From Candidatus Krumholzibacteriota bacterium (lineage in GTDB: Bacteria > Krumholzibacteriota > Krumholzibacteriia > LZORAL124-64-63), in contig JBDLKA010000010.1 in NCBI GenBank assembly GCA_039714075.1, positions 1 through 58,621 of the forward strand: a DNA stretch of 58,621 nt. Direction: 5' to 3'. Position numbers and translations under genes: made by a program. This document shows, in pieces, positions 1 to 58,621 of this stretch. The notes beneath the pieces are model-generated. The model worked only from the letters and a program-made list of their open reading frames with translations. It ran no database searches and was not told where the DNA came from. Numbering within the stretch: position 1 is the stretch's first letter; each line of letters begins with the position of its first letter.

Positions 1-686
1 TTCTGGTTACCCTGGTCATCAGGGGCATCAGGGGCATCAGGGGCATCCTGGGCTTGAGTTCCGGCCTCCTGCTTGAGCAGTTTGGGTTCGGCGCCGGGCA
101 GTTTGGCGGCGACATGGACGATGCGCTGCACCGTGGTCGCCAAAGTCGCCACCGCCAGGAACCAAAGGGCCAGTTCCACGGCCCAGCGGCCCAGCAGCAG
201 GGCCACCGTCAGGATGATCACCCGCTCGGTCCGCTGCAGGAACCCCACGTTACAGGTTTCCCCCACGCCTTCGGCGCGGGCCCGGACATAACTCGTGGTC
301 AGGCTGCCCACCACCACCCAGGTGATCAGGACCAGGGCCACGGCGTCGCCGCCGTAGGGCCGGGTGGCGAAATACCAGGTCAGCCCCGCGAAAAGGAAGG
401 CCTCGCCCAGGCGATCGAAGCAGGAGTCGAGGAAGGCTCCGCGGCGGGAAACCGTTCCCTGCATCCGGGCCAGATCGCCGTCGAGCATATCGAAGCCGGA
501 CCCGACGGCAAACACGATGGCCCCGAAAAAGAGTGCCCCCTGCGCCACGATCCAGCCGGAAACGGCGGTGATGAACAGTCCGACGAGGGAAACCGTCAAC
601 GGGGTCAAACCCAACCCGTCCAGCATCAGGACCAGGGGCCGCAGCCTGCCGCGGGCGGAATCCTTGATTTCCGTGAAACCCATCAT
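1..686 (-). CDS. CDP-alcohol phosphatidyltransferase, PI/PIP-synthase-like (partial, runs off left edge)
   Basis: Not in ORF track; hand translation from ATG at 686 gives MMGFTEIKDSARGRLRPLV...FDMLDGDLARMQGTVSRRGAFLDSCFDRLGE...SYVRARAEG...QRTER. CDP-OH transferase motif present, hydrophobic helices, GGAGG RBS, ATGA overlap with the rsmI stop. Confidence 0.9.
   Translation of the reverse strand, partial: MMGFTEIKDSARGRLRPLVLMLDGLGLTPLTVSLVGLFITAVSGWIVAQGALFFGAIVFAVGSGFDMLDGDLARMQGTVSRRGAFLDSCFDRLGEAFLFAGLTWYFATRPYGGDAVALVLITWVVVGSLTTSYVRARAEGVGETCNVGFLQRTERVIILTVALLLGRWAVELALWFLAVATLATTVQRIVHVAAKLPGAEPKLLKQEAGTQAQDAPDAPDAPDDQGNQ
17..47. repeat. 9-bp tandem repeat (aggggcatc x3) encoding Asp-Ala-Pro repeats in the C-terminal tail of the transferase
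   Basis: catc aggggcatc aggggcatc aggggcatc read directly. Confidence 0.8.
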
Positions 687-1429
687 TGTCCTCCTGTTTC
701 TCCGGCTGCGGTCAGCCGTCTTCCGCCCAGTCCCTGCAGGACCATGACCAGTTCGCCCTTGAGTCGCCGGCCCGTCAGGATTTCCAGCAGATCCTCCGCG
801 GTCCCCCGCAGGGTCTCTTCATGGATTTTAGAAATTTCCCGCGCTACGGCCACCTGCCGAGCGGGAGCCAATTCGCCCAGGATCTCCAGGGTCGAGCGGA
901 TCCGGTGGCAGGATTCGAAGATCAAAACCGTTCCCGGTTCTTCCAGGGCCATGGCCAGGAATTTCCGCCGCTGACCTTTTTTCCGCGGCGCGTAACCCAG
1001 GTAAAGGAAACGGTCGGGCGAATAGCCCGACATCACCAGGGCCGTCACCGTGCTCGAGGGCCCGGGAATCACCGTCCAGGGCAGATCCTCCTGGAGCAGG
1101 GTCCGGGTCAGGGTGAAGCCGGGATCCGAGATGCAGGGCATGCCCGCATCCGAAACCACGGCCACCTTTTCACCCTCCTTCAACCGGGCCACGATGACCG
1201 GAACCACTTTGACCTTGTTGTGGTCATGGTAACTGGCCAAGGGGACCTTGATACCGAAACGGTCCAGCAGCCGGCGCGTGTGGCGTGTGTCCTCCGCGAA
1301 AACGATATCGGCCGCGGCGAGCACGGCCAGGGCCCGCAGGCCGATGTCCCCCATGTTCCCGATGGGCGTGGCCACCAGATGGCACCGGCCGCCGGGAAAA
1401 TCCACTTCGGGCAGGGGCACCTGGATCAA
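683..1429 (-). CDS. rsmI: 16S rRNA (cytidine1402-2'-O)-methyltransferase
   Basis: LVATPIGNMGDI, AEDTRHT, VSDAGMPCISDPG, AREISKIHEE, KGELV motifs. True start is probably the TTG at 1429 overlapping the nadE stop; the upstream part of ORF 683..2356 overlaps nadE and is spurious. Confidence 0.93.
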   Translation of the reverse strand: MIQVPLPEVDFPGGRCHLVATPIGNMGDIGLRALAVLAAADIVFAEDTRHTRRLLDRFGIKVPLASYHDHNKVKVVPVIVARLKEGEKVAVVSDAGMPCISDPGFTLTRTLLQEDLPWTVIPGPSSTVTALVMSGYSPDRFLYLGYAPRKKGQRRKFLAMALEEPGTVLIFESCHRIRSTLEILGELAPARQVAVAREISKIHEETLRGTAEDLLEILTGRRLKGELVMVLQGLGGRRLTAAGETGGQ

Positions 1430-2301
1430 TGAAAGCCCCCGTCGGTAAAGGCTTCTCCAGGAGGCTCGGCTTCGGGACGACCCGCTTCCAGTTCGTCGGG
1501 GTGGACCCGGCCCGGAAATTCCGCCACCGGCGGCGCCGCCCGCTTGAAGGCCATGGCCCGGACCCGGCCGGCCACCCGGTCGATCAGGTCGGGCGCGAAG
1601 CCCAGGGTTTCCAGCTGCTTCGGCCCCAGGCCCTGATCGATCATGTGGACCAGCAGTCGATCGACTTCCGCATAGGTATAACCCAACTCGTCCTCGTCCG
1701 CCTGACCTTCCCACAGATCCGCGCTCGGGGCCTTGGCCAAGACCGCACGGGGCAGCCCCAGGTGGTCGGCCAACAGCCTGATTTCGGTCTTGTAGAGCCG
1801 GCCGACCGGGTTCAAGGCGCAGGCGTTGTCGCCGAACAGGGTCGTGTAGCCGAGCAGGGCCTCGGTGCGGTTGCCCGTACCCAGCACCAGCGACCCGTCG
1901 CGGGCCGAGACGTCGTACAGGACGATCATGCGGCAGCGGGCCATCACGTTGCCCCGGCGGACCTGTTCCGGCGCGGGGATGCCGGCCAGAAACGCGTCGG
2001 CCATCGGCGTGATTTCGACCTTCTCGGTTTTCATGTCCAAAACCGAGGCCACCGCCGCCGCGTCGGTCAGCGACGCCGCGGAACTGGTGGCATAGGGCAT
2101 CATCACCCCCAGCACCTTGTCCGCCCCCAGGGCCTGCACGGCCAGGCCCGCGGCCACCGCGGAATCGATCCCGCCGGAAAGACCCACGACCAGGGAATCC
2201 CGGCCCGCGGCCCGCATGGTCTCGCGAATGAATTCCGCACAGCGGGCGGCTGCCTCCTGTGGCGCGACAGCCCAGTCCGGGCGTTCCGGTTCCATGTTCA
2301 T
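1426..2301 (-). CDS. nadE: NH3-dependent NAD+ synthetase
   Basis: GLSGGIDSAV P-loop, GNVMARCRM, GTGNRTE, LYKTEI, KAPSADLWEGQADEDELG. Confidence 0.95.
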   Translation of the reverse strand: MNMEPERPDWAVAPQEAAARCAEFIRETMRAAGRDSLVVGLSGGIDSAVAAGLAVQALGADKVLGVMMPYATSSAASLTDAAAVASVLDMKTEKVEITPMADAFLAGIPAPEQVRRGNVMARCRMIVLYDVSARDGSLVLGTGNRTEALLGYTTLFGDNACALNPVGRLYKTEIRLLADHLGLPRAVLAKAPSADLWEGQADEDELGYTYAEVDRLLVHMIDQGLGPKQLETLGFAPDLIDRVAGRVRAMAFKRAAPPVAEFPGRVHPDELEAGRPEAEPPGEAFTDGGFH

Positions 2302-2360
2302 ATCGCCGTCTTCCTCCTGGAATCCAACCCCGGTTCAGGGGCCATGACCCGGCCAATTTT

Positions 2361-3809
2361 TCAACTGCGCCGCCATGCGCCGGGCAGGAACAATACCAGT
2401 ACCGTGAAAATCTCCAACCTGCCGATCAGCATGAACAGCACCAGGAGCCACTTTTCCCAGCCCAGCATGCAGGAGTAGTTGCTCGCCGGACCGACCAGAC
2501 CCAGGCCCGGACCGATGTTCCCCAGGGTGGCGGCCGTGGCCCCCACGCTGGTCACGATGTCCCGGCCTCCCATGGTCAGGATCAGGACCCCCGCAATATA
2601 CACCACCATGTAGAGCAGGAAAAAGCCGAGAACGTTGGTCAAGAGCGACGGGGAAAGAGCCCGGTCGTTGAACCACAGGGTAAACACGCCCCGGGGGTGC
2701 AGCATCTTTTTCAGTTCCATCTTGGCGTGGCGCAAAAGGATGAACACCCGCATCACCTTGATGCCCCCGCCCGTCGAGCCGGCGCAACCTCCGACCGTCA
2801 TCAGGACCAGCAGGACGGCGTGGCCCAGCGGCGGCCATTGCAGGTAGTCGGCGGTGCCGAATCCCGTGGTCGTCAGGATGGAGACGATCTGGAACAGCGC
2901 GTGCCGCAGGGTGTCGTGCCAGGAAGGATAGAAATGGATCGAGACGAGCATCACGGTGAGCATCAGGGAACCGGCCAGCACGATCGACGAGTAGAACCGG
3001 AATTCCTCATCCCGCGGATAAACCCGCCACCGGCCCGTCAGGGCCAGGTAATGCAGGGAAAAATTGGTTCCCGCCAGGAACATGAACACGATGATGATCC
3101 ATTCCACGGCCGGCGTCGCGTAGCCGCCGACACTGGCATTGTGGTTGCTGAACCCGCCGGTGGCCATGGTGGCGAACGAATGGCAGACGGCATCGAAGGG
3201 CCCCATGCCGGCGATCATCAGGGCGGCGATCTCGAGGACGGTGAAAAGAAAATAGACCGCCCACAGGAGCTTGGCCGTCTCGCGGATGCGGGGCGTCAAC
3301 CGTTCGGCCACCGGTCCGGGGACCTCGGCCCGGAAAAGCTGCATGCCGCCGACCCCGAGCAGGGGCAGGATGGCCACGGCCAGCAGCACGATCCCCATGC
3401 CGCCCAGCCAGTGGGACAGCGCGCGCCAGAAAAGGGTGCCGTGGCTACGGCTTTCTATGTCGGTGAGAATGGACGCCCCGGTGGTTGTGAAACCCGAAAT
3501 GGACTCGAAGGCCGCGTCGGTGAACGAGGGGATCTGGCCGCTGAGCCAGAAGGGCAACGCGCCCAGCAGACCCACGCATAGCCAGCCGAAAGCCACCACC
3601 GCAAAACCTTCGCGGATGCGAAGGTCGGGCGCATCGCGGAGGATGACCAGGGTGCCCCCGCCGACCACCGCGCCGATGCCCGCGGAAATCAGGTACCAGA
3701 CCCAGTCGCCTTCCCGGTACAGCAACGACACCAGGGCCGGCAGCACCAGGCAGCCGGCGGTGACCAGCATCAGGAAGCCCAGGACCTTGACGACGGACCG
3801 GATATTCAC
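2361..3809 (-). CDS. trkH: Trk potassium uptake membrane protein
   Basis: FESISGFTTTGAS, WLGGMGI, TTTGF, GGCAGSTGGGIK, LGNIGPG, GRLEIF. Confidence 0.95.
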   Translation of the reverse strand: MNIRSVVKVLGFLMLVTAGCLVLPALVSLLYREGDWVWYLISAGIGAVVGGGTLVILRDAPDLRIREGFAVVAFGWLCVGLLGALPFWLSGQIPSFTDAAFESISGFTTTGASILTDIESRSHGTLFWRALSHWLGGMGIVLLAVAILPLLGVGGMQLFRAEVPGPVAERLTPRIRETAKLLWAVYFLFTVLEIAALMIAGMGPFDAVCHSFATMATGGFSNHNASVGGYATPAVEWIIIVFMFLAGTNFSLHYLALTGRWRVYPRDEEFRFYSSIVLAGSLMLTVMLVSIHFYPSWHDTLRHALFQIVSILTTTGFGTADYLQWPPLGHAVLLVLMTVGGCAGSTGGGIKVMRVFILLRHAKMELKKMLHPRGVFTLWFNDRALSPSLLTNVLGFFLLYMVVYIAGVLILTMGGRDIVTSVGATAATLGNIGPGLGLVGPASNYSCMLGWEKWLLVLFMLIGRLEIFTVLVLFLPGAWRRS

Positions 3810-5152
3810 GATTCGCCGCCGGCGAAGAATTCCGCGACCTCGTCCACCGCGTCCGGCAGGGCGAAAACGACCACCTCGTCGCCCGCGGTCAGGATCGTAT
3901 CACCGCGTGGGGTAACGACCCGGCCCCGCTTGAGCACCGCCCCGATGACGGCGTGGCTGGGAAACCGGAGGTCCATCAGCTTGTCCCCCAGCCAGGAGCA
4001 CTTGTCGCCCACGCGCAGCTGCAGGATTTCCGCGCCGGTGTGCCCCAGGTTCTCCGCGTCGATGACCGCGCCCCGCTTGACGAAGCGGCCGATCCAGGTC
4101 GAGGTGGACAGCCGGGGTGAAATCGCCGAATCCACTCCCAGAAGCGGCAGCAGGGGCACGTAATCCGGCCGGTTGACCAGGCAGACGGTCTTGCCCGCCC
4201 CGTGGTGGCGCGCCAGAAGGCAGGCCATGATGTTCGTTTCCTCGTCGCTGCTTACCGAAACGAACCCGTCCATTTCGCTGACGCCTTCGCTTTCCAGCAG
4301 CTCGGTGTCCGAGCCTTCGCCGTGCAGGACCATCGCCTTGCGGAGCTGCTCGGACGCGCGCCGGCATTTCTCCTCGTTGCGGTCGATGATCTTGACCTTG
4401 ACCCCGGCGGCCAGGAGATCCCGGGCCAGCTCGCGCCCCATGGCGTTGGCCCCGACGATCATCACCCGGGACAGACGCCGCTCGGCGGAACGGAAATAGA
4501 TGAGGGAGCGGTCGACGGTCCGCCGGGTGCCGGCCAGGAACACCTGGTCGTCGGCCATGATCACCGTGCCCCCGTCCGGGATGAGGGTTTCCTCGCCACG
4601 GACGATCGTTGTCACCAGGGCGATGTTGCTGCCCAGGGTCCGGTTGATCTCGGCCAGGGTCAGTCCTTCCACCTTCGACCCCGGTTCCACCCGCGCGCCG
4701 ATGATGCGAACCTTCCCCCCCGCGAATTCATGGACTTCGGTGGCCCCGGTCTGGAACAGGACCTCGCGGATGGCGTGAACCGCCTCGTGCAGGGGGTTGA
4801 TGGCCAGATCGATTCCATCGAGCAGCAGCCGGTGGTCCTGGTAGAAGTGCTCCTGGCGGACCCGGGCGACCTTGACCCGGGCGCCCAGGGCGTGGGCGGT
4901 CTGGCAGGCGATGATGTTGATTTCGTCCCGGTCGGTGACGGCCGCGAACAGGTCGCAGTCCTTCATCCCTATCTCGTTCAAAACGGAAGGGCTGACCCCG
5001 TTGCCGACCACGAACCGGCAATCCAGGTGCTCGCTGACCTTGTCCACCTGTTCCTGGTCCATCTCCACCAGGATCAGGTCGTGTTCCCGGCGGGTGATGA
5101 TCCGGGCCAGCTGGAAGCCGACCGCCCCGGCACCGATAATGACGATTTTCAC
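3806..5152 (-). CDS. trkA: Trk potassium uptake NAD-binding subunit
   Basis: Two RCK_N ([16 protein letters not shown]) and two RCK_C domains; overlaps trkH. Confidence 0.95.
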
Positions 5153-6201
5153 GACCCGGCTCCCGTGAATGAGTTGAGGACCTCGACGGCGCGGTCGATA
5201 TCCGCGTCTTCATGTTCGAGATGGGGAACCAGCCTGACCCGGCCCGGTCCGAAACCCACCCCCAGCACGCCGCAACCTTCCAGGTGGCCCAGGAGGGTCT
5301 CGTCCTGACCCTGGCCGGCCACATCGATGATCACGATGTTGGTGTCCACCGGATGATTCACCTTCAGGCCCGGATGGTCAAGTCCCATAGCCAGGGCCCG
5401 GGCATGGGCGTGGTCCACCGCCAGTCTGTCCAGGTGATGTTCCAGGGCGTAGAGGCAGGCCGCGGCCAGGATTCCCGCCTGGCGCATGCCTCCACCCAAC
5501 ATTTTGCGGAAGCGGTGGGCCCGGACGATGGTCGCCGCGTCGGCGGCCAGGACCGAACCGACCGGGGCGCCCAGAGCCTTGGAAAAACACACGCTCACCG
5601 AATCCACCGGGGCGGCCAGGTCGGCCAGGGACAAACCCGTCGCCACGTGGGCGTGCCACAGACGCGCGCCGTCCAGATGCACCTTCAAGTCCCTGGCGCG
5701 GGCTTCGCGGGCAATCTCCACCACGCTGTCCTGGGGCATAATCCGCCCGCCGGCCCGGTTGTGGGTGTTTTCCAGACACACCATCGCCGGCACGGCGCAG
5801 TGGACGTTGTCGGGGTTCAGCGCCGCGGCGACCAGGGGCCAGTCAAGCAGGCCGCCGGGAGCCGGGACGCAGGTCACCAGCAATCCGCTCAGGGCGGCGG
5901 GTCCGCCGGCTTCGTACCGGTAGATGTGGGCGCCGTCCTCCAGGACGATCTGGTCGCCCGGCCGCGTCTGGGCCCGCAGGGCCAGCTGGTTGCCCATGGT
6001 CCCGCTGGGTACGAACAGGGCGGCTTCGGTGCCCAGCATTTCCGCGACCACGTCCTGCAGCCGGTTGACGGTGGGATCGTCACCGAAGACATCGTCGCCG
6101 ACCTCGGCCTCGGCCATCGCCCGGCGCATGCCCGCGGTGGGGCGCGTCACGGTGTCGCTGCGCATATCGATCGGTTTTGTGGATGGGAAAGGGGATGCCA
6201 T
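5149..6201 (-). CDS. ltaE: Low-specificity L-threonine aldolase
   Basis: [62 protein letters not shown]. Confidence 0.95.
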
Positions 6202-6313
6202 GATTCCACCCCGGGGGTTGAGGTCGAAACAGAAAGAACCGGCATTCCGGTTCAGAAGCCGGAAAACCGGTTCAAAGGATCATCGTCAGGTTCCCCGCAG
6301 GATGACGAAAACA

Positions 6314-6595
6314 TCAACCCGCGGCGGCGACCTTGTCCTTCAACATCTTGGACACCTTGAAGACGGGAACCTTGCGCGACGGAACAGGTACGGCCTCGCC
6401 GGTGCGGGGATTCCGTGCCATGCGTTCCTTGCGTTCCTTGACCTTGAAGGTTCCGAAGCCGCGAATCTCCAGATGCTGACCGTTGACCAGCAGATCCCCG
6501 ATCTTTTCCAGGAAAAGATCCACCGTTTCGGCAACTTCCTTCTTGGTCAGACCAGTCCTTTGCGCGATGTCCTCAACGATATCGGCCTTGGTCAT
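6314..6595 (-). CDS. HU/IHF family DNA-binding protein
   Basis: MTKADIVE...EIRGFGTFKVKERKERMARNPRTGE...PVFKVSK; ATG at 6595 with GGAGG RBS. Confidence 0.95.
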   Translation of the reverse strand: MTKADIVEDIAQRTGLTKKEVAETVDLFLEKIGDLLVNGQHLEIRGFGTFKVKERKERMARNPRTGEAVPVPSRKVPVFKVSKMLKDKVAAAG

Positions 6596-6893
6596 GACTA
6601 CCCTCCTACTTTCCTCCGTTACACCCCTTACATCTCGGGATTCTGATAGCATGTAACAGCATAAACCATGAGATGTCAAGGGCTTTATGTCTCCCGGACC
6701 CTTCCCGGGTGCTACCGTGCGGCCCCGGGATCAGGAACGGGCAAGATGCATGATCCGGACGGCCCCGGTGTCGCAAACCGGCAGAGCGCAGGATGCCTCC
6801 TGAGTTCCCATGACTCCCCCCGGCTCCTCCAGCGATCTCCTAATTGATTGTTTTTTAATGGTTTTAAGTTGTTCGACTTACGGCTTCGGCTAT

Positions 6894-6909
6894 TGGCACC
6901 CGCTTTGCA
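6894..6909 (+). promoter_or_regulatory. Sigma-54 (-24/-12) promoter of the lipoprotein pair
   Basis: TGGCAC-CCGCT-TTGCA with exact GG-N10-GC spacing; AT-rich tract just upstream; about 125 bp before the ATG at 7033. Confidence 0.75.
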
Positions 6910-7032
6910 ATTGGCTCGCCTGAGAATGTGGCCGGAAGGGCAGTCAACAAACAACTGTGCCACAGCTACGGATCCCTTTCGGCCCATTCCAAAACCATCG
7001 GGCAACTTAGCGAACTTTGAAGGAGGACCATA

Positions 7033-7449
7033 ATGGTCAGCAACAAGATGATCGTGACTTTCATGCTCATCGCCGCCGCAGCGCTGGTGTGCACCGGCTG
7101 CAGCGACGACAGCCCCGTCACCCCCCCGCCTGCGATTGACACCGCTCCTCCGGCCGTTCCGGCCAACCTGAGCGTGGATCATGCCGCGGATACCGCCGTC
7201 ATCAACTGGGATCTGAGCACCGTCGATACCGACCTGGCGGGCTACATCGTGACTAGGGAAAATGGTGGCGCCACTGAAACCCTGATCGGCACCCCGGCGC
7301 TTATCTCCAGCTACGAGGACGAAAGCCCTCTGCCCGGCCTCACCCTGTACCACGTCTACTCCGTGGACTATACGGGTAACGAGAGCGCCGTGGCGACCGT
7401 CAGTCTGACGATCATCCAGGGTCACCAAATCCTGGACCTGAACAACTAG
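7033..7449 (+). CDS. Lipoprotein with a single fibronectin-III-like domain
   Basis: Signal peptide and lipobox (VCTGC), DTAPPAVP, DLAGYIV, YSVDYTGNES; AGGAGG RBS. Confidence 0.8.
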   Translation: MVSNKMIVTFMLIAAAALVCTGCSDDSPVTPPPAIDTAPPAVPANLSVDHAADTAVINWDLSTVDTDLAGYIVTRENGGATETLIGTPALISSYEDESPLPGLTLYHVYSVDYTGNESAVATVSLTIIQGHQILDLNN

Positions 7450-7490
7450 CAGCTTGAGCCGGAGATGGTTCCCGTTCGCTGGGTGATCAA

Positions 7491-7522
7491 AAAGACCCTC
7501 CGTCACCAGACGGAGGGTCTTT
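7491..7522. terminator. Perfect 14-bp stem hairpin between the two lipoprotein genes
   Basis: aaagaccctccgtc-acca-gacggagggtcttt. Confidence 0.7.
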
Positions 7523-7560
7523 CCGGTTAAAGGGAACCTCAACGACAGGAAGAACACCAC

Positions 7561-7977
7561 ATGAAGGCATTGATGATTACGGCAGCCATCCCCCTGGCCC
7601 TGGCCATGGCCGGCTGCACCGACACCACGGCTCCGACGGCTCCGGCCCCGGAGTTGCCCCTGATCGACACGGCCCCACCCGCAATTCCGACCGGGTTATG
7701 GGCCACCCCGACCGAACGCTACTCCGTCAAGTTGGCCTGGGATCCCAATACCACCGATTGGGACATCAAAGGCTACCTTGTCTACCGGCTGGCTTTCGGC
7801 CATGTATACCCCCTGACCACCGAGCCGACGAGCGAACCCAGGTACGTCGACAAGGACCCCCTGGACGGACCCTGCCTTTATGCCGTGACCTCGATCGATG
7901 AGGCGGGCAACGAAAGCGGGTGGATCCAGATCCGTTACAATTTCGAACGGGAAGACGCGGTACCCAGGGCCGAGTAG
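7561..7977 (+). CDS. Lipoprotein with a single fibronectin-III-like domain (paralog of 7033..7449)
   Basis: Lipobox LAMAGC, DTAPPAIP, DIKGYLVYR, VTSIDEAGNES. Confidence 0.8.
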   Translation: MKALMITAAIPLALAMAGCTDTTAPTAPAPELPLIDTAPPAIPTGLWATPTERYSVKLAWDPNTTDWDIKGYLVYRLAFGHVYPLTTEPTSEPRYVDKDPLDGPCLYAVTSIDEAGNESGWIQIRYNFEREDAVPRAE

Positions 7978-7985
7978 AACCGACT

Positions 7986-8678
7986 TCAGGGCCCGCCCAG
8001 GCGGGCCACTGTTTCGGCGATCTGCAGGAACGGATTGATGACGGCCATGATGGCCCCCGAGAACAGGCCCCCCACCGGCGTGTACCTGACCAGCATCAGG
8101 AAACCGATCACGATCAGCATGCCGTAGCGCCGCAGATTCTCGTAGTTGGCCCGGGCTTCGTAGGGAAGGAACCGGCTGAGAATCCAGCTTCCGTCCAACG
8201 GCGGCAAGGGCAGCAGGTTGAACACGGCCAGGACCACGTTGATCATCACCCCGGTCTGGAACATCGTGAAAAGGAACATCACCAGGGAAGGCTCGGCGGG
8301 ACGGCCGTAGGCCGCCGGGGGATATCCGCCGATGGCCAGCGTCAGTCCCAGAAGGACCGAAAAAACCAGGGCCAGCAACAGATTGCTGACCGGACCGGCG
8401 GCCGCGACTTTCGGGTGATCGTCCATGGGGTTGTTCAACCGGCCGGGATGAACGGGCACCGGTTTCGCCCAGCCGAACATGATGCCGCCGGTAAAGGACA
8501 GGAGCAACGGAACGACGATGCTCCCCACCGGGTCGATATGGGGCAAAGGATTCAGGGTCAACCGGCCCGCGTCATGAGCGGTGGGGTCGCCCAGCTTCCA
8601 GGCGGTCCAGCCGTGGGCGACCTCATGCACGACAATGGAAAAAACCAGGACCAGGATTTTTACGGCGATTAGTTCCAA
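7986..8678 (-). CDS. Site-2 protease family (M50) membrane metalloprotease
   Basis: HEVAHG, GDPTA..AGRLTLNPLPHID, AAAGPVSN, FNLLPLPPLDG; likely TTG start at 8678. Confidence 0.9.
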   Translation of the reverse strand: MELIAVKILVLVFSIVVHEVAHGWTAWKLGDPTAHDAGRLTLNPLPHIDPVGSIVVPLLLSFTGGIMFGWAKPVPVHPGRLNNPMDDHPKVAAAGPVSNLLLALVFSVLLGLTLAIGGYPPAAYGRPAEPSLVMFLFTMFQTGVMINVVLAVFNLLPLPPLDGSWILSRFLPYEARANYENLRRYGMLIVIGFLMLVRYTPVGGLFSGAIMAVINPFLQIAETVARLGGP

Positions 8679-8697
8679 ACCAAACCTTCTTTTCCGG

Positions 8698-9843
8698 TTA
8701 TTTGTCGATCCGCCTCCGGCCGGAAAGGCCCAGCCAGGCTTCCCAGACCTCGTCCACACCGATGCCTTCCATCCAGCCGAATTCCCCGCCCCTGCGGTCG
8801 GGAACCTGCTCCCGGCTGCGGACCATCCCGACCTCGGGAGCGGGCGGTTTCCAGAGCGCCGGGTTCGTCGGTCCGAACAGGGCCACGGTGGGCACCCGCA
8901 GCGCGCCGGCCATGTGCATGACCCCGGTGTCGTTGCAGAGGAAACGGTCGGCCAGTTGCAGCAGGGCCGCCCCCACGCCCACCGGACACGCCGGGGCGAT
9001 TCCGATTCCATTGCCCATTTCGTCACCAAGCAGTTCGACCAGCTCGGCCAACGGCTCCCGGTCGGCGGGCCCGTGAAGGATCAGGACCTTGTTGCCGGCG
9101 GCCGTGGCCCGCCGCACGATCTCGGCAAACCCGGCGGCGGGCCAGATGTTCTGCTTTTTCCCCGCCCCCGGATGAACCGCCCAGAATCCCGGAGTCAAAC
9201 CGAGATCGGTCAGGATGCGCCGGGCGAAGGCGGTTTCCTCTGCAGAGGGCGCCACCACCGTGGAATGATCGTCCGTGGTGATCCCGATGGCGCGCAGGGG
9301 AACCAGGTTATGTTCCACCGCATGCACCTCCTGCCGCGGATCCGACGGCATCACCAGGGAAAAGGCGTGGCGGCTGATGTCCCAGTCGAAAGGTTCGCTG
9401 TCGCCGCCGACCACGTACCGGGCGCCCGAAGCCAGGGCGATGGCGGAACTGGTCACCGAAAAGGAAACGCTGCTCAGGACAAACGCCACCTCGGCGCGGT
9501 AGTTCCGCAGCCAACCCACGAAGGAGAACAGCAGGCCGGGACGGCGCCACATTTTCCGGTCGAAGGTGACCACGTGATCCAGGTGGGGATTGTGCCGCAC
9601 GACTTCGACGTTCACCGGAGCGGTGACCAGGGCCAGTTCCGCCGCGGGCCAGGTTTCCCGGATCGCCCGCAGGGCCGGAGTGGCGCAGACCATGTCCCCC
9701 ATCTGGTTGTGCTGGCGGACGATCAGGATTCGGCGCGGCTTCAGGGCCACCAGTTCCGCCGGAGACAACGCGGGCCGCCGGGACAGCCGGGCCATCAGGC
9801 TGCTGACCTGGCGTTTCAGGGTGCGATTCATGATGCGATTCAT
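8698..9843 (-). CDS. Glycosyltransferase family 9 (LPS heptosyltransferase-like)
   Basis: ILIVRQHNQMGD, HPGAG, NDTGVMHMAGAL.VPTVALFGPT; start at 9843 or 9831. Confidence 0.88.
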   Translation of the reverse strand: MNRIMNRTLKRQVSSLMARLSRRPALSPAELVALKPRRILIVRQHNQMGDMVCATPALRAIRETWPAAELALVTAPVNVEVVRHNPHLDHVVTFDRKMWRRPGLLFSFVGWLRNYRAEVAFVLSSVSFSVTSSAIALASGARYVVGGDSEPFDWDISRHAFSLVMPSDPRQEVHAVEHNLVPLRAIGITTDDHSTVVAPSAEETAFARRILTDLGLTPGFWAVHPGAGKKQNIWPAAGFAEIVRRATAAGNKVLILHGPADREPLAELVELLGDEMGNGIGIAPACPVGVGAALLQLADRFLCNDTGVMHMAGALRVPTVALFGPTNPALWKPPAPEVGMVRSREQVPDRRGGEFGWMEGIGVDEVWEAWLGLSGRRRIDK

Positions 9844-9900
9844 GATGTGTTCATGATGTTTAAGGGATGCGTGCTCATGACTCCATGCTGATGCGGGAAT

Positions 9901-9916
9901 TGGCACACCCCTTGCG
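9901..9916 (+). promoter_or_regulatory. Sigma-54 (-24/-12) promoter
   Basis: TGGCAC-ACCCC-TTGCG with exact GG-N10-GC spacing, about 78 bp upstream of ORF 9994. Confidence 0.65.
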
Positions 9917-9993
9917 ATCCTCGGGGTTCATGCCGGTTTGTTCCGGCGGCCGCAACCGGCCGCCGGGCCCGGCCGTCACCGGGAGAATGTCAT

Positions 9994-10263
9994 ATGGGCC
10001 GATTCGGCCGCTTCAGCCGTCAAAACAACTGGACCACCACCGGCCTGACCCTGGCGTACCTGGTCGGCCTGGCCCTGGGGTTCTACGAGATGACTGCCAA
10101 ATCCCCTGGCCTGCTGGACAGGCCCCTGCCGGGCTGGTGGGCCACCGACCGGGCCGAAAGGACCACCCGCTGGAATCCTCCCACGGGGTTTCTGCCCCTG
10201 GACAAGCTGCTGCACGAGGGTGAAGAGGCGATCAGGTTCTACCGCATTCTCGCCCGACCCTAA
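9994..10263 (+). CDS. Small hypothetical single-pass membrane protein (89 aa)
   Basis: GGGAGA RBS, GC3-rich codons, one hydrophobic segment (GLTLAYLVGLALGFY); fills the gap between GT9 and rsgA; sigma-54 site upstream. Confidence 0.65.
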   Translation: MGRFGRFSRQNNWTTTGLTLAYLVGLALGFYEMTAKSPGLLDRPLPGWWATDRAERTTRWNPPTGFLPLDKLLHEGEEAIRFYRILARP

Positions 10264-10280
10264 GCAACCCCCCGCGGGGA

Positions 10281-11333
10281 TCAGCCGCGGTATCCCCGGC
10301 TGGCCTTGCGCTCTTCCAGATCCCCCAACAACGCCAGATAGGCTTCGTGCCGCCAGGCCGGAATGACCCCCTGGGCCACCCTCGCCTTGATCCCGCACTG
10401 GGGTTCGTCGCGGTGAAGACAGGTCCTGAATCTGCATTCGGCGCCGCCTTCGGCGAAGTCCGGAAAATAATCCCGGACCTGCTCCGGATCAATGTCCCAG
10501 GGATCAAATCCGCGGATTCCGGGAGAATCGGCGATAAAGCCCCCGTTCTCCAGGGGAAAAAGTTCGGTGCGCGTGGTGGTGTGGCGGCCCAGGCCGGTTT
10601 TTTCCGTGACCTCGTTGACGCGCAGTTCGAGGCCAGGCTGAATGGCGTTCAGCAAGGTGCTCTTGCCGACCCCCGAAGCCCCGATCAACAGGGAGATGCG
10701 GTCGGTCAGGACGTCCTGGAATTCCTTCACCCCCTGGCCCGTGGTGGCCGAGGTCCGGATGACCCGGTAATCCAGGCCGGCGAAATAATCCCCTTTTTCC
10801 AGTTCTTCCGCATGCTCGGCGGGGTCCGATATCAGGTCGCATTTGTTCAACACCAGCACCCCCTGAACGCCGAACCTTTCGGCGGCCACGAGCAGGCGGT
10901 CCACGAATCCGGACTGGGGCGCCGGTTCGCGGAGGGACTGGACGGCCACCACCTGATCCAGGTTCGCCATCAGGACCTGTTCGGTGCGGCCCCCGCTGCG
11001 GCGGGCCGCCAGCCGGGAGATCCGGTTGCGCCGGGGCAGGACTTCCTCGATGACCCCGGTGGGATTTTCGGAGTCGGAATCCAGGGCCAGGAACCGGACC
11101 CGGTCACCGACCACGGCCACGGTCTGGACCTGGCGCGGCCCTTTCTTCAAGCGTCCCCGCACCTTGCATGACCACACCAGTCCCGACGCCGCCACCAGAC
11201 AGCGTCCGGAGGTGGCCCGGATGACGATTCCTTCCCGGGTCCCGTCGTGAGCGGCCGGCGATCCGGAACCCGTCCCGTTTCCGTCATGGACCTCGATTTC
11301 GCACCTCCTGGGCGGACCTCCGCAAGGCATCAA
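10281..11333 (-). CDS. rsgA: Ribosome small subunit-dependent GTPase A
   Basis: OB fold, NKCDL, GASGVGKST, GRHTTT, DSPGIR, CRFRTCLHRDEPQC zinc finger; start codon uncertain. Confidence 0.95.
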   Translation of the reverse strand: MMPCGGPPRRCEIEVHDGNGTGSGSPAAHDGTREGIVIRATSGRCLVAASGLVWSCKVRGRLKKGPRQVQTVAVVGDRVRFLALDSDSENPTGVIEEVLPRRNRISRLAARRSGGRTEQVLMANLDQVVAVQSLREPAPQSGFVDRLLVAAERFGVQGVLVLNKCDLISDPAEHAEELEKGDYFAGLDYRVIRTSATTGQGVKEFQDVLTDRISLLIGASGVGKSTLLNAIQPGLELRVNEVTEKTGLGRHTTTRTELFPLENGGFIADSPGIRGFDPWDIDPEQVRDYFPDFAEGGAECRFRTCLHRDEPQCGIKARVAQGVIPAWRHEAYLALLGDLEERKASRGYRG

Positions 11334-11445
11334 CCACCGCTTCGGCCCGCATTCCAGCTTGTTAAACCAACTTCAATGGGTTAGCTTTTTGCAGTTATGG
11401 AGTCGTAGCACAAATCCCTCGTTGACTCAAGGTGGTACGCGGATT

Positions 11446-11907
11446 ATGGACATCGCCGAGGTTCTCAAACACACCTCACCCGACCTCTTCATTTCAGACC
11501 TGGAAGCTGTTGACAAATCCTCCGCCCTGGCCGGACTCGTCGAAGGCCTCATCTCCGGAACGGACATCAAGAATCCCGACACCATTATGCAGATGCTGCA
11601 GAGCCGGGAAAACCTGGGCAGCACCGCCGTGGGTCCGGGGATCGCCTTCCCGCACGGCCGTACGCTGGCCGTCCAGCGCCTGAGCATCCTGATAGCCCGC
11701 TGTCCCAACGGTGTGGACTTCGATTCCGAAGACGGCAACCCGACCAACCTGTTCTTTGTCCTGATCGCTCCTCCCCAGGATACCGGGCATCAGTACATCA
11801 AATCCCTGGCCGCCCTCATCGACCGTGTCCAGGACGCGGACCTGCGTGAAAAACTGATGGCCGCCGGGGACTACGAATCCTTCTGCGAAGCCATGAAGGA
11901 GGGTTAG
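11446..11907 (+). CDS. PTS IIA domain protein (fructose/mannitol/Ntr family)
   Basis: RENLGSTAVGPGIAFPHGR, VDFDSEDG; ATG at 11446. Confidence 0.9.
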   Translation: MDIAEVLKHTSPDLFISDLEAVDKSSALAGLVEGLISGTDIKNPDTIMQMLQSRENLGSTAVGPGIAFPHGRTLAVQRLSILIARCPNGVDFDSEDGNPTNLFFVLIAPPQDTGHQYIKSLAALIDRVQDADLREKLMAAGDYESFCEAMKEG

Positions 11908-11910
11908 GGA

Positions 11911-12249
11911 ATGCATCCTCAGCTACAGTTGCTGGTCGCCCTGCAGGACATGGACGAGATGATCAGGGAAACCGAAACCCAGGGTGAAGAGCTTGAAGGA
12001 TTGGGTTTCAAACACGGTGGTCTGGACGACCTGAAAAAGGCTCGGGAAGAGCTGGCGACCCAGATCGACCCCAGCCTCAGCAGTTGGTACCGGCGCCTGA
12101 CCGGGAAGTTCGGCCACGCGGTGGTTCCGGTGGTGGGCAACCTGTGCACCGGCTGTTTCGCCAACATCCCGTCGCAGTTCGTCAGCAAGACCAACGTGAA
12201 CAAGGTCCAGAAATGCGAAAGCTGCGGACGGCTGCTCTACTGGCCGTAG
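11911..12249 (+). CDS. C4 zinc-ribbon protein (DUF164/zf-RING_7-like), short form
   Basis: MHPQLQLLVALQDMD N-terminus; AVVPV...CTGCF...CESCGRLLY C-terminus. Confidence 0.8.
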   Translation: MHPQLQLLVALQDMDEMIRETETQGEELEGLGFKHGGLDDLKKAREELATQIDPSLSSWYRRLTGKFGHAVVPVVGNLCTGCFANIPSQFVSKTNVNKVQKCESCGRLLYWP

Positions 12250-12269
12250 GCGTCGGTTGGCTTTAGGCG

Positions 12270-13550
12270 TCAGTCTTCGGCGCCGGTCATGGCCCCCGCG
12301 TTGGCGACCACCTGGGTGATCTCCTCCACGATCTCCTTCTTCTCCCCGCCGTCGTCCTTGACGCCGAGGTCCTCCTTGGCCCACTGGGATTCCGGGAAGG
12401 GTCCCAGGCTTTCCAGCTCTTCCCAGCTGGTCACGCCGGTCTCCTTGCGGAAGATCAGGCCGCCTTCGACGTTGTCCTCGTCCACATCGACGGTGATCAG
12501 GTCGCCCTTGCGGATCTGGTCGCTGCAGATGTAGTGCGAGATCGGGGTGACGATCTCCTTTTCCACGACGCGCTTCAAAGGCCGGGCCCCGTACTGGATA
12601 TCGGTCCCCTCGGCCACCAGCCGCGTCTTGGCCTCCCGGGTAATTTCCAGCAGGAACGGTTCGCTGCACAACAGTGAGCGGTGGTGCACCTGGGCGATCA
12701 GGATGTCCAGGATGCTGTACAGGTGCTGCTCCTTGAGCGTGTGGTAGGTGATGATGTCGTCGAACCGGTTCAGGAACTCGAAGGGGAAGACCTTCTTGGC
12801 CTCGCGCAGGGCGGATTCCTCGATGTCCTGATCCATTTTCTCATCGCTGACGCCGGTGGAAAAGCCGATGCCCGACTGGGCCAGATGGGCCCCCATGGCC
12901 TCGCTGCCCACGTTGGTGGTCAGGATGATGATGGACTGGCGGAAATCGACTTCCTCGTTGTTGCCCAGCACCACGGTGCCGTCCTCGAGGATGCCCAGCA
13001 GCAGGTTCCACAGCTTGGGATGCGCTTTTTCGATCTCGTCGAAAAGGATGATCGACAGGTATTTCTCGCTTTCGGCGGGATAGAGCCGGCTGAGCTTGCT
13101 GTCCGTTTCGCTGATCATGCCCGACTGGTTCTCCAGGGCCTTGCGGTGGTGCCGGTCGATGTTCTCCTGGGACAGCAGCGGCCGGATCTCGCCCCCCACG
13201 TAACCGGGAGGCGAGCCCAGCAGCTTGGAGATGTTGTAGTGGGCGGAATACTCCTGGCAGTTGACCCTGGTGAAGGCCCGCTTGTTGCCGAAGATCGTCT
13301 CGGCCAGCGCCCGCACCGTTTCGGTCTTGCCGACACCGGTGGGCCCCATGAACATCATCGTCAGCAGGGGCCGTTCGGGATCGTGCACGCCGGCTATGAG
13401 GCGACTGAAACTGTCGGACAGCTTGTCGATCGCCTGCGGCTGACCGACGACCATCTTGTTCATGTGGGTGGTAAACCTGACGAGCTGGTCGTTGCGTTTT
13501 TCTTTGCGCAGGATCTTCAATGCGTTGTCATCCTTGTCTTTGGCGCCCAT
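12270..13550 (-). CDS. Single-domain Clp-family AAA+ ATPase (ClpA/B/C D2-like)
   Basis: VVGQPQAI, Walker A GPTGVGKT, GSPPGYVG pore loop, Walker B ILFDEIEKAH, GIGF, EFLNRFD, YGARPLKR. Confidence 0.88.
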   Translation of the reverse strand: MGAKDKDDNALKILRKEKRNDQLVRFTTHMNKMVVGQPQAIDKLSDSFSRLIAGVHDPERPLLTMMFMGPTGVGKTETVRALAETIFGNKRAFTRVNCQEYSAHYNISKLLGSPPGYVGGEIRPLLSQENIDRHHRKALENQSGMISETDSKLSRLYPAESEKYLSIILFDEIEKAHPKLWNLLLGILEDGTVVLGNNEEVDFRQSIIILTTNVGSEAMGAHLAQSGIGFSTGVSDEKMDQDIEESALREAKKVFPFEFLNRFDDIITYHTLKEQHLYSILDILIAQVHHRSLLCSEPFLLEITREAKTRLVAEGTDIQYGARPLKRVVEKEIVTPISHYICSDQIRKGDLITVDVDEDNVEGGLIFRKETGVTSWEELESLGPFPESQWAKEDLGVKDDGGEKKEIVEEITQVVANAGAMTGAED

Positions 13551-13736
13551 GAGGGCACCCGTTTCCGGATTCCGTTCCGGATTCCCGTGTCTGATGTATC
13601 TCCCGGACCTGTTTCCCGCGTGAAAAACGAAAGCCCGTCCCTGACCTAATCCATCGGACGGTCACGAACGGGCTTGAGTTCAATTTCGGGCGCGTTATTT
13701 CGTAACTGACGCCACTACACAAGATTGCAAATAATC

Positions 13737-15464
13737 TTACGATTCAGGCATGTACGGTTTTTTCAGGTAATCCGCCTGGGGCTGGCCCGGTTTTTCCACC
13801 CAGCGGGCGTCGATCTGCGGCCGGATGGGGCTGTGCTGGCCGACGTAGTGCTCCACGCACTCGGCCGTGGTGATCTGGGTCGGCGTGATGTCCTTGGCCG
13901 GAATGGCCGTCAGGAAATGCAGGCCGCTGTTGCCCTCCATCAGGAAGCTGGTGACGATGGTCTTGTAGATGCGGTCCGGATCCCAGGGTTCGCCGGCGAT
14001 CTCCAGGGTGACGATGCGGTCGTAATCCGGCCGGCCGGTGTCGAACTCCATCTTCACGCCGCCGAGCATGAGGCCGCCGCTGGTGCCGGCCAGCTTGCGT
14101 TCGATGACGCGGCGCACCATGCGGCCGTCCATCCGGACCTCCACCAGTTCGTTGCCGAAGGGCAGCACGGTGAAGATGTCGCGGGTCGTCAGGTCGCCTT
14201 GTCCCAGGTCGGCCCGCAGACCGCCCAGGTTCTGGAAGCTGAAATCGGCGTTGAAATACTCGCACATGGCGTCGGTGACCATGACCCCGATCAGGTTGGA
14301 GCCCGGTCCGCCGCGGCCCAGGGTGATGGCGCTGCTGCCGATCACCTTGCGCATCTCGGCCTCGGCCTGCTCGTGGTAGGGGCGGATGACCTCGGCGATC
14401 TCCGGATCGGGCCAGATCTCGTCCTCGAACAGGGTGATCAGGGTGCCGCGGTCGTGGGCGCCCTCGTAGCCGACCAGGGTCTTCGTCTCGCGGTCGATGA
14501 GCAGCACCGCGTGCCCGATGCTGGAGCCGTTGCCGTAGGATTCGAAGCACATGGTGTGGTTCACCGGGTCGATCCAGGGTTCGTTGTAGCCGCGGTGGGT
14601 GTGGCCGCCCACGGCGATGTCGATGCCCGGAACCTCGTGCACCAGTTCCATCAGGTTCATGCCGCCGTAGGAATGGGCGCTGCCGTAGGTGCCCTGCTGT
14701 TCCTGGTCGGTTTCGGTTTCGGTGGCGCCGGCGATCTTCTTCCAGCCTTCCTGCGGGTCATAGGGCAACCCTTCGTGAATGGCCAGAAAGACGATGTCGG
14801 CTCCCTCGTCCTTCAGCTGGTCCCGGAATTTGGCAATCGTACCGGGCATTTCCCGGAATTCCAGGCCCTCGATGTTCTGGGGAAAGGACATGGCCGCGGT
14901 GCCCGGGGTGATGATGCCGACCACGCCGATCTTGATGCCCTGGTATTCGAGCATGAGGGTTGGCCGGACCCATTCCACATGGTCGCCGGTGTCCTTCTCG
15001 ATCAGGTTCGCGCAGATCCAGGGGAATTCCGACATCTTGGCCAGCCGTTCGGCATTGTCGCGGCCCATGTCGAAGTCGTGGTTGCCCGGCACGGCGAATT
15101 CGTAACCGATGGCATTGTAGTATTTTATGACCGCCTCGCCCTTGGTCTTGTTGCCGATGGGCGTGCCCTGGAACATGTCGCCCACGTCCACCAGGAGGAC
15201 TTCCTCGCCGGCGGCCGCGGCCTTGGCGCGGACTTCCTTGATGTACCTCGCGGCGGACGGACCCCCGCCCAGCGGCGGCGGGAACGCGGGGTTCATGAAC
15301 TTGGCGGGCTCGGGCGCGATGTGGCCGTGCATGTCGTTGGTCCACATCAGGTGGACGCGCAGGAGGCCGTCGTCCTTGGTGTCGCCGCCGGCCTGCGCGG
15401 CCAGCACCGAGGCCGCCAGGAGGGTCAGGGTCATCAGGGTGATTCGGTTCGCGGGCAATTTCAT
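13737..15464 (-). CDS. Periplasmic/secreted 5'-nucleotidase / UDP-sugar hydrolase family metallophosphoesterase
   Basis: Signal peptide; TNDMHG, DVGDMFQG, PGNHDFD, GGHTH; C-terminal NLGGLR and LPFGN. Confidence 0.92.
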   Translation of the reverse strand: MKLPANRITLMTLTLLAASVLAAQAGGDTKDDGLLRVHLMWTNDMHGHIAPEPAKFMNPAFPPPLGGGPSAARYIKEVRAKAAAAGEEVLLVDVGDMFQGTPIGNKTKGEAVIKYYNAIGYEFAVPGNHDFDMGRDNAERLAKMSEFPWICANLIEKDTGDHVEWVRPTLMLEYQGIKIGVVGIITPGTAAMSFPQNIEGLEFREMPGTIAKFRDQLKDEGADIVFLAIHEGLPYDPQEGWKKIAGATETETDQEQQGTYGSAHSYGGMNLMELVHEVPGIDIAVGGHTHRGYNEPWIDPVNHTMCFESYGNGSSIGHAVLLIDRETKTLVGYEGAHDRGTLITLFEDEIWPDPEIAEVIRPYHEQAEAEMRKVIGSSAITLGRGGPGSNLIGVMVTDAMCEYFNADFSFQNLGGLRADLGQGDLTTRDIFTVLPFGNELVEVRMDGRMVRRVIERKLAGTSGGLMLGGVKMEFDTGRPDYDRIVTLEIAGEPWDPDRIYKTIVTSFLMEGNSGLHFLTAIPAKDITPTQITTAECVEHYVGQHSPIRPQIDARWVEKPGQPQADYLKKPYMPES

Positions 15465-15465
15465 T

Positions 15466-16791
15466 TTAGAACTCCAGCTTGTAGCTCACGCCGACGCGGA
15501 AGCGGGTGTCCTCGACGCGGGCCTGGGGATCGGAATTGTACTGGCCGTCCAGGAAATCACCCGGATAGGGGAATTGGTGATCCTGAACGCTGGTGAGCTT
15601 GCTCAATTCCAGCGAAGCGGACAGCAGTCCGTTGCCCAGGGGCATCCCCACACCCGCGGTGAACACGCTGGCGTTGGCTTCATCGTCCGCGTAACTGTCG
15701 AAGTAGCGGAACCCGAAACGCAAAGGCATACCGTTGTAGAACGTGTGCTGCAACCCGATGCGGACTTCATTGACGTCCTCCAGCTCTACGGCATCCTGGT
15801 CCTCCAGGTTCGCGCTGTCGGTTAGTTCGCTCCACGGTTTGTGTTCGTATTCGAGGGTGAACACGGTCCGTGGATCGGTCCGCGGCCGGAACGTCAACCC
15901 CATGCGGTACACGTTGGGGTAGAGGTATCTGCCTTCGAAGGGGTTGATCATTTCGCCCGACTCATCCAGTTCGGTCGTCGAAAAATCACCCGTGGCCGAG
16001 AGCTGGCTTTCCCAGGCAGCGCCCAGTTCGACCCGTTCGGTGATGACGCCCCGCAGACCCAGGGTGAAGTTCACCCCGTCCATCTGGAATTCGTCCCGCT
16101 CGTTGTAACTGCGGGCGGCATCGTCGTAGTCCCGGACGGTCCGCACCTCGGTGCGCGTACCGAAGGCGTAATGAACGGCCGCCCCGAACGAAACCAGGTC
16201 GAAAATTCCCAGCCCGGCTCCCAGGGACAAATTGCGCAACGTGCCGGTCACCTTGCGCCGGCGTTCCTGGATGATGGCATCACGGTCGTCGATGCCGCCG
16301 GCGGTGCTGGGATTCCGCACTTCTTCATCAAAAGTGTAGCTGAAGGGATAGCGGTCGGCCAACGACACACCCACCGACAGGGGGAAATCCCCGTCCAGGA
16401 CACTGGCCGCAATCGCGAAGTCCGTCTGGTAGTAGTGCTGGCGGTTGCTGGAGATGGCCACGTCCGTCAAATAGCTCTCGAACCCGTCGAACAGCGGCAC
16501 GAACCGGTCTTCGTGTTCCTGGTCGAGGGAAAACCCGAAATCCATCCGGTGGGTTTCCTCCATTACGAGGAAAGCGGGGTTGAAGATATTCGACATCCCC
16601 CCGCGGTACAGGGCCGTTCCGGTCCCGCCCATGGCGTTGATCTCGGCGTTCCGCCAGGCCATCTGGTCGCCGTATTCCGTCATGATCTGCGGTACGGCTC
16701 CCGCCTGTGGAACCGCCGCCAACAGAACGACAAGAGCCAACAACACACCCGACAGGGCCAAGTTCTGATTTCTCTTTGTTTTCGTGGTCAT
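15466..16791 (-). CDS. Outer-membrane beta-barrel, FadL/OmpP1-like
   Basis: Signal peptide; AMGGTGTA...NIFNPA N-terminal hatch-like motif; alternating beta strands; C-terminal SYKLEF; ATG at 16791. Confidence 0.7.
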   Translation of the reverse strand: MTTKTKRNQNLALSGVLLALVVLLAAVPQAGAVPQIMTEYGDQMAWRNAEINAMGGTGTALYRGGMSNIFNPAFLVMEETHRMDFGFSLDQEHEDRFVPLFDGFESYLTDVAISSNRQHYYQTDFAIAASVLDGDFPLSVGVSLADRYPFSYTFDEEVRNPSTAGGIDDRDAIIQERRRKVTGTLRNLSLGAGLGIFDLVSFGAAVHYAFGTRTEVRTVRDYDDAARSYNERDEFQMDGVNFTLGLRGVITERVELGAAWESQLSATGDFSTTELDESGEMINPFEGRYLYPNVYRMGLTFRPRTDPRTVFTLEYEHKPWSELTDSANLEDQDAVELEDVNEVRIGLQHTFYNGMPLRFGFRYFDSYADDEANASVFTAGVGMPLGNGLLSASLELSKLTSVQDHQFPYPGDFLDGQYNSDPQARVEDTRFRVGVSYKLEF

Positions 16792-16813
16792 TGCGCGAGT
16801 CTCCTCGGATCTA

Positions 16814-19393
16814 TCAGAATGTGTAGTCCATCTGCAGGCGGACAACGGTGTCATCTTTGGGAACGTAGGTGGCATCGGGACTCGGAGGGAGTTCCTCACC
16901 GAAATACCGGACATCGACGTAGGTCTTGGGAAGATTGTGATCCCGGGTGACCTTCAACTGGAACAACAACCTTTGGGATACCCGGGTTTCGACCTTGAAC
17001 CAGTTGCGGAACCCCGTCCCATCCAGCAGGACGAATTCATTACCCTCGAAATTCCAGAAAAAGCCGTCGTACATGGAAGACGCGAAGCTCAGCTGGATAC
17101 CGGGGGTCAGATTGTGTTCGTACCGGACCTCGAAAGCGTTCCCGGGGGCGCCGTTGGTCCCCACGGCCGAGTCTCCACCCGGTTCCACCGTCCCGGCGAA
17201 GGGCCACCGCTGCCGGGGAGGGAACATGACGTTGCTGGTCATGTACATGAAAGCCAGACGGTTGTAGTTGCTCAGCAGGGCGATCATCTGCCAGCGGGTT
17301 TCCCAGTTCTGGAATTTCCGCGTGTCGAAAGGATCACTTTCCGAGCGGCTGCTGTAACGGTGCCGCACGCGGAAACGCAGGTTGAACAGCGGCTGGTATT
17401 CACCCTTGAGGGTGTACCGCATCATCTCGGCGCCATCCGCCTTGCGGGTCCACTGGTCGAAACTCAGGCCGCTGAGAATGAGATTGCGCGAGATGCGGTA
17501 CCTCGTCTCCAGGTACAGGCCCTGTTCAGCCTTCGGCTGCGGTGTCGTCGTCTCCAGCCAGGCATAGAGATCATCATTCAACCGGTAGGGAGAACTCAGC
17601 AACGTCATCTCGTACTTGCTGTCGTTGCTGAAGGCACGCCCGTAGGGATTGTCAAAGCCGACGTCGTAGTCCCGGTAGATGGCCAGAAGGTGGAGGTTGT
17701 CCCACTGGCCGTAGGCGTTGATGATGTAGGCATCGGGGTTCTTCACATTGAAGAAGGTTTGACGCGGATCCTGGATGAAGGCGTATTCCCCCTGGAGAGA
17801 CACGTTCTTGTACACTCCCTGGGCCTCGGCCCCCATGACGCGGCGCCACCTGTGTTCGGTCACCGTCCCGTCCCCGTTGTCCACCACGCTGTTGTAGCCG
17901 TTGGTAATCTCTGCATCACGGGCTTCCAGGTATCTCTCCGGGTCCGCCACCAGGGTTGTTTCATCCGGGTCGAACCCCCGGTTGTAACGGGCCTCGTAAC
18001 CCGTCACTCCGACGTAGGTGCCCGGCGCCAGCATGACCTTCACGTTGCCGCCGATCATGTCCTCCTGGAACGCGTTCCGGCGCAGCCCCGTGGGCAGGAG
18101 GTTCTCCCCCGCGATGCGCTCATCCAGCCACTCGCCCCGGGGCCTGGGCTGCATGATGACGTAGCGGTTGATGGTCCCGTCAGGGTTGAGGATGCCGTCT
18201 TTCTTGTCGCTGGAAATGAAGAGCGAGGCGTTGACCGGCCCGAAGGACCCTTCGACCGCGCCCCCGGTCAGGTGGTACTGGTAGCTGCGGGCCAGATCAC
18301 CGTGGATGCCGAGCAAGCGCTTGTTGAACCCGAACCCGGTCTTGCGGAAATGGATGAAGTCCGTGTTGTCCATGACCAGGCCCAGACCGTAGGCCACCCG
18401 GTAGTTCCCCAGGTAGGCGGCTTTCAAACGGAAGCCGCCCCACTGCTGGTCATTGACCCCGACGAATCCCTTGAGGGTTTCATCCCAGTTGTTTTCCCCA
18501 AATTCCCGGGAAGTCAGGATTCCTGCCTGGTAGCCGCCTTCGACATTGACGCGGACCTTGTTCATCCAGCCGGGCTGGAAGGGGCTGATGTCCCCGACAT
18601 GGAACCGCCCGCTCCCCGGAACGCCGGAAGCGATGCTGCCGATCTCGTCGTCGTCATTGGAATAGGGCGTTTCCCAGTATCTGGTCTGGATATAACCGGT
18701 GACCGAGCGACTGGCGTCAGAACGCTTTTCCTCTTCGCTGTAGACAACGAAATCGCGCAGGTTGCGATAGGCCCAGTAACGCAGTCCCTCGGAGCGCCGC
18801 ATCTGGCGGCTGCTCTCGAATTGGCCCAACCTCTCCCGGGCCTTGAGGATGTTGGTGGCATCCACCGGCGAGACATTCTGGTACGACATGAGATCGTAAA
18901 GATCCATGCTGTTGACATTTTCGGGATTCCGCATCTTGTCCAGATACTCGTCCACCAGGCCTTCGCTCGAACCCTCCTGCCCCAGATAGCGCCTTACCTG
19001 CCTGTAACTGGCGGATAATCGGGCAATCGAAGGATCCTCGTCATCCGGCGGCATGGTCGAAACCAGGGATTTGAGGGTCTTGAAGTGTTCCCCCGTCATT
19101 CCGCGGATTTCGTTCAGCTCGTAGACGTTGCCGAAAGGTCTCACGAAGGTCCGGTAATCGTATATCCGCCGGACAAGATCTTCGGGGATCGGCAGGGTCA
19201 GCATCTCCTCCAGCGAGGCGCTGTTCAGGTCCAGAGGTGCGGTCCGAGCCTGCTGTTCGGCAGCCTGGGCGGAGCCTGGTCCCAAGGGCAGGGCAGGCGT
19301 CAGACAGGACACCAGCACCCAAACCAGGAGAGCTCCGGCGGCAGGCAACAGACGGAAGGGAATCGCACCGCCGTTTTTCAGGGTTTCGCTCAC
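16814..19393 (-). CDS. ComEA-type helix-hairpin-helix domains fused to an outer-membrane beta-barrel
   Basis: LDLNSASLEEMLTLP...IYDYR...FGNVYELNEIRG and a second NVNSMDLYDL...ILKARERLGQF; aromatic beta-strand C-terminal half ending RLQMDYTF. Confidence 0.78.
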   Translation of the reverse strand: MSETLKNGGAIPFRLLPAAGALLVWVLVSCLTPALPLGPGSAQAAEQQARTAPLDLNSASLEEMLTLPIPEDLVRRIYDYRTFVRPFGNVYELNEIRGMTGEHFKTLKSLVSTMPPDDEDPSIARLSASYRQVRRYLGQEGSSEGLVDEYLDKMRNPENVNSMDLYDLMSYQNVSPVDATNILKARERLGQFESSRQMRRSEGLRYWAYRNLRDFVVYSEEEKRSDASRSVTGYIQTRYWETPYSNDDDEIGSIASGVPGSGRFHVGDISPFQPGWMNKVRVNVEGGYQAGILTSREFGENNWDETLKGFVGVNDQQWGGFRLKAAYLGNYRVAYGLGLVMDNTDFIHFRKTGFGFNKRLLGIHGDLARSYQYHLTGGAVEGSFGPVNASLFISSDKKDGILNPDGTINRYVIMQPRPRGEWLDERIAGENLLPTGLRRNAFQEDMIGGNVKVMLAPGTYVGVTGYEARYNRGFDPDETTLVADPERYLEARDAEITNGYNSVVDNGDGTVTEHRWRRVMGAEAQGVYKNVSLQGEYAFIQDPRQTFFNVKNPDAYIINAYGQWDNLHLLAIYRDYDVGFDNPYGRAFSNDSKYEMTLLSSPYRLNDDLYAWLETTTPQPKAEQGLYLETRYRISRNLILSGLSFDQWTRKADGAEMMRYTLKGEYQPLFNLRFRVRHRYSSRSESDPFDTRKFQNWETRWQMIALLSNYNRLAFMYMTSNVMFPPRQRWPFAGTVEPGGDSAVGTNGAPGNAFEVRYEHNLTPGIQLSFASSMYDGFFWNFEGNEFVLLDGTGFRNWFKVETRVSQRLLFQLKVTRDHNLPKTYVDVRYFGEELPPSPDATYVPKDDTVVRLQMDYTF

Positions 19394-20280
19394 TGCGCCT
19401 CACCGCCCCAGGCAAAGTTCAACCCGAACTGGTGCGTACTATCCAGGGTGCCGCCGCCGGTGGAGAAACCGTACTGCACGCCGAATCCCTTCAGGGTGTA
19501 ACCGAAGCCGGCGGTCAGCTTGTTGGGATTGGTGATGACGCCCGCCCGCAAGGCGAAACTTTCGATGATCGCCATTTCAACCCCGCCGTGATACTGCACG
19601 TCCTGGCCGAGTTCGTTGTCGAACTCGAAGGTCGTGACCACCCCGGCGTACGGTTCGTAGCTGACGCCCGCCACCAACCGTCGATGGAGTTCCTCCTCGT
19701 CCAGTCCGATCTGCGGATTGTTGAGGTTCTTGACCTGGAACCCCAGGCGGGTGCGCTTGTGCAGCGTCATCATGAAGCCCAGATCGATACCGAAGGCCGT
19801 ATCGCTGCCCGGGTCCAGTTCGTTCACGGACTGGCCCAGTTCGGCCTGGTACATATTCAGGGCGTACCCGAAATCGACCCGCGAGTGGTAATCGCTATAG
19901 AGATTGACCCCGTGGGCCAGGCTGATCTGGGTTTCCTTGAGCAGGCTGGTGTCCCGGTAGCCCACCTTGAAAATGCTCATACCCACGCCCAGATTTCCCC
20001 ATTTCTCGCTGAGGGGAATCCCGGTTCCGAAGTAGAAGAAATCAGTGAAATCGAGACGGAAGGGCTGCACGTAGCTGGCGGCAACCTCTCCCCCGTTCAT
20101 CTCACCGAGATTTCCGGGATTCAGGAAGGCCGCATGGGCGCCGTCATGAACCGCAACGGATGCTTCCCCCATGGCACGGGCCCGGGGGCTGACCATGGTG
20201 TTGTCGAAGAACGCACTTGCCGGCACAGTTGAGAGGCCGAGCATTGCCAGAGTCACGAGATATGTCAGTTTCCGAATCAT
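19390..20280 (-). CDS. PorV/PorQ-family outer-membrane barrel
   Basis: Signal peptide; SPRARAMGEA..A...AAFLNPG; FGIDLG; LRAG; STHQFGLNFAW. Confidence 0.78.
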   Translation of the reverse strand: MIRKLTYLVTLAMLGLSTVPASAFFDNTMVSPRARAMGEASVAVHDGAHAAFLNPGNLGEMNGGEVAASYVQPFRLDFTDFFYFGTGIPLSEKWGNLGVGMSIFKVGYRDTSLLKETQISLAHGVNLYSDYHSRVDFGYALNMYQAELGQSVNELDPGSDTAFGIDLGFMMTLHKRTRLGFQVKNLNNPQIGLDEEELHRRLVAGVSYEPYAGVVTTFEFDNELGQDVQYHGGVEMAIIESFALRAGVITNPNKLTAGFGYTLKGFGVQYGFSTGGGTLDSTHQFGLNFAWGGEAQ

Positions 20281-20292
20281 CGCTCACCCTCT

Positions 20293-23200
20293 CTAGTTGC
20301 TCAGCCGGGTGCCAACGACCACCGGCGCGGTTTTTTCTTCCATTTTCCCGGTCTCGACATCGACGATCGAAAGATGCAGGACGTACATGCCGGCCTTGAC
20401 CCTTTCGAAGAATGAATCCCGCCCGTCCCAGAGGATGGGATTGCCGGGATGTTCCGCGGAGCCTGGTGGATCGCCGTCGAAGCGGCTGTCGAACAGGGTT
20501 ACAACCACTCTTCCCTCGAGATCGAACACCCGCAGGCGGGTTTCGCTTTCGTCGGAAGGTGGCGCTGCAAACCGGATGGGAAACTCCTCGCCGAGATCCG
20601 GCAGGAAGGTCCGGGCGGGAACCCACAGCGGCAGGTCATAGACCGGGAGAATCTCCCCTTCGGAAGGATCGAACGCTCCCGGATTGCTGGATCTCGAAAT
20701 GAAGTTCCGGTTGAAGTTTTCGCTGGTCTCATCCCGGCCGTCCACACCGTTGCTGCCGGATGAGGCCTGGCCGTATTCCCACACACCCTCGCGCTGGTAC
20801 GAATTCCCCGCAGCATTCGCGGTTGTGAAGGCGCGGGATTCATTGGTTCCTTTTTCCGACAGGTATTCATGTCCACCGATGGTCTCACCCGTCTTGTCGA
20901 AGAACATTTCGGAAATGCCCGAGGCCGTGTCTTTCCAGGCGAAGACATCGACATCCGTGACCTTGTCCTCGCCGGCCAGGAAATGGTAGAGAACGACGGT
21001 CTCGGCCTCGTTTTCCAGCGTGGGTGTCGAGGTGGCGCTGTGGATACTGTTGTTGGCGGCGTCGCCGAATACGGGCTCCAAAGTGCCCTCGGTGCCGGAC
21101 CCGGTACCGTCGTCGAACAGGACCCAGTCAGGCGGAAATCCGTGCTCCTGTGCGAAGGTCCCACTGCCGGCCATGGCAACCACAATGGTACCGTTGGCCA
21201 TGATGGAGGAACCATCGGGGAACTGGGCATGGAAATCACCATCGGCACCTCCGCCTATGGTCGCGACCGAGGGATTCCCTTCCGCAATTTTCCAGTAGAA
21301 CTGCCCGCTATCCCTGTTGACGGCATCCGTCAGGAAAAACCCGAAGAGGTCCACCTTCTGGTTGTTCGGATTGTTGATTTCGATGAAATCAATCGAGGTC
21401 CCGCTGGTGCTGACTTCGGAAATCAGCAGCTTGGCCGCCTCGCCGACCACCGGGGGTCCGGACGGTCCGGACGGATCGTAGGGCATCATAGCGAAGGTGG
21501 TGTTGAAATTCTCGCTCGTCTCGTCACGACCATCCACCCCGTTGCTGCCCGTGGGGGTCTGGTCGCCCTCCGTGGGATCGGTGCGGTGATAGGAGTTCCC
21601 GAATTCGTTCTGCGTCCCGAAAGCATCGTTCACGTTGGTGCCGTTTTCCGGCAGATAGGAATGGCTGCCGACGGTCACGCCCGTCTTGTTGAAAAAGATG
21701 CTGGTAGTAGTCGAGGAGGGATCTTTCCACGCGAAAACGTCGATGTCGGTTACTTTGTCCTCGCCCGTGACGAAGTGATAGAGGATCACCGTCTCGGCCC
21801 CGTTGGTCAGGGTGGGTGTCGAACTGCTGCTGATGATGCTGTTGTTACCCTCGACGCCGAAAATGGGGAGCATATCCGGTACGTCGTCCGGGGCTCCATC
21901 GTCTTCCCACAGCTCCAGATCCGGATCAAAACCGAACTGATCATTGAAGGAAATGCTGCCGGCCACCGTGACTACGATCGTATCCTTGGCCGTAATGGTG
22001 AAACCCGCAGGGAACCGAGCGTGGAAGTCGGCGAAATCACCCCCACCGACCGTCGACTGGGAGGGGTTTCCCTCAGCAATACGGTAATAGTATTGATCAC
22101 CGCTGCTGTAGTTGGCATCGGTCAGGTAATAGTCACTGAGATCCACTTCCTCGTTGCCCGGATTGTAGATCTCGATGAATTCCTGCGAGGTCCCGAGCGT
22201 GCTGATTTCCGTCAGCAACAACTTGCCCGGACCGTCTCCCGCCACGACCGGCGGACCCACAGTCCAGGAGGAAACGAAAACCGGCGACCCGGCGGGATAA
22301 ACCGCGGTGATGGCCTCGGTATTGGTGGCCACGCAGTACCAGCTCACCACTGCATTTTCCACCTGGGCCGGAACCGTGGCGGACCAATCCTCGGCATTGA
22401 CGGGGGTGCCGGCAAGAACCTGCTCCGCGCCGCCGTCAACCGAATAACGGAATTCCACGCCCGTCACTTCGTCCTGGTCGACCACCGAAGCGGTCAGGGT
22501 CACCGTCTGGCCGTCGGCGGGCTCGGCGGGGCTGAATCCCCCTCCGGTAAAAATCGGAGCAGCCGGGAAAGGCGTGTTGGCCAGCGGGGGTTCATGGCCG
22601 ACGACGGTAGGGAACGTCGTGGCCAGGTTCTCGCTGGTTTCGTCGTGGCCGCTGATGCCGTTGCCGCCGGTGGTGATTTCGGTGCCCTCATCCGCGTCGA
22701 CCCGGCGCATGACGCTGCCGAAGGTCGGTCCGGCGGCAGCCGCCGCCTCCTGGGAACCGACAGACGTATCGGCCAGATAGGTTCCGCCGCCGATTACCAC
22801 ACCGGTCTTGTCGATGCGCGGGCTGACATTGGTCCCCCACACGAGATAGTCCAGATCCTGAACCAGATCCGAGGTGCCGTCCCAGGAGTAGAGAACCAGA
22901 CTCTCGGCCTGGTCGGAAAGTTCGGGCACGTTGCCGGCCCCGCCCAGGCCGGCGTTGATCGATCCCGGGTACGGTTCCACGAGCTCCGGAACATCGTCCG
23001 GAACGGTCCCGTCCTCGAACAGCTCGAAATCGGGCTTGCGTCCGTAGGCCTCGACATACTGGGTGCTGCCTTTCAGGGAAATGGCAATGCTGTCACCCGC
23101 CGCCAGCACGAAACCCGTGGGAAACCTGGCGTGAAAATCGCCGCCCACGCCGCCGCCGGGATTGGCCGTGGCCGGATCCAGGAGGGCAATGTTGTAATAG

Positions 23201-23454
23201 TAGGTCGACGGGGCGGTCGCGCCGTCGGTGAGATAGACGTTATCCATGGGTATGGGCGACCCGGTAGGATTCACGATCTCGATGAACGGGCTGCCGAAGC
23301 TGCTGTACGGGGTCCTGGTCTTGATCAGGACCTCGCTGATGATCAGGTGATCGGCCGGAGCGGCAACAGCCGCCGGGACGATGACACCGGTTGCGATCAA
23401 AGAAAATACCAGCAACCTGAAAGCCCGGGTAATTTCCCTACGAAAACTGGACAT
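20293..23454 (-). CDS. Secreted protein with three lamin-tail-domain-like repeats, an Ig-like linker and an FlgD/T9SS-like C-terminal domain
   Basis: Signal peptide; 3x [LxIxE..FIEIxNP..YLTD..DFHAxFP..ETSEN]; C-terminal LRVFDLEGRVV...WDGRD...GMYVL. Confidence 0.8.
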   Translation of the reverse strand: MSSFRREITRAFRLLVFSLIATGVIVPAAVAAPADHLIISEVLIKTRTPYSSFGSPFIEIVNPTGSPIPMDNVYLTDGATAPSTYYYNIALLDPATANPGGGVGGDFHARFPTGFVLAAGDSIAISLKGSTQYVEAYGRKPDFELFEDGTVPDDVPELVEPYPGSINAGLGGAGNVPELSDQAESLVLYSWDGTSDLVQDLDYLVWGTNVSPRIDKTGVVIGGGTYLADTSVGSQEAAAAAGPTFGSVMRRVDADEGTEITTGGNGISGHDETSENLATTFPTVVGHEPPLANTPFPAAPIFTGGGFSPAEPADGQTVTLTASVVDQDEVTGVEFRYSVDGGAEQVLAGTPVNAEDWSATVPAQVENAVVSWYCVATNTEAITAVYPAGSPVFVSSWTVGPPVVAGDGPGKLLLTEISTLGTSQEFIEIYNPGNEEVDLSDYYLTDANYSSGDQYYYRIAEGNPSQSTVGGGDFADFHARFPAGFTITAKDTIVVTVAGSISFNDQFGFDPDLELWEDDGAPDDVPDMLPIFGVEGNNSIISSSSTPTLTNGAETVILYHFVTGEDKVTDIDVFAWKDPSSTTTSIFFNKTGVTVGSHSYLPENGTNVNDAFGTQNEFGNSYHRTDPTEGDQTPTGSNGVDGRDETSENFNTTFAMMPYDPSGPSGPPVVGEAAKLLISEVSTSGTSIDFIEINNPNNQKVDLFGFFLTDAVNRDSGQFYWKIAEGNPSVATIGGGADGDFHAQFPDGSSIMANGTIVVAMAGSGTFAQEHGFPPDWVLFDDGTGSGTEGTLEPVFGDAANNSIHSATSTPTLENEAETVVLYHFLAGEDKVTDVDVFAWKDTASGISEMFFDKTGETIGGHEYLSEKGTNESRAFTTANAAGNSYQREGVWEYGQASSGSNGVDGRDETSENFNRNFISRSSNPGAFDPSEGEILPVYDLPLWVPARTFLPDLGEEFPIRFAAPPSDESETRLRVFDLEGRVVVTLFDSRFDGDPPGSAEHPGNPILWDGRDSFFERVKAGMYVLHLSIVDVETGKMEEKTAPVVVGTRLSN

Positions 23455-23622
23455 CGAGGCACACTCCCTTCAAGGGATCCGGAGCGAGGGGGTTCTTTTG
23501 TCGGGAGAGGGACAATAACGTCTGGAGGTGCCCTATTCAAGCCCTAAGTGTCTTGAAAAACACCTACTAAACGAGTTGAAATTGATAATGAAAACAGAGG
23601 AAATAATTCAACGGAAGGGGGT

Positions 23623-24075
23623 TCAGCCGACTTTGGAAAAGGCCGCCCGCAAAGCGTCGGGGGTCGAGGCGTTGCGCAGGCTCTGCAGAAATGATTCCTG
23701 ACGGACCAGGCGGGCCAGACGCGCCAGAACCCGCAGCATTTGACGGGGATCGCCTTCCGGGCCGACCAGGAGGATCACAACATCCACCGGAAGGCCGTCT
23801 TCCGAGGGGATATCCACCGGATCGGCCAGGGTGGCCACCGCCAGACGGACTTCGCGCACCCCCTTGAAACGGGCGTGCGGAATGACCAGGCCGCCCCCGA
23901 TGGCGGTGCTGCCCTCGTTCTCCCGGCGCATGATTTCCCGCGCCAGTTCCTCGGCCGAACCGACGACCTCGGCCTCCACGAGACCGTTCACCAGCCGTTC
24001 GACGGCTGCGGCGACGCTGTCGCAGTCCAGTTTGGGCAGGAATCCGCCCGGGGTGGTGTAATCCATCAATTTCAT
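23623..24075 (-). CDS. PTS IIA domain protein
   Basis: RRENEGSTAIGGGLVIPHAR. Confidence 0.88.
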   Translation of the reverse strand: MKLMDYTTPGGFLPKLDCDSVAAAVERLVNGLVEAEVVGSAEELAREIMRRENEGSTAIGGGLVIPHARFKGVREVRLAVATLADPVDIPSEDGLPVDVVILLVGPEGDPRQMLRVLARLARLVRQESFLQSLRNASTPDALRAAFSKVG

Positions 24076-24147
24076 GGTGCGAAAGTAATGGACCGGCGGC
24101 CCGGTGTCCAGAAAACGGACCCGGGCCGGGTCGGAAGGAACTTGATA

Positions 24148-25230
24148 TCAACCCTGGACGGATTCAGCCAACTCATCCACCTTGCCGGCCAGTTGGCTGA
24201 AGGCCTCCTTGACCGCGCTGCCGTCGACGGTCGCCGCAGGCTTGCCGGTGTCGCCCCCCTCGCGGATGATCGGGTCGATGGGAATCTCTCCCAGCAGGGG
24301 CAGCCCGAACTGGGACGCCACCCGGGCGCCGCCGCCCTGACCGAAAATATCGTACTTCTTGCCGGTCTCCGGGCACTCGAAGTAACTCATGTTCTCCACG
24401 ATGCCGAGCACCGGAACCTCGGTCTCCTTGAACATCATGATGCCGCGCCGCACATCGGCCAGCGCGACCTCCTGGGGCGTGGTGACCATGACCACTCCGG
24501 ACAGGGGCACCTGCTGGATCAGGGTCAACTGGGCGTCACCCGTTCCCGGAGGCATATCCACGATCAGGTATTCCAGATCGCTCCACTGCACGTCCTTCAG
24601 GAACTGGCGGATCGCGGAAAAAACCAGCGGACCCCGCCAGATCACCGGCTTGTCCGGCGGCAGCAGAAGACCCATGCTGATGATCTGGAGCCCGTGGGCC
24701 ATGACCGGCAGGATCTTCTTGTCCTCGGTGATTTCCGGTCCCTCCTGAATGCCCAGCATGGTGGGCACGCTCGGTCCGTAGACATCGGCGTCCAGCAAGC
24801 CGACCTTGTGGCCCCGCTCGGACAGGGCCAGGGCCAGATTGACCGCCACGGAGGATTTGCCGACCCCGCCCTTGGCGCTGGCCACGGCCACGACTTTTTC
24901 CACTCCCGGAAGTTTCTTCCGGTCGGCGAACGGGTCGGGCGACTGCCCGTGGGGACCGGTGGGCGCCTTCTGGGGCCGCGAACGGTCATCGATCGGCGCC
25001 TGGACCGACAGCACTCCCGGCAGGGCCGATACGGCCTGGATCACGCCTTCCTGGACCGCGGCGATGGTATCGTCCTTTTCGGTGGTCTTGACCACCGACA
25101 CCTTCACCTCGCCGCCGGTAATCTTGATTTCCCCGATGAGATTGATCGACACCACGTCCACCCGGGTGCCGGGAACCTTGACCTCCTTCAGGGCGGCCAT
25201 GACTGTTTCGGGATTGAGATTGTTACTCAC
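24148..25230 (-). CDS. mrp: Mrp/NBP35 (ApbC) Fe-S cluster carrier ATPase
   Basis: SAKGGVGKS, DADVYGPS, WRGP, DMPPGTGD, ENMSYFECP; GTG start at 25230 with AGGAG RBS. Confidence 0.93.
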   Translation of the reverse strand: MSNNLNPETVMAALKEVKVPGTRVDVVSINLIGEIKITGGEVKVSVVKTTEKDDTIAAVQEGVIQAVSALPGVLSVQAPIDDRSRPQKAPTGPHGQSPDPFADRKKLPGVEKVVAVASAKGGVGKSSVAVNLALALSERGHKVGLLDADVYGPSVPTMLGIQEGPEITEDKKILPVMAHGLQIISMGLLLPPDKPVIWRGPLVFSAIRQFLKDVQWSDLEYLIVDMPPGTGDAQLTLIQQVPLSGVVMVTTPQEVALADVRRGIMMFKETEVPVLGIVENMSYFECPETGKKYDIFGQGGGARVASQFGLPLLGEIPIDPIIREGGDTGKPAATVDGSAVKEAFSQLAGKVDELAESVQG

Positions 25231-25288
25231 TATCAACTCCTGACTTGGAGACTCGTCTGCTTGTGAACGAATCCGAAGTTCTTGTTGT

Positions 25289-25795
25289 TTATGACCGTTT
25301 GAGAGTTTCCAGTACCCGCCCCAGGATATGAGCGTGGTCAAAAGCCAGATCGGGCAGTCTCTTGACGGGGAACCAGCACGCGCTGGCCGCGTCGTCGCCT
25401 CCGGCCACCTCGGGAGGTTCGCCGATGAGGACCGCCACGTAGACCACCGAAACCGTGTGCCCTCGCGGATCCCGATCCGGTCGACCGAAGGTCCGGAACT
25501 GGCGGAAGGGCAAGCCCGTCAGTCCCGTCTCCTCCTCTATCTCCCGGTGCACGGCGTCCTCGATGTCTTCACCGTAATCGACAAACCCGCCGGGCAGGGC
25601 ATAACGCCCCTTGAAGGGCTCCCGGCCCCGTTCGATCAGCAGAACGGAAAAATGATCTCCCAGCACCCCCTCCGCCTGGCGCAGCAGAACCACGCCGTCC
25701 ACCGTCAGGGCGGGATTGCGGAACTGGTCCACCACGTCGCTGGCGGCGGCGTGGGCCCCGGTCTCCTGCGGCGGCGGTGTCTTGTCGGGAGCCAA
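25289..25795 (-). CDS. NUDIX hydrolase (ADP-ribose pyrophosphatase-like)
   Basis: ALPGGFVDYGEDIEDAVHREIEEETGL Nudix box; DRDPRGH; LAFDHA. Confidence 0.92.
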   Translation of the reverse strand: MAPDKTPPPQETGAHAAASDVVDQFRNPALTVDGVVLLRQAEGVLGDHFSVLLIERGREPFKGRYALPGGFVDYGEDIEDAVHREIEEETGLTGLPFRQFRTFGRPDRDPRGHTVSVVYVAVLIGEPPEVAGGDDAASACWFPVKRLPDLAFDHAHILGRVLETLKRS

Positions 25796-25798
25796 GTA

Positions 25799-26143
25799 TT
25801 ACCCCTGGTTGAATGAGGCGAGGGCTTCCTCGCAACTGTCGAAAGTCTCGAAGACCAGCTTCAACTGGGTGACGTTCAGGATATTGTCGATCCGGTCGCT
25901 GACCTGGCAGATCTTCAACTGCCCGCCGTTTTTCTTCAGCGTGTGGTAGGCCGACACCAGAATGCCCAGGCCGGTGGAATTCACCCAGCTGACCTTGTGA
26001 AGATCCAGCAGGATATCCACGTGGCCCGCACTGATCAGGGTCTTGATTTCCGTCTGGAATTTATCGTGATCCGGACCGCCCATGATCTTGCCGGACAGGT
26101 TCAGGACCATGACATCGTCCTTGAGATTCTGCTTGATATTCAA
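25799..26143 (-). CDS. STAS domain anti-sigma-factor antagonist
   Basis: LDLHKVSWVNSTGLGILV with the conserved phosphorylatable Ser; 114 aa. Confidence 0.9.
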   Translation of the reverse strand: MNIKQNLKDDVMVLNLSGKIMGGPDHDKFQTEIKTLISAGHVDILLDLHKVSWVNSTGLGILVSAYHTLKKNGGQLKICQVSDRIDNILNVTQLKLVFETFDSCEEALASFNQG

Positions 26144-26290
26144 TTCGCCCTCCTTATCGATGGTGGGTGTTTCCTGTGTGTTGATATATGATAAAGTCCA
26201 AAGCGCAGGTTTCCAACCCGGATTATCACCTCAGGGGGACAAATTCCCTTCCTTAACGGGATTCCGGGGGAAGTCGGGGGAGGTATTTCC

Positions 26291-27190
26291 ATGAGTACGA
26301 TTCGACAGCCGGTCCTCGGCGGCACCTGGTATCCGGCCGACCCGGTGGACCTGGCCGGCACCGCCGACGGATTCATCGCCGGGGCCGATCCGGGCGTCCG
26401 GCCGGCCGGCCGCCCCCTGCTGGCGGTGGTTCCCCACGCCGGTTACGTGTACAGCGGCCCGACCGCGGGCAAGTTGTTCGGGCTGTTGCGCGATACCCCT
26501 GTGCGGCGCGTATTTATTCTGGCTCCCAACCACCGGGTCGCCCTGGACAGGATCGCCCTGAGCGGCGCCGCTGCCTATGCCACCCCCCTGGGAGCGGTTG
26601 AGCTGGACCAGGCAGCCATCAGGCAACTGGAAGCAAATGAATCATTTACCGTAAACAACCAGGCGCATGCCCAGGAACATGCCGTCGAAATACAGTTGCC
26701 CCTGATGCAACGGACCTGGCCGGAGGCGGTGCCCCGGATCGTTCCCCTGCTGGTGCCGTCGATGCCCCCGGACGTGGCCCGGGAAGCGGCGGCCGCCCTG
26801 GCCCGTTTGGCCGATGACGGCACCCTCTTCCTGGTTTCCAGCGATTTCACCCACTACGGGGCCTCCTATGGCTATGTGCCCTTCACCACCGACCTGCCGG
26901 CCTCCCTGGAGGAACTGGATTCCGGGGCGATCCTGAAAATCCTGGCCGGTGACGCCGACGGTCTGCGCCGGTACGGCCGCGAGACCGGGATCACCATGTG
27001 CGGTCTGGAGGCGGCGGCCATCGCCCTGGATCATGATCTGCCCGCGGGGTACGAAGCGGCCCTGATCGACTACACCCGTAGCGGGGACCGGGACGGGGAC
27101 TATTCTCTTTCGGTAAGCTACGCTTCCATCCTGATTTGTGCCGGCGACGGCGACGCTCCGGTCGCGGGAGGTGACGGCCATGACCACTGA
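26291..27190 (+). CDS. amrB: AmmeMemoRadiSam system protein B (MEMO1 family)
   Basis: RQPVLGGTWYP, PHAGYVYSG, EHAVEIQLP, SSDFTHYG, ITMCG. Confidence 0.92.
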   Translation: MSTIRQPVLGGTWYPADPVDLAGTADGFIAGADPGVRPAGRPLLAVVPHAGYVYSGPTAGKLFGLLRDTPVRRVFILAPNHRVALDRIALSGAAAYATPLGAVELDQAAIRQLEANESFTVNNQAHAQEHAVEIQLPLMQRTWPEAVPRIVPLLVPSMPPDVAREAAAALARLADDGTLFLVSSDFTHYGASYGYVPFTTDLPASLEELDSGAILKILAGDADGLRRYGRETGITMCGLEAAAIALDHDLPAGYEAALIDYTRSGDRDGDYSLSVSYASILICAGDGDAPVAGGDGHDH

Positions 27191-27761
27191 CAAAACCGGT
27201 GCCAGAGACCTTTTGGAAGAGGAAAGGCTTTTCCTGAGGGAGATGGCCAGGCAGGCGGTGGAAGCCGCGGTCCACGGCCGGCCCGCCCCGGACGCAGCCG
27301 CCCTGGCCGCCGAATCCGGAATCGACCTCGACCCCCGGCTGAACTCCCATCGCGGCGCCTTCGTCACTTTGACTTCCGGCGGCAGATTGCGCGGGTGCAT
27401 CGGGTACATCGAGGGCATCAAACCCCTGGTGGACGCCGTGGCGGACAACGGGCGCAGCGCGGCGGTGCGGGATCCCCGGTTTGCCCCCGTTTCCCCCGGG
27501 GAACTCCCGGAAATCCATATCGAGGTCTCCGCCCTGACCCCCATGGTACCGGTCGCCGGACCCGGAGACATCGTCATCGGACGCCACGGCGTGGTCCTGG
27601 TCAAAGAGGGCCGGCGGGCCGTGTTCCTGCCCCAGGTGGCCCCCGAGCAGGGATGGGACGTCGACACCACCCTGACCCATCTGGCCCTCAAAGCTGGGCT
27701 GGAAGCGGACGCCTGGCGTCAGGGCGCCGAATTCCTGGTTTTCGAAGCTGATGTTTTCTAG
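27180..27761 (+). CDS. amrA: AmmeMemoRadiSam system protein A (AMMECR1 family)
   Basis: GAFVTL, LRGCIG, DPRF, GRHG, FLPQVA, LALKAG; ATG at 27180. Confidence 0.92.
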   Translation: MTTDKTGARDLLEEERLFLREMARQAVEAAVHGRPAPDAAALAAESGIDLDPRLNSHRGAFVTLTSGGRLRGCIGYIEGIKPLVDAVADNGRSAAVRDPRFAPVSPGELPEIHIEVSALTPMVPVAGPGDIVIGRHGVVLVKEGRRAVFLPQVAPEQGWDVDTTLTHLALKAGLEADAWRQGAEFLVFEADVF

Positions 27762-27881
27762 TTGTAGGAATCCCGCTTACAAGCTATTTTCTGGAGTCCC
27801 GAAACCTTTCGGCGGGGTATGCGTGTATCCTCACCCTGCGGGGTAATCAACCGATTCCATGTCCAGGAAAAGACGGTGACA

Positions 27882-29066
27882 ATGGGTCTTCTCGACAAAA
27901 TCCAGGATTTCCAACAGGCCAAGAAATTGATGGCTGCGGACCTCTACAACTACTTCCGGGTCATTGAGTCCGCCCAGGAGAATACCGTCCGGTTCCAGGG
28001 CAAGGAAATCATCATGCTGGGCAGCAACAACTACCTGGGGCTGACCAACCACCCCCGGGTAAAAGAGGCCGCCCAGAACGCCATCAGCAAGTATGGCACC
28101 GGTTGCGCGGGATCCCGCTTCCTGAACGGAACCCTGGACATACACATCGAACTCGAGGAAAAACTGGCGGCGCTGGTGGGCAAGGAAAAGGCCCTGGTCT
28201 TTTCGACGGGGTTCATGGTCAACCAGGGCGTGCTCAGTTCCCTGGCTGGACGCAAGGAATCCATCATCGTCGATCGTACGGACCACGCCTCGATCATCGA
28301 CGGCGCCCGCCTGTCCTTCGCCGATGTCCGCAAATTCCGCCACAACGACATGGAGAACCTGGAGCTGGTCCTCGAGAGCGAGAAGGACACCAACAAGCTG
28401 ATCATCGTCGACGGTGTCTTCTCCATGGAAGGCGATATCGCCAAACTGCCGGCCATCGTGGAATTGGCCGGCAAGTACGACGCCGTGCTGATGGTGGACG
28501 ACGCCCACGGCGTCGGCGTCCTCGGTGAAAACGGACGGGGCACCGCCAACCACTTCGGCCTTACCGACCAGGTCGATCTGATCATGGGCACCTTCAGCAA
28601 ATCCCTGGCTTCGGTGGGAGGATTCGTCGCCGGCGACGCCGACGTCATCCACTACATCCAGCACCTGGCCCGCGCCCTGATGTTCTCGGCCAGCATGCCC
28701 CCCGCATCGGTGGCTTCGGTTTCCGCGGCGGTCGACGTGATGCTCGAGGAATCCTGGCGGCATGAAGCCCTGTGGCACAACAACGACCTGATGCGCGAAC
28801 GCCTGGACGACGCCGGCTTCGACACCGGGCCCAGCGAAACACCCATCATCCCGGCGGTGGTCGGGGAAGACATGGTGGCTTTCACCATGTGCCGGCGCCT
28901 GATCGACGAGGGCGTGTTCGTCAACCCGGTGGTCAGCCCCGCCGTCGAACCCGGCAACGCGCTGATCCGCCTCAGCCTGATGGCGACCCACACCGAGGAC
29001 GAAATCAACCAGGCCATGGACATCATGGTCAAGGTGGGGCGCGAACTGGGCATCATTCCCGGTTGA
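27882..29066 (+). CDS. spt: Serine palmitoyltransferase (alpha-oxoamine synthase family)
   Basis: GSNNYLGLTNHP, YGTGCAGSRFLNGTLDIH, DHASIIDG, DGVFSMEGD, DDAHG, MGTFSKSLAS (PLP Lys), LIRLSLMATH; resembles Bacteroidota SPT; gene context supports the call. Confidence 0.8.
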   Translation: MGLLDKIQDFQQAKKLMAADLYNYFRVIESAQENTVRFQGKEIIMLGSNNYLGLTNHPRVKEAAQNAISKYGTGCAGSRFLNGTLDIHIELEEKLAALVGKEKALVFSTGFMVNQGVLSSLAGRKESIIVDRTDHASIIDGARLSFADVRKFRHNDMENLELVLESEKDTNKLIIVDGVFSMEGDIAKLPAIVELAGKYDAVLMVDDAHGVGVLGENGRGTANHFGLTDQVDLIMGTFSKSLASVGGFVAGDADVIHYIQHLARALMFSASMPPASVASVSAAVDVMLEESWRHEALWHNNDLMRERLDDAGFDTGPSETPIIPAVVGEDMVAFTMCRRLIDEGVFVNPVVSPAVEPGNALIRLSLMATHTEDEINQAMDIMVKVGRELGIIPG

Positions 29067-29107
29067 CGGCCATTCGCCGGCGGCGCCCGATTCGCGGCCG
29101 AACTGCG

Positions 29108-29151
29108 ACCGGGAGGATCTCGAATTCGTTCCGGAACCTCCCGGTTTTTTT
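29108..29151 (+). terminator. Terminator/attenuator-like hairpin between spt and the GNAT gene
   Basis: accgggagg...cctcccggt followed by a T-run. Confidence 0.55.
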
Positions 29152-29168
29152 CGACAAGGGAGAACGCG

Positions 29169-30293
29169 ATGGCCGTGACGATATCGCCCGTCGGCAACGA
29201 TAAATACGCCCTCCGGGAATTCCTGGACGTCCCCTACCGCATCTACCGCGACGATCCCCACTACGTGTTTCCCCTCCTGGACGAGATGAAACACTTTCAC
29301 GACAAGAAGAAGAACCCCTTCTACCGGCACGCGGTCGCCGAATTGTGGCTCGCCCGCGATGCCGGCCAGGTCGTCGGCCGCATCGGGGCGTGCGTGGACA
29401 GCTACAACAACGAGCACCAGAACGAGAAGGTCGGTTTCTTCGGCTTCTACGAGGTCGACGACAACCCGGCCGCCGCGGCCGCGCTGCTGGAAACCGCGCG
29501 CGCCTGGATCGCCGACCAGGGCATGCACACCATGCGCGGGCCGGGCTGCTTCACCTCGAACCACGATTGGTACGGCCTGCAGGTGGATGGAAAGTTCAAC
29601 CGTCCCGTCATCGGCATGCCCTACAACCCCCGGTACTACGAAAAGCAGTTCGAGAAATTCGGCCTGGCCGGCGCCAAGGACCTTTTCGCCTGGGAACTCC
29701 GGACCAAGGGGCAGTTGCCTGAAAAGATGCAGCGCCTCATCGACCGGATACTGGCCCGGCCGGGATTGGCCATCCGCTCCTTCGACATGAAGAACTTCAC
29801 CGCCGAGGCCTCGCTGGTCCGCGACCTCTACAACCGGACCTGGAGCGAGAACTGGGGCTTCATCCCCCTGGACGACGAGGACTTCTCCTACATGGCCAAG
29901 GACATGAAGTCGATGGTCGATCCGGAATACCTGCTGATCGCCGAGATGGAAGGTGTGCCCATCGGGTTTTCGCTGACCATCCCCGACTTCAACCAGGCCC
30001 TGCAGCCGCTGCGGGGCAAACTGCTGCCATTCGGCTGGTTGAAGTTCCTTCTGGGCAAACGGAAGATCGACTATGCGCGCACCATCCTGATGGGCGTTCT
30101 GCCGGAATTCCGCAAACTCGGGGTGGACATGGCCATGGTCTACCAGACCATGCGGGCCGGATTCGCCAAGGGCGTCACCTCGGGTGAGTGCTCCTGGATC
30201 CTGGCCGACAACGTACCCATGAACCGGATCCTGGAGGGATACGGGGCGGATATGTACAAGACCTATCGCATCTACGAGAAACAGGTGGGGTGA
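29169..30293 (+). CDS. Tandem-GNAT N-acyltransferase, bacterial ceramide synthase (bCerS)-like
   Basis: VVGRIGA, GFFGFYE, MRGP, MPYNPRYY, WSENWGFIP, PDFNQ, GVLPEFR.LG, SWILADN, YKTYRIYEK; directly follows spt. Confidence 0.75.
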   Translation: MAVTISPVGNDKYALREFLDVPYRIYRDDPHYVFPLLDEMKHFHDKKKNPFYRHAVAELWLARDAGQVVGRIGACVDSYNNEHQNEKVGFFGFYEVDDNPAAAAALLETARAWIADQGMHTMRGPGCFTSNHDWYGLQVDGKFNRPVIGMPYNPRYYEKQFEKFGLAGAKDLFAWELRTKGQLPEKMQRLIDRILARPGLAIRSFDMKNFTAEASLVRDLYNRTWSENWGFIPLDDEDFSYMAKDMKSMVDPEYLLIAEMEGVPIGFSLTIPDFNQALQPLRGKLLPFGWLKFLLGKRKIDYARTILMGVLPEFRKLGVDMAMVYQTMRAGFAKGVTSGECSWILADNVPMNRILEGYGADMYKTYRIYEKQVG

Positions 30294-31309
30294 AGCCCTC
30301 CGACGGCAGCTCCGGCACCGGTGGTCCGGTCATCGCCCTGACCGGCGCGACCGGGTTTCTGGGCAGCCATATCGCCGACACCCTGTTGGCCCGGGGTTTC
30401 GGTGTGCGGGCCTCGATCCGGCCGACCAGCAGCCTGCGCTGGCTGGACAACAAGCCCGTGGAAACCCGGCGGACCGATCTGACGGACCCCGACGACTGCC
30501 GCGGGTTTTTGGCCGGCACTTCCGGGCTGATCCATTGCGCGGGGGTGGTCTCCGCCCCCGCCAAAACCATCTACCACGTGGCCAACGTGACCAGCACCGC
30601 CCGCCTGCTTGAGGCCGCCGCCGCGGCCTGGAAAGAACAACGGGACACCAAAGCCTTCGTGCTGATTTCGAGTCTGGCCGCACACGGGCCGGCCGGACTG
30701 GAACGTCCCGCCCTGGAATCCGACCCCTGTCGGCCCATCACCGAGTACGGCCGTTCGAAACTGGCGGCCGAGGAACTCGTCTCGGCCGGAATGTGGCCCT
30801 TTCGCACGGCCACCCTGCGGCCCCCGTCGCTGTACGGTCCCCGGGACCGGGAGTTTCTGCCCTTGATCAAATTGGCCACCCACGGTTGGACAGGCCGTCT
30901 CGGGCGCCGGATGACCGGGCTTTCCCTGGTGGATGGGCGCGACGCCGCCGCCGCCGCGGTCGATCTGCTGGAAACCGACGCCGCCTCCGGTACGTTTTTC
31001 GTGGACGACGGCAAAACCGGCTACGACTGGTCCGCCCTGAACGCCGCCCTGGAAAAAATGGCCGGCCGCAGGGTCCGCACCATCCAGCTGCCTTTGGTAG
31101 TGCTGAAGATCCTGTCCTTTCTGGCCGGACGATCCCGGGCCGCCCGGTCACCGGTTCTGAACCGCGACCGGATTCGCGATCTGCAGACCGAAGGCTGGGT
31201 CTGCGACGGAGGCCGTCTGGCGGCGGCCACCGGATTCAGGGCCCGGCGGGACGCCGCCCGGGGATTTGCCGAGACCCTGGATTTCTACCGCGAGGAAGGC
31301 TGGCTTTGA
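30290..31309 (+). CDS. NAD-dependent epimerase/dehydratase family, ceramide reductase (CerR)-like
   Basis: TGATGFLG, HCAG, ISSLAA, YGRSKLAAE, RPPSLYGPRD; GTG start overlaps the GNAT stop. Confidence 0.75.
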   Translation: MKPSDGSSGTGGPVIALTGATGFLGSHIADTLLARGFGVRASIRPTSSLRWLDNKPVETRRTDLTDPDDCRGFLAGTSGLIHCAGVVSAPAKTIYHVANVTSTARLLEAAAAAWKEQRDTKAFVLISSLAAHGPAGLERPALESDPCRPITEYGRSKLAAEELVSAGMWPFRTATLRPPSLYGPRDREFLPLIKLATHGWTGRLGRRMTGLSLVDGRDAAAAAVDLLETDAASGTFFVDDGKTGYDWSALNAALEKMAGRRVRTIQLPLVVLKILSFLAGRSRAARSPVLNRDRIRDLQTEGWVCDGGRLAAATGFRARRDAARGFAETLDFYREEGWL

Positions 31310-32229
31310 ACGTCCGCCGGAAACTGATCGACCTGTCCCTGCGGCGGATGAACATCGACCGCTGGGCCGTGATCTATCTGCTGATCAGCGCCTTCTACCC
31401 GGTTCTCAAACCCTCGGTGTTTCCCGACCCCTGGGCCAACGCCCTGCTGCACGGGGGCCTGGCCCTGTTCATCTGGTTCGTCCCGCCGCTCCTGCGCTGC
31501 AGCAAGCACTTTCTTTTGCGCCTGCTGGGCGAAATCTATCTGCCGTTCATCTTCCCCATGTTCTACGCGGAAATGAAGTATCTGGGCATCATCTTCTTCG
31601 ATTTCGAGAAAAGCCTGGACCCGGCGCTGATACGTCTCGAGGAATGGATCTTCGGGTTCCAGCCCAGCCTGGAATGGTCCCGCGCCTGGCCCTGGCCCTG
31701 GTTCCACGAGCTGATGGAATTCGCCTATTTCACCTACTACTTCCTGGCGGCCGGTTTCCTGCTGCTGGTATTTCGTTCACGCAATCTGGAAGATCACCAG
31801 AGGTGGGAAACGGCGCGGGCCTTCGTCCGGGACCTGAGCCTGACCATGCTGATCTGCTACACCATGTACACCCTGTTTCCCGCCTGGGGACCGAAGTATT
31901 TCCGGGCCGGCTACGTCGAGGTTCCGGGGTGGATCTTCACGGACATCATGCGCCACATCCACGAAAACGGGGCCCTGCTGGGCGCGGCTTTTCCCTCCAG
32001 CCACGTGGCCGCCTCCATGGTTCCGTGGTGGCATACCTGGAGCAACTTTCCCCGCCACCGCTGGTGGATGACCACCATCTTCGTCCTGCTGTGCATGTCC
32101 ACCGTCTACAACCGGTACCACTACGTGGTCGATGTCTTCGCGGGCCTCCTGCTCGGGGGGCTGGTCATGTATTTCGGCCACCGGTTGGGTGATGCGGCGA
32201 GGGATCGCCTGAAGTACCGCCTGCGCTAG
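31306..32229 (+). CDS. PAP2-superfamily membrane phosphotransferase, AUR1/IPT1 (inositol phosphorylceramide synthase)-like
   Basis: Multiple TM helices; LFPAWGP, AAFPSSHVA, NRYHYVVDVFAG; TTG start overlaps the upstream stop. Confidence 0.75.
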   Translation: MNVRRKLIDLSLRRMNIDRWAVIYLLISAFYPVLKPSVFPDPWANALLHGGLALFIWFVPPLLRCSKHFLLRLLGEIYLPFIFPMFYAEMKYLGIIFFDFEKSLDPALIRLEEWIFGFQPSLEWSRAWPWPWFHELMEFAYFTYYFLAAGFLLLVFRSRNLEDHQRWETARAFVRDLSLTMLICYTMYTLFPAWGPKYFRAGYVEVPGWIFTDIMRHIHENGALLGAAFPSSHVAASMVPWWHTWSNFPRHRWWMTTIFVLLCMSTVYNRYHYVVDVFAGLLLGGLVMYFGHRLGDAARDRLKYRLR

Positions 32230-32243
32230 GCCGGGGAATGAAA

Positions 32244-32271
32244 AAGGAGGTGCCTGCAGGGGCACCTCCTT
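32244..32271. terminator. Intrinsic terminator between convergent operons
   Basis: aaggaggtgcc-tgcagg-ggcacctcctt, preceded by an A-run (U-tail on the minus strand). Confidence 0.75.
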
Positions 32272-32423
32272 GAAAATTCGTGGTCGCGACCGATTTGCCG
32301 TTGGTCAGGCGAGCCACCGGTTCCCGGCCAAAAAAGCCGAAACTTTCTTGCACCGAGAAAGAAACTATATCACAATTTTTTAAACTTTTCAACAATTTTG
32401 CAGACGCACGGCCGCAGACAGGA

Positions 32424-32639
32424 TCAGCCTCAGGTGAAGCCGCCCGTGCCGCATCCACCGCCGCCGGTAAACCCGCCCGCCGAATCCGACGCCCCGGTGG
32501 CGAAAGCGGAAAAACCTCTCTCGACCTGCCTGGATCCACAGGCCGGACACTTGAACTTCCCGGCCTCGAGTTCGGCCAGGGAAATCAGCTCTTCAAAACC
32601 ATGCCGGCATTTGCGGCAGGTGAATTCGAATAAAGGCAC
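32424..32639 (-). CDS. FmdB-family zinc-ribbon protein, possibly with penultimate selenocysteine (…GCGTGGFT-U-G-stop); ends at 32430 if the first UGA is a stop
   Basis: MPLFEFTCRKC...CPACGS; ends TGA GGC TGA; AGGAGG RBS. Confidence 0.85.
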
Positions 32640-32672
32640 CCGAATACCTCCTGGTCACGGGTAGGCAAGCTA

Positions 32673-32855
32673 TTAACCCTGTTTTTGGTCTTTGGAGTCT
32701 GGATCCGTGCCTTGGTCGGAGTCCTGATCCGGCGATGGTTCCCGGTCACCGACCGAGCAGTTGGCGGGGCCTCAGCCGGGCTGGATGCCCAGCCGGGGAA
32801 ACACGAACTGCACGATGATGAAGTACAGGACCACGAACAGTATGAATTTTTCCAT
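32673..32855 (-). CDS. Small membrane protein with in-frame UGA, candidate selenoprotein (60 aa with readthrough, 27 aa without)
   Basis: Not in ORF track. Hand translation: MEKFILFVVLYFIIVQFVFPRLGIQPG-UGA-GPANCSVGDREPSPDQDSDQGTDPDSKDQKQG-TAA. GGAGAG RBS; SECIS-like hairpin after the UGA. Confidence 0.65.
32741..32757 (-). promoter_or_regulatory. Bacterial SECIS-like stem-loop
   Basis: On the mRNA: CUCGGUC-GGU-GACCGGG, starting 14 nt after the UGA at 32772-32774; apical loop begins with G. Confidence 0.55.
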
Positions 32856-32964
32856 GCGCGGTCCACTCTCCCCGGACCTTCCCGGCCCCCGGTTTCTTAC
32901 ATGCGAAGTTTATTGACTAGTAAAGTAGTACAGAATCCGGCCCTGTCAAGACCCGCTCTGCCGT

Positions 32965-33777
32965 TCAAAAGGTCCCTTTGACCCAGCCACCGTCCGAAAC
33001 AATGCATTGGCCGGTGATGTAGCCCGCTTGCGCGGACATGAGAAACAGGATCAGGGCCGCCAGTTCTTCCGGTTCCCCCAGGCGGCCCAGGGGAATCTCG
33101 GCCGACCATTCGGCCAGAACATCGTCCCGGGAACAGCCGGTCTGGTCGATTTTTTTCGCGATTAACCGCTCCACCGCGCTGGTGGTGTGGTAACCCGGAG
33201 CAACCGAATTGACCGTCACCCCGCGGGGCCCCCCTTCCAGGGCGAGATTCCGGGTCAGGGCGTGCACCGCCGGCCGCATCACGCTGGACAGCAGCAGGTT
33301 TTCCACCGGCTGCAGGACACTGACCGAAGTGAGCTGCACGATGCGACCCCAGCCGCGGGTCATCATGCCCGGCATCACCAGGCGGCACATCCGCACCGCG
33401 CTCTCCAGGGTCAGCCGGTAGGCCGCTTCCCACTGGTCCAGGTCCAATTCCGCAAAAGTCCCAGCGGGCGGTCCCCCGGCGTTGACCAGCAGCAGGTCGA
33501 TGCCGCCCCAATCGTGTTCGAGGTCGGCCGCGAAACCGGCCATGGCGGCATCGTCGGTCACATCCAGGGCGCGCGTGACCACCTCACCTCCGGCACCGCC
33601 GAAAACCCTTTGGCCGGAGGTCTTTACCTCTTCTGCGGCCTCTTCCAGATCGCTTTCACCGCGCGCGCACATGGCCACGCGGGCGCCTTCGGCGGCCAGT
33701 TGCAGGGCCACCGCTTTCCCGAATCCTCTCGAGGCCGCCGTCACCAGGGCGGTCTTGCCTTTGAGTCCCAAATCCAT
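32965..33777 (-). CDS. Short-chain dehydrogenase/reductase (FabG-like)
   Basis: MDLGLKGKTALVTAASRGFG, VNAGGPP, VNSVAPG, GRLGEPEE, ITGQ..DGG. Confidence 0.9.
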   Translation of the reverse strand: MDLGLKGKTALVTAASRGFGKAVALQLAAEGARVAMCARGESDLEEAAEEVKTSGQRVFGGAGGEVVTRALDVTDDAAMAGFAADLEHDWGGIDLLLVNAGGPPAGTFAELDLDQWEAAYRLTLESAVRMCRLVMPGMMTRGWGRIVQLTSVSVLQPVENLLLSSVMRPAVHALTRNLALEGGPRGVTVNSVAPGYHTTSAVERLIAKKIDQTGCSRDDVLAEWSAEIPLGRLGEPEELAALILFLMSAQAGYITGQCIVSDGGWVKGTF

Positions 33778-33933
33778 CTTTTAACCCAACATTCAAGGTT
33801 TCCCTGCCATTGCCGATAATCCGTGCGTGGGCGGTTTTCAGCCCCCTTCAGTTTAGGCAAAACGGGGATTTTGTCACCCGAAGAGTGAATTTATACGTGT
33901 GGCCGGGGATTCGTGCGCGGAGGAAGATCCTGA

Positions 33934-35592
33934 ATGAGTGATAACCAGCAAACACCTCTGGAACGCTACGTCACCAAACGTGGCGGAGACGTCAACACCG
34001 CCTTTCAGGACCTGGGAGAAAACCTGCCCGGCCACACCATGATCCGCGTCGCCTCGTGGCTGGTCATTCTCGGTTTCGCCGCCTATCTCCTCATCCCCAG
34101 GACTCCGGCTCCGCTGCAACTGACCTATGAGATGGATCTGGAAAACGCTCCCGAAGGCAGCCTGGTCATTACCCTGATCACCGAGGGCGACCTGCCCCGC
34201 AACCTGAATCTGGAGTTCCCCCCCGGCGTGTTCGGCGATGCCATGAACGGGGTCAATCCCCACAGCGCCACGGCCAACGTACTGAATCCCGACGGCAGCC
34301 AGGGAAAATCCCTGGCGGTCAAGAGAACGCCCGACGGTTGGGACGTCGCCACCAAGGGAGCCAAGCGGGCCGGGTTCATCTACCAGGTGGACCTGAACCA
34401 TGTCCAGGGATTGGACGGGAATGTCCGGCATCACATATCCACCCCGGTGACGGGCGGCCTGCGGGTCGCCGGCTTCGAGGTGTTCCTCCAGCCGGTCGGC
34501 CGGGAAGTCGGCGACATCACCGTCACCCTGCACAACCCCGAAAACATCCAGGTGCTCGTACCCTGGCCCGCCCTGGTCCAGAACGGCCATTTGCCATCGC
34601 CGCCGTCCCCGGCGCCCAAACCGGTCCAGCAGGCCAACGTCAGTCCGGGCCAGGGGTATCTGCCCGCCGAGGGCGTGACCCCGCCGGAAGACCAGGATCC
34701 CGGCCAGGCCCCCGCCACACGTTCGGTGCCATCGAACCTCCTGTTTCATCCCCAGGATCTGGAAGACCTCAACAACGCGCTGCTGATCTGTGGCGACATC
34801 CAGGTGATTTCGACCCAGGTCCGCGAAACGGTCGTCCAGCTGGCGACCGACCACCAGTGGCAGTTCCCCTTCGGCAGCGCCCTGGACATGGTCCGGCGCA
34901 TCGCCCGGACCGAGATGGGCTTTTTCGGCACCGCGCCGACCTCCCAGATCACGGTCATCCTTTCGGCGAACAAGATCACCGGCAGGGATAAATTCGATAT
35001 CTACGGGGTCCACACCGGAAGTTCCGTGCTGGTGATGATGGATGCGGACACCACCTGGGAAGAACTCGAAGACCAGTGCGCGAGCGTCATCGCCCACGAG
35101 ATGTTCCACGGTTGGCTGGGCGAGGCGATCCCCCAGAAAGACCCGGACATGCTGTGGTTCACCGAAGGCGCCGCCACCTGGTATGCCGCCCGGATGCTGA
35201 CCGCCGCCGGTATCTGGACTCCCGACCACTCCCGCGCCGTTCTCCAGACGCGCATGGAAAGGGACTACAAACTGAGCCCCCTGAAAACCCAGATGTCCGT
35301 GGGCGCGGCCGCCGCCGATGTGATGGCGAGTCCCGACCAGGTTCGTTTCGCCTACGCCGGTGCGATCAACGCCTGCATGAACCTGGATCAGTGGCTTTCC
35401 GAACAGACCGGGAAAACCCGGCCTCTGGATCAGGTCCTGCGGCATCTCTACGAGAACAGGGACGGCTCGCCCCTGACGCGGCTGGCCTTCGAGACCGCGG
35501 TCCTCGAGGCCACCGGTGTCGACTGTTCCGTTTGGTTGGATGATTATGTCTACAAGAAAACTACCTTGCCCGCTGCTATTCGCTTGATATAA
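33934..35592 (+). CDS. Membrane-anchored gluzincin metallopeptidase (M61/M1-like)
   Basis: N-terminal TM segment; IAHEMFHGW...LWFTEGAATWY; Pro-rich insert. Confidence 0.72.
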   Translation: MSDNQQTPLERYVTKRGGDVNTAFQDLGENLPGHTMIRVASWLVILGFAAYLLIPRTPAPLQLTYEMDLENAPEGSLVITLITEGDLPRNLNLEFPPGVFGDAMNGVNPHSATANVLNPDGSQGKSLAVKRTPDGWDVATKGAKRAGFIYQVDLNHVQGLDGNVRHHISTPVTGGLRVAGFEVFLQPVGREVGDITVTLHNPENIQVLVPWPALVQNGHLPSPPSPAPKPVQQANVSPGQGYLPAEGVTPPEDQDPGQAPATRSVPSNLLFHPQDLEDLNNALLICGDIQVISTQVRETVVQLATDHQWQFPFGSALDMVRRIARTEMGFFGTAPTSQITVILSANKITGRDKFDIYGVHTGSSVLVMMDADTTWEELEDQCASVIAHEMFHGWLGEAIPQKDPDMLWFTEGAATWYAARMLTAAGIWTPDHSRAVLQTRMERDYKLSPLKTQMSVGAAAADVMASPDQVRFAYAGAINACMNLDQWLSEQTGKTRPLDQVLRHLYENRDGSPLTRLAFETAVLEATGVDCSVWLDDYVYKKTTLPAAIRLI

Positions 35593-35769
35593 CTTTCCTT
35601 TGGGAGAAAGGGTGCCCCCCTCATTTCGGGGCGTCATGGAGGGGCCGCAGCCATGGATGGCGGAGGCCCCGGAATGCCGAGCCATTCCGCCACAGGAGGT
35701 GGCGGAACGGCGCCCCCGAAATGAGGGGGGCACCCTTTCTCCCAAAGGAAAGTCATATCAAGGCGAATA
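35577..35769. mobile_element. MITE/REP-like palindromic element with about 57-bp terminal inverted repeats
   Basis: Left arm tattcgcttgatataactttcctttgggagaaagggtgcccccctcatttcggggcg is a near-perfect reverse complement of 35711-35769; internal hairpins around gccatggatggc and ttccgccac...gtggcggaa. Confidence 0.7.
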
Positions 35770-35789
35770 CACTCAAAGTGGGTTTGGGC

Positions 35790-37496
35790 ATGGGTCAGGA
35801 TAAGAAGTTCACAAGGACACTCGTAACCAGCGCATTGCCCTATGCCAACGGGGAGATTCACCTGGGGCATCTGGCGGGGGCTTACCTGCCGGCGGATATC
35901 TACGTGCGGTTTTTGCGGATGCGGGGGGAAGAGGTCCTGTACATCTGCGGCAGCGACGAATACGGGGTGCCCATTACCCTGACCGCGGAGAAAGAAGGGA
36001 TCTCGCCCAAGGAACTCGTGGACAGGAACCATGCGTCCATCAAGAAGTCCTTCGCGGGGTTCGGCATGAGCTTCGACAACTTCAGCCAGACCAGCCGGGA
36101 CATTCACGCCGAAACGGCCCAGGCCTTCTTCGAGGACCTGCACGGCCAGGGGCTTTTCAAACAGAAGACCACCGACCAGTATTTCAGTCCTACCCAGAAA
36201 CGATTCCTGCCCGACCGGTACATCGAAGGAACGTGCCCCAGATGCAAGACCGAGGGCGCCCGGGGCGGCGAATGCGAAAGCTGCATGGCCACCTTCAGCC
36301 CCACCGAACTGATCGATCCGCACAGCGTCCTGGACAACAGCCCCCTCGAACTGCGGCCCACCACCCACTGGTTCCTGCCCATGGGCGACTGGCAGGACAA
36401 GCTGGCCGCCTACATCGACGACCATCCCGAGTGGAAGGACAACGTGAAGCAGTACTGCCGGGGCTACTTCGAAAGCGGCTTGCAGGACCGCGCCATGACC
36501 CGGGACCTGGGTTGGGGCGTGCCGGTGCCCCTGCCCGACCACGAGGGCAAGGTGATGTTCGTGTGGTTCGAAGCACCCATCGGCTACATTTCCTCCACGC
36601 GCGAGTGGGCCGCCGACCAGGGCGATCCCGAAGCCTGGAAAACCTGGTGGCAGGATTCCGAAACGCGTCTGATCCACTTCATCGGCAAGGACAACATTTT
36701 TTTCCACGCCATGCTGTTCCCCGCCATGCTCATGGCCCACAGCGAGGATTACGTCGTGGCGGACAACGTTCCGGCCAACGAGTTCCTGAACCTGGAAGGG
36801 CAAAAACTATCGACCAGCCGGGGTTTCGCCGTGTGGCTGCCCGAGTTCCTGGAGAAATTCCAGGCCGACCCCCTGCGCTACACCCTGGCCCGCAACGCCC
36901 CCGAGACCCGGGACATGAACTTCACCTGGGAAGGATTCCAGGCCCGCAACAACAACGAACTGGGCAACAACTTCGGCAACCTGATCAACCGGGTCTTCAC
37001 CTTCATCCACAAGTATTTCGACGGCGTGGTGCCCCAGTGGTCGGAAGACATGATGACCGATCTGGATCGGCAGGCCCTGGCCGATGTGAAGGCCGACCTG
37101 GAAAAATGGGCCGGCCACATGGAAAAGTTCGAAATCAAGGCCGCCCTGGAGGTCTGCTTCCACGCCGGACAGACCGGCAACCGCTACTTCGACGAGTCGG
37201 CCCCCTTCAAATCGCGGAAGACCGACATGGAACGCTGCGGGCACAGCCTGGGCGTCATCGTCCAGATCCTGCGCATGCTGGCCCTGATGCTGGCGCCGGT
37301 GGTTCCGTTCGGCATGGAAAAGCTGTGGAGCTGGTTGGGCATGGAGACGGATCTATGGCGGAACGGCTGGGCCGAAGGCACCCGCGACATCCCTTCGGGA
37401 AGGCCCCTGGGCAAGCCGGAAATCCTTTTCCCGCGGCTGGACGACGACCTGATTCAGCCGGAGATCGAACGTTTGAACCGGATGCTGGAAGACTGA
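35790..37496 (+). CDS. metG: Methionine--tRNA ligase (no C-terminal tRNA-binding OB domain)
   Basis: TSALPYANGEIHLGH, CGSDEYG, zinc knuckle CPRC/CESC, FIGKDNIFFH, KLSTSRG; ATG at 35790. Confidence 0.96.
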   Translation: MGQDKKFTRTLVTSALPYANGEIHLGHLAGAYLPADIYVRFLRMRGEEVLYICGSDEYGVPITLTAEKEGISPKELVDRNHASIKKSFAGFGMSFDNFSQTSRDIHAETAQAFFEDLHGQGLFKQKTTDQYFSPTQKRFLPDRYIEGTCPRCKTEGARGGECESCMATFSPTELIDPHSVLDNSPLELRPTTHWFLPMGDWQDKLAAYIDDHPEWKDNVKQYCRGYFESGLQDRAMTRDLGWGVPVPLPDHEGKVMFVWFEAPIGYISSTREWAADQGDPEAWKTWWQDSETRLIHFIGKDNIFFHAMLFPAMLMAHSEDYVVADNVPANEFLNLEGQKLSTSRGFAVWLPEFLEKFQADPLRYTLARNAPETRDMNFTWEGFQARNNNELGNNFGNLINRVFTFIHKYFDGVVPQWSEDMMTDLDRQALADVKADLEKWAGHMEKFEIKAALEVCFHAGQTGNRYFDESAPFKSRKTDMERCGHSLGVIVQILRMLALMLAPVVPFGMEKLWSWLGMETDLWRNGWAEGTRDIPSGRPLGKPEILFPRLDDDLIQPEIERLNRMLED

Positions 37497-37542
37497 CCCG
37501 ACGGCCGGCCGCACGGTCCGGGAACGGCCCGCACGGGGTTTC

Positions 37543-38259
37543 CTATTCGGCGAACACGTACTTGAGCCCCGCCTTGACGATATAGCCCGTGTAATCCAGG
37601 GCCAGGGCCGAGCCGTCATCCTTGAGGGCGGGACGGCCTTCGTATTTGACATCCTTGACGGTCGCGTCACGCCAGCCGACGGTCACCTCGATGATGGTGG
37701 ATTCGCCCACCGCAAAATCCATCAGCCCCATGAATTCCAGGGCCAGCGCCGCCGAACCGGTGGTGTCGCCCTGGCCGTAGTTCACGTTGTTTGCGCCCGT
37801 CAGCCTGACCTTGCCGGCGGCGAAGGCCGGGCCCATACCGGCTACCGCACCGAAGTCGAATTTTCCCACGTGAAGCGCCCGCCAGTACAGGTGGCCCATG
37901 AAGAAGTTGGCGTCCAGGTTGAGGTCCGCGGTCACGTCCTGGTCGGTGCCGTCGACGCGGGCATACTGCCGGTCCCAGGAAAAGCCCAGGGAAAAAGCGG
38001 GCGACAGGTCGTAACCCAGGTGGAAGGACAGGGAGAAACCCGCATCCAGGTCGGGAAAATTGAATCCCTCGATGGTGTAATCGTAGAAGCGGAAATCCTG
38101 ATTGTTGATGTCGTCCATGGCCATGCCGCTGACGCCGCCGGCCACCTTGAACCAGCTGCCGGCCCGGGCCTGGCCCGGCAGGGCGGCCGCCAGGATGACA
38201 ACCACTGCGGTTAAGGCCAGGGCCCTTGTCACCCGAACAATCGCATGTTTGCCGTTCAC
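37543..38259 (-). CDS. Outer-membrane beta-barrel protein (OmpA/porin-like)
   Basis: Signal peptide (…GQARA), amphipathic strands, C-terminal KAGLKYVF; GTG start at 38259. Confidence 0.7.
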   Translation of the reverse strand: MNGKHAIVRVTRALALTAVVVILAAALPGQARAGSWFKVAGGVSGMAMDDINNQDFRFYDYTIEGFNFPDLDAGFSLSFHLGYDLSPAFSLGFSWDRQYARVDGTDQDVTADLNLDANFFMGHLYWRALHVGKFDFGAVAGMGPAFAAGKVRLTGANNVNYGQGDTTGSAALALEFMGLMDFAVGESTIIEVTVGWRDATVKDVKYEGRPALKDDGSALALDYTGYIVKAGLKYVFAE

Positions 38260-38278
38260 TTTTCTCTCCCTTGGAAAA

Positions 38279-39271
38279 TCATTCCGGGCTCCCGGCGGAC
38301 CCTTGGTTGAAATCATGGAAGGCCGCCTGACGGGCCGCATTCTGCATGCGGTCGTGTTCCGCCGTGGACAGATCCGCGAATTCCGCGGCCCGCCGGTATT
38401 CGCCTTCCAGGTCCAGGCCGAACATGGCCCGGTCGTCGGTGTTCAGGCAGCACGGCACGCCCGCGTCCAGGATTTCCCGCAGGGGATGATCGCTCCAGGC
38501 GGAAATCCCGCCCGTCTGGACGTTGGAGCCGGGGCACATTTCCACGAACACGTCCCGCGCAGCCAAAGTGGCCAGGATCAGGGGATCCTGAACCGCCGCC
38601 AGGCCGTGCCCGATACGGTCGGCGCCGCATTCGTCGATCGCCTGCCGGATCGAATCGACCGCGGCGGCGCCCATGGCCGGCATTTCCCCCGCGTGGATGG
38701 TGACCCCGAAGCCTTCGGCCTTCACCTCGGCGAAAATATCCGCGAAATCGGCGGCCGGGCCGTCCGCCTCGTCTCCTCCGAGACCGAAGCCCACCACTCC
38801 CAGGCCGCGGCCCGCCCGGGTGGCGGCTTCCCAGGCCCGCCATCCCCAGTCGATATCCCACTGGCGCACGGCGTCCGGTATCCAGCGCATTTCCACACCG
38901 TTGGTTTCGCGCACCTCGGCGGCGGCCTCGGCCAGGGCCGACTGCACCGTCACCGGATCGATATTCCGTTTCAAAAGGACCCCGTAGGAGAGGGAGATCT
39001 CGGCATAGGCCACCCCGTCGGCCTTGAGCCTGCCGCCGAGATCCCGGGCCACGGCGTGGAAATCGCCCGGGGTGCGCAGCAGGGAGGTGACGTGTTTGAA
39101 GGCGTCCAGAAAACCGTGGAATCCCTCGAAGCGGTAGGACGATCCGTCCTCGTTCAGGACGGCCGCGGGCAGGCCCGGCTGCCCGTATTTATCAGCAAGA
39201 AGGATCAGTCGCGCGGGCGTGACTGATCCTTCCAGATGGGTATGAAGTTCGACCCGGCCGGCCGGGGTCAT
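38279..39271 (-). CDS. add: Adenosine deaminase family
   Basis: ELHTHLEGS, GLGGDE, IHAGE, RIGHG, CPGSN, LNTDD. Confidence 0.9.
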   Translation of the reverse strand: MTPAGRVELHTHLEGSVTPARLILLADKYGQPGLPAAVLNEDGSSYRFEGFHGFLDAFKHVTSLLRTPGDFHAVARDLGGRLKADGVAYAEISLSYGVLLKRNIDPVTVQSALAEAAAEVRETNGVEMRWIPDAVRQWDIDWGWRAWEAATRAGRGLGVVGFGLGGDEADGPAADFADIFAEVKAEGFGVTIHAGEMPAMGAAAVDSIRQAIDECGADRIGHGLAAVQDPLILATLAARDVFVEMCPGSNVQTGGISAWSDHPLREILDAGVPCCLNTDDRAMFGLDLEGEYRRAAEFADLSTAEHDRMQNAARQAAFHDFNQGSAGSPE

Positions 39272-41379
39272 TTCGCCAGGACCACCCTCTGGTTCAAGGC
39301 CTTCTGACCATTTTCCAGACGGATGAGATACAAACCGGACGCGGCGGACGCGCCTTGGGCCGTCCGGCCGTTCCAGGTCACGTTCTGCCAGTCGCCCGTG
39401 CCCGCGCCGTTGTACAACTCGTGCACCAGCCGGCCGCGCAGGTCCATGATCCTGACGGTGACGTTTTCCACCGGCGCGGCGCGGAAACGGATCGTCACCG
39501 CGGGATTGGCCGGATTGGGCCAGGCCGGAGCCAGGGCCAGCAGGGAACCGAAATTCAGGTGGGCAGACAGTTCACCCGGACCTGACAGGGCGTCCAGGGC
39601 GAAAGAGAAACCATCGTTCGTGACCGCCTGCAGCGAATAGCTGAGGCTGGCCGCTTTGGCGTCGGTTGCGTCGGAAAGCTGATCGAGAAAGAGGAAGCCG
39701 TCACCCGAGACGGTCAAAACACCCGGGACCTCTTCCTGACCGGTCCGCGGCGCTCCGGTCCAGATGGCCGCTTCATCGATGACCGCGCCCTTGCTGTCGC
39801 GGATCTGGCGGAACAGCTCCACCTCTTCGAACTCCACAGCAGGCAGGGCGAAGGCGAAGGACAGCCGGACGAGGTCATCGCCGGCGGAGGCGGTCCAGGC
39901 GGCGGACCAGTGCGAGAAGAAGGCCGGGACCACGACGTTGCTGGAATCCTGCAGGTGGAGGAAACCTGTCACCTCGTTGTTCAACTTGTTGCCGTCGGGA
40001 GCCCCGACGACCAGATCCCAGGCACCGTCCCCGTCGAAATCGCCTCCTGAAGCCACGGCCCAGGCATAGTGGTCATCGGCCTCGGCGCCCACCTTCATGG
40101 GCACATTGCCCTTGATGTCCAGGTTGGCGGCGTTGGTTTCGACGCTGGCGCCTTCCAGCACGTAGGCCTTGCCGCAGTCGGAAGCGGGTTGGTCGTGAAA
40201 GGGCGCCCCGATCAGAACATCTGCGGAGCCGCTTTCGGTAAAGTCCCGGAGCCGGGCCAGTGAATACCCGAAGTTGTCACCGGCGATTTCGCCCAGGACA
40301 AAATGATCACCCGAAGCCGTGGGGCTGAAACTGTCACCGTAGACGATCTCCACCCGGCCCGCGGCCGCGCCGCCGTCGTTGTTGAAGGGACCGCCGATGG
40401 CCAGGTCGGTCAGATTGCTGCCGCCCCAGTCGTCCACGCCGCGAACCGCAAAACCGTACTGGGTGAAGGGGGCCGTGCCGCCGCTGCCGATTTCATGATC
40501 GGGCGTACTGTTCGGGCTGGCGCCGCCTTCGTAGACGTAGACCGCCCCGGCATCGGTGCCCCCGTGGGTGTCGTTCAGCGGAGCGCCAACGGCGACACAA
40601 TCGTCCGCGCCCAGGAAATTGCCGGCATCGGTCACGGACCAGCCGAAGGCGTTGTTGGCGAGTTCACCCGTCAGGGTGAGGGCGGCGCCCAGGTCGTTGC
40701 TGACACCACCGGCCGCGCCGAAGATGACATAGGCATTGCCCGGACGGCCGGGCAGGCCGGCGTCGAGAGCCGGAGCGCCGACGATGAAATCATCAACACC
40801 GTCACTGTTGAAATCGCCCGCCGCGGAAAGGGAAAATCCGAAATTATCTCCACCAAGTTCCCCGATGATTTCCACCGGGGTGATGGACGCGGGATCGGGG
40901 TCGCCGTAAAAGACATAGACCTTGCCCTTTTTGGCGCCCGTGTCGTCGGAGTCGGGCGCACCGACCGCCCAGTCGGGCAGGCCGTCGGCATTGACGTCGC
41001 CGATCCGGGCCACCGCGAACCCGAATTTTTCCTGGTTCACGCCTTCCCACTGGAAATCCGGAGCGAGCGCCAGCTCGGAATCGCCCCACCACATGAACAC
41101 GGCCCCGTGGTCGCCCCCGTTGGGCGCGCCGGGCGCACCGACCAGGAACTCCCAGTGCCCGTCACTGTTCAGATCCTCCAACTCGGACAGGGCCGCCCCG
41201 AAAAGAGTTCCGCCGGAGCCGGTCTCGTCCGTCAGATGCACCGCCCCCCAGGCGGGGAGAACCGGGATCAGCAGGGCGCTAAAAAGAAGCATGGGAAAGA
41301 ACACGGCACGCCTGTTGCTAGCTTGGATCAATAACTTGGAAAACAACGCAGAACCTCCAAATCGGTACAGGATGCCCAT
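39268..41379 (-). CDS. Secreted FG-GAP (integrin-alpha-like) seven-blade propeller protein with FlgD/T9SS-like C-terminal domain
   Basis: Seven FG..GAP repeats, several with DxNxDG loops; C-terminal WPNPANP...IMDLRGRLV...WNGR...SGLYLIRL; start may be 41292. Confidence 0.85.
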   Translation of the reverse strand: MGILYRFGGSALFSKLLIQASNRRAVFFPMLLFSALLIPVLPAWGAVHLTDETGSGGTLFGAALSELEDLNSDGHWEFLVGAPGAPNGGDHGAVFMWWGDSELALAPDFQWEGVNQEKFGFAVARIGDVNADGLPDWAVGAPDSDDTGAKKGKVYVFYGDPDPASITPVEIIGELGGDNFGFSLSAAGDFNSDGVDDFIVGAPALDAGLPGRPGNAYVIFGAAGGVSNDLGAALTLTGELANNAFGWSVTDAGNFLGADDCVAVGAPLNDTHGGTDAGAVYVYEGGASPNSTPDHEIGSGGTAPFTQYGFAVRGVDDWGGSNLTDLAIGGPFNNDGGAAAGRVEIVYGDSFSPTASGDHFVLGEIAGDNFGYSLARLRDFTESGSADVLIGAPFHDQPASDCGKAYVLEGASVETNAANLDIKGNVPMKVGAEADDHYAWAVASGGDFDGDGAWDLVVGAPDGNKLNNEVTGFLHLQDSSNVVVPAFFSHWSAAWTASAGDDLVRLSFAFALPAVEFEEVELFRQIRDSKGAVIDEAAIWTGAPRTGQEEVPGVLTVSGDGFLFLDQLSDATDAKAASLSYSLQAVTNDGFSFALDALSGPGELSAHLNFGSLLALAPAWPNPANPAVTIRFRAAPVENVTVRIMDLRGRLVHELYNGAGTGDWQNVTWNGRTAQGASAASGLYLIRLENGQKALNQRVVLAK

Positions 41380-41532
41380 GAAACCGGACGACAGATCAAA
41401 AAATCCCTGTTCCGGAAGGGCTTTCTGCAATGGTTACGTTAATGATAGCACGGAACGACCCTTGTTTAACAGACTCAAGACCTTTTTCTGGACAAGAAAA
41501 CCCTTGCTTGAAGCGGGGTATCTGGTGCAGTT

Positions 41533-43086
41533 TTGGCCCGTTGGACCCCATCACCACCCGGTGATTTTCCTGGAGGACGGATCCTGATTCCCGCAGAACA
41601 TAGCAATAAACTCACCAGATTCGCGGCGCCCGCGCTGGCCGTCGCGGGTTTCGGCCTGCTGCTCGGCGGAGCTGTCTGGTTGACATCCATGGACCGCTCC
41701 GACGCTCACGAATACGGCATGGGCGGGCCGGAAGAGCCGCCTCTGGCCGATACCCGGACCACCGCGGGACTGCCCGCCGCAGGCCATCTGGATCTGGACC
41801 GGGACTGGTCCTTCGGTTCCACCGGCGGGGCCTTCGTGTTCAGGGCACCCGGCGCCGGCCTTTCCACCGGCGAACTGGGCCCCGTGTTCCGGCCCAAATT
41901 CGGCCCCATGGAAATGCGGATCGGGCGCGGCATGACCTTCTACGAATCCCTGGCCGGCCGGGGCGTGGCCCACGAAGACATCATGACCCTGGTCAAGGCC
42001 TGCAAGTCGTTTCGCAATCTCCGCAACGTCCGCGCCGGCGAGCTTTTCCGGATCGATATCACCGACGACGGCGGACTGCGCTCGCTGGGGTTCGACCTGG
42101 ACGAGGAAAGCCATGTGACCTGGACGCGCCAAGGGGACACCTATGCCCGCGAGGACGGCACCTATCCGGTGGCGCACCGTCTCAAGGGCGTCAGCGGAAC
42201 CATCGAGGTTTCCCTGTACCACAGCCTGCAGAAAACCGGCGCGCCGTTGACCCTGGCGCCCAAGATGAACGACATCCTAGGCTGGGACATCGATTTCAAC
42301 CGCGACCTGCGCAAGGGCGACACCTTCCGCATCGTGTTCGACGAGGTATGGAAGGAAGACAAACTGGTCCGCACAGGATCGATCAAGGCGCTGGAAATAA
42401 TCAATCGCGGCAAAGTGAAGCAGGCTTTCCGCTTTACGGCGGAGGGTGGACGTCCGGGTTATTTCGATACCGACGGCAACAACATGCAGAAGCAGTTGAT
42501 GCGGGCGCCCCTGGATTATTCCCGGATCAGCAGCGGCTATTCCCACCGCCGCCTGCACCCGGTCCTGAAACGATGGATGCCCCATCTGGGCGTCGATTAC
42601 GCGGCTCCCCTGGGCACTCCGGTGCGGGCCGGCGGGGACGGCGTCGTGGTGACCGCCACCTCCAAGAAGGGCAACGGCCGCTACATCCAGATCCGCCATA
42701 CCAACCGTGAATATGAAACCTTCTACCTGCACCTGTCCCGCTACGCCAAGGGCATCAAGAGCGGCAAACGGGTGACGCAGGGCCAGATCATCGGTTACGT
42801 GGGCGCCACCGGTTACGCCACCGGGCCCCACCTGGACTACCGGGTCAAGCGCAACGGGACGTTCGTCAATCCCCGCAAACTGAAACTGCCCGCGGCCGCA
42901 CCGGTGGCCAAGGACCTGCGCCCGCACTTCGACAGCCTGAAGGAAATGTTCATCGCGGCCCTGGAAGATCTTCCCGCGGGCGAACCCGTACCCGTGGCGC
43001 CGATCGTGGTCCTGGAACCCCCGGCCTGGGACGCGCAGGTTTTCGCGGCGGCCGAACTTCCGGCAACGGTCAGGGCTGTGTACTAG
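41533..43086 (+). CDS. M23 family peptidoglycan DD-endopeptidase (MepM/Csd-like)
   Basis: RISSGY..RLHPV, HLGVDYAAP.GTPV, YLHLS, TGPHLDY; start uncertain. Confidence 0.9.
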   Translation: MARWTPSPPGDFPGGRILIPAEHSNKLTRFAAPALAVAGFGLLLGGAVWLTSMDRSDAHEYGMGGPEEPPLADTRTTAGLPAAGHLDLDRDWSFGSTGGAFVFRAPGAGLSTGELGPVFRPKFGPMEMRIGRGMTFYESLAGRGVAHEDIMTLVKACKSFRNLRNVRAGELFRIDITDDGGLRSLGFDLDEESHVTWTRQGDTYAREDGTYPVAHRLKGVSGTIEVSLYHSLQKTGAPLTLAPKMNDILGWDIDFNRDLRKGDTFRIVFDEVWKEDKLVRTGSIKALEIINRGKVKQAFRFTAEGGRPGYFDTDGNNMQKQLMRAPLDYSRISSGYSHRRLHPVLKRWMPHLGVDYAAPLGTPVRAGGDGVVVTATSKKGNGRYIQIRHTNREYETFYLHLSRYAKGIKSGKRVTQGQIIGYVGATGYATGPHLDYRVKRNGTFVNPRKLKLPAAAPVAKDLRPHFDSLKEMFIAALEDLPAGEPVPVAPIVVLEPPAWDAQVFAAAELPATVRAVY

Positions 43087-43089
43087 GAA

Positions 43090-44685
43090 TTACCGGGACG
43101 ACGAGTCCGGTACCAGATGGGACATGGCGCGGGCCGTCACGATGAAATGGGCCGGGACCTGCAGCAACTTGCCGTCGCTGTGAAACCACAACCCCACCGG
43201 AGGAGAATCGTCTTCGGCACGGACCAGGGGCGGTGAATCTGCGGGCAGGCGGTCTTCGTCCAGATATCCGATTTCGATGATTTCCGACCTGATATTTTCC
43301 CCCGTTCCGGTCTCGTTTCCGAACGAGATCGAAATCTTCACCCTTTCGCGGTCGGTCAGAATCGAGGCGTCACTGGTCGGAGACAGGACGGCCAGGACCT
43401 CCAGCCGGTCTAGGTTGACCACCAGGTCCTGAATCAGGCCGTGGCGGTGTTTTTCCTTCAATCCCTCGATACCGGCCTCGGGAAATTCCGTCAGCCAGGC
43501 CAGGCGGCCTTCAGGCGTCAAGGCCGTTCCGGTGCGGGTGCCGTGCAGGAGCAGGCGACCTTCCCGCTCCAGGGTGATCACATCGGATTTCAGGGCCTGG
43601 AAAGTCAAACCCGTGCGGTGGGCCAGGATCCCGAGGGGCTGTTCCAGAACGAACAAGGCCTCTTCGCTGGTCGTCAACACGTTGCCGCGACGCAATACGG
43701 GCACAGCCTCGCGGGTGAGCGCCGGCCCGAAGGCGATGACCATCCTGTCGGGTGAATCGGCGGCGGGGTCGGGGTTGAGACCCTGGCCCATGAGGGTTAC
43801 CCGCCTCCAGGGAGGATCCAAATTCCAGGTTTCTATCAGGGCGGCGCTCTCGGTGGGGGACTTGATCTCCCCCACGACGATGTCGCTGACCTCGTAGATC
43901 ATCTTTTCCACCGCGGCGCTGGAAGCCAGGATCCAGGTCCCCTCGCCGTCAGCTTCCCGGCGGTCACCGTACATGGCCTGGTAATCACGGACCTCGGGGC
44001 CCAGATAGGCCGGCCCTTCGGCGGGCATCAGCATCCACCAGCGTCCGTTGCGGCGTTTGACCTGAAAATCCCGGTCTCCGCGGCGGATCTCGATTTCCGC
44101 GACCTTGTCCCTGGTCACTCCCGGCAGAAGCTTTTTGGCCTGAATGGCACCTGGCAGGTCGCCCAGGGCCTTGCGCAAAATCGCCGGGACCATGAAACAG
44201 GCATCGCGTCCGGCCCCGGAGCCGTAGAAGTTTCCCCCGACGGGATTGCCCGCCCCGATCGCCAGGGAAACGGGATCACCCCCGGTCACGAACACGGTCA
44301 GCCTGATCGCCGCGGGCCCGTTGAATTCGTAGCGGCGGTCTTCCACCTCGGTGCCGGGCAACAGCGGTCCGCCGTGGGCCCCAGCCAGGGTATCGAGCAG
44401 TTTGAGGACCGCCAGGGTATCGACGTAATCGGTGACCGCGCCGCTCAGGCTCCAGGTCCTGCCGTCCACCAGGTCCAGACGGATCTGCGAACCACCGCTG
44501 GTCAGCAGCAACCCTTCAATGTCACCCGGTTCGACGGGAAACAGGCGGCCGCCCAGGGTGAAATCCTCGGCGGAATCCCTGTGGCTGTTCAGGAACAGGG
44601 CGCCGCCGGCGATCAGCAGCAGGGCCGTCAGGATCAGAACGGACCGGGGCGCGCCCCCATAGCGGTTCAAGCCCAGATGAATCAA
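43090..44685 (-). CDS. DUF4340-domain protein
   Basis: N-terminal TM anchor, repeated domain pattern, usual position after gldG-like genes. Confidence 0.6.
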   Translation of the reverse strand: MIHLGLNRYGGAPRSVLILTALLLIAGGALFLNSHRDSAEDFTLGGRLFPVEPGDIEGLLLTSGGSQIRLDLVDGRTWSLSGAVTDYVDTLAVLKLLDTLAGAHGGPLLPGTEVEDRRYEFNGPAAIRLTVFVTGGDPVSLAIGAGNPVGGNFYGSGAGRDACFMVPAILRKALGDLPGAIQAKKLLPGVTRDKVAEIEIRRGDRDFQVKRRNGRWWMLMPAEGPAYLGPEVRDYQAMYGDRREADGEGTWILASSAAVEKMIYEVSDIVVGEIKSPTESAALIETWNLDPPWRRVTLMGQGLNPDPAADSPDRMVIAFGPALTREAVPVLRRGNVLTTSEEALFVLEQPLGILAHRTGLTFQALKSDVITLEREGRLLLHGTRTGTALTPEGRLAWLTEFPEAGIEGLKEKHRHGLIQDLVVNLDRLEVLAVLSPTSDASILTDRERVKISISFGNETGTGENIRSEIIEIGYLDEDRLPADSPPLVRAEDDSPPVGLWFHSDGKLLQVPAHFIVTARAMSHLVPDSSSR

Positions 44686-46874
44686 ACGGCACCGCCCTTC
44701 TCACGCCGCCCCATCAACATGAATCCCAGGGCGATGCTGCCGACGAACAGGGGCCAGCCCAGGACCGAGCCCCAGCCCAGGATGTTTTTGCTGTCTTCCG
44801 AGAGGATGACCGGTTGGCTCAGGGGGTCCTTGCCCCGGATCTGGATCAGGCCCTCTTCCCGGGCCAGCCAGCCGATGGCGTTCAGCACCAGGTCGCGGTT
44901 CCCGGCGAGATTGACGTTGGCGTTGCTCAGGAACTCCGAGTTGCCCACGACCATCATCCGGCCGGGAGGGGTTCCGGGCTCGCCCAGCTGGATTTCCAGA
45001 ACCATGCCGAAGGGCAGCGGTCCCTTGGGGTCGACTTCCCGGTTGAAACTGGGCCGGCCGAAAAACCGCGTATCCGGATCCGACTCACCCCAGGTCTGAT
45101 CACTGCTCACCAGGATGATGGCCCCGGCGGTCACGCTGTCGGGCTCGCCCACCATGGCCAGGGTCTGGACCAGGGGATAGATCGTCGGCATGCCCTTCAG
45201 GGAACTGACCACCTCGTGGTCGCCGTAACCTTCATCGATAACCATGGTGCGGGCGCTGATGCCCCGGTCGGCGCCCACGCGGTCCACCGCGATCAGCACG
45301 TCTCCGGTCAACCCCACCCGCCACTTGGCCATCCAATCGACCCAGCCCGAGGGCGTGGGCGGATCGAACATGGCCAGCACCGCTCCCCCCCTGGCCATGT
45401 GTTTTTCGATCTCCACCAGCGTTGACGGTTCCGGCTGCAGTTTGGGCCCGGCGATCACCAGAACGTCGCACGAATCCGGCACCTTGCGGGTTTCCGACAT
45501 GTGGAAGGCCCGGACATCGTAACCCTGGTCCCTCAGCAGCAGCTCATAGGACGAATAGCCCGGCCGGTCGTCGCTGTTGATAAGATGCTCCCCGTGACCC
45601 ATCAGATGGAAGACGCGGGCCAGCTTTCCGGTGGAAAGGCGGTAAACCGCACTGGCCAGGGCGCTTTCCTCCGGTTGCAGCAGGGACGTATAGCGGTCCC
45701 CCACCTTGACCACGACCGTCCTGGAGGCCTTGATCTGATAGCGGCGCAGCAGCTCGAGTTCGGTGTCCGGATCCAGGATCCTGAACTTGAACCGGTTCGA
45801 CCGCTGCGTACATGCCTTCAGCAGGGTCTCGGTGATTTCGCGGGCGGGATCCAGGCGCTGATAGAAGGCCAGCACTTCGACCTTGTCCAGGTCGCCGAAA
45901 GGCCCTTCCACCGGATCGGCCCCTTCCTTGAGCTCGGCGAGGTTCCCGGGCAGGTCGTCCAGCACCTGCAGGGTCTGGGGAGCCAGGCTGTAACGCTTGT
46001 TGCCGGTCAGGTCCCAGGTCCCGACCCAGGTCTGGCCCAGAATGTAGACGACGACCGACAGGGCCAGCACCAGCAGGGTGGGCGCCCACAGGACGAGTCG
46101 GCGCCGGGCGGGCAGCCGGCGGCCGGCCACCACCGCGGTAGTCGCGAACAGGGGCACGAGGGTCATCAGGACGAAATACAGAACGTCCCGGGTGTCGGCC
46201 ACGCCCCGGCTGAACCGCTCGAAATGGAAGAGCAGGGAAAGTTCATGGGTGACGGTCCCCAGCAAACCGGGCAGGTACCTTTCCAGGGCGCCGACGATGA
46301 ACAGGAACATGGACCAGATGAAGGCCAGGAAATAGGCGACCATCTGATGCCGGAACAGACTGGAGGCCAACGCGCCCCAGGCCGCCAGACAGCCCACGAA
46401 AAGGAGTTCCCCGGTCACCGCGACCAGGGCCGGTCCGATTTCGGGCGATCCCAGGAACCAGACCACCCCGAAATAGGCGGATCCGGCCAGGATCATCACA
46501 CCGGCGGTCAACCAGGCCGACATCCATTTTCCCAGCACCCAGACATGGTCCGACACCGGCCAACTGGCGATCAGCACGTAGCGGCCCGAACCGAATTCGG
46601 GCGCGAACAACCGCATGGTGAGCGCGGGCATCAAGAACAGCAGGAAGAAGATGGTATTGCTGACCATGGGCCGGAACAGCCCTTCGGCCAGGTTCATGTA
46701 GTTGCCGCTGCGGGCGCTCTGCAGGGCTGTCTGGGACATGTCGCTGTAGCCCAGAAGGAAGATGGTAAAGAAGAGCCCCACAGCCACCAGGAAACCCGAC
46801 AGCACCATCGGCGCCATGGCGCTTTTGAAAAAAGCTCCCGTTTCCCGGCCCACGATTGCCCACAACTGCCTCAT
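44682..46874 (-). CDS. GldF-GldG fusion ABC-2 permease/auxiliary protein
   Basis: PALTMRLF, VLGKW, HFERFSRG..DTRDVLYF, WDLTGNKRYSL, GHGE, LVIAGP, GNRDLVLNAIGWL. Confidence 0.85.
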   Translation of the reverse strand: MRQLWAIVGRETGAFFKSAMAPMVLSGFLVAVGLFFTIFLLGYSDMSQTALQSARSGNYMNLAEGLFRPMVSNTIFFLLFLMPALTMRLFAPEFGSGRYVLIASWPVSDHVWVLGKWMSAWLTAGVMILAGSAYFGVVWFLGSPEIGPALVAVTGELLFVGCLAAWGALASSLFRHQMVAYFLAFIWSMFLFIVGALERYLPGLLGTVTHELSLLFHFERFSRGVADTRDVLYFVLMTLVPLFATTAVVAGRRLPARRRLVLWAPTLLVLALSVVVYILGQTWVGTWDLTGNKRYSLAPQTLQVLDDLPGNLAELKEGADPVEGPFGDLDKVEVLAFYQRLDPAREITETLLKACTQRSNRFKFRILDPDTELELLRRYQIKASRTVVVKVGDRYTSLLQPEESALASAVYRLSTGKLARVFHLMGHGEHLINSDDRPGYSSYELLLRDQGYDVRAFHMSETRKVPDSCDVLVIAGPKLQPEPSTLVEIEKHMARGGAVLAMFDPPTPSGWVDWMAKWRVGLTGDVLIAVDRVGADRGISARTMVIDEGYGDHEVVSSLKGMPTIYPLVQTLAMVGEPDSVTAGAIILVSSDQTWGESDPDTRFFGRPSFNREVDPKGPLPFGMVLEIQLGEPGTPPGRMMVVGNSEFLSNANVNLAGNRDLVLNAIGWLAREEGLIQIRGKDPLSQPVILSEDSKNILGWGSVLGWPLFVGSIALGFMLMGRREKGGAV

Positions 46875-47845
46875 GCATCCCTCCCGGGGAGGTCCTGGGA
46901 CCCCTGGTCCGCGTCCACGCCGGTCAAGCGCAGGAAAAGGTCCTCCAGGCTGGGCCCCTTGTCCTGGATGTTCTGTAACTGGCCGCCGGCCTGCAGCACC
47001 GATTCCACCAGCTTGGGGCGGACTTCCACCGGATTGCCGGCGATGATCACCTCGGCACCGTCGTTGGTGACGACCACTTCGTCGACGCCGGCCACCTTGG
47101 CCAAGGCTGCGGCCACGGCCTCGCGGTCGCCGTCCCAGGACAAAACGACGGTGCTGGTGCCCCCGCCCACGGTGGCCGGATCGGCCTGGGCCAGGCCCAC
47201 GGCGCTTTCCTCACCGACGAGCTTGCCCTTGTCCAGGATCAGCACCCGCTCGCAGATGGCGCTGACCTCGGACAGGATGTGGCTGCTGAGCAGGACCGTG
47301 CGCTCGCCGCGAAAGCCCTTGATGAGATGCCGGATTTCCACGATCTGGTGGGGGTCCAGTCCGCTGGTGGGTTCGTCGAGGATCAGGACCGCGGGATCCG
47401 AAACCAGGGCCTGTGCCAGACCGACCCGTTTGCGGAAACCGTGTGACAGGTTGCCGACCATCTTGTGGCGGACCTCCCCCAGACCGGTCTGGGCGATGAG
47501 CCCGTCCACATGGGAGGACACCCGGTTGCGGGCCACACCCTTCAGCTCGGCGACGAAACGCAGGAAATCCAGGACGGACTGGTCATTGTAGAGCGCCACG
47601 TGCTCGGGCATGAACCCGATGTGTTGCCGCACGGAAATGGGATCGTCCAGGATGTCGAAACCGGCCACCGAAGCGGAACCCGAGGTGGGCGCCAGCGAGC
47701 AGGTGAGGATTTTCATGGTCGTCGACTTGCCGGCGCCGTTGGGGCCGAGAAACCCCACGACCTCGCCCTGGTCGACCTTGAAGGAAAGATCGACGAGCGC
47801 CCGGGTCGAACCGAAGCGGCGGGACAGTTCCTTGACTTCGATCAT
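46871..47845 (-). CDS. GldA-like ABC transporter ATP-binding protein
   Basis: GPNGAGKST, LSHGFRKRVGLAQAL, LDEPTSGLDP, SSHIL. Confidence 0.93.
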   Translation of the reverse strand: MIEVKELSRRFGSTRALVDLSFKVDQGEVVGFLGPNGAGKSTTMKILTCSLAPTSGSASVAGFDILDDPISVRQHIGFMPEHVALYNDQSVLDFLRFVAELKGVARNRVSSHVDGLIAQTGLGEVRHKMVGNLSHGFRKRVGLAQALVSDPAVLILDEPTSGLDPHQIVEIRHLIKGFRGERTVLLSSHILSEVSAICERVLILDKGKLVGEESAVGLAQADPATVGGGTSTVVLSWDGDREAVAAALAKVAGVDEVVVTNDGAEVIIAGNPVEVRPKLVESVLQAGGQLQNIQDKGPSLEDLFLRLTGVDADQGSQDLPGRDA

Positions 47846-47857
47846 ACGGTCAATTCC

Positions 47858-48865
47858 CTAGGTTGCGGTCCAGCGCATGAGCGTCGAACCCCAGGTGAAC
47901 CCCGCGCCGAAAGCGCACAGGACGACGAGATCGCCTTCCTTCAAACGGCCCTCGTCCAGGGCCACGCGCAGGGCCGACGGAATGCTGGCCGAGGTCGTGT
48001 TGCCGAAACGATCGATGGTGATGGCGACTTGCCGGTCTTCCAGGCCGACCCGGCGCTGGGCGGCTTCAATGATGCGGATATTGGCCTGGTGCGGCACGAA
48101 AAGATCGACGTCCGCGCCCGTGAAACCGTTCTTCTCCACGATTTCCGCGGTGATCCCGGCCATGCCCTTGACCGCGTATTTGTAGACGTCGCGGCCTTCC
48201 TGGTAGATGTAGTGTTGCCGCCCGGCCACGGTCTCGGCGCTGGAGGGATTCCGGCTGCCGCCGGCGATCATGTGCAGATGCTTGACGCCGCTGCCGTCGA
48301 GGCGGTTCAGCGCGTCGATGATGCCGATGCGGGATTCGTCGATCCGCGAGACCACCACGGCGCCGGCCCCGTCGCCGAACAGGATGCAGGTGTTGCGGTC
48401 TTCGTAATCCGTGATGGCCGACATGATCTCGGTCCCGACGACCAGCACCTGCCGCGCATGGCCGGCCTCGATCTGCGCGCGCGCGTTCTGCAGCGCGAAG
48501 ATGAAACCGCTGCAGGCACCCTCGAGGTCGAATCCCCAAGCGTTCTTGGCGCCGATGATTTCCTGGATGATGCCGGCGGTGGGCGGGAAGACCATATCCG
48601 GCGTCACCGTCGGCACGATGATCATGTCCACGTCCATGGGCGTGATTCCCGCATGCTCGAGGGCCTGCTCGGCCGCCTTGGCCCCGTGGACCGAGGCCCC
48701 GGTCCCCTTCTCGACGATCCGCCGCTCCTTGATGCCCGTCCGCTCGACGATCCACTCGTCGTTGGTGTCGACCATCTTTTCGAGATCGGCATTGGTCAGA
48801 CGTTTTTCGGGGAAACTCATTCCGACGCCGGTGATGCCGGCTGTGTAAAGCGTCCTTGCAGCCAT
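47858..48865 (-). CDS. fabH: 3-oxoacyl-ACP synthase III
   Basis: DTNDEWIVERTGI, GACSGF, LFGDGAGA, PHQANIRII, GNTTSAS, FGAGFTWG. Confidence 0.96.
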   Translation of the reverse strand: MAARTLYTAGITGVGMSFPEKRLTNADLEKMVDTNDEWIVERTGIKERRIVEKGTGASVHGAKAAEQALEHAGITPMDVDMIIVPTVTPDMVFPPTAGIIQEIIGAKNAWGFDLEGACSGFIFALQNARAQIEAGHARQVLVVGTEIMSAITDYEDRNTCILFGDGAGAVVVSRIDESRIGIIDALNRLDGSGVKHLHMIAGGSRNPSSAETVAGRQHYIYQEGRDVYKYAVKGMAGITAEIVEKNGFTGADVDLFVPHQANIRIIEAAQRRVGLEDRQVAITIDRFGNTTSASIPSALRVALDEGRLKEGDLVVLCAFGAGFTWGSTLMRWTAT

Positions 48866-49048
48866 AAGGCGGTCTCCATGGGGATGTCGGGGATGGACCC
48901 GTTCAACCGGCCGACGCGGTCGTCACGGCCTGCGGCCCAGGCGGGATCCGGTATTTGAAAACGGCCCCCCCGCTGCGGAGGAACGGTTTCAGACGATTCT
49001 GACTCCGGTGAAGTTAGATGAAATCCCCCGGGGGATCAAGGAAGGATG

Positions 49049-49071
49049 AAAACCGCCGCCCGGGGGCGGTT
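49049..49071 (-). terminator. Putative terminator after the methyltransferase gene
   Basis: Minus strand aaccgcc-cccgggc-ggcggtttt immediately after the stop. Confidence 0.5.
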
Positions 49072-50006
49072 CACTCGCCTTTCCTGCATTCGAACAGGAA
49101 ATCGAGGCCGAAATCGTGGAGGCCCGGCCAATTGCCCATTTCGGCCGAGAAATTCCGGTACCGGTAGTACCAGTCGGGCTTTCTTTTTTCTTTCGCGACT
49201 ATAACCCCCTGTCCCGCATTGCCTTGTGAATCAGCTCGGAGCTGGTGGTCCGCCTTCCAGTTTTTCTTCCGTTTCAGGATGCCCGCGTTGCGCAGCCCAC
49301 GTTTGATGCTGCCGGTTTTTTTCGAAAGGACGGTGAACCCGTGACTGTCCAAAAGCCACCGGAGGGTGCGGGCGGGAAAAAAGAAGATGTGCCCGCTCGG
49401 GCTTCGCGCGGGGATGCCCTCGGTCCGGTGGAATTCGATCAGGTTACGGCTGTCATTGATCCCGTTGGGCACCGCCAGGAAGAAATGGCCGCCCGGCTTG
49501 AGGACCCGGCGGCATTCGGCCAGCAGATCGACCGGGTCCAGGACGTGTTCGAGGACGTTGTTCATGTGGACATAATCGAAATGGCCGTCGGGATAGCCGG
49601 CGTCCCGCAGGTCTCCCTGCCGAACGTCCAGACCCAGTTCATCACGGGCATAGGCCGCGGCGTCCGGGCTGAATTCAACCCCGTGGACCTCCCAGTCGGT
49701 GCTCTGCCGGATACCGTTGAGGAAAAACCCCGTGGCGCAGCCCACGTCCAGGAAGCGGCCCGTTGTGGATATTTTCCTGAGTTTGCGTGCAAACCACGCT
49801 CCGCCGGCTTCACCCGGCCAGCGTCGAAAATCGTAGTAGGCGGCGGAGTAGAAACGGTTCAGGATTTCAGTGGTGGGCAGGGGATCGAAACGGATCACCC
49901 CGCAGGCGGGACACTGAACCAGCCGACTGGCCGTATCAGGGATCAGGGCGACTTCCGCCAAAATGGTATTTGATTCTGTATTTGGGCATACCGGACAGGG
50001 AGCCAC
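49071..50006 (-). CDS. Class I SAM-dependent methyltransferase with N-terminal Cys4 zinc motif
   Basis: CPVC...CPAC, LDVGCATG, GVEFS, VLEHVLDP, LKPGG. Confidence 0.88.
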   Translation of the reverse strand: MAPCPVCPNTESNTILAEVALIPDTASRLVQCPACGVIRFDPLPTTEILNRFYSAAYYDFRRWPGEAGGAWFARKLRKISTTGRFLDVGCATGFFLNGIRQSTDWEVHGVEFSPDAAAYARDELGLDVRQGDLRDAGYPDGHFDYVHMNNVLEHVLDPVDLLAECRRVLKPGGHFFLAVPNGINDSRNLIEFHRTEGIPARSPSGHIFFFPARTLRWLLDSHGFTVLSKKTGSIKRGLRNAGILKRKKNWKADHQLRADSQGNAGQGVIVAKEKRKPDWYYRYRNFSAEMGNWPGLHDFGLDFLFECRKGE

Positions 50007-50124
50007 CGGAGCCTCCAGGTTATTGGGGGAATGGGTTTGCGGTTAGCGGATAGTGAAATTTACCACCCATTTCCCTCCAACCCTACCTTTGAATCCAGGG
50101 TCTAACACAAATCACCGACCCCCT

Positions 50125-52308
50125 TCACCGTACGAGCATGACCTTGCTTGTAACCTCTCCGCTTCTCCCCTTGAGACGGATCAGATAAGCACCCGAAGGC
50201 GCTGCCGCGCCCGTATGTGTGCGTCCGTTCCAGTGCAGCAGGTGATCCCCCCCGGCGAAGCTGCGGCTGGCGACGGTGGCGATGTGACGGCCGGACAGGT
50301 CGTACACCTGGACCTGCAGGTCATCGGGCCGATCGAGTGTGAACGAGATCGAGACCTGTGGGTTGGCGGGATTGGGAAAGATCGAGGTGAGCACCGTTTG
50401 CGGAAGTGGCTGCTCTTGGGGAACGGCTGACGGCGCGCACTGCCGAGGCAGGACCATCAGGCCATACCCTCCCGCGGCGTAGACATGCTCTCCGTCGACA
50501 CAGATGCCCATGGTTCCATACAAGTAATGCCCGCCGAAGTCCACCATCCCCACATACGACGGCGCCGACGGGTCCAACACATCGATGACCGTGACGCCGG
50601 CCTCATAGTCCGCCACATACGCCATGCCGCCAAAAACCACCACGTCCTTGGCCTCGCCGGGCGTATCGACGTGGCATACGAGATGCGGCATCGTCGGGTC
50701 GGATACGTCGACGATCTCCAGACCATTGTTATCCGCAGCCAGGTAGGCCAGGTCGCCGACGACAGTCACTCCTTCGGGATAGATGGGCGATTCGTACTCG
50801 CTGAGCAATGCCGGATTACCGGGATCCGAGATGTCATAGATCCGCAACCCGACAAACGTCGCCAAATAGGCGATGTTCTGCTGGACCTCGATGTCGTGCC
50901 CATATCCCAGAAACTCGTCATAACTCACCGGCACGGGTGCTGAAGGGTCGGTGACGTCAAAGACCTCCAGTGAACCGTAGTTGAAAGGGGCTACATTGCC
51001 CAAGCCCGAGACATAGGCGTAGTTCCCGTCCACGGCGACACCGCGGCCGGCCCGTTGAAGGTCGTACCGGCCCAGGTTGACGGGGGCTGTGGGAATGGAG
51101 ATATCGACAATGTTCATGCCATGTCCTCCCACCAGGAAGGCAAGGTGGCCGGAAACGCAAACGGCGCGGGGTAAATCATAGGACCGCGTAGCGGCCACGA
51201 GATTAGGCGCTGTCGGATCGGCGACGTCCACGACACGCAGGTGGTTGTCGGACACCACATAGGCGTAGTCGCCGGCGACGGCCAAGCCGGTCGTTATATC
51301 GGTGTCGCAGTAGCCAAGCGGCACCGGCGTTTCGGGAACGGATACGTCGAACGCCATGAGCCGGCTATCATGGACCCGGGAGTCGATCACGAATGCTGTC
51401 GTTCCGGCCAGCGCCACGCGCCCGGGGCGCTGGGCAGCCGTTGTGACACCAAGCAGCTCCGGCAAGGCCGGATCGACAAGGTCGAGGGTTTTAAATCCAC
51501 CGTAGTCGGCGGCCAGATACGCACGCTCTCCTGAAACGACGATGCCGCAGACAGAGAGGCCGAAATCGTGAAGGCTGACCAATGCCGGCGCCTCCGGATC
51601 CGATATGTCGGCGATCAGCAAACCATCACTTGTGCCCAGATAGGCCCGGTTGGCGCTCTCGACCAGTTCGTAGACGGTTGTCGGCAGGGCGAGGTCACCG
51701 CGCAGGACCGGCTGTAGGGGATCGGTCACGTCGATCATCTGCAAACCGACCGTAGTGTCCGACACGCAGACGAAATTACCCGTTACGGATATCGATTCGG
51801 TGATGCCCGGTGTGATCACGCCGCCGACGCGGGTGGGAACCTCGGGGAAGGTCAGATCGAATACCTGTACGCCGCTGTCACGACAGGCGGCGTACAGGTA
51901 ACCGCCACCGAAGGCCACGTCCCGCGTCTCGCCGGGGGCGGGCCACGTGCCGGTATGAAGCGGATTCGTCGGATCACTGACATCGAAGACCGCGATCCCG
52001 CTACCCTGAACGGCGGCGTACAAAAACGGCCAGTCCAGGGTGAACCGACGGAGATTGAGGCTCGTCGCGACTCTTCCGAGGATTGGCATCGAGCTGGGGT
52101 CGGTGATGTCGACGACCGACAGTTCATCAAGGTCCGAGACGTAGACCAGCCCGTTGTGGACAACCAGATCACCGGCGGATCGGCCTATGATCCTCGAAGA
52201 TTTCCACTTCAGGTAGGAACCGTAGTCGAGGCAGACGGCGAGGGTCTGAACAGGAACGACGGTGGCAAAAATCAGCAGGCAAACGGCAAGCCTTACGGAA
52301 CGATTCAT
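50125..52308 (-). CDS. Secreted LVIVD-repeat beta-propeller protein with FlgD/T9SS-like C-terminal domain
   Basis: Signal peptide; many [V.V.G..AY.A...GL.I.D(I/V)SDP..P] repeats; FPNPANP...VYDLSGRHI...WNGR...SGAYLIRL. Confidence 0.88.
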   Translation of the reverse strand: MNRSVRLAVCLLIFATVVPVQTLAVCLDYGSYLKWKSSRIIGRSAGDLVVHNGLVYVSDLDELSVVDITDPSSMPILGRVATSLNLRRFTLDWPFLYAAVQGSGIAVFDVSDPTNPLHTGTWPAPGETRDVAFGGGYLYAACRDSGVQVFDLTFPEVPTRVGGVITPGITESISVTGNFVCVSDTTVGLQMIDVTDPLQPVLRGDLALPTTVYELVESANRAYLGTSDGLLIADISDPEAPALVSLHDFGLSVCGIVVSGERAYLAADYGGFKTLDLVDPALPELLGVTTAAQRPGRVALAGTTAFVIDSRVHDSRLMAFDVSVPETPVPLGYCDTDITTGLAVAGDYAYVVSDNHLRVVDVADPTAPNLVAATRSYDLPRAVCVSGHLAFLVGGHGMNIVDISIPTAPVNLGRYDLQRAGRGVAVDGNYAYVSGLGNVAPFNYGSLEVFDVTDPSAPVPVSYDEFLGYGHDIEVQQNIAYLATFVGLRIYDISDPGNPALLSEYESPIYPEGVTVVGDLAYLAADNNGLEIVDVSDPTMPHLVCHVDTPGEAKDVVVFGGMAYVADYEAGVTVIDVLDPSAPSYVGMVDFGGHYLYGTMGICVDGEHVYAAGGYGLMVLPRQCAPSAVPQEQPLPQTVLTSIFPNPANPQVSISFTLDRPDDLQVQVYDLSGRHIATVASRSFAGGDHLLHWNGRTHTGAAAPSGAYLIRLKGRSGEVTSKVMLVR

Positions 52309-52377
52309 GATATATCCTCCGATATACTACGCAGCGGGTCCTGCACACGAATTCGTGTTACTTGCCCTGATTTCGGT

Positions 52378-52800
52378 TATGAAAACATTCTATCACATTT
52401 TCGTGCGTCCGGTGGGGGTGGGTTCGTTGGGTGGCCAAGCTGCCGCTCGAAAGTTGGGAACAGGTCAGGCAAGTCAACAGGCCGTCTGCCAGGAAAGTTT
52501 GAAAAACAACCTCCAACTGGGACTGGACGATCGAATCCGCGGGTAACATGGTGCTGTCGGGCGTGGACGCCCAGCAATCGTTCAGTAATACGTATACCTT
52601 TGATGCAGGAGGAGATTTGTGTTTGACCGGCAGCATCACCTTCGACCCGGCAGTGTCGTTGAGCCCGGTATATATCACCTATACCCCGCCTCGAAAGATA
52701 CTGGACTATCCTCTGACCCAGGACAAGACCTGGACTTCCCAATCATTGGTGGAAAGCTCCAAAAGTCCCATCTCTCTCACGACACGACGGTTGCCTATCG
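52378..52800 (+). pseudogene. Possible degraded fragment of a secreted-protein gene
   Basis: Two short ORF pieces; the second has protein-like NTYTFDAGGDL...TYTPPRKILDYPLTQDKTWTS; no intact signal peptide or long frame; lower GC. Confidence 0.35.
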
Positions 52801-52809
52801 TGATCCGGA

Positions 52810-55800
52810 TCAGTCGACGTCTATCACTGGCGACAGATAGATCCAGGTAGGGTCGCGTCCCTCGTTCACGGCGGCCAGGGATTCCCGCACCAGGCGGTTG
52901 AACTCGCCGCCGTAGCTGACATCCTCCATGAGGCGCCAGCTCTCCACGGCCCGGTCCCGGTCCCCCTCGATCCATTGGCACAGGCCGATGAAGTACCCGT
53001 TGACCACCCTCTGCTCGGGCCGGTCGTCCCGGATCATCCGGGTGAATATCTCCATCGCCTCGTCCGTTTTTCCCTGCCGCATCAGGACGACGGCCAGGGT
53101 GTTGTCCTCGAAGGCGCTGCCTCCGCTCAGGGAGATCGACATGCGCACCAGGTATTCGGCCCGGCCCAGGTCGCGGCCACCGCAAGCCAGGACCCACGCC
53201 ATGTTGTTGTTCACATCGGGAAGCAGGGGATATTCCGAGTGCACGGGCGTCAAGGCCTCGATGGCGTCTTCCCACCGCCGTTCCCGGATGGCCAGGTCCG
53301 AGACGACAATCTGGTAGGTGATGGGATCCATGAGGTCCGCCGCCACGTCCATCAGATCCCGGGCCTTTCCCATCCGATTGGATTCCTTGTATCCCTGGAT
53401 CTTGGCCATCACCAGCTGGACGCTGTCGACGGAGGTCGAGATGAGGTGGAGTCGCTTCTCCTCGTGCGCGGCCTTCTCGTCCTCGCCGAGGGCCAGGTAC
53501 TGGGTGATCAACGGGAAGGAAAAGCTCTCGTCCCCGGTCAGGGACTGGACCCGCAGGAGGTTCTCGATCACCCGCTCCCTGTGGCCGAGTTGCTGGTCGA
53601 CGAAGACGGCGTAGCCAAGCAGGTAGGGATCGCGGGGAGAACGTTCGAGGCCGATGGTCAGTAGGGAGTCAGCAACGGCATACTCGTTGTCGGTGATCGC
53701 GATGTTCGCCGCCAGCAGGTAGGGGATTCCGCCGACGTCAGGATGAGCCAGGGCCGGAGCCAGGAGCTCCCGGGCTACGGCGCGGCGTTCGACGCCGGCC
53801 TCTCCGTCGCCTCCCATGTCCCCGCCCAGCACCTGCTGGGCGGCCTGGAACGAGAACGCCAGGTCGTCGGGATTCTCGCGGCAGTAGGCGCGCAGATCCT
53901 CGATCCGGGAGTCGTCGCTCAACCGGTGATGGCGGATGGGTTGGCAACTCGCCAGGGCGTAGCTGTAGTACTGGTCGCGAACCTCGAGGAACTCCTCCGG
54001 GGAGTACACCCGCCGGTCGAACCGGACTTCGCGACGGATCTCCAGCCAGCGCCTGCCGTCCTGGTCGCGCTCCAGAACCTCGACTTTGCCCTCGAAGCCG
54101 GGAGCGGAAACCTTGATGGGTGAGTGGCGCGCCGAGAGCCTCCACCCCATTTCCTCGTGGGCCCGCAGAGTCACCTTGAGCACCTTGGCGGACTCGATCT
54201 CGAAGGGGAGCTTCCGCTCCTCTTCCTCCGGGAACATCACATCGGTGTCCGTGGAGGCGACCCAGACCAGGAAAGCGTCGTGGTTGCTGGGGGAGGCCCA
54301 CAGGGTGTCCCGGAACACGGCTTCCACGCCCAGGGTGCCGCAGTCGATTTCATGCTTGCTGCAGCTCAGCAGGACCAGGGACTCACTGACCTGATTGCCG
54401 AGAACGGCTTGGACGATGGCATCGGCCGTCAAGGTGTCCGGTGCGTCCAGCATCGTCTCCAGGACTTCCTTCTCCAGGCTGCGGACCGTGGCGGAAACCT
54501 CGGCCCGGAGTTTGCCGTCCGCCTCGGGGTGCAGGTCGATTTCGATATCGAGCCGGGGCGGATCCGCCATGATCTCGGGAATGCGGACCAGTTTCCCGCT
54601 GCCGTCGGAACGGATCAGGAGTCCGCGTTGTCCCGCGACGTTCTCCGGCAGGTCGGCCAGACAGCCGGTTCCCAGGGTGGGGTCCGCGAATGTTCCGCGG
54701 TCCAGGCCGGGAAAGTAGGCGATGAGGTGGTCGAAGGCGCTGGCGTTGGGGAACCCCTTCTCGACGGCCGGTGAAGGGCGCGTGCCGACCAGGACGGGCA
54801 GGCATTCCAGGCCGACTCCCGCGGCCAGGGACGCCAGGACGGCCACCTTGTCCTTGCAGTCGCCGTACCCCCGGGCGATCACCTCCTCGCTCGGCATCGG
54901 AACAAGGCGGCCCGGGCCGACCTCGATCCCGATGTTGTCGATTTCATCCTGGACGTAGGCGAAGAGGGCTTGGGCACGATCGGCATCGTTGTCGAAGCCG
55001 GAAGTCAGCTGCGCGGCCAGGTCGCCGATGGCGTCTGTCAATTTGGTCTTGTCATCGAACCGATCGCCGTAGAACGAGGCCACTTGGTCCCAGCTGTCGT
55101 AGGTCGTGCAACCGATCCAGTGGGGAAGGACGGCTTCCAGAGGGGCTGCCTCCTCCCAAAGGACGGCGGGCCGGTCGACCATCCGCCACCGGTACAGTGT
55201 GGTTCCAGACAGGTCTTCGCGCTCCGTTTCGACCGCCTGATGGTCGGTGAACAGGTAGTGCTCGACCCCGTCGGCGACCACGAGCTCCACGATCTCCTCG
55301 CGCTGTGGATGGATGTTCCCGTAGGTATAGGTCCAGGCATGCCCGAGGTTCAGGAAGGGCGGGGTCGACACCTGGTAGCAGCAATCGACCACCATCCCGG
55401 TTTTGAGACCCGGGAAGGGGATGACCAGATCGCGCCGGTCGCTGACGTTCGCCTCCTCCCCCGCATGAGCCGTCACCATGGCCTGGTCCAGGGGAATCTC
55501 GCGAACCTCGCCCCCGGGGGCAATGATGCGGGCGCAGAGGACCCGGGGGACGTCGCCGTCGTTGAAGAAGGGAACCCTGACGGTTTCGAGTTGCAGGGCC
55601 GCGAAATCACTGAGGATCTGGACTGTGAACCGGGTGCGGGTCACGAGTTGGGTGGCGGAGGGCAGGTAGTTCGATTCCCGGTTCCGCAGGACGAGCATTT
55701 CCTGGCCGGGGAACTCGTCGGGACCGGCCCGGCGGTCTTCAATCCAGTCGGTGGCTGTGTAGTCGAATTCCAGACCGGCCAGGGAAGTCGTCCCCGTGTC

Positions 55801-57702
55801 GGGCCGGGGATCCTTGTAGGTCTCCACCAACCCGCCGGCTTCGATCAGAAGTCGGTCGACTGCCTCGGACCCCGGCCAGACGGCCTGCAGGCCGGCCAGC
55901 ACCGATCGCGATTCGTCGAGTTCGCCCCTCAATCCGAGGACCTCGGCCCGGACAAGTCCCGCCTTGCGACATCCGGCGGGAGCCTCGGCCTCGATCCGCT
56001 CCAGCGCCTGATTGGCCAGGTCCGGCATCCCGGCCCTTTCGACCAGGGGAGCCGTCTTGACCAGGACCTCGGGGGGAGTGTCCGGGGCATCCAACAAATC
56101 CCGCATCATGGACCGTGCCTTGTCCTGGTCGCCGGTCATCAGGGCGGATCGGATCCGCAGACCAGCCGCCGTGGGCGGAGGCGGATCGAACTCTGCAAGA
56201 TCCTGGAGGACAGCGTCCGCCGGGTCGGTGTGTTCGCCCGCCAGCATCACTTGGGCGATGAAATGCAACAGGACAGTGTTGCCCGGCGCGTGCTTCCGGA
56301 CGAAGGCTGCCAGTTCCTCCATGCGATCGAGATCGATCCGGTTCATGGCGCCCATGATGGCACCGCCGAAATTTTCCAGCGCCGGGGAAATCCCCATGGA
56401 TGCCTGGACAGCGGAGAGGAACTCCCGGTCGCCCCTGCTCTCCGCGGCATAGAGTTGCTCCCAGAGGAACGACCCCTCGCCCAGGCAGGCCACGAGGCTG
56501 TCGAGCAGAGCCGTGCCGGAAGCCGGGTCCTCCCAGAGCAGGGTCCGCAGCCGGGAATGCTGGTGCGCCAGAGGGTTTTCCAGAGCGACGACCTGGCGCA
56601 GGCTGTCGGCGGCAGCCGACAGATTGCGGTCACGGAAGATCTCGGCAGCCGCCTGCCAGGTCCTGGAGAGGTCTCCCCGGGGCAGGAGGCGGGCCCAGCG
56701 TTCGACTTGATCCGCGTCCGGGTTCCAGTCGGCCTGCCCGATCAGGAAGAACCACGGAACTCCGGCGAAACCCCTCTCGACCGGCGACAGGGTCCGGTAG
56801 GCCTGGAGATCGAGGTTTTCTACCTGCTGCAGAGTGGCCAGGCACAGCCGGTATTTCTCCGAGGGGATCCAGTAGGATCTCTGTGCCAGGATTTCCTGGA
56901 GATCACTTGAGGAAACCATGGCCAGAGCGGACCGGAACAGTGACTCGAGGAACCCGATGCAGACAGCAGGATTATCAGCATGGAATCCATCGAGAAGCTG
57001 GGCAAAAGTCTCGCCGGTCAGGCCCGGCCGTCGGGCCGCCTGGATCATTTCCTGGCCGGCCGCCATGGCCGCCAGTTGGGGTCGTGCCGGGCGGCTTTCG
57101 AGCGTGGCCAGGATTTCGTCCCTTTGGAAATGGTACTTCGACCGGAAATTTTCTGTAATCAGGTAGGTCAGTATATAATGGGCGGACCGGGAATCAGCCA
57201 AGGCGGACCGAACGACATCATCCTCCTGCTCGGTGCCGTACACGGCAAGGAAATATGCAGCCAGACCGAGGGGACTGTGGGGATGCTCAACAAGGAACGG
57301 TTCCAGGAGGGCGCGGGCGGACGCCAGGTAACCCGCGCAGACCAGTCCGAAGCCCTCGAGCAGGATTTCGTCCTCCGGCCTCAGTCCGTCGAGCCCGGTG
57401 AATTCCTCAGCGGATCCCGCCGCCAGGGCGTCCAACAGCCCAGTCAGGGTCGTCCGGTCCCGGTGCCATCTCACGACCGCAGCCAGGATCCTGTCCTCGT
57501 GGGGATAGCGCTCCCAGAAGTCGGACTTGACGGCCTCGAACTCCACGGCGTCCTCGAACCATCTCGCCTCGGTCAGGTGCATGGCCAGGGTGTCGGCCTC
57601 GGTCGCGGCGCCCCAGACGGCGGTGGCGGAATAGTCGATTGTGGCGGCGGCAGGTGTCGATGCAAGAAGAACCAAGGCCGGGAACAGGATCATCATCTTC
57701 AT
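52810..57702 (-). CDS. Large exported TPR / DUF3857 / transglutaminase-like domain protein (about 1630 aa)
   Basis: Signal peptide MKMMILF...AAA; helical repeats at both ends; IPFPGLKTG; GYGDCKDK, FDHLIAY, FADPT triad; NNMAW TPR. Confidence 0.85.
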   Translation of the reverse strand: MKMMILFPALVLLASTPAAATIDYSATAVWGAATEADTLAMHLTEARWFEDAVEFEAVKSDFWERYPHEDRILAAVVRWHRDRTTLTGLLDALAAGSAEEFTGLDGLRPEDEILLEGFGLVCAGYLASARALLEPFLVEHPHSPLGLAAYFLAVYGTEQEDDVVRSALADSRSAHYILTYLITENFRSKYHFQRDEILATLESRPARPQLAAMAAGQEMIQAARRPGLTGETFAQLLDGFHADNPAVCIGFLESLFRSALAMVSSSDLQEILAQRSYWIPSEKYRLCLATLQQVENLDLQAYRTLSPVERGFAGVPWFFLIGQADWNPDADQVERWARLLPRGDLSRTWQAAAEIFRDRNLSAAADSLRQVVALENPLAHQHSRLRTLLWEDPASGTALLDSLVACLGEGSFLWEQLYAAESRGDREFLSAVQASMGISPALENFGGAIMGAMNRIDLDRMEELAAFVRKHAPGNTVLLHFIAQVMLAGEHTDPADAVLQDLAEFDPPPPTAAGLRIRSALMTGDQDKARSMMRDLLDAPDTPPEVLVKTAPLVERAGMPDLANQALERIEAEAPAGCRKAGLVRAEVLGLRGELDESRSVLAGLQAVWPGSEAVDRLLIEAGGLVETYKDPRPDTGTTSLAGLEFDYTATDWIEDRRAGPDEFPGQEMLVLRNRESNYLPSATQLVTRTRFTVQILSDFAALQLETVRVPFFNDGDVPRVLCARIIAPGGEVREIPLDQAMVTAHAGEEANVSDRRDLVIPFPGLKTGMVVDCCYQVSTPPFLNLGHAWTYTYGNIHPQREEIVELVVADGVEHYLFTDHQAVETEREDLSGTTLYRWRMVDRPAVLWEEAAPLEAVLPHWIGCTTYDSWDQVASFYGDRFDDKTKLTDAIGDLAAQLTSGFDNDADRAQALFAYVQDEIDNIGIEVGPGRLVPMPSEEVIARGYGDCKDKVAVLASLAAGVGLECLPVLVGTRPSPAVEKGFPNASAFDHLIAYFPGLDRGTFADPTLGTGCLADLPENVAGQRGLLIRSDGSGKLVRIPEIMADPPRLDIEIDLHPEADGKLRAEVSATVRSLEKEVLETMLDAPDTLTADAIVQAVLGNQVSESLVLLSCSKHEIDCGTLGVEAVFRDTLWASPSNHDAFLVWVASTDTDVMFPEEEERKLPFEIESAKVLKVTLRAHEEMGWRLSARHSPIKVSAPGFEGKVEVLERDQDGRRWLEIRREVRFDRRVYSPEEFLEVRDQYYSYALASCQPIRHHRLSDDSRIEDLRAYCRENPDDLAFSFQAAQQVLGGDMGGDGEAGVERRAVARELLAPALAHPDVGGIPYLLAANIAITDNEYAVADSLLTIGLERSPRDPYLLGYAVFVDQQLGHRERVIENLLRVQSLTGDESFSFPLITQYLALGEDEKAAHEEKRLHLISTSVDSVQLVMAKIQGYKESNRMGKARDLMDVAADLMDPITYQIVVSDLAIRERRWEDAIEALTPVHSEYPLLPDVNNNMAWVLACGGRDLGRAEYLVRMSISLSGGSAFEDNTLAVVLMRQGKTDEAMEIFTRMIRDDRPEQRVVNGYFIGLCQWIEGDRDRAVESWRLMEDVSYGGEFNRLVRESLAAVNEGRDPTWIYLSPVIDVD

Positions 57703-57896
57703 GGCATATCCCCCTTGTAACCCCAATGGGGTCAATCATATTTCCACATGATAATACGATGTCGGGAGATGTCATCATCACGCTCCGGGAGCGATTGATC
57801 CTGGGGGAGAGACTTGGGTTGTGCCTTTGAAATTGTGTCCGGCCTCAGTCGAAGGCCGGGAAGGCTGATATTCTCTTGCGGAGATAACAATATGAC

Positions 57897-57928
57897 AAAA
57901 AGCGGTGTCCCCGGGGACGCCGCTTTTT
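57897..57928. terminator. Intrinsic terminator downstream of rplQ
   Basis: aaaaagcggtgtcc-ccgg-ggacgccgcttttt. Confidence 0.85.
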
Positions 57929-58053
57929 GATCTCAAGTGTGTTCGTGGGGCCAAACACAATTTCGAAGGCACAATCTATAATTTACCCCTGGAAGTTTCG
58001 TCGTAACGAATCCTCCAGGGGTATATCCTCGGCAAGGCGGAAGAAAGGGAGAA

Positions 58054-58587
58054 CTAGTCCTCCTTTTTCTCCTCCTCAGCGGCTTCAGGAGCTTCTTCAG
58101 CTTCTTCGACTTCCGCGGCTTCGACCTCGGCCTCCTCCACGAGAGCGGCCTTGGCTTCGGCCTTCTCCTGGGCCTCGAGAACCTTCCGCGCACGCTTCCG
58201 CTTCAGGCTGTCGGTGGTCTTGGGCCGGGCGGTGTTGTCCACCAGCTCGAGAATGGCCAGCTCCGCGTTGTCGCCCTTGCGGGGACCCAGCCGCATGATC
58301 CGCGTGTAACCACCCGGACGCTCGGCGTAACGGGGACCGATCTCCTCGAACAGCTTCTGCAGCACCTCGGACTCGTTGACCTTGCGGGCCGCCATCCGAC
58401 GCGCGTGCAGATCACCCCGCTTGGCGAAGGTGATCAGCTTTTCGGCCACCATGCGGGCCTCCTTGGCCTTGGGCACGGTGGTCTGGATGCGCTCGTGCTT
58501 GAACAGAGCGGTCACCAGGTTGCGGTAAAGCATCTTCCGGTGGGCCGGAGTGCGATTCAGTTTACGTCCGCTGACATTGTGTCGCAT
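58054..58587 (-). CDS. rplQ: 50S ribosomal protein L17 with an acidic C-terminal extension
   Basis: MRH...[34 protein letters not shown]. Confidence 0.97.
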
Positions 58588-58601
58588 GACTCATTCCATC
58601 C

Positions 58602-58621
58602 TTAGTATTCTACCGGACGCC
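58602..58621 (-). CDS. Probable 3' end of the upstream gene (rpoA by synteny)
   Basis: Only ...RPVEY-TAA is visible; the identity is inferred from the usual rpoA-rplQ order. Confidence 0.3.

Follow-up and report, generated by a model that had tools for sequence, protein, structure and literature searches.

A four-gene operon in the genome of an uncultured marine Krumholzibacteriia bacterium is predicted to encode the synthesis of ceramide and the subsequent attachment of a phospho-head group by an Aur1-like enzyme, most probably from PI. We give this reading as a whole a probability of roughly 55%. We consider it likely that a transferase yields a phosphosphingolipid as the product; the odds that its head group is inositol phosphate are about even. 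The genes span positions 27882-32229 on the plus strand of the window, the entire 58,621-nucleotide stretch of DNA that was analyzed. A sequence-only reading had placed them there, co-oriented, and had interpreted them as a ceramide operon ending in an Aur1-like transferase, an interpretation that our analysis partly supports.

From the gene families, folds, catalytic residues, conserved linkage, and lipid-gene inventory presented here, we infer every catalytic step of the pathway and its head group. The Spt enzyme would join serine to an acyl thioester, producing 3-ketosphinganine, which the tandem GNAT, acting as bCerS, would N-acylate and the extended SDR, acting as CerR, would reduce at the 3-keto group. 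The PAP2_3 enzyme would use its His-His-Asp triad to move a phospho-head group from a glycerophospholipid to the 1-hydroxyl of the ceramide, releasing diacylglycerol; with PI, the most probable donor, the product would be inositol phosphoceramide (IPC).

The last three genes are translationally coupled, as first proposed, the overlaps being read directly in the sequence (Table 1): the GNAT and SDR genes share four bases, GTGA (GTG start at 30290, TGA stop at 30291-30293), and the SDR and PAP2 genes share TTGA (TTG start at 31306, TGA stop at 31307-31309). The Spt and GNAT genes are separated by a spacer of 102 bases that contains a hairpin, folded with a stem of 10+3+3 pairs, and then UUUUUUU. 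This hairpin was not listed by a simple scan, and the stability of the 111-nt intergenic piece overall is no better than that of its shuffles (z -0.54). The hairpin following the PAP2 gene has a 12-pair stem (-35.3 kcal/mol, z -3.58, with none of 200 shuffles equally stable) and was listed by the scan on the minus strand. In the window, the operon has no ACP or acyl-ACP synthetase genes of its own beside it.

Table 1. Positions of the operon genes, the associated hairpins, and the PIP-synthase-like gene in the window.
Feature	Position	Strand	Description
Spt-like alpha-oxoamine synthase (AOS)	27882..29066	+	394 aa; predicted serine palmitoyltransferase
Hairpin followed by a seven-U run, terminator- or attenuator-like	29107..29152 (approximate)	+	Between the Spt and GNAT genes; from RNA fold
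Tandem-GNAT acyltransferase	29169..30293	+	374 aa; predicted bacterial ceramide synthase (bCerS-like)
Extended SDR / NAD epimerase-family reductase	30290..31309	+	339 aa; predicted CerR-like 3-keto reductase
PAP2_3 (Aur1-like) integral membrane enzyme	31306..32229	+	307 aa; predicted ceramide phospho-headgroup transferase
GC-rich hairpin, terminator-like, usable from either strand	32244..32271	.	Just 3' of the PAP2 stop codon
PIP-synthase-like CDP-alcohol phosphatidyltransferase	3..686	-	Cut by the contig end; outside the operon

The first gene encodes an AOS enzyme (PF00155, 204.5 bits) that, by sequence comparison, appears nearer to characterized SPT than to BioF, Kbl, or HemA, in line with the grouping first proposed. 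The enzyme scores highest against the NCBIfam model NF047600, serine palmitoyltransferase of the CFB type, at 597.2 bits, with the BioF/Kbl models approximately 150-200 bits lower (443, 417, and 401 bits). Its closest PDB entries are the SPT structures 3a2b and 8guh (471.5 bits), against 323.9 bits for the best BioF/Kbl entry, 287 for Kbl, and 217 for ALAS. The NF047600 score falls under the curated equivalog cut-off of 640 bits, and the cysteate-C-fatty acyltransferase 28eh is a recognizable relative (229.3 bits), as might be expected if the cluster made an amino lipid other than a sphingolipid, with an AOS enzyme that uses cysteate (capnine/sulfonolipid) or alanine/glycine (1-deoxy bases), or that is a divergent Kbl/BioF. 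We regard this as highly improbable: besides the deficit of the BioF/Kbl models, characterized SPT scores twice as high as 28eh, the genome contains two further AOS paralogues (37% and 35% identity, on contigs C22 and C50) that can cover housekeeping roles, and an Aur1-type transferase would need a 1-hydroxyl, as in serine-derived bases.

For the second and third genes, the predicted bCerS-like and CerR-like functions are assigned from fold and gene context. The Pfam matches of the GNAT protein are weak (19.8 and 18.7 bits, both under cut-offs), and no NCBIfam model matched it. The best folds for its AlphaFold model (pLDDT 91.5) are the tandem-repeat GNATs 7q3a and 2wpw (E 2e-15; for 7q3a, E 2.3e-15 and TM 0.62-0.67), and the label of tandem GNAT that it had been given is therefore right. 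The SDR was also correctly recognized as an NAD epimerase-family reductase, matching PF01370 at 91.7 bits and carrying the glycine-rich motif TGATGFLGSH at residues 18-27. Its match to the NDUFA9 chains 7ar7_P and 7a23_T is weak (26 bits) and not among the top matches, and covers residues 3-306, nearly the full length.

The fourth gene encodes the PAP2 membrane enzyme, in which both of the motifs seen at the outset, FPSSH and HYxxD, are present, as AFPSSH at residues 228-233 (C2, PSSH) and HYVVD at residues 272-276 (C3); H233, H272, and D276 are invariant in all 31 aligned sequences. Membership in PF14378 (PAP2_3), which had been put forward as a check, is confirmed at 66 bits (E 5.2e-18, cut-off 27), with the match extending over profile positions 2-189 of 190. 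In canonical PAP2 lipid phosphate phosphatases, C2 and C3 are accompanied by a C1 motif, KxxxxxxRP; a pattern search for K-x6-RP found none in this protein. The suggested resemblance to AUR1/IPT1 is evident in the structural model (pLDDT 93.2), for which the top-ranked structures are those of yeast Aur1, 9vj4 at Z 19.7 (252 residues, model 18-296) and 9ivc at Z 19.2 (274 residues, model 1-301), with a Foldseek E of 2.4e-5; the next-best match is LpxE (Z 15.8). The family profile also finds Aur1 (E 1.4e-8), with AFPSSHV and HYxxD aligned to Aur1 residues 226-313, within which falls the triad H255, H294, and D298, described as essential in yeast (PMC13133130).

According to the same source, most PAP2 members are phosphatases with this His-His-Asp triad (PMC13133130), and the strong matches of LpxE, G6PC1, and PgpB to the C-terminal core of the model (Z 14-15.8), together with the weak matches of the homologues to the NCBIfam models of LpxE and undecaprenyl-diphosphatase (16-19 bits), would suit a hydrolase acting on ceramide-1-phosphate, a sphingoid-base phosphate, PIP, undecaprenyl diphosphate, or lipid A. 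We think such an activity improbable given the lack of the C1 motif, the tie of the family to ceramide genes in distant loci (see below), and the position of Aur1 above every phosphatase; Aur1 also covers the N-terminal three helices, whereas the phosphatases align only from approximately residue 102. A role in dephosphorylating PIP is additionally argued against by gene distribution, the PAP2 gene being limited to those genomes of the class that bear the cassette while PIP synthase and MIPS are class-wide, and by the presence of a separate PgpA-family phosphatase in the genome (124.8 bits). A ceramide phospho-headgroup transferase accordingly remains our preferred assignment for the PAP2 enzyme, and its predicted topology is in keeping with this. 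Of the 38 residues on the side that holds the termini, 12 are lysine or arginine, compared with 8 of the 86 on the catalytic-loop side, a charge distribution from which the catalytic loops are predicted to be non-cytoplasmic (periplasmic side). This agrees with the lumenal active site of Aur1 and with the CerR of Caulobacter, which is reported to be periplasmic (PMC11087976).

In each of 20 genomes from the same Krumholzibacteriia family, the fetched locus has the four genes in this order, a conservation that the sequence-only reading had put forward for checking. The whole neighborhood, including MetRS, an M1 peptidase, and a second SDR, is syntenic within this family, so this count alone says little. 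Among the loci of distant PAP2 homologues (26-40% identity) in other phyla, 57 of 71 contain at least one ceramide-gene partner (GNAT in 50, SDR in 30, Spt in 26), with a median gap of 120 bases between the homologue and its nearest partner. The expected clustering of GNAT and SDR with Spt across phyla is likewise observed, all three accompanying PAP2 in 18 of the 71. The linked loci are labeled as Verrucomicrobiota, Gemmatimonadota, Phycisphaerales, Holophagaceae, Cloacimonadota, Bacteroidota, and a deltaproteobacterium. Across the family loci and those of other phyla, the arrangement exceeds what chance would produce. The PAP2 and GNAT genes are each found in all 24 relatives from the family, and among 16 genomes from other families of the class only one (G034) clearly carries both, adjacent to each other. 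That the host does not belong to the Bacteroidota also proved correct, its close relatives being labeled "Candidatus Krumholzibacteriia".

The genome encodes MIPS (324 bits), CdsA (210 bits), and the PgpA-family phosphatase mentioned above, whose family includes the Bacteroides PIP phosphatase BT_1525 (PMC9246714). The PIP-synthase-like gene at the contig end matches the PIP synthase model NF045883 at 135.5 bits (cut-off 170) and the archaetidylinositol-phosphate synthase model at 134.8 bits, versus 26.2 bits for pgsA; genes of this type score under the curated cut-off in all 41 genomes of the class. Among solved structures, a full-length orthologue (from genome G015) matches only PIP/PI synthases (5d92, 86.8 bits; 6h5a, 76.6 bits), and the gene is the likely source of the PI donor. 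Only one other CDP-alcohol transferase is present in the genome, on contig C26, with an NTP transferase and an aminotransferase. A PS decarboxylase was found in none of the 41 genomes of the class, 32 of which are at least 90% complete, and no PgsA-like gene was found in this genome (best pgsA score 26 bits, cut-off 109), which at 92% completeness means that a missing gene is no proof of absence. This complement of MIPS, CdsA, PIP-synthase-like, and PgpA-family genes, with neither PS decarboxylase nor PgsA-like gene, makes PI the likeliest donor in the Krumholzibacteriia bacterium.

The same inventory differs elsewhere. Of 15 cassette-bearing genomes sampled from other phyla, only 4 yielded MIPS (three of them strong matches; completeness of the genomes is not given); it was not found in the other 11, among them an isolate-type Polaribacter assembly and two Verrucomicrobiota. 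Most relatives thus cannot depend on self-made PI, and the PAP2 family at large cannot depend on PI and would use other donors. This distribution favors a pathway in which ceramide is made but the head group added by the PAP2 enzyme is not inositol phosphate: PE could donate phosphoethanolamine, PG could donate phosphoglycerol, or the C26 cluster, with its CDP-alcohol transferase, NTP transferase, and aminotransferase, could provide another polar group. The marginal match to PF14360, the sphingomyelin-synthase C-terminal domain (29.7 bits vs 27), and the similarity of the model to human SMSr (8ijq, Z 12.9) point in the same direction. We nonetheless judge a non-inositol head group unlikely, as the class lacks a detectable PS decarboxylase and this genome a PgsA-like gene, although three sampled genomes of sister families have one (49-109 bits), and the PI-specific Aur1 outranks the PE-specific SMSr (Z 19.7 vs 12.9), a rank of fold that does not set specificity. 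Nearly all 41 genomes of the class contain MIPS and the PIP-synthase-like gene, with or without the cassette, and these two genes do not co-vary with it; the donor specificity of the PAP2 family may not necessarily follow gene inventory. Of the IPC-type route originally suggested, then, PI stands as a plausible donor, backed by a full set of inositol-lipid genes; inositol phosphate remains a candidate head group, MIPS having been found in only 4 of the 15 genomes elsewhere.

Neither the three ceramide genes nor a bacterial Aur1 homologue is new, and the overall gain is moderate. Our literature search for Krumholzibacteriota with "sphingolipid" found no paper, nor did we find a description of the ceramide-linked PAP2_3 family in the literature searched, or a paper assigning a gene for a bacterial ceramide phosphoethanolamine/phosphoglycerol synthase. 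The attachment of a phosphate head group to ceramide in bacteria is genetically settled only for the Bacteroides inositol lipid, and the four-gene cassette with its Aur1-like enzyme provides a directly testable candidate for this step. Moreover, the contrast between an inositol-pathway genome in the Krumholzibacteriia and the 11 genomes elsewhere in which MIPS was not found constitutes a natural experiment on donor specificity. A broader proposal, possible but on balance doubtful, is that the ceramide-linked PAP2_3 proteins form one widespread family of phosphosphingolipid synthases, distinct from BT_1522 and with lineage-specific donors, which in the Krumholzibacteriia family makes IPC in cells apparently devoid of PE and PG routes. 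If so, these cells would build their anionic membrane lipids mainly on PI and the corresponding ceramide lipid, a nearly fungus-like lipid logic for a bacterium, and the MIPS-less relatives in the Bacteroidota, Verrucomicrobiota, and Cloacimonadota would be candidates for ceramide phosphoethanolamine/phosphoglycerol synthases.

The bacterial ceramide pathway of Spt, bCerS, and CerR is known from Caulobacter crescentus and has been inferred in approximately 40 phyla. The Krumholzibacteriia locus shares with that of Caulobacter, for which the order of reactions and the locations of the enzymes are given in PMC11087976, a clustered AOS/PLP enzyme, GNAT-type acyltransferase, and NDUFA9-like extended SDR; for the GNAT, with CCNA_01212 and BF9343_4218 as the characterized bCerS proteins, and for the SDR, with CCNA_01222 and BF9343_4240 as the characterized CerR proteins, the likeness is one of enzyme class, fold, and context. 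It differs in that its Spt is of the Bacteroidota (CFB) type and not the alphaproteobacterial type (NF047603, 318 bits against 597 for NF047600), and in the coupled fourth gene, PAP2_3.

Yeast Aur1, also a member of PF14378, is the best fold for the PAP2 protein over nearly its whole length, has its triad in the same motifs, and likewise has no C1 motif, but the two are only 14-17% identical, and the PAP2 protein is shorter (307 aa vs 401 aa for the Aur1 PDB chain). To our knowledge, Kei1, the partner subunit of Aur1, is not known in bacteria. Sphingomyelin synthase/SMSr (PF14360 PAP2_C, 8ijq) belongs to the same superfamily and also transfers phospho-head groups to ceramide, but is a weaker match than Aur1; SMSr is described as using PE, with a different catalytic scheme proposed for it (PMC13133130).

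The closest functional precedent in bacteria also corrects one premise of the sequence-only reading, which had set an Aur1-type route apart from the Bacteroidota. This was mistaken: knock-out work described in PMC9246714 shows that in Bacteroides thetaiotaomicron an Aur1 homologue, BT_1522, transfers phosphoinositol onto dihydroceramide; it works with MIPS, a PIP synthase, and a PIP phosphatase of the PgpA-like type. That supporting gene set also occurs in the Krumholzibacteriia genome. At the equivalog level, however, the families differ; the PAP2 protein scores 19.1 bits against the BT_1522 model NF052609 (cut-off 480) and is therefore not a BT_1522 orthologue, and seven cluster-linked homologues from other phyla and the C7 paralogue reach at best 24.3 bits or do not match. 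The genomic settings are also distinct: BT_1522 is part of an inositol cluster, whereas the Krumholzibacteriia PAP2 gene belongs to the ceramide operon.

Serine palmitoyltransferase-like (Spt), GNAT, SDR and PAP2 genes (genes 1 to 4) form the operon, a cassette in which all lie on one strand and the last three are coupled, as the sequence-only reading had proposed; the coordinates agree (see the table), and the GTG start of the SDR gene and the TTG start of the PAP2 gene each overlap the TGA stop of the preceding gene (GTGA and TTGA, respectively). The TTG start is credible because the residues that follow it are conserved, with alignments of relatives beginning at query residues 1-4. The 102-base gap between the Spt and GNAT genes, a spacing that in relatives varies between roughly 13 and 160 bases, contains a long terminator-like hairpin followed by seven U, which may reduce read-through into the GNAT, SDR and PAP2 genes. 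A second, strong hairpin (z -3.58) lies directly 3' of the PAP2 stop codon. A promoter scan found no sigma-70-like site on the plus strand upstream of Spt, a result that is uninformative for this phylum. Among public sequencing runs, three DNA sets, from marine and marine-sediment metagenomes, match the window, and no matching RNA datasets are listed.

Coordinates of the cassette, its surroundings and related loci
Feature	Position	Strand	Remarks
Memo-like (PF01875, 185 bits) and AMMECR1 (PF01871, 171 bits) genes	26291-27761	+	mutually overlapping; 120 bases 5' of Spt
Alpha-oxoamine synthase (AOS), Spt-like	27882-29066	+	gene 1; 394 aa
Terminator-like hairpin	29107-29152	+	between Spt and GNAT genes
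Tandem GNAT	29169-30293	+	gene 2; 374 aa
Extended SDR	30290-31309	+	gene 3
PAP2_3 membrane protein	31306-32229	+	gene 4
Lamin-tail-domain protein	20293-23454	-	1053 aa
FG-GAP repeat protein	39268-41430	-	type IX secretion C-terminal sorting domain (Por_Secre_tail)
Second PAP2_3 gene	C7:28100-32000 (L119:4102-8611)	-	between two epimerase-family SDR genes, overlapping both frames
Divergent cassette	G034:C6:181685-186727 (L121)		class genome of another family
CDP-alcohol transferase cluster	C26:2490-5833 (L122)		all genes on one strand

Two minus-strand ORFs, at 26642-27691 and 26231-26626, were considered as upstream genes and rejected as spurious, their translations being Arg/Gly/Pro-rich nonsense; the genuine genes beneath them are the plus-strand Memo-like and AMMECR1 genes, and the tblastn synteny matches labeled up349 are therefore these genes read on the opposite strand. 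Downstream of the operon are an opposite-strand SDR, an M1-type peptidase and MetRS. The window has a G+C content of 63% and comes from an assembly of 4.06 Mb in 260 contigs that is 92% complete. Elsewhere it encodes a lamin-tail-domain protein and an FG-GAP repeat protein, the sorting domain of which fits an FCB-group organism.

The four proteins were assigned to families by score margins, and these place the AOS enzyme with serine palmitoyltransferases rather than with BioF/Kbl, in line with the earlier call. Among NCBIfam models it scores highest on Bacteroidota-type serine palmitoyltransferase (597.2 bits, below the cut-off of 640), ahead of the BioF/Kbl-family, Kbl and BioF models (443, 417 and 401 bits, respectively); among solved structures, the serine palmitoyltransferases 3a2b and 8guh are on top at 471.5 bits, against 323.9 for the best BioF/Kbl entry. 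The genome encodes two further AOS paralogues, 37% and 35% identical to this enzyme. The gene 2 protein has only sub-threshold Pfam GNAT matches and no NCBIfam match, and a protein atlas labels it simply as an 'N-acetyltransferase family protein'; the best matches of its confident AlphaFold model (pLDDT 91.5) are tandem-repeat GNATs, which upholds its description as a tandem GNAT. Gene 3 encodes an extended SDR (PF01370, 91.7 bits) with NDUFA9 among its weaker, yet nearly full-length, matches; the Caulobacter ceramide reductase CerR is called NDUFA9-like in PMC11087976. From fold and gene context, we infer that genes 2 and 3 act as the ceramide synthase bCerS and as CerR, respectively. An apparent Rosetta-stone fusion of SDR and PAP2_3 (P0125, 676 aa, 47% and 40% identical to genes 3 and 4) was rejected: pairwise alignment revealed out-of-frame-like stretches inside the SDR half and at its end, so the fusion is probably a frameshift or assembly artefact and carries no evidential weight.

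By all features examined gene 4 is Aur1-like, and an Aur1-type function is predicted for it from sequence and model comparisons. It passes the PAP2_3 model proposed as a check (PF14378, 66 bits) and, marginally, PF14360. In an alignment (n=31) of gene 4, a family representative with 58% identity and 29 distant homologues, P230, S231, H233, H272 and D276 are invariant, and the best solved relative of the resulting profile is yeast Aur1 (E 1.4e-8), aligned over the stretch that bears the Aur1 catalytic residues. Mutation of Aur1 H255, H294 or D298 abolishes inositol phosphoceramide (IPC) synthesis in yeast (PMC13133130). Two Aur1 entries likewise rank first against the AlphaFold model of gene 4 (pLDDT 93.2), with Foldseek E values of 2.4e-5 and 4.5e-5 and VIA-align Z scores of 19.7 and 19.2 over 252-274 residues, N-terminal helices included; LpxE (Z 15.8), G6PC1, PgpB and SMSr (Z 12.9) cover the core alone. 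A pattern search found no K-x6-RP motif in the protein. Lys and Arg account for 12 of 38 residues on the terminus-bearing side versus 8 of 86 on the side with the catalytic loops; the positive-inside rule predicts that those loops are periplasmic.

Within the Krumholzibacteriia (41 genomes), the PAP2 gene is present in all 24 same-family relatives and, weakly, in one of 16 genomes from other families, and the GNAT gene has the same distribution. The four-gene order, for which a conservation survey had been suggested, is kept in 20/20 fetched loci (20 of the 24 same-family loci were fetched), a count that is weak evidence alone because the flanking genes are also syntenic in the family. The sole cassette-bearing genome from another family, G034, has the order DUF2270 membrane protein, Spt-like, GNAT, SDR and PAP2, with GNAT and PAP2 39% and 33% identical to those of the window, which hints at either separate acquisition or old divergence.

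Linkage outside the class is stronger evidence than this in-family synteny. A pattern scan of species-representative genomes yielded 80 loci, 71 of them outside the Krumholzibacteriia clade; because these are the best matches to the gene 4 subfamily motif, the linkage count applies to that subfamily and not to PAP2_3 proteins generally. The PAP2 homologues at the 71 loci are 26-40% identical, and at 57 loci the fetched flanks contain at least one partner homologue (GNAT at 50, SDR at 30, Spt at 26, and all three at 18), with a median gap of 120 bases between PAP2 and the closest partner. For ten of the 14 loci without a partner, the fetched flank was shorter than 3.5 kb on one or both sides. 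The order Spt-GNAT-SDR-PAP2 is found in Gemmatimonadota, Phycisphaerales, Holophagaceae and one deltaproteobacterium; Verrucomicrobiota have Spt-SDR-PAP2 with GNAT inverted, Bacteroidota have PAP2-GNAT, GNAT-PAP2 or GNAT-SDR-PAP2, and Cloacimonadota have GNAT-PAP2. Since the order is shuffled while linkage is retained, the association of the ceramide genes with PAP2 argues for a shared function.

The head group was approached through the lipid genes of this genome, which include MIPS (324 bits), CdsA (210 bits) and, at the left edge of the window, a CDP-alcohol transferase nearest to PIP synthases (135.5 bits vs 26 for pgsA); the only solved structures matched by a full-length orthologue of the latter are PIP or PI synthases. 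A PgpA-family phosphatase is also present (124.8 bits), and the Bacteroides PIP phosphatase belongs to this family (PMC9246714). PF01066 has two matches in the genome, and we found no PgsA-like gene, the marker of the PG route, in this 92% complete assembly; PS decarboxylase (PF02666), of the PE route, was found in 0/41 class genomes, of which 32 have a completeness of 90% or more. By elimination from this gene inventory, PI is the predicted head-group-bearing glycerophospholipid of the organism, and as the sole predictable donor it favors inositol phosphoceramide as the product of the operon; gene 4 may be specific for PI in this organism. On a separate contig (C26), a cluster encodes a HisC-like aminotransferase, a second CDP-alcohol transferase (300 aa, weakly PIP/AIP-synthase-like at 52 bits), an NTP transferase and a LysE-type exporter; these genes could serve to make a different polar lipid or solute by way of a CDP-activated head group.

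Three results weigh against the inositol phosphoceramide reading. The first is that MIPS and the PIP-synthase-like gene are class-wide (40/41 and 41/41 genomes) and so occur irrespective of the cassette; their co-variation with it was discarded as non-discriminating. Krumholzibacteriia membranes may be built largely on inositol lipids. PF01066 has one to three matches in the 24 same-family relatives, each at most 61 bits (a single match in 12), and scores 92-118 bits in nine of the 16 other-family genomes; in the three of these that were sampled, the matches are PgsA-like. These strong matches are confined to families f3, f4, f5 and f7; families f2 and f6 have no strong PgsA-like match and no cassette except that of G034, a pattern that pulls against the inositol phosphoceramide reading. 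The third result comes from other phyla, in which MIPS was found in four of 15 cassette-bearing genomes (strongly in two Gemmatimonadota and one further bacterium, partially at 65 bits in the fourth). Because it was not found in the other 11, of unstated completeness, the cassette PAP2 family as a whole cannot be PI-specific.

The genome encodes a second PAP2_3 protein, on contig C7, with 350 aa and a PF14378 score of 77 bits; it shares 27% identity with gene 4, and the SDR upstream of its gene is 31% identical to that of the operon. A CAAX-protease-like (Rce1-like) gene follows, an alpha/beta hydrolase precedes, and no Spt or GNAT gene is found nearby. Paralogues of this type are found in only some relatives; the C7 protein could act on the same lipids as the operon.

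Spt, bCerS and CerR are often clustered and have been inferred in about 40 phyla by genomic surveys (PMC11334938); the homology criterion given there is E <= 1e-30 at >= 50% coverage. A literature search of main texts found no description of a PAP2 gene as a member of a bacterial ceramide cluster and no link between Krumholzibacteriota and sphingolipids, though the 38 phyla of a Black Sea paper may include them. A preprint on B. fragilis cardiolipin synthase assigns no ceramide phosphoethanolamine synthase in the text seen (PMC12132519). The supposed contrast with Bacteroidota does not hold: the Aur1 homologue BT_1522 of Bacteroides has knock-out proof (PMC9246714). Gene 4 falls outside the BT_1522 equivalog family: it scores 19.1 bits on NF052609, for which the cut-off is 480, and the C7 paralogue and seven cluster-linked homologues of other phyla reach at most 24 bits or have no match. 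To these systems, the window adds a further phylum-level lineage with the cassette, together with an inventory of lipid genes that favors one donor.
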